Assembly (NCBI GenBank): GCA_035528255.1
Contig: DATKYX010000043.1
Coordinates: 1 to 24,882, forward strand
Reading direction: 5' to 3'
From: Dehalococcoidales bacterium
Lineage (GTDB): Bacteria; Chloroflexota; Dehalococcoidia; Dehalococcoidales; BS750m-G39
Length of the DNA stretch: 24,882 bases
Part shown: in pieces, positions 1 through 24,882 of the stretch
Position numbering within the stretch: position 1 is the first letter of the stretch
Layout of the letters: every line of letters starts with the position of its first letter
Position numbers and translations under genes: made by a program
The notes under the pieces: generated by a model
The model's input: the letters and a program-made list of their open reading frames with translations, nothing else
Told to the model about the DNA's origin: nothing
Database searches by the model: none

Positions 1-7
1 CATCAGC

Positions 8-484
8 ATGCTGGTCGGCAACGGCTTAGTAATATTCTCCATTATAATGCTGTGGCTGTCCCCGGATAAGCTGGCGCTACCCGTCTGGTCAACCTGGCTG
101 GGCTGGGGCCTGCTGCCAGTATCTATCTTTATGCTGATTTACTCCCTGTTCATCAACCTCCCCTTCGGCAAGACCTATGTCGCCACCGGCGTCGGGAACA
201 AACTGGTAACCAGCGGTCTCTATGCCCTCGTCCGCCACCCCTGGGTGCACTGGCTAGTCTTAGCCATGCTGGCTCTAATCCTGGTCTCAAGGTCGAGCCT
301 CATGCTCATCGCCGCCCCGATATGGGTACTGTTCGATATCGCGTTAGTGGCTATTCAGGACAGGTTCTTCTTCGGCAAAATGTTTGACGGCTACGACAAC
401 TACCGGCGCCGGACTCCGATGTTCATCCCCAACCGGCGGAGCATAAACGCCTTCATAAATTCATTAAAACAGAGCGGGAGCTAA
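8..484 (+). CDS. Isoprenylcysteine carboxyl methyltransferase / PEMT-like membrane methyltransferase (possibly 5'-truncated by the window edge)
   Basis: Hydrophobic helices, LVTSGLYALVRHP motif and C-terminal GY..Y...TPMFIP typical of the ICMT/PEMT family; frame is open upstream of the ATG (ATC AGC at 2-7). Confidence 0.8.
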   Translation: MLVGNGLVIFSIIMLWLSPDKLALPVWSTWLGWGLLPVSIFMLIYSLFINLPFGKTYVATGVGNKLVTSGLYALVRHPWVHWLVLAMLALILVSRSSLMLIAAPIWVLFDIALVAIQDRFFFGKMFDGYDNYRRRTPMFIPNRRSINAFINSLKQSGS

Positions 485-507
485 AAATCCCCAAAGGAGG
501 AAAAGAA

Positions 508-2148
508 ATGGCTAACGAGCCGGAACTATTCAAGCAAGGCAAATATGACGATCTCTGGCAGAGGTGCTGCGGGTTTATCGACCTGAGTCTAGAGGAATTC
601 ATGAGGATTCAGCGGCGACTACTCCTGGAGCAGATGGAGCTACTCAAAAAGTGCGAACTGGGCAGAGTAATCTTTGATGGCGCCACGCCCAGCACCCTGG
701 ATGAATTCCGGGAACAGGTGCCGCTGACCACCTACGCCGATTACGCCCCCTACCTGCTAAAGCGGAGGATGGACGTCCTGCCCAGGAAGCCAATCCTGTG
801 GCAATACACCTCGGGCAAGTCGGGGGAATACCCCTACATGTGGGCTCCGGTAACGGCCCGGCAACTCGAAGAGATACAGCCCCTCTTATTCGCCCTCTTA
901 TTCTTCGCCAGCGGCAACCAGAGAAAGGAGATCAGCTTAAGGGAACACGATAATATTTTCTACGGTATGGCGCCGCCCCCCTACGCCACCGGTTCGATGA
1001 CCCGTGCCTTCCCCCACGAACTGTTCAACTTCCTGCCGCCGATAGACGAGGCGGAAGAGATGTCGTTCGAGGACAGGATGAAGAAAGGCCTCGACATGGC
1101 GGTACTCGAGGGGATGGACCTGTGCTTCTCCCTCTCCAGCCTGGCGATAGCCATCGGCGAACGCTTCAGCCAGGGCAACGGCAAAACCAACATCAAACCC
1201 CTTCTCTCCAAGCCCAAGACCCTGTTCAGGCTGGCAAAAGGGATGATTAAGAGCAAGCTGGCCCGTCGTCCCATGCTGCCCAAAGACATATGGTCGCTTA
1301 AAGGGCTGATTACCTTCGGCATCGACGGCGAGGTATATAAGGAAAGGATAAAGGAAATGTGGGGCCGGTATCCCCTGGACTTCCACGGCTGCACCGAAGC
1401 CGTGATGATAGCCACCCAGACCTGGGACCACCAGGGCATGACCTTTATCCCCAACCTCAACTTCTTCGAATTTATCCCCGAAGAAGAATGCCTCAGGTCG
1501 ATGGAAGACCCCCTCTACCAGCCGCATCCCATCCTGCTCGATGAAGTCAAGCCCGGCAATTACGAGCTGGTCATTACCAACTTCCACGGAGGCCCCTTCA
1601 TCAGGTACAGGCTGGGCCACCTGATTAAAATACACTCGCTACGCAACGAAAAGCTCGATATAAACATCCCCCAGATGTCATTCATCTCCCGCGTGGATGA
1701 TATGATTGACATCGCCGGATTTACCCGCCTTTCCGAGAAAACCATCTGGCAGGCTATCCAGAACACCGGGGTAAGCTACACGGGCTGGACGGCGCGCAAG
1801 GAAATCAAGGAAAAGCCGATGCTGCACCTCTACCTGGAACTAAACAAAAACGGCCATCTCACCGGCAAGCAGGTAGCGGCGGCGGTGCACGAGCAACTCA
1901 AAAAGCTGAACACGCCCTACGCCGAAATGGAGGCGTTCATCAACCTGCAACCGCTCAAGGTCACTCTGGTGCCCGAAAACGCCTTCAGTAACTACGCAGA
2001 GGCGAGAAAGAAGGGTGGTGCCAAGGGCAGCCAGGTTCAGATGCCCCACATCAACCCCTCAGATAGCATGATAGACAACCTGCTTAGCGGCTCCCGCCCG
2101 AAGCCGGTCGGCGAGCCGAGCCCGCTGGAAGCTGTCCGCAGCAAGTAG
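508..2148 (+). CDS. GH3 auxin-responsive-promoter family protein (ANL acyl-adenylate/amido synthetase fold)
   Basis: GH3-like N-terminus (EFREQVPLTTYADYAPY), TSGKSG, HGCTE, IPNLNFFEFIP, YELVITN..GG..RYRLG; RBS AGGAGG at 495-500. Confidence 0.85.
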   Translation: MANEPELFKQGKYDDLWQRCCGFIDLSLEEFMRIQRRLLLEQMELLKKCELGRVIFDGATPSTLDEFREQVPLTTYADYAPYLLKRRMDVLPRKPILWQYTSGKSGEYPYMWAPVTARQLEEIQPLLFALLFFASGNQRKEISLREHDNIFYGMAPPPYATGSMTRAFPHELFNFLPPIDEAEEMSFEDRMKKGLDMAVLEGMDLCFSLSSLAIAIGERFSQGNGKTNIKPLLSKPKTLFRLAKGMIKSKLARRPMLPKDIWSLKGLITFGIDGEVYKERIKEMWGRYPLDFHGCTEAVMIATQTWDHQGMTFIPNLNFFEFIPEEECLRSMEDPLYQPHPILLDEVKPGNYELVITNFHGGPFIRYRLGHLIKIHSLRNEKLDINIPQMSFISRVDDMIDIAGFTRLSEKTIWQAIQNTGVSYTGWTARKEIKEKPMLHLYLELNKNGHLTGKQVAAAVHEQLKKLNTPYAEMEAFINLQPLKVTLVPENAFSNYAEARKKGGAKGSQVQMPHINPSDSMIDNLLSGSRPKPVGEPSPLEAVRSK

Positions 2149-2171
2149 AACGGTTATCACATTAGCTCGCT

Positions 2172-2212
2172 CCAGGTCCCCCTCCCCCCACGGAGGGGGA
2201 CCTGGCTTTTTT
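2172..2212 (+). terminator. Intrinsic terminator after the GH3 gene
   Basis: Perfect 14-bp stem CCAGGTCCCCCTCC (2172-2185)/GGAGGGGGACCTGG (2192-2205), 6-nt loop, then CTTTTTT. Confidence 0.9.
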
Positions 2213-2283
2213 AGCGAGGTTAGCCAGGTTTTCCCCAGCTATTACTTTATGTAAAATACAGAGGTGGGACTACTATATTCCTA

Positions 2284-2312
2284 TTGACAACAATTTAGCC
2301 ATAAGACATAAT
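2284..2312 (+). promoter_or_regulatory. Sigma70-type promoter for the GGDEF/HD-GYP gene
   Basis: TTGACA-N17-CATAAT. Confidence 0.7.
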
Positions 2313-2397
2313 GACTATAATTGACTATACTAATAGGCAGCAGCTATTCCTGCTGGGCTTATTAGCTGCTTAAAGTACTGGAGGGGATAGTTAACTA

Positions 2398-4920
2398 ATG
2401 AACGTATGGGCTATAATACCGCTCATCAGTTCTCTGACCTTTACCGCCTTGGTGGTGATGGTCCTGCAACAGGCCAAAAGACGGGTAGATAGAGTATTCG
2501 CTATATTCCTCTCCGTCTCCGCTATCTGGAGCTTCTCCTCCTTCATGCTCACCCGCACCGCCGACACCACCGTCCAGACCTCGGTCTCCCAACCACTAAT
2601 CTTCTGGAATGTAATGGTCATCGCGGCCATACCCGCGGTGGCGGTCTGCTACTACCACTTCGTCAGGGCTTACAACAACAAGCCGGGCGGTATAGGCTTA
2701 TATATCGGCTATGCTCTGGTTGGTATCGTCCTGGCGCTCGGTCTCAGCGGACACATAGTCAAGAGCGCCTACATGGTCGATGGCTTCCTCCATCACGACA
2801 TCGGGCCCTGGGCTTACATCCTGATGGCTATTCTCCTGCCCTTCCTCATTATCACCCTGTTTATGCTGGCCAAAAGGTACCGGAACTCAGCCGACCCCAC
2901 CGACCGTAATAGAACGATATACTTAATAGCCGGCTGGAGCATAAACGTGGTCATAGGCTATATAACCCCACTGACCCCGGCCCTGGCGGGCTTACCCGCC
3001 GACCATATCGGCAACCTGGCTAACGCCCTTATCATCGCCTACGCCATCCAGAGATACCAATTGCTCAACGTCAGGCTGGTGGCGCGGCGGGGGCTGACCT
3101 ACTTAATGGTAATAGCCTGCCTGGTCGTCGTTTACGGCGGCGGCGTATTACTGGGGCAAAGGCTTCTCCCCGACCAGCCGGTTTACCTTATTCTGCTCAT
3201 TGCCTCCGGTTTCGCCCTCCTGCTCATACTGCTGGCCGGCCCCTTGAGGCGCTTCTTTCAAGAGCTGATAGACCGCATCTTCTATCGGGGAACCTACAGA
3301 TACCGTCAGTCGCTACTCACCTTCAGCAAGAAGATGGGTAATATCATTAACATGGACGAGCTGGCTAGCGAAATGCTCCCCGCTGTAACCAAGGCTCTAA
3401 ATATCGAGCACGCCAAATTGCTCTTCGAAGACGTTAACAGCGGCGACTTCACCACCCAGTTCACCTACCCCGAAATAGAAGATGATTCAAACGACAAACT
3501 CAGGCTTAACGTCGACAGCCCGATAATCGCCCTCATGGAAAAAGAAGCCAGACCCATCGAACTGAGGCAGATGGATAACCACCCCGAACTTAAAGGGTTG
3601 TGGCAGACGGAGAGGGAAAAACTGGCCGACATGGAAATCCTGTGCCCGATTAAGACCGGGGGCAGGCTTATCGGTATCCTGGCCCTGGGCAAAAAACAGC
3701 TGGGCAAAATCTACTCCCACGAGGACATAGAGCTTGTGGTCAGTGTTGCCAGCCAGGCCAGCATCCTCATCGAAAACGCCCGCCTCTACGCCCAGGCAAC
3801 GATAAGGGCTAACACCGACGGGCTGACCGGCCTCTACAATCACCGCCACTTCCACGAACGCCTGGAACAGGAAATCGCCCGCGGTTCCCGCTTCGGCAGC
3901 ATGTTCTCCCTGATAATGCTGGATATAGACCTCTTCAAGGCTTACAACGATATCTACGGGCACCTGGCGGGGGATGAGGTGCTGCGCAGAATCGGCAGGT
4001 ATATTGAAGGCTCAATCCGAAACATAGACCTCTCCTTCCGCTACGGCGGCGAGGAATTCGCCATTATCCTGCCCGAAACGCGGCTGGACGCCGCGGCTAA
4101 GGTAGCCGAGCGTATGCGCAAAATGATAGAATCGAAAACAAGCTCCCGCACCATGCCCATAACAGTCAGCATCGGCATCGCCAGCTGGCCCACCGACGGC
4201 GTGATGAAAGAGGAAATAATTGCCCGCGCCGATTCCGCTCTCTATCGGGCGAAACAGGCGGGAAGAAACCGGACCTGCCTATCCTCAGACCTCGACAAGC
4301 CGGAATCGCCCAAAATCAGCGCCGAGCTCGAGGCAAGACCCAGGGCTCTAAGCATCATCTACGCGCTGGCGGCTACGGTTGATGCCAAAGACCACTACAC
4401 CTACGGCCACTCCCGGAAGGTCAGCGACTATTCGGTAGCCATAGCTGAGGCACTCGACTTGCCTCAGGATAGAATCGCCACTATTCGCGCCGCCAGCCTG
4501 CTCCACGATATCGGCAAGGTCGGCATACCCGATTCTATACTCAGCAAAGAAGGCCCCCTGACCGATGAAGAATGGGAGCCGGTAAAAATACACCCCAAGC
4601 TCGGCGTAGAAATACTCAGGCATATTATCGACCTGGTCAACTGCCTCCCCGCCATACTTCACCACCACGAGCACTACGATGGACGTGGCTACCCCTCCGG
4701 TCTAAAAGGGGATTCCATACCCTTGGAAGGCAGAATACTGGCCATAGCCGACGCCTACGACGCCATGACCTCCCCCCGCCCCTACCGTGAGCAGCTAGCA
4801 CCCCAGAGCGCGCTCGAAGAACTGCTGCGCTGTGCCGGAACCCAGTTCGACCCCGAGCTGGTAGAGCTCTTCTGCACGCTTATCGAATCGGCCACTTCGA
4901 GCCGCCTGGAAATAAAATAG
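2398..4920 (+). CDS. Membrane sensor (HisKA_7TM/PrsK-like N-terminus)-GAF-GGDEF diguanylate cyclase-HD-GYP phosphodiesterase
   Basis: About 9 hydrophobic segments; GAF (LCPIKTGGRLIGILALG...ENARLY); DGLTGLYN, DIDLFKAYND, RNID I-site + RYGGEEF; HDIGK, HHEHYDGRGYP, ADAYDAM. Confidence 0.92.
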   Translation: MNVWAIIPLISSLTFTALVVMVLQQAKRRVDRVFAIFLSVSAIWSFSSFMLTRTADTTVQTSVSQPLIFWNVMVIAAIPAVAVCYYHFVRAYNNKPGGIGLYIGYALVGIVLALGLSGHIVKSAYMVDGFLHHDIGPWAYILMAILLPFLIITLFMLAKRYRNSADPTDRNRTIYLIAGWSINVVIGYITPLTPALAGLPADHIGNLANALIIAYAIQRYQLLNVRLVARRGLTYLMVIACLVVVYGGGVLLGQRLLPDQPVYLILLIASGFALLLILLAGPLRRFFQELIDRIFYRGTYRYRQSLLTFSKKMGNIINMDELASEMLPAVTKALNIEHAKLLFEDVNSGDFTTQFTYPEIEDDSNDKLRLNVDSPIIALMEKEARPIELRQMDNHPELKGLWQTEREKLADMEILCPIKTGGRLIGILALGKKQLGKIYSHEDIELVVSVASQASILIENARLYAQATIRANTDGLTGLYNHRHFHERLEQEIARGSRFGSMFSLIMLDIDLFKAYNDIYGHLAGDEVLRRIGRYIEGSIRNIDLSFRYGGEEFAIILPETRLDAAAKVAERMRKMIESKTSSRTMPITVSIGIASWPTDGVMKEEIIARADSALYRAKQAGRNRTCLSSDLDKPESPKISAELEARPRALSIIYALAATVDAKDHYTYGHSRKVSDYSVAIAEALDLPQDRIATIRAASLLHDIGKVGIPDSILSKEGPLTDEEWEPVKIHPKLGVEILRHIIDLVNCLPAILHHHEHYDGRGYPSGLKGDSIPLEGRILAIADAYDAMTSPRPYREQLAPQSALEELLRCAGTQFDPELVELFCTLIESATSSRLEIK

Positions 4921-4951
4921 CCCCGCGGCTTCATTACCCTTCAAACGCTAT

Positions 4952-5644
4952 TTAGGATACCGCCTTATAGGGACAAGTTTTCCTCAGGCTGCAACGCCCG
5001 CAGACCTCGGCCTGTGTCCACCGGGTCATCTTGGGGCCGGTGCCGACAACCATAGAGGTCGACTTGCGGGGAATCAACACTCCGGAAGAGGACAAGCTCA
5101 CGCCTATTTCCTTGGCCGGCGCCAGCTCCAGCAGATTCCACTGCTCGGTCATGGGGAAACCGGGCATGCCCGGGTTAACCGGGCTGCTTATCTCATAGCC
5201 CCGCGAGGCAACCTCGGCGGCAATAAGCCTCAGGGCTTCGGGAATCAGCATATCCACGGCGGCGGTGCCGATACCGTCCAGCACCACCCCGCGCAGGGCT
5301 TTCCCGCCTTTACTATATTCGGTCACCCGCTCTTCCAGCCTGGGGCCGATGGTGGCGATGAGGACGATAAACTCCCTGGCCTCAGGAAAGGTCGCGGATA
5401 GCAAAGGCCCCTCTATCGCCTTATCCCCCTCCAGCGATATCCGGTCGGGGTGTATGGCGGCTATCGGGTAGCATTCATAAGCGACCGTCGGCTCCAGGAG
5501 GCCATCCTTCCCGACTTCAGCCAGCAGCTCGGTAATTACCTTCTTTATCTCCGTCCTTACCCTGGCTCTACCCCCCAACCCCTGGCGGCGCAGCACTTCA
5601 TCGCTGTAGTCCAGGTTCAGGGGAATATCGCGGATTACCGGCAT
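4952..5644 (-). CDS. Stand-alone vitamin B12-dependent methionine synthase activation (AdoMet reactivation) domain protein with C-terminal Cys cluster
   Basis: IATIGPRLEE, LDGIGTAAV, IGVSLSSSGVLIPRKSTSMVVG match the MetH activation-domain family; CGRCSLRKTC tail. Confidence 0.8.
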   Translation of the reverse strand: MPVIRDIPLNLDYSDEVLRRQGLGGRARVRTEIKKVITELLAEVGKDGLLEPTVAYECYPIAAIHPDRISLEGDKAIEGPLLSATFPEAREFIVLIATIGPRLEERVTEYSKGGKALRGVVLDGIGTAAVDMLIPEALRLIAAEVASRGYEISSPVNPGMPGFPMTEQWNLLELAPAKEIGVSLSSSGVLIPRKSTSMVVGTGPKMTRWTQAEVCGRCSLRKTCPYKAVS

Positions 5645-5685
5645 ATCCTTCTCCCTCGGAGGCCTTTAGCCACGGCGAAAGCCTC

Positions 5686-5725
5686 AAAAAAAGCGAACCC
5701 CGAGACAAAAGGCTTGCCCCGGGGT
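5686..5725 (-). terminator. Terminator-like hairpin between the UroD-fold gene and the activation-domain gene
   Basis: Minus strand ACCCCGGGGCAA-loop-TTGTCTCGGGGT (about 12 bp with G-U pairs), then TCGC and T7. Confidence 0.6.
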
Positions 5726-5748
5726 ACCACTCTTAATCACCTTAGCGT

Positions 5749-7107
5749 CTATTTATAGACTTTACTGCCGTATTCCTTGCCAAACTCGGCCATAGCCTTG
5801 ACGTTCTCCGCCTTGGCCTGGTCGAAGAAGGCGCCGTTGCTCAGGACGTAGCCGCCGCCCTTAGCGCAGGTATCGATGAGCTCCTTGACTTTGTCCTTCA
5901 CCTGCTGGACTGTACCCAAAGCCAATATATCGGATTGCACGTTGCCCATTATACAAGCCACGGAACCGATGGTTTTCTTGGCCTTAGCCATATCGCTATT
6001 GTCTATCATCCAGAAAGTCTTACCTTTGGGTAAGTCTCGGAAGGTCTCCAGACGCGTGGTCCAACTCCCCTCAGCCGCCGGGAAGGGCACGCAGCCCTCC
6101 TCGATTAAGCCCATCATGACCTTCCTGAAGGTAGGCCAGTAGAACTTCTGGAACTGCGCTTCGGAGAGGAAGCCGTCAGCGCCCTTATGCAGGGGCATAA
6201 AGACCAGAGGCTTGCCGTTCATCTGGGCGGCGCCGACCCCCATCTTAATCATCAGCGGGACCAACCTGTCCATGGCTTCGAGGAGCTTGTCGGGGCAGCG
6301 GTACATATCCATCATTATCCCCCTGGTGCCCCTGAGGGTATCGCCGAGCACGTCGAAGGGTGCCTTGGTATAGCCAGCGACGATGCCGGCGTAGCCCATA
6401 GAGATGGTCTCCATATTCCACTGCATGACAGGACCCAGCCACTTCATAACCTCGTTGCCCGCGTCCATAAGGGCCTTCAGGGAAGCCTGGACGGGCGGCA
6501 CGCCGAAGGGTATGAAGTTATAGCCCAGGCCGTACATTTCGAGGATGCCGGTGAAAGCCGGCAACGCCTGGAAGGGGCCCAGGGCGCCAAAGACGCGCGG
6601 AAAGTAGCTATGAAGAAAATAACCGGTGGGGTCCTGAATCAGGTCGTCGTATTCCTCGGGCTTCATGTATTCGCCTTCGTTAGCCTGGTACGACTGCTCC
6701 TTAGCCACCCCGTGGCCGGGCCAGGAATAGAGCTTGTAGTCCAGAGCTTCGAAGAACTTGCCCGGGCCGGGCATGTCCACGCCGAGGTGTCCGTCAGGCT
6801 CAAATTCGACGAGGAATTTCTTATAGGCCGCATAGAGCTTATCGTAGTCGTACATAGCGTCATGGGGGGTTATGCCGGCATTATAAACAGGGAAAAAGCT
6901 GGGAAGCACAAAGACCGGCACCCTGTCCGGCAATTTTTTCATCTGGATGGCGTCTTTTATCCTGGTTATTCGCTCTTTATACGCCTTTTCAGTCTGGGGG
7001 CTCTGGAACTTAAGGTCATTGCCCTCGGGGTCTTTCGGTGCCATCCACCGGGCAAACATTACATCTTGTTTTTCGTCCGATGTCATATCTATCCATTCTT
7101 TAGCCAT
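5749..7107 (-). CDS. Uroporphyrinogen decarboxylase (UroD/MtaA/CmuA/MtvB-like) fold protein, probable corrinoid-dependent methyltransferase
   Basis: DRVPV, APFDVLGDTLRG...DMYRCPDKLLEA, FMPLHKG..GF.S..QF.KFYWP, GGGYVLS; start reassigned to ATG 7107 (MAKEWID) because GGAGGT lies 7 nt upstream. Confidence 0.85.
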   Translation of the reverse strand: MAKEWIDMTSDEKQDVMFARWMAPKDPEGNDLKFQSPQTEKAYKERITRIKDAIQMKKLPDRVPVFVLPSFFPVYNAGITPHDAMYDYDKLYAAYKKFLVEFEPDGHLGVDMPGPGKFFEALDYKLYSWPGHGVAKEQSYQANEGEYMKPEEYDDLIQDPTGYFLHSYFPRVFGALGPFQALPAFTGILEMYGLGYNFIPFGVPPVQASLKALMDAGNEVMKWLGPVMQWNMETISMGYAGIVAGYTKAPFDVLGDTLRGTRGIMMDMYRCPDKLLEAMDRLVPLMIKMGVGAAQMNGKPLVFMPLHKGADGFLSEAQFQKFYWPTFRKVMMGLIEEGCVPFPAAEGSWTTRLETFRDLPKGKTFWMIDNSDMAKAKKTIGSVACIMGNVQSDILALGTVQQVKDKVKELIDTCAKGGGYVLSNGAFFDQAKAENVKAMAEFGKEYGSKVYK

Positions 7108-7159
7108 TTTTATTACCTCCTGTATCTTTTCTATCGAAAATCTTAGTTTACAGGGGTTA

Positions 7160-7789
7160 TCAACCGGCAATCCACTTCTGAGCCAGGGTTACGCCGGCCA
7201 TCGCGTCTTTACCGTAGGCGTCAGCGCCGGTATACTTCCTCACCTCTTCACTCATCTGGCCGCCGCCGATCATAATTTTGACCTTATCCCTCAGGCCGGC
7301 GCCGGCTATAGCTTCGATAGTCTGCTTCATGGAATCGAAAGCCAGGGTAAGAAAGCCGCTCAAGCCGACGACGGGAGCCCCGGTCTCCTTAATCTTATCA
7401 ACGAACTTCTGCACCGGCACATCAACGCCCAGGTCGTGCACCTCAAAGCCGCTAACATCGAGCATAAAAACGACGATATCCTTACCGATGTCGTGGATAT
7501 CGCCGGCAACGGTACCGAAAACGACCTTGCCCAGCTTCTTGGGGGCTGCCGCCTGAGTCAGCTTGGGCTTAACAATCTCGGATACCGCCTTCAAGATTTC
7601 ACCAGAATAAACCAGGTCGGGAACGAAATACTGGCTACTGGCGAAGCGCTTGCCCACGATTTCCATGCCCTTGCGGGCGTCCTCCAGAATCTTAAGGGCA
7701 TCATCCCCCTTCGCCAACCTATCCTTAACAACTTTAAGAGCCTCTTGTTCCTTCAAATCAGCTAACAGGTTAGCTAAATCTCCAGCCAT
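7160..7789 (-). CDS. Corrinoid (cobalamin-binding) methyl-carrier protein, MtaC/MtbC/MtvC-like
   Basis: Cap domain plus GDIHDIGK (DxHxxG), GLSGFLT, IMIGGG, GADAYGKDA; RBS AGGAGGT. Confidence 0.93.
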   Translation of the reverse strand: MAGDLANLLADLKEQEALKVVKDRLAKGDDALKILEDARKGMEIVGKRFASSQYFVPDLVYSGEILKAVSEIVKPKLTQAAAPKKLGKVVFGTVAGDIHDIGKDIVVFMLDVSGFEVHDLGVDVPVQKFVDKIKETGAPVVGLSGFLTLAFDSMKQTIEAIAGAGLRDKVKIMIGGGQMSEEVRKYTGADAYGKDAMAGVTLAQKWIAG

Positions 7790-8094
7790 TTTCTTTTTAC
7801 CTCCTTAAAGAATTATTTAGCTCTTCCGCCGAACAGCCTTACCTTAATATATAAACCCCATTTTCACCTCCCCGAATCTAGCCCGTCCAGAGAAATTATG
7901 TGCCCTGGCTGGACAAGTTCAGGGCATCTCACGGTCTTTTAGGAAACATATCCGATTTTCTTTCCACCCTACTCGTGGCTAAACTAGCGTTCAGTAGGAA
8001 AATATCGCCCATACTACCAAACCCTTTCAGGATATAACCAACGCCATAAAGATAACAACCCCACCCCTCCCCACGCCGCGTATTAAAATCGGGC

Positions 8095-8799
8095 TTAAAG
8101 CCCCAGATAGGCTTTCTTGACCATCTCCTCTTGCAGAAGATGCTCGCAGTCTCCCTCGAGGACAATATGCCCGTTCTCAAGCACGTATGCCCGGTCAGCT
8201 ATCTCCAGGGTGCGTGGAACATTCTGCTCGATAAGCAGTATGGTAATCCCCCGCTCGCGCAGGGCCTTAATGACATCGAAAACCTCGGCCATAATTATCG
8301 GCGCCAGCCCGTAGGAAGGCTCATCGAAGATGCATAGCTTCGGCATCGACATCAGACCCCTCCCCATCGCCAGCATCTGCTGCTCGCCACCGCTCAACGT
8401 CCGGCCCAACTGCCCCGCCCTCTCCTTCAATATGGGGAAAGACTCATAAACCTGCTCAAAAGTCTCATTCCGGTGCTTCCAGGCTCTGGGGGTATAAGCC
8501 CCCATCTCCAGGTTCTCATGCACCGACATGTCGGCAAAGAGCCTTCTCCCCTCAGGCACATGAGAAATACCCAGTCCCACGATTTTGTGAGGCGGCAAGT
8601 CGTCTATCCTCTGGCCCATGAACTCGATAGTACCCGAAGCCGGTTGCAGCAGACCCGTTATAGTATTAAGCAGCGTGGTCTTGCCCGCGCCGTTAGCTCC
8701 AACCAGAGCCACTATCTCGGTCTCCTCGATGTTTATAGAAATATCCCATAAGGCCTGGATCTTGCCATAAGAGGTATTGACGTTACAAACTTCCAGCAT
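8095..8799 (-). CDS. livF: Branched-chain amino acid (HAAT) ABC transporter ATP-binding subunit
   Basis: GANGAGKTT, HVPEGRRLF, LSGGEQQMLAMGR, DEPS, LLIEQN. Confidence 0.92.
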   Translation of the reverse strand: MLEVCNVNTSYGKIQALWDISINIEETEIVALVGANGAGKTTLLNTITGLLQPASGTIEFMGQRIDDLPPHKIVGLGISHVPEGRRLFADMSVHENLEMGAYTPRAWKHRNETFEQVYESFPILKERAGQLGRTLSGGEQQMLAMGRGLMSMPKLCIFDEPSYGLAPIIMAEVFDVIKALRERGITILLIEQNVPRTLEIADRAYVLENGHIVLEGDCEHLLQEEMVKKAYLGL

Positions 8800-8803
8800 A
8801 AAC

Positions 8804-9523
8804 CTACTCTCCTAAGTATACCTCAATAACCTTCTTGCTGGTAGCAATTTCCTGGGGCGTTCCGTCGGCAATCTTCTCGCCGTGATGGAGAACCATAATT
8901 CGGTCGCAAACGCCCATAATCGCCTTCATAACATGCTCGATCATAAAAACGGTAAACCCTCTATCCCGAATCCTTTTCACCAGCTCCATAGCCTCGGCGG
9001 TCTCGGTGGGCGTTAGTCCCGCCATCACCTCGTCGAGCAACAACATATCCGCCTTGGTGGCTAAAGCCCGGGCTATCTCGACCCGCTTCTGGTTAACCAG
9101 GGTCAAACCCCCGGCCGGGATATTTTTAGGCACGGTAAATCCGACAAAATCCAATAACTCCCCGGCTTCCTTGGTAGCCTGCGCTGTTGACATAGCCTTC
9201 GGCCCCCCGAACAGCGCGCCCAACGACACATTCTCTATAGCCGGCACACCGCCGAAAATCTTAACCTCCTGAAAGGTTCGGGCCATCCCCATCCGGCATA
9301 TTTTATACGGTTTTAGGCCGCTGATTTTTTTACCCTTAAACTTTATTACTCCCGACTTAGGGGTAAACGCCCCCGATATCAGGTTAAAAAGCGTTGTCTT
9401 ACCCGCCCCGTTAGGTCCGATCAGGCCGAAAATCTCGCCCTGCTCGACGGAAAAATCTACTTCCGATACCGCCGCCAGCCCGCCAAAGTACTTGGTAACC
9501 TTTTCACCTTCAAGTATTCGCAT
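8804..9523 (-). CDS. livG: HAAT ABC transporter ATP-binding subunit
   Basis: GPNGAGKTTLFN, GMARTFQ, LLLDE..AGL, IEHVM...CDRI.VLHHG. Confidence 0.92.
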   Translation of the reverse strand: MRILEGEKVTKYFGGLAAVSEVDFSVEQGEIFGLIGPNGAGKTTLFNLISGAFTPKSGVIKFKGKKISGLKPYKICRMGMARTFQEVKIFGGVPAIENVSLGALFGGPKAMSTAQATKEAGELLDFVGFTVPKNIPAGGLTLVNQKRVEIARALATKADMLLLDEVMAGLTPTETAEAMELVKRIRDRGFTVFMIEHVMKAIMGVCDRIMVLHHGEKIADGTPQEIATSKKVIEVYLGE

Positions 9524-10487
9524 TCTGTTCCACCGAACCTCCTTTCCTCCACTTCCGTACCAGTCCTACCAGTTTTTGTATCACCCCCATCAGTCCGTTA
9601 GGCATGAATACTATAGCGCCTATTAATACGGCACCGAAGATGAGCATATAGTAGTTTTTCAAATCACCCGTAGTTAACACTTCCTGGATATAGGTAAAGA
9701 GCACCGCGCCGATAACCGGCCCGTAAATATTCCCCATCCCGCCGAAAATAGCCATCAGCACCGGAGTGAAAGATATCATCAGGTTAAAAGCGACGCCCGG
9801 GTCTACATAAGTCCATTTCGTCGCCATGACAACGCCTGCGGCACCCATAAATATTGCGCTCACGGCAAAAGTAAGAATCTTAACCATGGTAACGTTGACG
9901 CCGGTATGCGCCGCCGCTTCTTCGTTCTGACCGATGCTTCGCAGCGCCAGCCCGAACTTCGACCTTCTCATAAAGTAAGCTGCAATCATTGTGACGACGA
10001 AGATGCCCAGCAGATAATAGTAAATGGTATCGTTACTCTGAAGCACAACGAACCTTCCGCGGAGACCTTCGACAGTGATTTCGTAGTAGTAAATCAACTC
10101 CTTGAAAAGCAGCACGAGACCGAAGGTAAACATGGCGAAATAAATGCCGCGCAGCCTTAAGGTTATGGCGCCGAAGATGAAGGCGAGAACAAAGCTGGCA
10201 GCGCCTCCGATTAAGACCACGAAGATTAACGGCATTGATTCTCCCAGTAGCGCCGCCGCATAAATGCCAACCCCGAAAAAGGCAGACGACGCCAGCGAGA
10301 TATAGCCGGTGGCGCCGGAGAAAATCGTCCAGGCAACCGCCAGGATAATATACATCAGAAAATAGCTAAGGCGCGTAACCCAATATGCCGAGCCGTATTG
10401 CGGGAAAAAGCTCAGTAAAATTACGCCTACCAGCGGTATTCCCCAGATTATGGCATTCTTTTTCCAGTTTATCTTGCTAAAGTTCAT
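9510..10487 (-). CDS. livM: HAAT ABC transporter permease
   Basis: GYISL...AFFGVGIY, RLRGIYFAMFT, FG.ALRSIGQNEEAA...GVN, GGMGNIYGPVIG. Confidence 0.9.
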   Translation of the reverse strand: MNFSKINWKKNAIIWGIPLVGVILLSFFPQYGSAYWVTRLSYFLMYIILAVAWTIFSGATGYISLASSAFFGVGIYAAALLGESMPLIFVVLIGGAASFVLAFIFGAITLRLRGIYFAMFTFGLVLLFKELIYYYEITVEGLRGRFVVLQSNDTIYYYLLGIFVVTMIAAYFMRRSKFGLALRSIGQNEEAAAHTGVNVTMVKILTFAVSAIFMGAAGVVMATKWTYVDPGVAFNLMISFTPVLMAIFGGMGNIYGPVIGAVLFTYIQEVLTTGDLKNYYMLIFGAVLIGAIVFMPNGLMGVIQKLVGLVRKWRKGGSVEQNANT

Positions 10488-10490
10488 TTC

Positions 10491-11354
10491 TTATTTCCCA
10501 AAGAGGCCTTTCGGCCTAACCAGCAATAAAATGACAAAGATTACATAGTAAGAAGCCACGGATAAACCCGCGTCCCAGGATGTGACGGCGGTACCAATAA
10601 CGCCCAGGATAAAACCCCCGATAAAACTGCCGGGAATGCTGCCGAGCCCGCCCAGCGTGATGACGACGATGGCAATGACGGTATAGCCCAGGCCCATCGT
10701 CGTAGATATCGGGTAGCAAACGCTGATAAGCGCACCGGCGACACCCGCCATGGCGGCACCGAAGCCAAAACACAATGCCAGTGTGTTATTAATATTGACC
10801 CCCATCAACCCGGCGGTAGTGGGGTCCTGGGCAGCCGCCCGGATAGCCTTGCCGGTACGGGCTCTGGCTAAATAGAGGTAGAAAGCGGCGCCGACCGCGA
10901 TGGCGAACGCCGCGGCGACCAGCCGGCTATCGTTAAATAACGCTCCGCCGAGAGAGACAGTCCCGGGCAAATAACTGTAACTTTGTGGTGTGGTGCCCCA
11001 GATGAGGCGCCCGATATTTTGAACGATAAAATAAAGCCCGAAGGCAGCCAGCAAGGCGTTGCTTTCAAAAACCCCCGGGTTGGATGCTTTTAACCTGATG
11101 GTTGTGAAAATCGTCCGGTAAATGATAAATCCCACAATAAACATCAGCGGGGCGATTATCACAACGGTAAGCAGCGGGTCAACGCCATTTTGCTGCAGCA
11201 CGAAGGTAAGGAAAGCGCCTATCATTAAAAACTCGCCGTGGGCGATGTTCAATACCTTGGCGACGCCATATTGCAGGCTAAGCCCCATAGATACTAACGA
11301 ATAAATACCGCCGATTAAAAGGCCGCCAATGAAGATGCTAAGAAAATGTTCCAT
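10491..11354 (-). CDS. livH: HAAT ABC transporter permease
   Basis: GL..GGIYSL.S.GL.L.YG..KVLNIAHGEF, GKAIRAAAQD...AGLMGVN, GGLGSIPG. Confidence 0.92.
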   Translation of the reverse strand: MEHFLSIFIGGLLIGGIYSLVSMGLSLQYGVAKVLNIAHGEFLMIGAFLTFVLQQNGVDPLLTVVIIAPLMFIVGFIIYRTIFTTIRLKASNPGVFESNALLAAFGLYFIVQNIGRLIWGTTPQSYSYLPGTVSLGGALFNDSRLVAAAFAIAVGAAFYLYLARARTGKAIRAAAQDPTTAGLMGVNINNTLALCFGFGAAMAGVAGALISVCYPISTTMGLGYTVIAIVVITLGGLGSIPGSFIGGFILGVIGTAVTSWDAGLSVASYYVIFVILLLVRPKGLFGK

Positions 11355-11541
11355 TATATTATCTCAAATATCTCAAAGACATTCGCTAGATATTATATAC
11401 TTTATACTGGATTTTACACAAGCAGACTGGCTGAAGGTCATACAAGGTATCTTTCTAGAGGATACCGGTTTTGACCCCCGGTATGACCCCCAGACAGCCT
11501 GCAAACTCTATTTTTTTGCTATTTAGCTCTCCGACTAAGGT

Positions 11542-12837
11542 TTACTCTGTCGGCCACGGCAGCTTCGGATAGATGGGGTCTGCGGTGCGGTGTTCGTCGT
11601 TGTCGACGACTTCAAAGATGCCGCTCTGCCACTGCCCGATTTGTCCGGAGTAGCATGCCTGCGGCAACAGGCCGCCGCCATTTTCACCCTGAATATCCCA
11701 ATACATGTCTCCTATTATTGTGTCGAAATGGGCGGTCCTGTAAACTTCCAGGATTGCCTCGGTATCAAGGGTGGCAGCCTCTTCGATGGCCTGCTGGAGG
11801 TACTGGAGACTGGCATAGTATACATTAGCACCCCACCAGTCCTGATTGCCCATGCCAACCAGGCCCGTCAGCTTATCCGCGAACTCAGCGAGTGCGGGTG
11901 AGCTATTCCTGTTCCACGCGCCCTCACCCATAACACCTTCCAGAGCGGGGCCGAACACGAGATTGAAGAACTCGAAGTTACAGCCCGGGCCAATCAAGAC
12001 GCAATCCGGGTTGAACTCCAGCGCCATGGCAGTCTGCATGAAGAGCATATTCTGGTTCGGATAGCAGAAGCAGCAGAAGATATCGGGGTCCAAAGCCTTG
12101 GCTTCCTCGATTATCGGGTTCATATCCGAGATAGTAACCGGTATGCTCGTGGAGCCCACGACCGTGATGCCATTCAGGGCGAATTCGCCTTGGGCGGCAG
12201 CGTTATATTCGGCGCCGTGCAGGTCGGCCATGTACATGATGTATGCCGTCTTAGCCCCTGCCTCTACCATGAGTTCGGTGAACACGGGTATCTGGAAATG
12301 GTTGGCGTAGTTCAAAACGGAGACGACGTAAGGCATGTCGGGCATCACCGGCTCGAGGGTGGTGGCGCCGCCTTCGCCGCAGAGCATGAGTGTCTCGTAT
12401 TTATTGGCGATAGGCGCCGCGGAAAAGAGCATGGCGGTGCCGGTCGGCCCGAAGAGGAAGTCGACATTGTCTTCCGTGATCAGCTTCTCGAGATTCCTGG
12501 TGCATGCGGCCGGGTCGCTGGCATCATCGTACTCTATTATTCTGACCTGAAGCATCTTGCCAGCCACATTGATGCCGCCGGCGGCGTTGACTTCTTCAGC
12601 CCACATCTTATAGAGAGGGGCGAAGCCATAGTCCTGGAAACCGGCCTGCGGGCCGGTGATATCCCGGGAAGCGCCGATGACGATTTCATCTTGTTCTGGC
12701 GGAGTTGGTCCGGTTGGTTCGGTGGGTCCGGTTGGTTCGGTCGGTCCGGTTGGCTCGGTTTCTTTTTCACAAGCAACCAACAAGCCGCTGAACAGCAACG
12801 TCACCACCAACAATACCAATAATATTTTCTTGCTCAC
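11542..12837 (-). CDS. HAAT ABC substrate-binding lipoprotein (LivK-like, type I periplasmic-binding fold)
   Basis: GTG start after AAAGGAG; lipobox LLVAC; Pro/Thr linker; EVNAAGGINVAGK, YDDASDP, VDFLFGP. Confidence 0.88.
   Translation of the reverse strand: MSKKILLVLLVVTLLFSGLLVACEKETEPTGPTEPTGPTEPTGPTPPEQDEIVIGASRDITGPQAGFQDYGFAPLYKMWAEEVNAAGGINVAGKMLQVRIIEYDDASDPAACTRNLEKLITEDNVDFLFGPTGTAMLFSAAPIANKYETLMLCGEGGATTLEPVMPDMPYVVSVLNYANHFQIPVFTELMVEAGAKTAYIMYMADLHGAEYNAAAQGEFALNGITVVGSTSIPVTISDMNPIIEEAKALDPDIFCCFCYPNQNMLFMQTAMALEFNPDCVLIGPGCNFEFFNLVFGPALEGVMGEGAWNRNSSPALAEFADKLTGLVGMGNQDWWGANVYYASLQYLQQAIEEAATLDTEAILEVYRTAHFDTIIGDMYWDIQGENGGGLLPQACYSGQIGQWQSGIFEVVDNDEHRTADPIYPKLPWPTE
12707..12760. 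repeat. 3 x 18-bp in-frame tandem repeat encoding (T/P)EPTGP units in the lipoprotein linker
   Basis: GGTCCGGTTGGTTCGGTG / GGTCCGGTTGGTTCGGTC / GGTCCGGTTGGCTCGGTT. Confidence 0.95.
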
Positions 12838-13001
12838 TTGTTTCTCCTTTCTTGAGTTTCAAGGATGGTTTTAGTTCGTAACGTCGAAAACCTCACATAG
12901 GCTCACCCCCTATTCCTTGATAATTGATATCGGCTTTGGTTCCCTGGTAAAATTGTGAGTCCAGTACCTTGGCCATTTTCAGACAAATCGACCTTGCCCG
13001 A

Positions 13002-13030
13002 ATGATACACCCCGTTAAGATAGTTGTCAA
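13002..13030 (-). promoter_or_regulatory. Sigma70-type promoter (proximal) for the ABC operon
   Basis: Minus strand TTGACA-N17-TATCAT. Confidence 0.65.
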
Positions 13031-13142
13031 TGCACCCAGCCTCTTATGAGATACATTCGGCGCTACCGAAAAGATTCCTACTAACCCCTGGACAGCGCGA
13101 GATGATATTCGAAACATCTGCGAAATTTTAAGTTACTGTGAG

Positions 13143-13171
13143 AGTATAATTAACCATCGCCATTTTGTCAA
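13143..13171 (-). promoter_or_regulatory. Sigma70-type promoter (distal), 2 bp past the tRNA CCA end
   Basis: Minus strand TTGACA-N17-TATACT. Confidence 0.7.
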
Positions 13172-13173
13172 GA

Positions 13174-13250
13174 TGGTGGGCGGTACCGGGCTCGAACCAG
13201 TGACCTCTGCGATGTCAACGCAGTGCTCTAACCAACTGAGCTAACCGCCC
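13174..13250 (-). tRNA. tRNA-Val (GAC), encoded CCA
   Basis: GGGCGGTTAGCTCAGTTGGTTAGAGCA...CTGCG-TTGACAT-CGCAG...GGTTCGAGCCC...CCGCCC-ACCA; 77-nt cloverleaf. Confidence 0.97.
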
Positions 13251-13266
13251 TTTAAAAGCAAAGAAT

Positions 13267-13295
13267 ATTCTACTAGATACCCCGACTTCGGTCAA
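13267..13295 (-). promoter_or_regulatory. Probable tRNA promoter overlapping the 3' end of the symporter gene
   Basis: Minus strand TTGACC-N17-TAGAAT ending 16 nt before the tRNA. Confidence 0.65.
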
Positions 13296-14667
13296 GGCTC
13301 TTGCCCCTCACCCTGTTTTCGATAAAGCTGACCGCGAAAAGAAGCACCCCGCTGGCCAGCAGCCCCCCCAAATCCAGGTACTTTATCTCGAACAGCTTGC
13401 TCACCAGCGCCAGCCCCCCACCCCCGATAATCGCCGCCAGCGCTCCCAGCGAAGTAACTTTGAGCTTATCCTTATAAAAGCCGGCCAGCACCGGCAAAAT
13501 CACGCCGCAGGTATAGACGGTATAGGCAAAGAGGAGTGAGCTTATCACCCCTTTAAGCGCCAGCGCCACCAGCAAAGAGCAAATCCCCAGCAGCACTATC
13601 CCCCACCGGGAAAGGAACAAAAGCCTGTCCTGGCTCAGCGAGGGCTTAAACCGCCCCACGATATCCACCGAAAGTATGGTGCTGGCCGTCATCAGGCAGG
13701 TGTCGGCGGAAGACATCACCGCCCCCAGCAGCGCCGCCAGCACTATATAACCCAGAAAAGGCGGCAAGACCTCGGTTATCACCGTTGGGAAAGCCTGCTC
13801 CGGCGAAATACCGGGGAACATAGCCGACGCCCCCATGCCGATTACGGTAATGCCCAGGGCAAAGGGGATAATAAGCGCCGCCGCCCAGAAGACCGATTTC
13901 CTTGCCGTCCTCCCGTCTTTAGCGCAAAACAGGCGGGAATACATATCCGGCCCCACCACATAGGTCAACCCCACCAACAACAGCAAAGAGACCAGCTCGT
14001 AACCGCCGAACGACTCGCTTATGGGAAAAGCGAAATGGTCCGCGGGTAGAGCCGTCTCCAGCCCCCCCCACCCCCCGACACGGGTCAGCACCAGCGCCAG
14101 CCCGCCGAAGATGCCCAGGAAGATTATCCCCACCTGTACAATATCGGTGCGGATAACGGAATACTGCCCGCCGATGACGGTATAGGCGATAAAGACGCCG
14201 CTGAAGATAATCATCCACATCGTCGGGTCGCCCATCCCCAGCACGCTCAATATCTTACCCGAAGCCACAATCTGGGCGGCGATAACCCCCACCCAGGAAA
14301 TAACGATAAGAATAGAAGCGGCCAGCCCGATGCGCTTATCGTACTGCTTCTCCACCAGCTCGGGCAGAGTATAAAGCCCGAACTGCCGCACCTTGCCCGC
14401 CAGGAAAATCCCCAAAACTATCAGCCCCACCGTGCCCACCAGCAGCCACCACATCCCGGTCAACCCCTGGCTGAAGCCCAACCCGGCCATACCCACCGTG
14501 GCTGAGCCGCCGATAATAGTCGCCAACAGCGAGCCGGTAATAAAAAGGGAGGAGCCGCTCCGCCCCGCCACAAAGAAATTAGTCGCTCCCCTCGCCTTGC
14601 TACGGCTCCACAGCCCGATGGCAATCATGACCACAAAATAAACGACGACGATTATCAGTCCCATCAT
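13273..14667 (-). CDS. Sodium:solute symporter (SSS/SSF family), substrate unknown
   Basis: FFVAGRS, ATIIGGSATVG..GLGF, TLPELVEKQY, GGQYSVIRTD, AVMSSADT; about 13 hydrophobic segments. Confidence 0.9.
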   Translation of the reverse strand: MMGLIIVVVYFVVMIAIGLWSRSKARGATNFFVAGRSGSSLFITGSLLATIIGGSATVGMAGLGFSQGLTGMWWLLVGTVGLIVLGIFLAGKVRQFGLYTLPELVEKQYDKRIGLAASILIVISWVGVIAAQIVASGKILSVLGMGDPTMWMIIFSGVFIAYTVIGGQYSVIRTDIVQVGIIFLGIFGGLALVLTRVGGWGGLETALPADHFAFPISESFGGYELVSLLLLVGLTYVVGPDMYSRLFCAKDGRTARKSVFWAAALIIPFALGITVIGMGASAMFPGISPEQAFPTVITEVLPPFLGYIVLAALLGAVMSSADTCLMTASTILSVDIVGRFKPSLSQDRLLFLSRWGIVLLGICSLLVALALKGVISSLLFAYTVYTCGVILPVLAGFYKDKLKVTSLGALAAIIGGGGLALVSKLFEIKYLDLGGLLASGVLLFAVSFIENRVRGKSLDRSRGI

Positions 14668-14766
14668 TCCATATCCGTCCTTTGCCTGAAAATGGTTATA
14701 CTAACTGAGGGCATAATGGCTCTATTGATAAAAAGACTGGCTCAGAACTATATCGCGCTCGGGCAG

Positions 14767-14997
14767 TTACCTGCCTGGCTTGGCGCTGCCGATAAGGGCA
14801 ATCTCTATATTCTTACCGCAGTGGGGACAGGTGATATTAAGGACAACGGGCTGCAACATTATGCGCTCGGCAACGGCGGTAACCATCGAGTCGATACTAT
14901 CCAGGCGGCTGTCCAGCATGTCGAGGCGCCGCTTGATGCGGTCCATATCCTGCGCCTTGCCGGCTCCGGCCGCCGCGGGTTCAGCTTTCTCCGCCAA
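14767..14997 (-). CDS. Small hypothetical protein: heptad coiled coil plus single CPHC motif
   Basis: TTG start after AGAGGTG; perfect promoter upstream; IKRRLDMLDSRLDSIDSMV heptads; TCPHCGKNIEI. Confidence 0.7.
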   Translation of the reverse strand: MAEKAEPAAAGAGKAQDMDRIKRRLDMLDSRLDSIDSMVTAVAERIMLQPVVLNITCPHCGKNIEIALIGSAKPGR

Positions 14998-15032
14998 TCA
15001 GACACCTCTTAAGGGAGATTATAATACGCCTC

Positions 15033-15061
15033 ATTATATGGGTAAAAAATAACGATGTCAA
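15033..15061 (-). promoter_or_regulatory. Consensus sigma70 promoter
   Basis: Minus strand TTGACA-N17-TATAAT (perfect). Confidence 0.8.
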
Positions 15062-15073
15062 AGCCTCTTCAAC

Positions 15074-15245
15074 TTCCCCACCCCTATTTTATCTATTCCC
15101 ACCCACCGCCCTTTTAAGGAAAAAGGGGGCTTCGCCCCCTCTTAAACACCCCCCAAATAAGAGATTTATAGGGGTCAAACCCCTGTAGAGCAGGCTGGGT
15201 GGGACAATAATACCTTCGCTAAACAAGGCGGGGAGGCAGGGAGTT
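15074..15245. repeat. Two divergently oriented copies of a G-rich intergenic repeat separated by GC hairpins
   Basis: Minus-strand AGGGCGGTGGGTGGGAATA (about 15094-15112), hairpins AGGGGGCTTCGCCCCCT and AGGGGTCAAACCCCT, plus-strand GGCTGGGTGGGACAATAATACCTTCGCTA. Confidence 0.7.
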
Positions 15246-15270
15246 AACAAAAAAACTTCTATTATATCTA

Positions 15271-15299
15271 TTGATTTATCAAAAACATCGTCCTATACT
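15271..15299 (+). promoter_or_regulatory. Putative sigma70 promoter
   Basis: TTGATT-N17-TATACT. Confidence 0.55.
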
Positions 15300-15330
15300 A
15301 GGGGATAATAAAGCGTGAAGGAGGAAGCCA

Positions 15331-15585
15331 ATGCCCGAGAAAGAAATCGGTACGGTAAGCGACTTCTTCGCTCGGCCGGTGGTAGCAGGCATCGAGATGA
15401 GCGGCAGCCTCAAAGTGGGCGACAAAATCCGTATCAAGGGTCACACTACCGACCTGGAAATACTGGTCGGCTCGATGCAAATTGACAACGCCAACGTCAC
15501 CGAGGCCAAGGCCGGAGATTCCGTTGGCATCAAGGTCGACGACCGGGTGAGGCGGGGCGACACCGTCTACAAGGTTACCGACTAA
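15331..15585 (+). CDS. Translation elongation factor-like small beta-barrel protein (EF-Tu domain II-like)
   Basis: IG.V..FF....VAGI....LKVGD.I.I.G.TT.....V.SMQI....V.EAKAGDSVGIKV..RVR.GD.VYKV pattern; RBS AGGAGG. Confidence 0.75.
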   Translation: MPEKEIGTVSDFFARPVVAGIEMSGSLKVGDKIRIKGHTTDLEILVGSMQIDNANVTEAKAGDSVGIKVDDRVRRGDTVYKVTD

Positions 15586-15618
15586 AGCCAATCTAAAACC
15601 GTCTGGAAAGCGAAAAAT

Positions 15619-15906
15619 ATGGCACTAAAAATACTGATAGAACGGCATGTAAAAAAGGGCCAAGAAGGCTACCTCATCGAACTCTTGAACAACCTGCGCA
15701 CCGAGCTGCTCTCCCAGCCCGGCTATGTCTCCGGCGAACTGCTCCAGAGCCAGAAAGACAAATCCACCATCTTTGCCCTCAGCACCTGGCAGAGCGAACT
15801 CGACTGGAAGTCCTGGGAAGGCGACCCCAAGCGCTTAGAGCTCGAGACCAGGATCGAGCCCCTCTTAACCGAACCGTCCAAGCTGACGGTGGCTACATCC
15901 TTTTAA
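15619..15906 (+). CDS. Antibiotic biosynthesis monooxygenase (ABM)-family protein
   Basis: QPGYVSGELL...LSTWQSELDWKSW pattern, 95 aa. Confidence 0.8.
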   Translation: MALKILIERHVKKGQEGYLIELLNNLRTELLSQPGYVSGELLQSQKDKSTIFALSTWQSELDWKSWEGDPKRLELETRIEPLLTEPSKLTVATSF

Positions 15907-15920
15907 GCGGCTGCCAAAAG

Positions 15921-16388
15921 TCAGGCTATGCCCTTAACCAGGTTAGCCATCTCAATGGCGCTGACGGCGGCTTTAAAGCCCTGGTTCCCCTCTTTTGTCC
16001 CCGCCCGCCCGATAGCCTGTTCCAGGTTCTCGGCGGTGATTACGCCGTAGATAACCGGCAGCCCCGACTCCAGCCCCACCATGGCAATACCCTTGGTCAC
16101 CTCGGCGGATATATAGTCGAAGTGAGGCGTATCCCCCCGCACCACCGCCCCCAGGCAGATAACGGCGTCATAGCGCTTGGTCTGGGCTAACTTCTTGGCA
16201 ATCAGGGGAATCTCGAACGAGCCTGGCACCCAGGCGACATCGATATCCGCCTGGTCAACGCCGTGGCGGAGCAGGGCGTCCTGCGCCCCGTCGAGCAGCT
16301 TCTGGGTAATAAAGTCATTGAAACGGGAAACGACCAGCCCGAACTTCAGCCCCTTCCCCACCAGCATTCCTTCGATAGGCTTGCTCAT
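15921..16388 (-). CDS. ribH: 6,7-dimethyl-8-ribityllumazine synthase
   Basis: [33 protein letters not shown]. Confidence 0.97.
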
Positions 16389-16404
16389 TGCTTTCTCCTT
16401 TATA

Positions 16405-17628
16405 TTAATTATCGGCGATATCCGGTATCTCCAGCCGGTGACCCATCTTCTTCTGTTTGGTCACCAGGTATTTGCGGTTATAGGGGTTGGGGGTAATAAT
16501 AATAGGTACTTTCTCCACCACCTTGAGCCCGTAGCCCTCCAGCCCGATAACCTTCTTCGGGTTGTTGGTCAAAAGCTTTATCTCTCTCAACCCCAGGTCG
16601 GCTAAAATCTGGGCGCCGATGCCGTAGTCTCGCAGGTCGGAAGGGAAACCCAGCGAAAGGTTAGCCTCCACCGTATCCAGCCCCTTGTCCTGAAGGGCGT
16701 AAGCCCGTATTTTATTATGGAAGCCGATGCCCCGCCCCTCCTGCCTCATATAAAGGAAGACGCCCCTCCCCTCCTTGGCGATGCTCTCCATAGCCAGCCC
16801 TATCTGGTCGCCGCAATCGCAGCGCAGGCTGCCGAAGACATCGCCGGTGAGGCACTCGCTGTGCACCCGCACCAGAATCGGCCCCTCGGTCTTTAAATCC
16901 CCCATCACCAGCGCCAGGTGCTCGTCGGGGTCGATATCGCTGCGGTAGGCGACGGCGGTAAACTCTCCGTATTTGGTGGGCAGCTTGGCTTCGGCCACGC
17001 GGTGCACCAGCTTCTCGTGGCGGCGGCGGTAGGCGATAAGGTCAGCTACCGATATTATCTTGATTTCGAACTTGTCGGCAATCTCCTCGAGCTGGGGCAG
17101 CCGCGCCATGGTGCCGTCCTCGTTCATAATCTCACAGATAACCCCCGCCGGATAGAGGCCGGCCAGCTTGGCTAAATCGACGATGGCTTCCGTTTGCCCC
17201 GCCCGCACCAGCACCCCGCCCTCTCTGGCCCTCAGCGGGAAGATATGCCCCGGCCTGACTAAATCGTCGGGCTGGGTGGCGGGGTCGATAACGGTCTTGA
17301 CGGTCTGCGCCCGGTCCGCCGCCGAGATACCGGTGGTGGTGCCCTGCTTGGCGTCCACCGAAACGGTGAAGGCGGTGCCGAACTTGCAGGTATTATCGTC
17401 GACCATCAGGGGCATCTGTAATTTGTCCAGCCGCTCCCCCACCACCGGCAGGCAGACCAGCCCCCGCCCGTATTTGGTCATAAAGTTAATCGCCTGGGCG
17501 CTCACCTTCTCCGCCGCCAGCGCCAGGTCGCCCTCGTTCTCCCTGTCCTCGTCATCGACGATGATGACGAACCGCCCCTCTTTTATATCCTTGACCGCTT
17601 CTTCGATGCTCGATAAACCCATATTCAT
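16405..17628 (-). CDS. ribBA: Bifunctional DHBP synthase / GTP cyclohydrolase II
   Basis: [53 protein letters not shown]. Confidence 0.97.
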
Positions 17629-17638
17629 TCCCCCCCTC

Positions 17639-18271
17639 TTAACCTACCAGGAAGCCGTGCTCCTGTAAAAAGTCTAATGTTATGCCGCCGCTGTGCGGCT
17701 TAGTTAATTGTTCCACATATTTGGCAATAATGTCCACCTCCAGGTTGACCGCCTCCCCCACCCCCCGATTCCCCAGGGTGGTGTGCTCGCGCGTATAGCC
17801 GACCACCGACACCTGGAAGGAATTATTATCCCGGGCGACGACGGTCAGGCTGACACCATCGACAGCGATAAAGCCCTTCTCCACGATATAGGGCATGAGC
17901 CGGGTCGGCGTCTCGAACCTCAGCAGCAAGGCTTCGCCGCGGCGGCTCACCGAGCCTACCCGTCCCCTGTCGTCGATGTGCCCCTGCACAAAATGTCCCC
18001 CTAATCGGCCATTTGCCGCCAGAGGTCTCTCCAGGTTAACCGCGTCCCCGGGGCGCAAAAGCCCCAAATTGGTCTTATCCAGCGTCTCCGGCATCACATC
18101 CGCCGAAAACGACTTATTATCAAACTTAGTTACGGTCAGGCAAACGCCGTTGACCGCCATGCTATCGCCCTTCTCCATACCTTCGAGAACGACGTCGGCG
18201 GCGATTTTCAGGCTTCCTTTCGGCGCCGAAACAACCTTGCCCGCTTCTTCTACGATTCCGGTAAACATCAT
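17639..18271 (-). CDS. ribE: Riboflavin synthase alpha chain
   Basis: [46 protein letters not shown]. Confidence 0.97.
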
Positions 18272-18280
18272 CGTTCCCCT

Positions 18281-19375
18281 TTATTTGGCGACATAGCCGC
18301 TGACCACCAGGTCGTCCCCCAGCCTTCCCATCTTTACCCTCTCCAGATGGAACGACTCGGCGACCTTGCTCACGCCCTCGCCGGCAACGGCCGCCTTTGC
18401 CTCCGCCCCCCCGATGATAATCGGGGCGATAAAGGCGATAACCTTATCCACCAGCCCCCGGTCGAACAGGGAGCCGAGAAGAATGCCGCCCCCCTCCACC
18501 ATAACGCTGGTGATTTCCCTCTCGCCCAACACCTTGAGCAGCTTCTCCAAATCAACCACCTCATCGGGGGTGGACGGTTCCAGCACCTCGGCGCCGGCAT
18601 CGGTAAAAGCCGCCCGCTCCTTGGGGCCGAGCTTTTGTCCCAGCGCCAGCAGCGTCTTCCCCGGCTCTTTGAATATCTTTGAGTCCAGCGGCGTGCGCCC
18701 GTTGCCGTCCACAATCACCCGCAACGGCTGCTTTCGGGCTCTGCCCCCCTTTCCCCCCGAACAGCGGGTGGTCAGGTGGGGGTTATCCGCCAGCAGCGTA
18801 TTGACCCCGGCCATAATGGCGTCGCTGGTATAGCGCAAAAAGTGGACGAATTTCCGGGACTCTATCCCGCTAATCCAGCGGGAATCGCCCGTCTTGGTGG
18901 CAATCTTCCCGTCCAGGCTCATGGCGAACTTGGCGGTGACGAAGGGCAGGCCCGTGGTGATGAACTTGATATAGGCTTCGTTGACCTCCCTGGCTTCTGC
19001 TTCGTGCTCGCCCAGGGCGGTCTTAATCCCCGCCTTCTTAAGCTCCTCCTGCCCCCGCCCCAAAACTATCGGATTGGGGTCGAGCATGGCCATGTGCACC
19101 TCGCTGACGCCGGCGGAGATGATAGCGCCGGTGCAGGGCGGAGTCCGCCCCTGGTGGGCGCAGGGCTCCAGGGTGACGTACATTGTGCCCCCCTCCGCCT
19201 CCCTGCCCGCCTGTTTCAGAGCGAGAACCTCGGCGTGATGGGAGCCCGGCGGCTGGGTATAGCCCTGCCCCACAACCTCGCCCCCCTTAACCACCACCGC
19301 CCCCACCGCGGGGTTGGGGCTGGCATGCCCCAGAGCCAGCTTGGCCAGAGAGAGCGCCTGCTCCATATAGTCCAT
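18281..19375 (-). CDS. ribD: Riboflavin deaminase/reductase
   Basis: PNPAVG, HAE, TLEPCAHQGRTPPC, AMSLDGKIA, VEGG. Confidence 0.97.
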   Translation of the reverse strand: MDYMEQALSLAKLALGHASPNPAVGAVVVKGGEVVGQGYTQPPGSHHAEVLALKQAGREAEGGTMYVTLEPCAHQGRTPPCTGAIISAGVSEVHMAMLDPNPIVLGRGQEELKKAGIKTALGEHEAEAREVNEAYIKFITTGLPFVTAKFAMSLDGKIATKTGDSRWISGIESRKFVHFLRYTSDAIMAGVNTLLADNPHLTTRCSGGKGGRARKQPLRVIVDGNGRTPLDSKIFKEPGKTLLALGQKLGPKERAAFTDAGAEVLEPSTPDEVVDLEKLLKVLGEREITSVMVEGGGILLGSLFDRGLVDKVIAFIAPIIIGGAEAKAAVAGEGVSKVAESFHLERVKMGRLGDDLVVSGYVAK

Positions 19376-19384
19376 AGCACCGCC

Positions 19385-19414
19385 ATTCTAGCACCTAGCC
19401 TGAAACAAGTGCAA
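19385..19414 (-). promoter_or_regulatory. Putative rib operon promoter immediately before the start codon
   Basis: Minus strand TTGCAC-N18-TAGAAT with TGn extension; only 9 nt to the ATG. Confidence 0.5.
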
Positions 19415-19453
19415 CCTCAGGGAGTCTTTTCACCACGTAATCACCCTCAAGAC

Positions 19454-19545
19454 GGGGCAGCGTACCCCCCAGGTTAAGGAGTTTACTCATTAGGGCGGGC
19501 TGGGTGGGACAACAAGACGTACGCTAACAAGATAAGGTGGGGCGG
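19454..19545 (+). repeat. G-rich intergenic repeat copy
   Basis: GGGG-CAGCGTA-CCCC hairpin, then CCAGGTTAAGGAGTTTACTCATTAGGGCGGGCTGGGTGGGACAACAAGACGTACGCTA. Confidence 0.85.
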
Positions 19546-19623
19546 CGAAAAGCTCCCCTAGCAAGGATACCGCCAGATAAGGTATAATTAAAACCAGCTA
19601 GAGAGGACAGATAGTATATATAA

Positions 19624-20166
19624 ATGAAAACAATTCTCCGCGACGTCCTGATAACGCTGGCTATAGCCCTGGCCATCTTCTTCTTTCTCAGGGCAAGCGT
19701 CCAGGCTTACAAGGTAATAGAGTGCTGCATGGAGCCCAACTACGTTGAGGGCGAATGGCTGCTGGCCAGCAAAGCGACCTACTGGTTCCACGAACCCGAA
19801 AGGGGTGACGTGATAATACTCGACCCGCCCTTTGATACCGAAGAGGTCTATATCAAGCGTCTCATCGGCCTGCCCGGCGATACGGTAGAGGTAAAAGACG
19901 GCGCGGTCTACCTTAACGGCACCGCCCTGGACGAGCCTTATATAAAGGAAGCCCCCACCTACACCTTCCCCCTGATAGAACTCGGCGGGGACGAGTACTT
20001 TGTCCTCGGCGATAACCGCAATAACGCCAACGACTCCTCAAAAGGCTGGTTGACATCCCGCGACGCCATAATCGGCAAAGCCTGGTTTTCATACTGGCCG
20101 ATAAGTGAATGGGGAGGGGCCAACAACTACCCGCTGGAGGACCAGCTCGAAGCCGCTACCGAGTAA
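19624..20166 (+). CDS. lepB: Signal peptidase I (S26) with Cys at the nucleophile position
   Basis: One N-terminal TM; CCMEP (box B), PERGDVII, YIKRLIGLPGD (box D), YFVLGDNRNN (box E). Confidence 0.9.
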   Translation: MKTILRDVLITLAIALAIFFFLRASVQAYKVIECCMEPNYVEGEWLLASKATYWFHEPERGDVIILDPPFDTEEVYIKRLIGLPGDTVEVKDGAVYLNGTALDEPYIKEAPTYTFPLIELGGDEYFVLGDNRNNANDSSKGWLTSRDAIIGKAWFSYWPISEWGGANNYPLEDQLEAATE

Positions 20167-20209
20167 GCCAACGCCCTCGAAGGACATAAGGAGAATCCAG
20201 GGGGGGTTG

Positions 20210-20285
20210 GGAGGCATACCCTCCAGGTTAAGGAGTTTACTCATTAGGGCGGGCAGGGTGGGACGAAAAACCCACGTTCGCCAGG
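20210..20285 (+). repeat. G-rich intergenic repeat copy
   Basis: GGAGG-CATAC-CCTCC hairpin, then AGGTTAAGGAGTTTACTCATTAGGGCGGGCAGGGTGGGACGAA...ACGTTCGCCA; 46/48 identical to 19463-19510. Confidence 0.85.
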
Positions 20286-20302
20286 GTCAGGGTATTAAGG
20301 GG

Positions 20303-20872
20303 GTGAGCCAAATAAACACCGAGGAAATCTTCGAAAAAGCGGGGGCGGTACTAAAAGGCCACTTCCTGCTCACCTCCGGCTTACACTCCCCCGTCTACTG
20401 GGAAAAGTTCAAGGTCCTGCAGTCCCCACCCCACACCGAGCAACTCTGCCGCATGATTGCCGACCGCTTTCGGGAGCAAAAAATCGATGTGGTTGCCGCC
20501 CCCACCACCGGCGGCATCATCCTCGCCTTCGAAACCGCCCGCCAGCTGGGAGTCAGGGGCATCTTCGCCGAAAAGACGGGCGAAAAAGAGCGGGCTTTCA
20601 AGCGCGGCTTCAATATCGAACCCGGCGAGCGGGTGCTCATCGTCGACGACATCCTCACCACGGGCGGCTCCCTCCGCCAGACGATAGCGGCAGTAAAAAA
20701 GCTGGGCGGGGAAATCGTCGGCATCGGCGTTATGGTTGACCGCTCCGAACATGATATGGACTTCGGCGTTCCCCTCTTCAGCTGCCACCGCGCCCAAACC
20801 GTAACCTACTCCCCCGAAGACTGCCCCCTGTGTAAAGCTAAAATCCCCCTGGTCAAACCCGGCGGCGGTTAA
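20303..20872 (+). CDS. pyrE: Orotate phosphoribosyltransferase
   Basis: GHFLLTSGLHS, VLIVDDILTTGGS (PRPP motif); start placed at in-frame GTG 20303 rather than ORF-track 20105 (start uncertain). Confidence 0.93.
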   Translation: MSQINTEEIFEKAGAVLKGHFLLTSGLHSPVYWEKFKVLQSPPHTEQLCRMIADRFREQKIDVVAAPTTGGIILAFETARQLGVRGIFAEKTGEKERAFKRGFNIEPGERVLIVDDILTTGGSLRQTIAAVKKLGGEIVGIGVMVDRSEHDMDFGVPLFSCHRAQTVTYSPEDCPLCKAKIPLVKPGGG

Positions 20873-20886
20873 GCCTAAAAGGGCTA

Positions 20887-20915
20887 TTGACAAAAATCCA
20901 GCCAGCCCATATACT
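20887..20915 (+). promoter_or_regulatory. Sigma70-type promoter of the pantothenate operon
   Basis: TTGACA-N17-TATACT. Confidence 0.75.
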
Positions 20916-20933
20916 AAAAACAGCTATCGACTC

Positions 20934-21030
20934 TTAAGGGGCGGTAAGCTAAATAAATCATAAACCCTTAAAAATCTAGGTCGCTTGGATCGGATATGAC
21001 CGAGACGGCAGAAATAGATACCGTATTTAT
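20934..21030 (+). ncRNA. Structured cis-regulatory leader, probable pan RNA motif
   Basis: Bulged hairpin GTCGCTTGGATC-GGATAT-GACCGAGACGGC (20980-21009) directly upstream of a terminator and pan genes; family assignment rests on context and recollection, not a search. Confidence 0.55.
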
Positions 21031-21031
21031 G

Positions 21032-21073
21032 AATGCCTTCTCTGGCTTGTGTCGGAGAGGGTATTTTTAGTTT
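21032..21073 (+). terminator. Leader (attenuator) terminator upstream of the pan operon
   Basis: 15-bp stem AATGCCTTCTCTGGC/GTCGGAGAGGGTATT with TTGT loop, followed by TTTAGTTT. Confidence 0.85.
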
Positions 21074-21090
21074 AAACGGTGGGGCTTAAA

Positions 21091-21951
21091 ATGCTGAAAT
21101 TAGGATTCATTGGAGCGGGAACTGTAGGCACTGCCCTGGCGGCGCGCTTGAGCCAGAGCGGCTACCCCGTTGTAGCCGTCGCCAGCCGCACACCGGCATC
21201 GGCGCAAAAGCTTTCCGATGCCGTCGGCTTCTGCCACGTCTTCGATAGCAACCAGGCCGTCGCCGATAACGCCGAGCTTATCTTTATCACCACCCCCGAC
21301 GACGCCATCGCCCCCGTGGTTAATGAAATCAACTGGCACCCCGGGCAAAGCGTTATCCACTGCAGCGGTGCCGATTCCGTAGCCAGCCTGGAGACGGCTA
21401 AAAAAGCGGGCGCTGAAGTCGGCGCCTTCCACCCCCTGCAGACCTTCGCCAGCCTCCAGCAGGCCATAGACAATATGCCCGGCTCCACCTTCGCCCTCGA
21501 AGCCGAAGAGCCCCTGCTGGCCGAGCTTAAAGAAATGGCTACCGCCCTCGGCGGCAACTGGGTAGTGCTCAAGGCCAGCGATAAAGTCTTATATCATGCC
21601 TCGGCGGTCATCGCCTGCAACTACCTGGTAACTCTGGTCAAGCTGGCCGGCGACCTCTGGCAAACCTTCGGCGTTCCCCCACCCCAGGCCACCCGCGCGC
21701 TGCTCCCCCTGCTCCGCGGAACGCTGCATAATATAGAAACCATCGGCATCCCCAACTGCCTCACCGGGCCCATCGCTCGCGGCGACATCGGCACCATCAA
21801 CAAACACCTCGATGCCCTGACCGACACCACCCCCCACCTTCTCCCCACCTACCGCGAGCTCGGCCTCCAAACCGTACCCATCGCCCTGGCTAAGGGCAAA
21901 ATAGACCAATCTAAAGCCAGGGAACTCGAAACCGCGCTAAAAAGCCACTAA
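21091..21951 (+). CDS. Rossmann-like + DUF2520 protein (PanG-type ketopantoate reductase candidate)
   Basis: GFIGAGTVG, ITTPDDAI, HCSGA, FHPLQTF, YHASAVIACNY, LTGPIARGD; ATG 21091 preferred over GTG 21079. Confidence 0.85.
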   Translation: MLKLGFIGAGTVGTALAARLSQSGYPVVAVASRTPASAQKLSDAVGFCHVFDSNQAVADNAELIFITTPDDAIAPVVNEINWHPGQSVIHCSGADSVASLETAKKAGAEVGAFHPLQTFASLQQAIDNMPGSTFALEAEEPLLAELKEMATALGGNWVVLKASDKVLYHASAVIACNYLVTLVKLAGDLWQTFGVPPPQATRALLPLLRGTLHNIETIGIPNCLTGPIARGDIGTINKHLDALTDTTPHLLPTYRELGLQTVPIALAKGKIDQSKARELETALKSH

Positions 21952-21966
21952 ATAAACTGGAGGGTT

Positions 21967-22347
21967 ATGATGCGAAAAATGCTCAAAAGCAAAATCCACC
22001 GGGCTACAGTCACCGAAGCCAACCTCGAATACGAGGGAAGCATCGCCATCGACAAGCGGCTCATGGATGAGGCGGACATTTTGCCCTACGAGCAGGTGCA
22101 GGTCCTAAACGCCGACAACGGCGCCCGCTTTACCACCTACGCCATTGAAGGCCCCACCGACAGCGGCATGATCGGCATCCAGGGGCCGGCGGCAAGACTG
22201 GCCTCCAAGGGCGATATCGTCGTCATCCTCACCTACCGCAATGTCAAAGAGGCGGAGGTGAGAAACTTCCTGCCCCGCCTGGTCTATGTCGACGAGAATA
22301 ACGTCATCACCAAGACCAAGCACATCGTCGACGCCATACCCTTCTAG
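21967..22347 (+). CDS. panD: Aspartate 1-decarboxylase
   Basis: [18 protein letters not shown] self-cleavage site, [19 protein letters not shown]. Confidence 0.96.
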
Positions 22348-22385
22348 CCATTAGAGTAAAGGCCTATGCGAGGAGGCTCGAACCA

Positions 22386-23213
22386 ATGCGCATAACCATC
22401 AACCAGATAAAAGAAATGAAAAAGCGCGGTGAGAAAATCACCATGCTCACCGCCTACGACTACGCCACCGCCCGGCTCGTCGACGAGGCGGAAATACCGC
22501 TCATCTTAGTCGGCGACAGCCTGGGCATGGTCGTCCTCGGCTACGAATCGACCATCCCCGTGACCATGGAAGACATGCTCCACCACACCAAAGCGGTGGT
22601 CAGGGGCACCAAAAAGGCGATGGTCATCGGCGATATGCCCTTCATGACCTACCACGTCAGCGTCGAAGACGCCCTCTACAACGCCGCCAGCTTCATCCAG
22701 GAAGGCGGCGCCCAGGCGATAAAGCTCGAAGGCGGCGTAACGGTGGCGGAAAAGGTAAAGCGCATCGTCGAATGCGGCATCCCCGTCATGGGCCACATCG
22801 GGCTCACCCCCCAATCAATCCACCAGTTCGGCGGTTTCAAGCTCCAGGGCAAGACCCTCGAAGCCGCCGCCAGGCTGCTCGAAGACGCCCGCGCCCTTGA
22901 GGAAGCCGGGGCTTTCGCGATAGTACTGGAGACAGTCCCCGCCCCCCTCGCCAAACTCATCACCGCCAAGATAAATATCCCCACCATCGGCATCGGCGCC
23001 GGCCCTGACTGCGACGGCCAGGTCCAGGTCATTAATGATATCCTCGGCTCTTTCGCCGACTTCGTCCCCGGCCACGCCAAGCAATACGCCAAGCTCACCG
23101 ATATTATCTCTAAGGCAGTTAGTTCCTATCGCGACGAGGTCAAGGCGGGCAAATTCCCCACCGAAAAACAGAGCCACTCCATGGACGAAAAACTGCTCGC
23201 CGGGCTAACTTAA
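22386..23213 (+). CDS. panB: 3-methyl-2-oxobutanoate hydroxymethyltransferase
   Basis: MLTAYDY, LVGDSLGM, GDMPF, KLEGG, GHIGLTPQS, GIGAGP.CDGQV. Confidence 0.97.
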   Translation: MRITINQIKEMKKRGEKITMLTAYDYATARLVDEAEIPLILVGDSLGMVVLGYESTIPVTMEDMLHHTKAVVRGTKKAMVIGDMPFMTYHVSVEDALYNAASFIQEGGAQAIKLEGGVTVAEKVKRIVECGIPVMGHIGLTPQSIHQFGGFKLQGKTLEAAARLLEDARALEEAGAFAIVLETVPAPLAKLITAKINIPTIGIGAGPDCDGQVQVINDILGSFADFVPGHAKQYAKLTDIISKAVSSYRDEVKAGKFPTEKQSHSMDEKLLAGLT

Positions 23214-23231
23214 CAAAACCTCGACCAACCC

Positions 23232-23260
23232 TTGCCAAAAACTCCCTTTAGCTTTAAACT
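23232..23260 (+). promoter_or_regulatory. Putative promoter for the bicupin gene
   Basis: TTGCCA-N17-TAAACT. Confidence 0.45.
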
Positions 23261-23290
23261 ACCGTTAGATTAAAACTCAGGGGGTTTATC

Positions 23291-24154
23291 ATGGCTGAAA
23301 CAAAATACGGTCACCTGGTCAAAACCATGCCCGTCAAAGAAGGACCCAAGGGCGCCAACGCCTACGAAATCATCTGGATGTTCGGCAAAGAGCTGGAGAA
23401 TTTCCCCCTCAACTTCGCCATAGGCCGCTACGAAGAAACCGGCATCTGGCACCCCTGGGCTGGCCCCCACGTCCACCCCACCTTCGATGAATGCCTCCTC
23501 TTCTTCGGCCACGATACCAATAACCTCGGTGACCTCGGCGCCGAATTCGAGATAGCGCTCGGCGAGGAGCAGGAAAAGCACGTCATCAACACCCCCTCGG
23601 TGGTTATTCTGCCCAAAGGAACGCCCCACTGCCCGCTGGTCACCAAAAGAATCGATAAGCCCTTTGTTCACGGCCATATCATCCTCGGCCCCGAGGACAA
23701 GGTCGACTGGTGGCCCACCGACTCCAAGCCCAAGCCCACCGACGGCGCGAAGTATAATCACCTAATCAAACCGCTTAAGGTCCAGAAAAACCCGAAGACT
23801 ACCGACCTTGTCTGGATAACTAGCGACCAGCTCGAGGGGTTCAAGCTGCACTTTGCCGTGGGGCTCTGCGCCGAGACCGGCCCCTGGTATCCGGGGAAAG
23901 GCTCTCACACCCACCCCTATGATAAATGCCTGATTTTCTTTGGCCACGACCCCAAGAAACTGGGCTATCTGGGTGCCGAAATCGAGATAGCGCTGGGCAA
24001 GGAAGGGGAAAAACACACCTTTAACCTCCCCACCGTTATCAGCGTCCCCAAGGGGACACCCCACCGCCCCCCGGTGGTCAAAAAAATCGAAAAACCCTTC
24101 GGCTTTATCGTCTATAACCTCGCCCCCCAGCACAAGCTTTCCTGGGTGGAGTAG
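23291..24154 (+). CDS. Uncharacterised tandem cupin-like (bicupin) protein
   Basis: Internal duplication: HVHPTFDECLLFFG..LGAEFEIALGEEQEKH..PKGTPHCP vs HTHPYDKCLIFFG..LGAEIEIALGKEGEKH..PKGTPHRP. Confidence 0.75.
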   Translation: MAETKYGHLVKTMPVKEGPKGANAYEIIWMFGKELENFPLNFAIGRYEETGIWHPWAGPHVHPTFDECLLFFGHDTNNLGDLGAEFEIALGEEQEKHVINTPSVVILPKGTPHCPLVTKRIDKPFVHGHIILGPEDKVDWWPTDSKPKPTDGAKYNHLIKPLKVQKNPKTTDLVWITSDQLEGFKLHFAVGLCAETGPWYPGKGSHTHPYDKCLIFFGHDPKKLGYLGAEIEIALGKEGEKHTFNLPTVISVPKGTPHRPPVVKKIEKPFGFIVYNLAPQHKLSWVE

Positions 24155-24179
24155 GGCGTAACCGTACAGGGGGATATAA

Positions 24180-24235
24180 AAGGGGTACCACCCTTATAGG
24201 GTGGGTTTTGGGTGGGACGAAATACGAACGCTAGA
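24180..24235 (+). repeat. G-rich intergenic repeat copy between convergent genes
   Basis: AAGGGG-TACCA-CCCTT hairpin, then AGGGTGGGTTTTGGGTGGGACGAAATACGAACGCTA. Confidence 0.75.
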
Positions 24236-24280
24236 ATAGACGAATAACCTGCGCTAATAAAAGAGAGCCAGTTCTTCTCT

Positions 24281-24882
24281 TTACCCCTCTTTACTCCCCA
24301 GTCTCTTGATGCTAGCCCTTACCGTGTCGCCCGCTTTAGGCATGGAGATATGCTTCAAGACCATGGGCACCGAGATAATGATAGGAAAGATGATGAGCAG
24401 TACCGGGCTGCCTGAAACCAGATTGAGGAGGGCCAGGAAACAAAACAGGACGCCTGTGGAAAACCCCGTCTTTTTGGTGATGATGGTCGCTATTGCAGCT
24501 ATGGCCAGGGCGGCGAAAAACTGCCAGAACATCAGCGAAACCAGCACCCCGTAGGTAGTGAGCGCCCCCTTCCCCCCTTTGAAGTGGAGGAACATTGACC
24601 AGTTGTGCCCCACTACCGCCGCCAGCCCGGCAATAAGCACCACCGCCAGGGGCAGCCCCATTATCATCTGGGCAATCAGCACCGCCGCCGCCCCCTTGCC
24701 CGCATCCATAATGAAAACGATGATACCCCCACCAAAACCCACGCGGCGGTAGGCGGCTGTCGCCCCCAGTCGGCCGTCTCCGATCTCTCTTATATCTATT
24801 CCCTTAAACCAGCGCCCGATGAGGTAGGCGGAGGGAATCGAACCGAGCAGATAGGCTATGGCAACCGCCAGCAGGGATAAGA
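24281..24882 (-). CDS. plsY: Glycerol-3-phosphate acyltransferase PlsY-family protein, divergent, 5'-truncated by the window edge
   Basis: Frame extends to the window end: AYLLGSIPSAYLIG...DIREIGDGRLGATAAYR, DAGKG, VVGHNWSMFLHFKGGKG. Confidence 0.8.
   Translation of the reverse strand, partial: LSLLAVAIAYLLGSIPSAYLIGRWFKGIDIREIGDGRLGATAAYRRVGFGGGIIVFIMDAGKGAAAVLIAQMIMGLPLAVVLIAGLAAVVGHNWSMFLHFKGGKGALTTYGVLVSLMFWQFFAALAIAAIATIITKKTGFSTGVLFCFLALLNLVSGSPVLLIIFPIIISVPMVLKHISMPKAGDTVRASIKRLGSKEG

Follow-up and report, generated by a model that had tools for sequence, protein, structure and literature searches.

A GH3 ligase and membrane sensor locus of Dehalococcoidia as a candidate synthase-receptor module

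Background

In both the LuxM/LuxN system of Vibrio harveyi (AI-1) and ComQXPA of Bacillus subtilis, the gene or genes that make a signal adjoin the gene for a polytopic sensor kinase that binds that lipophilic signal. LuxN is an acyl-homoserine-lactone receptor kinase. Among plant GH3 enzymes, JAR1 makes JA-Ile, a conjugate that serves as an active receptor ligand, and GH3.5/3.6 make IAA-Asp. The principal agents of chlorinated-solvent bioremediation belong to the Dehalococcoidia, a class that grows poorly in pure culture; Dehalococcoides and Dehalogenimonas are organohalide-respiring genera. To our knowledge, a chemical signalling system, cell-cell or autocrine, has yet to be defined in this class. 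A literature search returned no paper on a GH3-sensor module, and nothing relevant on GH3 or auxin-responsive proteins of Dehalococcoides.

We know of only one bacterial GH3 with an established function, OlsH, described in 2025. It forms N-acyl-ornithine from free fatty acid and ATP, its operon includes a methyltransferase, and OlsH, OlsG and OlsI together make a trimethyl-ornithine lipid in Singulisphaera acidiphila (PMC12493201). The locus analysed here resembles that operon in placing a GH3-like enzyme of similar size (546 aa, against 526 aa for OlsH) beside a putative lipid-type methyltransferase. It differs in having a dedicated membrane sensor, and in that two residues of the GH3 nucleotide site are His. 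An OlsI-type hydrolase/acyltransferase was not found among the neighbour clusters present in at least 10 of 80 related loci. Dehalococcoidales is absent from the orders that PMC12971839 lists for OlsH homologues.

Like LuxM/LuxN and ComQXPA, the locus sets a putative synthase gene beside the gene for a polytopic sensor, but here a GH3 ligase, alone or accompanied by a methyltransferase, is the synthase candidate in place of LuxM/LuxI or ComQ. Its sensor also departs from LuxN and ComP in carrying a GAF domain after the membrane part and a predicted c-di-GMP turnover output. With the plant enzymes the GH3 shares fold and family, at 16-18% identity and with non-canonical motif residues; unlike them, it would be membrane-associated through the methyltransferase, and its gene adjoins a putative receptor gene.

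Results

Organization of the locus

The window spans contig C43 (DATKYX010000043.1) of a Dehalococcoidales bacterium from base 1 to its end, 24,882 nucleotides. Three open reading frames lie in the same direction on the + strand, at 2/8..484, 508..2148 and 2398..4920. The features are as follows.

2..484, + strand: 3' part (160 codons) of a probable integral-membrane SAM methyltransferase of the PEMT/ICMT superfamily (Pfam, relatives, motifs)
508..2148, + strand: 546-aa homologue of GH3-family (ANL-superfamily) acyl-acid amido-synthetases (Pfam, PDB profile, AF2 model)
808-843, + strand: P-loop-like motif TSGKSGEYPYMW of GH3 (motif tables)
1381-1398, + strand: FHGCTE motif of GH3 (motif tables)
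1606-1620, + strand: YRLGH motif of GH3 (motif tables)
2172..2215, + strand: intrinsic-terminator-like hairpin and T-run, closing the methyltransferase-GH3 unit
2284..2312, + strand: sigma-70-like promoter candidate TTGACA-17-CATAAT (consensus match only)
2398..3252, + strand: sensor input, membrane part, HisKA_7TM (Pfam, AF2 model)
3349..3777, + strand: sensor input, cytoplasmic GAF domain (Pfam GAF_2, GAF_3 and GAF; Foldseek)
3808..4272, + strand: GGDEF diguanylate-cyclase domain (Pfam, E 6e-48)
4018-4059, + strand: RNID I-site and GGEEF (RNID-x5-GGEEF), intact
4378..4860, + strand: HD-GYP c-di-GMP phosphodiesterase domain (Pfam HD_5/HD, E 3e-40)
4504-4518, + strand: HDIGK motif of HD-GYP, intact
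4660-4695, + strand: HHHEHYDGRGYP motif of HD-GYP, intact

The initial annotation had described a co-oriented enzyme pair 23 bp apart, a terminator and a separately promoted sensor, and the reading frames, hairpin and promoter candidate agree with this layout. The gap between methyltransferase and GH3 (485 to 507) holds an AGGAGG ribosome-binding site. Of the 14 pairs in the hairpin stem at 2172-2205, 11 are G-C, and the T-run follows. The promoter candidate matches 11 of 12 consensus positions and lies 86 nt 5' of the sensor start codon; since promoter-like sites overall are no commoner than in shuffled sequence (3 observed against 3.2 expected), it rests on position and match quality only. 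Assemblies of soil metatranscriptomes contain contigs that match inside GH3 with 0-1 mismatches. One contig (430-630) spans the methyltransferase/GH3 junction, and another stops at 2176, that is, at the terminator, which is a weak indication. These contigs lend weak support to co-transcription of the two enzyme genes, weak because of possible DNA carry-over. A search for riboswitches and other known RNAs across positions 1-5000 found none.

The membrane methyltransferase

The contig begins inside the methyltransferase gene, and full-length relatives have 186-201 aa; about 36 N-terminal residues are therefore missing, and the ATG at base 8 is internal, which revises the initial annotation. The truncated copy scores just below both relevant Pfam cut-offs (PEMT, 24.2 bits against 25; ICMT, 22.1 bits against 24). 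Full-length relatives exceed them, at 31.7 bits for PEMT and 26.2 bits for ICMT, and PEMT (PF04191) is matched by 16 of 18 relatives. The RHP motif lies at 233-241, and the motifs GLYALVRHP and FG..Y..YR..TP..PN are conserved in the alignment (A4). The window copy is a probable member of the superfamily; its best Pfam match is PEMT, a phospholipid methyltransferase family.

Across related loci the methyltransferase gene lies directly 5' of GH3 in 47 of 69 cases and is missing from about a third. At some loci a class I methyltransferase stands in for it. Natural methyltransferase-GH3 fusions also occur (P0123, P0110, P0161, P0167, L082, L056 and L059), one of which, P0167, has eight members from several sources.

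The GH3 homologue

Assignment of the second gene to GH3 is supported by the N, M and C Pfam domains, all three above the gathering cut-off, and by a PDB profile search that matched plant GH3s at E values of about 1e-22 to 3e-22. The AF2 model (pLDDT 89.4, pTM 0.86) has its best structural matches in plant GH3 (TM about 0.6) and PaaK-type ligases. The nucleotide-binding motifs were compared with the canonical set (S/T)SG...K, Y-x-x-T-E and YRxGD. TSG and TE are kept, but three canonical residues are lost: His293 stands in place of Tyr, His371 in place of Asp, and Met in place of the P-loop Lys. The His293/His371 variant is common to a clade of 33 members, in which the P-loop Lys is Met, Arg or Leu, so that a sequencing error or a defect peculiar to this copy is ruled out; the canonical sister clade has 40. 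With three nucleotide-site residues replaced throughout this clade, canonical ATP-dependent adenylation is not assured. Within the phylum sample, the window's GH3 subfamily is confined to Dehalococcoidia.

The sensor

The third gene encodes a protein of 840 aa (2398..4920) with the order 7TM-GAF-GGDEF-HD-GYP. Pfam confirmed the 7TM, GGDEF and HD-GYP regions recognised earlier; the GAF domain between 7TM and GGDEF had gone unmentioned. The membrane part belongs to HisKA_7TM (PF16927), with 38.6 bits in the Pfam scan (cut-off 28.6) and 43.2 bits when the genome was scanned. Its AF2 model (pLDDT 78) has about eight long helices and a beta-hairpin at residues 121-135. It aligns with GPCR-like seven-helix bundles at Z 16-17, a match that could reflect only a common helical arrangement and is given no functional weight. 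Among reviewed proteins, the best predicted fold match of the input module is LuxN (E 2e-11, residues 3-464), followed by ComP; the LuxN comparison sets one predicted structure against another, at TM 0.42 and an rmsd of 11 Å. The GAF domain scores 33.3 bits with GAF_2 (cut-off 28.6), and Foldseek matches it to GAF domains in the PDB.

Two other assignments were considered and rejected. PrsK, the PEP-CTERM histidine kinase (TIGR02916), gave 56.5 bits against a cut-off of 300 and aligned over residues 262-462 only. Membership of ComP in the Pfam family HisKA_7TM was unsupported, as a control scan of the family matched only Thermus, Haloferax and Methanosarcina.

The catalytic motifs of GGDEF and HD-GYP and the RxxD I-site are kept in the window and in all 46 full-length orthologues, so degeneration of either domain was rejected, and the intact motifs predict a bifunctional c-di-GMP enzyme. 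In its GGEEF, RxxD, HD and GYP motifs the sensor resembles bifunctional GGDEF-HD-GYP enzymes with membrane inputs. It differs from them in that its input module has a dedicated enzyme partner and that, in relatives, the c-di-GMP output is interchangeable with kinases.

Linkage of GH3 and sensor across relatives

We compared 80 species-representative loci with GH3 52-92% identical, 59 of which have at least 3.5 kb of downstream DNA. In 55 of these 59 (93%) a 7TM-GAF input module lies on the same strand no more than 3.5 kb downstream of GH3. Together with the methyltransferase count (47 of 69), this bears out the neighbour enrichment among GH3 homologues that the initial annotation had proposed as a check. 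In a class-wide sample, which overlaps the locus sample, 52 of 59 near-full-length GH3 copies share their contig with a sensor no more than 6 kb away; in all of these counts related genomes are non-independent samples. With one to three sensor copies per genome of 1-3 Mb, adjacency by chance would be about 1-2%. Chance is ruled out by the 93% linkage and by its persistence down to 36% GH3 identity: distant GH3s of 46%, 44%, 38% and 36% identity each have a sensor kinase downstream, and for L094 and L091 the match spans the entire input-module profile (E 3e-90 and 2e-40). In some lineages the GH3 and sensor genes overlap by 4 bp.

The two genes are also inherited together. Among 251 genomes, 59 have both, 1 has GH3 only, 19 have the sensor only and 172 have neither. 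A sensor on its own is thus a common finding, and GH3 on its own a rare one; exceptions are G011, which has GH3 and methyltransferase but no sensor, and the fused GH3 of G431, which also lacks one. The module is found in 12 of 13 genomes of the window's order and in about a quarter of the genomes of the class. In one complete genome GH3 and sensor are both broken, which we count in favour of a functional module.

Some genomes carry two or three GH3-sensor pairs. These are old duplicates, with GH3 34-57% identical and input modules 23-39% identical, and the closest GH3 of each paralogue in another genome comes with the closest sensor (distance correlation r=0.84). Three tandem GH3 copies before a single sensor also occur. 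Judged from these gene comparisons, the locus has the linkage and paired inheritance expected of a synthase-receptor pair.

Sensor outputs and wider neighbourhood

The sensor outputs of relatives include GGDEF/HD-GYP, a HisKA_3 kinase with a NarL-type regulator, and a hybrid kinase, in at least four output architectures. At least six output switches map on the GH3 tree, all with a constant input module. The output is thus swappable, and it is the input module, not c-di-GMP, that is tied to GH3. This revises the earlier emphasis on c-di-GMP, which is not a conserved feature and is rejected as the defining output: in many relatives the same input module drives histidine kinases. The HisKA_3 kinase with its NarL/GerE-type regulator is presumably of the ComP-ComA class.

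In about 50 of 62 loci the stretch just upstream has two conserved genes, for an HTH_45 regulator and a small ribbon-helix-helix (RHH)-like protein; their positions fall beyond the window's contig, and neither gene was found in the window's own genome, which is 68% complete. A PDB profile search with the small upstream protein gave no match. The three genes are linked, as first described, but in relatives the conserved unit is larger. Between GH3 and sensor, some lineages carry genes for KS, B12-radical-SAM and ThiF proteins, and a FabF-like KS gene lies next to GH3 in 11 loci. In 24-25 of 80 loci the flanks of the module carry genes of type IV pili (prepilin peptidase, PilB/T-type ATPase, PilM/N and pilins).

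Discussion

Comparative genomics supports a functional link of the three genes. It likewise supports a synthase-receptor logic, through neighbour enrichment, methyltransferase-GH3 fusions, paralogous pairs and the LuxN-like predicted fold of the input. The initial annotation had proposed such a logic using c-di-GMP; the link is supported, c-di-GMP as a conserved feature is not. In our proposal, the substrate of GH3 would be a lipophilic carboxylic acid, most probably a fatty acid or an acyl acid modified in another way, which the enzyme would activate and join to an amino acid; the membrane methyltransferase would methylate the conjugate within the membrane. The product, a compound of the N-acyl-amino-acid type, would bind as ligand to the polytopic 7TM-GAF sensor encoded nearby. 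Here that sensor would convert ligand occupancy into c-di-GMP synthesis or breakdown, and in relatives the same input would be coupled to either of two kinase outputs, HisKA_3 with a NarL-type regulator or the hybrid type. We infer the acyl-amino-acid chemistry, the binding of the product by the sensor, and its action between cells or within the cell. That the three genes form one module which makes and reads such a ligand is a reading to which we give an even chance. The fusion of methyltransferase to GH3, the tailoring genes and the OlsH precedent are counted in favour of a signal-making module. The compound class expected of a GH3 with a carboxyl methyltransferase is that of the NAMEs, structural analogues of acyl-homoserine lactones. 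A link between NAMEs and this module is hypothetical; we know of no NAME synthase genes, nor of any report of NAMEs from Chloroflexota.

The two enzymes might instead make a structural N-acyl-amino-acid (lyso-aminolipid) component of the membrane, with the 7TM-GAF sensor monitoring membrane composition or stress and adjusting synthesis or envelope functions. OlsH adjoins the lipid N-methyltransferase OlsG (PMC12493201; PMC12971839), and the methyltransferase here is integral to the membrane, fits best to a phospholipid methyltransferase family and is fused to GH3 in several lineages. FabF-like KS genes beside GH3 in 11 loci point the same way, as does the presence of the module in 12 of 13 genomes of the window's order, a near-universal spread that could be that of a housekeeping lipid function. 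We nevertheless consider this explanation unlikely: the conserved neighbours include neither an OlsI-like alpha/beta-hydrolase nor another O-acyltransferase, the module is limited to about a quarter of the genomes of the class, and the paired paralogues, three tandem GH3s, variable tailoring and frequent solo sensors resemble diversifying signal-receptor pairs more. A third reading would have GH3 conjugate, and the methyltransferase cap, an exogenous acid taken up by the cell, so that a sensed signal is removed or converted. The evidence for GH3-sensor linkage applies equally to it, and the action of plant GH3s on hormones goes either way, activation with JA-Ile and inactivation with IAA-Asp (PMC12493201). 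The KS, B12-radical-SAM and ThiF neighbours suggest biosynthesis over detoxification, however, and inactivation of this kind seems very improbable.

Adjacency and co-inheritance also fit co-regulation without ligand binding. The sensor cue, external or metabolic, would then be chemically unrelated to GH3, and the GH3-methyltransferase pair would belong to the sensor's regulon or work on some other target, for instance pili or a protein of the cell surface. Conservation of the two small DNA-binding proteins upstream (about 50 of 62 loci) agrees with this, in that linkage would reflect shared HTH_45/RHH-like regulation, as do the flanking type IV pilus genes in 24-25 of 80 loci and the terminator between GH3 and sensor in this window. 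Yet the pilus genes are lineage-specific, and linkage holds to 36% GH3 identity and in other contexts. Outputs, and with them the regulons, vary, but the input module keeps its place beside GH3; paralogous pairs stay matched; and the two genes overlap by 4 bp in some lineages. We judge co-regulation of this sort to be quite unlikely.

Should the adjacent sensor indeed read the product of GH3 and methyltransferase, the pair would be a new enzymatic route to bacterial signals, a counterpart of the plant JA-Ile logic, and its product would suggest a class of ligands for HisKA_7TM, an uncharacterised input domain. Only tentatively do we suggest, further, a previously unrecognised family of bacterial chemical communication, with LuxN-like 7TM-GAF receptors and interchangeable outputs, present in Dehalococcoides and Dehalogenimonas. 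The near-constant co-inheritance of a GH3 ligase with its own sensor, in uncultured and cultured Dehalococcoidia alike, suggests an undescribed pair of signal maker and receptor. Orthologous modules appear to be present in cultured strains, which makes the hypothesis directly testable.

Conservation of the module

The methyltransferase, GH3 and sensor genes are confirmed as a conserved, co-inherited module. Its invariant core is the GH3 ligase together with the 7TM-GAF input of the sensor; a methyltransferase accompanies this core in most cases, and the signalling outputs can replace one another. The window, which is the whole of contig C43, belongs to an 809-kb, 68%-complete metagenome-assembled genome, assigned to Dehalococcoidia by the source names of its protein matches, and carries the following features.

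contig edge..484, + strand: integral-membrane, PEMT/ICMT-like methyltransferase (C-terminal 160 residues encoded)
508-2148, + strand: GH3-family gene (546 aa)
808-843, 1381-1398 and 1606-1620: GH3 nucleotide-site motifs
2172-2205: terminator, 14-bp, G+C-rich
2284-2312: sigma-70-like site (11/12 match)
2398-4920, + strand: sensor with HisKA_7TM, GAF, GGDEF and HD-GYP domains (840 aa)

The 23-bp methyltransferase/GH3 spacer, which holds an AGGAGG site, the terminator and the promoter-like site all match the initial annotation. The methyltransferase, treated there as an enzyme gene co-oriented with GH3, is cut by the contig start (160 residues here versus 186-201 aa in relatives); this copy has marginal Pfam scores, and relatives exceed the cut-off. 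A DNA contig from soil metagenome run X1 that covers window 1-1163 reaches 204 nt past base 1, and public reads therefore contain the methyltransferase 5' end that C43 lacks. The sensor motifs RNID-x5-GGEEF, HDIGK and HHHEHYDGRGYP are intact. Near-identical contigs inside GH3 were found in soil metatranscriptome assemblies, where one contig spans the methyltransferase/GH3 junction and another ends at the terminator; these are only weak evidence of expression.

Linkage of GH3 and sensor

Neighbours were mapped via tblastn, HMMs and clustering in 80 species-representative loci (GH3 52-92% identical), nearly all of them taken from MAGs of Dehalococcoidia. Among the 59 loci whose downstream sequence reached 3.5 kb or more, 55 had a 7TM-GAF homologue on the same strand within 3.5 kb of GH3, and in 35 of those 55 it lay within 700 bp. 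The methyltransferase was directly upstream of GH3 in 47 of 69 loci with upstream sequence, and the neighbour enrichment on which the initial annotation had staked its proposal is thereby borne out for both genes. In a class-wide sample of 251 genomes, overlapping the 80 loci, 60 genomes encoded GH3 and 78 the input module. Of the 251, 59 encoded both, 1 had GH3 without the sensor and 172 had neither; the count of 19 genomes with only the sensor is a maximum, as some matches span the GAF region only. For 52 of 59 near-full-length GH3 copies in this sample a sensor lay within 6 kb on the same contig, and at least two of the other seven sit at contig ends. Chance adjacency would be ~1-2% for genomes of 1-3 Mb that each carry one to three sensor copies.

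Because the relatives share common ancestry, these counts are not independent events; four further lines of evidence (divergence, output swapping, paralogues, and joint decay with related rearrangements) are independent of simple synteny. The link is kept despite deep divergence and changed context, with a sensor kinase following GH3s of 46%, 44%, 38% and 36% identity; two of these kinases, both left out of profile building, align with the input-module profile over its full length (E 3e-90 and 2e-40). In several lineages GH3 and the sensor gene share a 4-bp overlap. Several genomes carry two or three GH3-sensor pairs, which are old duplicates (GH3 34-57% and input modules 23-39% identical); the nearest GH3 of each paralogue in another genome comes with the nearest sensor, and GH3 and input-module distances are correlated (r=0.84). 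Locus L108 (G014:C2:622778-627464; L063 covers the same stretch) lies in a genome of two contigs that is 100% complete. Its GH3 gene is broken into parts of 410 and 142 aa, the neighbouring sensor gene is in three fragments, and the pair appears to be undergoing joint decay.

The fourth line also takes in two other loci. At L113:1778-5058 a solo sensor kinase and its regulator immediately adjoin an HTH_45 gene, and the GH3-methyltransferase cassette is missing; at L074:8286-16723 a single 1009-aa GAF-GAF-GGDEF-HD-GYP sensor comes after a tandem array of three full-length GH3 genes (561, 556 and 553 aa). L109:7918-11026 is the converse of L113: the HTH_45, small protein, methyltransferase and GH3 genes are all present, and a search of the whole 90%-complete genome found no sensor.

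Sensor outputs and input fold

Four output architectures were found: GGDEF-HD-GYP (~835-850 aa), GAF-GAF-GGDEF-HD-GYP (~1010 aa), HisKA_3-HATPase (~690-710 aa) followed by a REC-GerE regulator, and GAF-GAF-HisKA-HATPase-REC. Mapped on the GH3 tree, the outputs show six or more switches of type, with the input retained. The synthase-receptor module using c-di-GMP that had been proposed is upheld in the co-inheritance of GH3 and input, but its c-di-GMP output is interchangeable with kinases.

The predicted model of the input (pLDDT 78) comprises about eight long helices, a short beta-hairpin and the GAF domain, to which Foldseek matches in the PDB were confined. With an exhaustive aligner, residues 1-233 of the model (window 2398-3096) superpose on class A GPCR seven-helix bundles (Z 16-17, rmsd ~3.5 Å over ~218 residues), which may reflect only a common helical arrangement. 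The tied top GPCR matches include the lipid receptors S1PR, GPR6, GPR3 and CB2. Over the whole input, the best reviewed fold matches were LuxN (E 2e-11), the receptor kinase for acyl-homoserine lactones in Vibrio, and then ComP; comparing prediction with prediction at TM ~0.4, they are a lead rather than proof. Ethylene receptors matched mainly the last helices and GAF.

The GH3 subfamily and its clades

The GH3 model, predicted with confidence (pLDDT 89, pTM 0.86), matches plant GH3 structures and PaaK-type ligases, in agreement with sequence profiles. The window GH3 has thousands of relatives, the best 120 being 66-99% identical; only 1051 of 1.8 billion cluster representatives, searched exhaustively, matched at E ≤ 0.001, which marks the subfamily as compact. 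Of 201 Chloroflexota genomes searched, it was found in 17, all of class Dehalococcoidia, and in none of the ~179 outside that class. It is present in 12 of 13 genomes of the window's order, including single-contig genomes of 1.4-1.9 Mb; Dehalococcoides and Dehalogenimonas are probably among the module-bearing genomes. Our literature searches found no paper on this module.

Comparison of the window with loci L009-L110 divided the Dehalococcoidia GH3s into two clades, both of which retain the sensor. One clade (n=40) is canonical, with Tyr293, Asp371 and Lys in the P-loop, and among paired copies it includes all ketosynthase-linked loci. In the other, variant clade (n=33) these positions are His293, His371 and one of Arg, Met or Leu; it holds the window, Dehalococcoides-like and Dehalogenimonas-like genomes, and six of seven ThiF-linked and six of seven B12-radical-SAM-linked loci. 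It is clearly under selection, and the joint change of three nucleotide-site residues suggests altered cofactor chemistry.

Methyltransferase and other neighbours

Natural fusions of the methyltransferase to the GH3 N-terminus occur in at least seven lineages (proteins P0123, P0110, P0161 and P0167, the last with eight members from independent sources, and loci L082, L056 and L059). Some loci without a PEMT-like gene have an unrelated class I methyltransferase, a replacement suggesting that methylation is a conserved chemical step. Depending on lineage, a FabF-like ketosynthase (11 loci), a B12-binding radical-SAM enzyme (9) or a ThiF-like enzyme (10) lies between GH3 and sensor, as in a small biosynthetic cluster that is diversifying.

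Further upstream, ~49 of 62 loci have a small HTH_45 regulator and a small conserved protein of ~120-140 aa (full range 100-160 aa), encoded upstream of the methyltransferase (e.g. L009:8782-9219; alignment A5). The latter has a conserved FLDFFVSYGLELGK helix and gave no match in Pfam or the PDB; read by eye, its N-terminus, KRMLIxPAELVKKIDENRGDxSQAEFI, looks like a ribbon-helix-helix.

Putative product and function

To our knowledge, OlsH, from Singulisphaera, is the only bacterial GH3 to have been characterised. It forms N-acyl-ornithine from free fatty acid and ATP, and shares its operon with OlsG, a lipid N-methyltransferase, and OlsI, an O-acyltransferase (PMC12493201; PMC12971839). By analogy, an N-acyl amino acid would be the most reasonable product class here. 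Methyl-capped N-acyl amino acids (NAMEs) exist in Roseovarius, where the synthase genes are unknown (PMC11580390); a compound of this kind would be a structural analogue of acyl-homoserine lactones with an open chain. Our preferred mechanism, to which we give about even probability, is that GH3 and the methyltransferase make a putative lipophilic, N-acyl-amino-acid-type compound that the adjacent sensor would read as its ligand.

The OlsH, OlsG and OlsI precedent also raises the prospect of a structural aminolipid with a homeostatic sensor. We regard this as rather unlikely: unlike the OlsH operon, these loci have no conserved OlsI-like gene, GH3-sensor pairs duplicate and diversify, solo sensors are common, and only about a quarter of the class genomes have the module. 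Co-regulation of GH3 and sensor with no chemical link between them is more doubtful still, and inactivation of a signal by the GH3 module, rather than synthesis of a ligand, seems highly improbable.

Flanking regions

Around the module, 24-25 of 80 loci carry type IV pilus genes (PilM/N, PilB/T-type ATPase, pilins, prepilin peptidase) and a gene for a TackOD1-domain protein (e.g. L002:1-7219, L005, L006 and L007), in the region that would lie upstream of the window's contig start; in L006 the ATPase is directly 3' of the sensor. The pilus may be a target of c-di-GMP output. On the - strand, window 4952-12837 encodes a 230-aa protein faintly similar to the MetH C-terminus, a URO-D/MtaA-like methyltransferase, a corrinoid protein and a Liv-type ABC transporter; synteny here is limited to the closest relatives (L002, L005), which places the region outside the conserved module. 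An Rfam scan at gathering thresholds identified a tRNA at 13177-13250 (-) and a pan motif at 20922-21012 (+; 37.1 bits versus a cut-off of 36.2).

Follow-up and report, generated by a model that had tools for sequence, protein, structure and literature searches.

Signal peptidase I is the textbook example of a Ser-Lys dyad protease, is a recognised antibiotic target and has proved essential wherever this has been tested. To our knowledge, the nucleophile is a serine in every characterised member. In the E. coli enzyme, work by Klenotic et al. in 2000 and the crystal structures are said to show that Ser278 hydrogen-bonds the amine of Lys145, and the engineered S90C leader peptidase of Tschantz et al. 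in 1993 reportedly retains activity while becoming sensitive to N-ethylmaleimide, which makes Cys-Lys chemistry feasible on this scaffold. Ser278, the box E serine, is required in E. coli for optimal activity only (PMC2913515). No paper turned up by our literature search describes a natural Cys signal peptidase I, and when the LexA/signal-peptidase superfamily was surveyed structurally in 2026, the nucleophile was taken to be serine and cysteine went unmentioned (PMC12984324). Proteins with a cysteine at this site are nevertheless present in the databases, where they are annotated plainly as 'signal peptidase I', and here we describe one of them together with its relatives.

The window, by which we mean the whole stretch of DNA analysed (24,882 nt of contig DATKYX010000043.1, Dehalococcoidales bacterium assembly GCA_035528255.1), holds a 180-aa open reading frame at 19624..20166 on the forward strand, which is the sole long frame in that interval. 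Its codons 33-36 are GAG TGC TGC ATG, read directly as E33, C34, C35 and M36. An earlier reading of the same DNA, made from its letters and translations only (the sequence-only reading), had placed Cys35 at the catalytic Ser site, found the general-base Lys78 intact and seen the box E Ser and Arg replaced by Ala135 and Ser139; all three assignments hold, as the following features show.

19624..20166, + strand: CDS of the Cys-type signal peptidase I, 180 aa (profile matches, alignment, AF2 model).
19627..19698, + strand: N-terminal membrane anchor, residues 2-25, with type II topology as in Gram-positive signal peptidases (model helix 2-25; K2 and R6 before the hydrophobic stretch).
19720..19722, + strand: Glu33 at position -2, the E. 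coli Ser88 position, which is Gly in most Ser-type relatives (alignment).
19723..19725, + strand: Cys34, a non-conserved neighbour that completes a vicinal pair (position -1 varies among Cys-type sequences).
19726..19728, + strand: Cys35 (TGC) at the box B catalytic Ser site (aligned to SpsB Ser36; kept in homologues; the same in metagenome contigs).
19849..19881, + strand: box D, YIKRLIGLPGD, with the general-base Lys78 (AAG, 19855-19857; alignment, Lys78 invariant in alignment A1).
20008..20040, + strand: box E, GDNRNNANDSS, with Ala135 (GCC, 20026-20028) at the E. coli Ser278 site and Ser139 at the Arg282 site (direct reading and alignment).
18281..19375, - strand: ribD, the divergent upstream neighbour (tblastn of flanks).
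20105..20872, + strand: downstream frame of a pyrE-like orotate phosphoribosyltransferase, whose true start probably lies inside the frame (ORF reading and tblastn of flanks).

The assignment to the bacterial family rests on several comparisons. The protein matches PF10502 (Peptidase_S26) at 6e-36 with 124.3 bits against a cut-off of 22.9, and TIGR02227 (bacterial signal peptidase I, equivalog) at 1.7e-36 with 125.6 bits against a cut-off of 47. The S26B-type profile TIGR02228 gives 16 bits only, below its 51.85-bit cut-off, and the base is a Lys, so the protein does not belong to S26B. When compared with solved structures by phmmer, Cys35 falls on Ser36 of S. aureus SpsB (4wvh) and on the alanine of its S36A mutant (4wvg), while box E is paired with GDNREVSKDSR, which puts Ala135 at the Lys-orienting Ser and Ser139 at the Arg. 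Lys78, M36, G129, D130, N131, R132, D137 and S138 are invariant in alignment A1. An AF2 model built on a 54-homologue alignment (pLDDT 91.8) predicts one N-terminal helix (2-25) followed by a beta-rich catalytic domain, and its best structural matches in Foldseek are SpsB and E. coli LepB, at the top, and SipA, so that the well-preserved fold suspected from the sequence is also what the model predicts. The positions of K2 and R6, taken with homology, suggest that the anchor leaves the catalytic domain outside the cytoplasm. Homology and fold, N-terminal anchor, box D Lys and lepB orthology are thus those of an S26A enzyme, and in its homology, fold and locus, and in the job it probably does, the protein is a bacterial P-type signal peptidase I. 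However, box B has Cys35 in place of the Ser nucleophile and box E has Ala135 and Ser139 in place of Ser and Arg; with two defining catalytic features missing, the Ser nucleophile and the box E Ser, this is not an ordinary P-type member.

An unusual catalytic residue in a single contig could come from a sequencing or assembly error, or from a gene in decay. Logan contigs from two soil metagenomes cover the entire gene (770 and 772 nt, with 2 and 8 differences), and in both of these independent assemblies codons 33-35, 78 and 135 are free of differences. The 3' half of the gene is additionally covered, with 0 differences, by short contigs from two metatranscriptome libraries, which is compatible with transcription and equally with carry-over of contaminating DNA. 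In a search of 5.8 billion proteins, the 120 best matches had 91-54% identity and most read x-C-M-E-P at box B; the few with a named source are labelled signal peptidase I and come from Dehalococcoidales or Dehalococcoidia MAGs. Cysteine, rather than a serine encoded by AGC or TCC, is retained in ~120 homologues, to roughly 45-55% identity. Genome copies use both TGC (11) and TGT (4) for it, and the residue has therefore outlasted synonymous change. In Ser-type relatives the nucleophile codon is AGC or AGT in 91/106 cases, one transversion away from TGC/TGT. Pairwise dN/dS inside the Cys-type family is 0.09-0.39, instead of the value near 1 that the sequence-only reading had named as a sign of decay, and 119 of 120 Cys-type sequences carry Lys78; dN/dS and conservation together point to purifying selection on both the Cys and the Lys. 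Nothing was found in favour of an artefact or a decaying gene, and given the metagenome contigs, the more than 100 homologues with Cys and the dN/dS values we regard the chance of either as close to nil.

The surroundings of the gene gave two further observations. Its intergenic flanks (window 19466-19530 and 20225-20283) reach a word depth of up to ~190, compared with ~8.5 in the gene, and recruit many extra metagenome contigs with many loose ends, a pattern in keeping with a dispersed intergenic repeat. A promoter and terminator scan around the Cys-type lepB gave nothing informative.

To place the gene among its relatives, we drew a sample of 121 genomes from the order, each at least 85% complete and together spanning 36 family codes, and assigned a type to virtually all strong S26A matches in them. 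Among 116 classified genomes, 100 have the Ser type only and 15 have the Cys type, the latter comprising 8/9 genomes of the window's own family (f1), 3/3 of f18, one each of f3, f14 and f16, and a fifteenth, in f28, with one C/S form (Cys nucleophile, box E Ser). In all 15 Cys-type genomes the Cys-type gene is the only S26A gene, with no Ser-type copy in addition, so that the canonical lepB which might have been expected elsewhere is found in none of them, with the proviso that all genomes compared are MAGs, in which the absence of a second gene is never certain. An S26B peptidase is absent as well from G092 (92% complete), G017 and G058 (93%), G062 and G112 (88%) and G102 (87%), leaving six near-complete genomes without any other S26 peptidase; none was found in the window's own genome either, which is 68% complete. 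Eight of the 15 additionally carry a Ser-His S26B peptidase of the SipW/archaeal type (G028, G069, G120, G082, G013, G015 and G081 among them), and these SipW-like enzymes might share some of the cleavage.

Gene order gives the same picture of a replacement in situ. By tblastn of the flanks, a divergent ribD upstream and pyrE downstream accompany the Cys-type loci and 29/30 Ser-type loci with enough flank, and ribD and/or pyrE adjoin both Ser-type and Cys-type lepB across the order. From this common ribD-lepB-pyrE slot it follows that the Cys-type gene is the positional lepB orthologue, its nucleophile swapped in place. As the sole orthologue of an enzyme that is essential wherever tested, and as a gene under purifying selection, it is most simply read as encoding an active enzyme. 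We therefore consider it likely, from the comparison of sequences, that this is the housekeeping type I signal peptidase of its lineage of uncultured, anaerobic Dehalococcoidales, working with a Cys35-Lys78 dyad instead of Ser-Lys. The natural thiol signal peptidase proposed in the sequence-only reading is accordingly the option favoured by conservation, orthology and sole S26A status, as well as by the coupling of active-site residues described below.

The same reading had offered a repurposed, non-catalytic paralogue as the other option, that is, a dead pseudo-peptidase or chaperone of the SipA kind which binds signal peptides or pilin-like peptides uncut while another enzyme cleaves. This is not without precedent, as dead S26A paralogues exist in the class (Ala copies in the tandem arrays of G080 and G026, Gly/Gly copies in G176 and G266), some Cys-type genomes carry S26B enzymes, and the E. 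coli enzyme is less active when its box E Ser is lost (PMC2913515). However, dead copies in relatives always sit beside a canonical copy, whereas the Cys-type gene is the single-copy positional lepB orthologue and six near-complete genomes have no other S26 peptidase. Cys and Lys are moreover near-invariant, and a non-catalytic protein has no reason to keep both; SipA retains neither dyad residue, nor the box E Gly (PMC4049620), whereas Lys78 and Gly129 are kept here, as are Asp130 and Asp137. We consider a non-catalytic role very unlikely.

The paralogues met in this survey merit a short description. Tandem arrays of two or three S26A genes occur in family f27 (L071 at G080:C191:500-2800, L073 in G026 and L023 in G110), and one copy in the arrays has Ala at the nucleophile (VVSQAMEPGL, VISDAMEPGL) and Q-[LM]-K-R in box D; from its motifs it looks like a conserved pseudo-peptidase beside active copies. 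In family f83, L219 and L242 (G176 and G266) have Gly at both dyad positions (LHGTGMEPTI, EYVGRII) and a box E reading GDNRCGATDSH, and are apparently non-catalytic paralogues. The S26B genes of same-genus and same-family relatives are separate genes (L057, 1450-2016, in G069; L058, 1453-2022 on the reverse strand, in G028; also L059, L060 and L061) for proteins of ~180-215 aa with N- and C-terminal membrane segments and the motifs VYSGSMEPQL ... SHRV ... KGDAN. Those of G028 and G069 reach 1e-28 on TIGR02228, and the distribution inside the genus is patchy. A longer S26B form, with the Ser-His domain placed after several membrane helices, is found in G051 (L039, 3-707), and similar frames of 312-455 aa occur in G111, G081, G003 and G013. 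The gene after L039 encodes a large secreted-looking protein, and the two may form a dedicated peptidase-substrate pair.

The second unusual residue of the active site, Ala135, turned out to be tied to the first. To the 120 matches we added 126 ORFs derived from genomes and 150 representatives from a search in which HMMER was run exhaustively over 1.84 billion cluster representatives, giving 396 S26A sequences aligned to one profile. With the nucleophile given first and the box E residue second, their states are S/S 252, C/A 116, S/T 7, S/A 4, C/S 3 and A/S 4. The co-variation of Cys with loss of the box E Ser that had been put forward for checking is thus plainly visible, with Ala in 116 of the 119 Cys-type sequences that have an aligned box E residue. 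At the codon level, AGC predominates for the box E Ser and the Ala is GCC, two steps away, and a possible intermediate, Thr (ACC), is found in one Ser-type family.

A reverse test gave a consistent result. We searched the DNA of 401 genomes of the class for sequences encoding G-D-N-R-x-x-A-x-D, ignoring the nucleophile, and beyond the window's family this recovered four S26A genes from another order (family code f81), each of them Cys-Lys, together with two dead copies (both dyad residues Gly) and one Ser-His variant; an ordinary Ser-Lys enzyme with box E Ala was not encountered in these 401 genomes. A pattern search that included the Ala box yielded 30 Cys/Ala genes, some of which form another subclade with the sequence VQYSCMLPNI. 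The consistent pairing of Ala with Cys suggests that the box E hydroxyl suits the Ser-Lys pair in particular, and that without this pair it is a disadvantage or of no use.

Other neighbouring positions behave differently. Glu33, at position -2, is found in 103/120 Cys-type and 0/~265 Ser-type sequences, and other Cys lineages have Gly, Tyr or other residues there. Since Cys subclades with Gly or Tyr at -2 exist, Glu33 is a lineage feature, while Ala135 is the near-constant partner. The position of Arg282 is His, Arg or Ser in both Ser-type and Cys-type sequences. We had considered the change at this position, noted in the sequence-only reading as Arg to Ser, as part of the Cys syndrome, and rejected it, as His and Arg occur there in Ser-type relatives too.

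Rare single-change states, with either Cys and a retained box E Ser (G-P-C-M plus GDNRNNSSDSR) or Ser and a box E Ala, were seen in L076 (G081, family f28), L015 (G021), L118 (G111), P0043, P0081, P0072 and P0117; judged from their residues, these C/S and S/A states are possible evolutionary intermediates of the Cys/Ala pair. A different departure is found in L228 (G372, family f49), P0156 and P0250, P-type signal peptidases in which the Ser is kept and the general-base Lys is replaced by His (TQIHRIVGLPG). These three also lack the box E Ser, having Ala, Pro or a gap, and would represent a Ser-His dyad on a bacterial S26A scaffold.

The number of times the Cys type arose was addressed with trees from which the trait columns had been removed. 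The FastTree tree of 388 rows needs 11 nucleophile changes and the best IQ-TREE gene tree of 146 rows needs 7, with the well-supported branches forcing just 1. Cys/Ala sequences fall into about 5-6 clusters on an unresolved backbone, and an AU test did not reject a single clade of all 28 Cys/Ala rows (p 0.42). For these reasons we dropped a claim of convergent, independent origins, and one origin and several cannot be told apart from these trees. An independent-pairs sign test never went in the wrong direction and was not significant; this and the few forced events mean that the raw 116:3 ratio overstates the number of independent events. What the sequences do give is a Cys/Ala pair kept together over ~45-55% identity between subclades and in at least two orders, with single-change states rare.

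The vicinal cysteines of the window protein raise the question of redox control, which the sequence-only reading had linked to anaerobic life. In such a gate, oxidation would close a strained Cys34-Cys35 disulphide and reversibly stop export processing in this organism. A CC pair is present in the window protein and some close relatives (G112 and G102 among them), and a lone catalytic thiol on the outer face would be oxidant-sensitive in any case. However, CC occurs in only 11/120 Cys-type sequences, where position -1 is more often T (39), H (27) or R (13), and it varies inside the genus, with T-C in G069 and G028. The pair therefore cannot explain the family and is at best a local add-on. Furthermore, the nucleophile is the sole Cys of the protein in 101/120 Cys-type sequences, which leaves no disulphide partner within the protein. 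As a property of the family the switch does not stand, and for this organism we give it little credence.

With the dead and redox-gated readings set aside, the preferred Cys-Lys peptidase would work as follows. The single N-terminal helix would anchor the enzyme with its catalytic domain on the outer face of the membrane. The Cys35 thiol or thiolate, activated by Lys78 and perhaps forming a pair with the protonated Lys, would attack the bond after the small -3/-1 residues of a signal peptide, and the resulting thioester acyl-enzyme would then be hydrolysed by water. The change of box E Ser to Ala would be a coupled active-site adjustment to a larger and more acidic nucleophile, and we infer that the Ala gives room for the sulphur and/or the thiolate-ammonium ion pair. 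Alternatively, the box E Ser could have drifted away neutrally once the swap had taken place, since in E. coli this residue is needed only for optimal activity. The arrangement would be viable because these are anaerobes with no detectable extracytoplasmic thiol-oxidising machinery: in our sample of 121 genomes from the order, neither VKOR nor a DsbB match above cut-off was found. A catalytic thiol that stays free outside the membrane is thus plausible in these organisms, and as both proteins are absent from Ser-type relatives too, this is a permissive context and not an explanation of the swap.

Thioester acyl-enzymes undergo aminolysis more readily than oxyesters, and a thiol enzyme of this kind could in principle pass the cut protein to an amine or hydroxyl acceptor at the cell surface, as sortases and other Cys transpeptidases do. 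Two further points speak for such acyl transfer, namely that Glu33 at -2 is seen only with Cys and that these bacteria reportedly rely on surface layers and have no peptidoglycan wall. However, we saw neither partner genes nor sorting motifs nor an acceptor pathway, the neighbours being ribD and pyrE; the substrate-binding residues resemble those of ordinary signal peptidases, and several Cys lineages have no Glu33. We regard transfer in place of hydrolysis as highly improbable. Somewhat broader, and in our judgement unlikely, is the proposal that a whole bacterial lineage has turned its only general signal peptidase from a serine into a cysteine protease, the first natural thiol member of an otherwise all-serine Ser-Lys clan, and that the active site evolved along with it, through Ser to Ala in box E and, in the window's family, Gly to Glu at -2. 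In the boldest form of this proposal the thioester would be used for surface transfer, or would make export intrinsically sensitive to oxygen or electrophiles, adding to strict anaerobiosis.

Possible substrates of the preferred Cys-Lys signal peptidase were sought in the genome with a home-made signal-peptide scan, a noisy method whose 183 candidates include many non-coding frames and membrane anchors. One candidate for predicted signal-peptide cleavage is a 552-aa protein on contig C21 (...PASA|ASV), a crude and anecdotal example. The window also encodes a LivK-like substrate-binding protein (11542-12837, - strand) that begins with a lipoprotein signal (lipobox LLVAC), after which comes a (TEPTGP)n-like linker rich in Pro, Thr and Glu. 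Its lipobox makes it a lipoprotein and hence a substrate of signal peptidase II, not of signal peptidase I; binding proteins here are tethered lipoproteins processed by signal peptidase II.

If the Cys-Lys reading is true, an essential protease would have been shown able to change its catalytic type in place. The C/S and S/A intermediates and the box E Ala partner would make the family a good subject for work on how an active site adapts to a new nucleophile. The reading further predicts that protein export in these anaerobes, which are widespread in soil and the subsurface, is sensitive to thiol reagents and oxidants.

Compared with described systems, the Cys35 protein stands closest to the S26A signal peptidases (SpsB, 4wvg-4wvj; B. 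subtilis SipS; E. coli LepB, 1b12/1kn9/1t7d), with which it shares fold and domain order. Like P-type signal peptidases it has one N-terminal anchor, a small Gram-positive-type cap and recognisable boxes B-E, including the Lys of YIKRLIGLPGD, the Met after the nucleophile and the Gly, Asp, Asn and Asp of box E, and like the lepB of sister families it occupies the same genomic slot. Unlike P-type enzymes it has a Cys nucleophile, Ala at the Ser278 site, Ser or His at the Arg282 site and Glu at -2. SipA/LepA-type proteins of S. pyogenes (PDB 4n31; PMC4049620) have in common with it the S26A fold and a non-canonical residue at the nucleophile, but SipA has Asp and Gly at the dyad and Asn at the box E Gly, and it belongs to a pilus cluster with true signal peptidases alongside (PMC4049620). 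The Cys35 protein keeps Lys78, Gly129 and the box E Asp, has the housekeeping neighbours ribD and pyrE and has no Ser-type S26A copy alongside, and so differs from the SipA type in each respect. SipW, Sec11 and the archaeal signal peptidases (S26B) belong to the same clan but are Ser-His enzymes, whereas the Cys35 enzyme uses a Lys base and is membrane-anchored and housekeeping. The nearest chemical counterpart is the E. coli S90C 'thiol-leader peptidase', which reportedly has the same Cys-Lys dyad in an S26A scaffold; that enzyme was made in the laboratory by point mutation and still has its box E Ser, whereas the Cys35 enzyme is natural, ancient and conserved, carries Ala in box E and is the only S26A of its genome.
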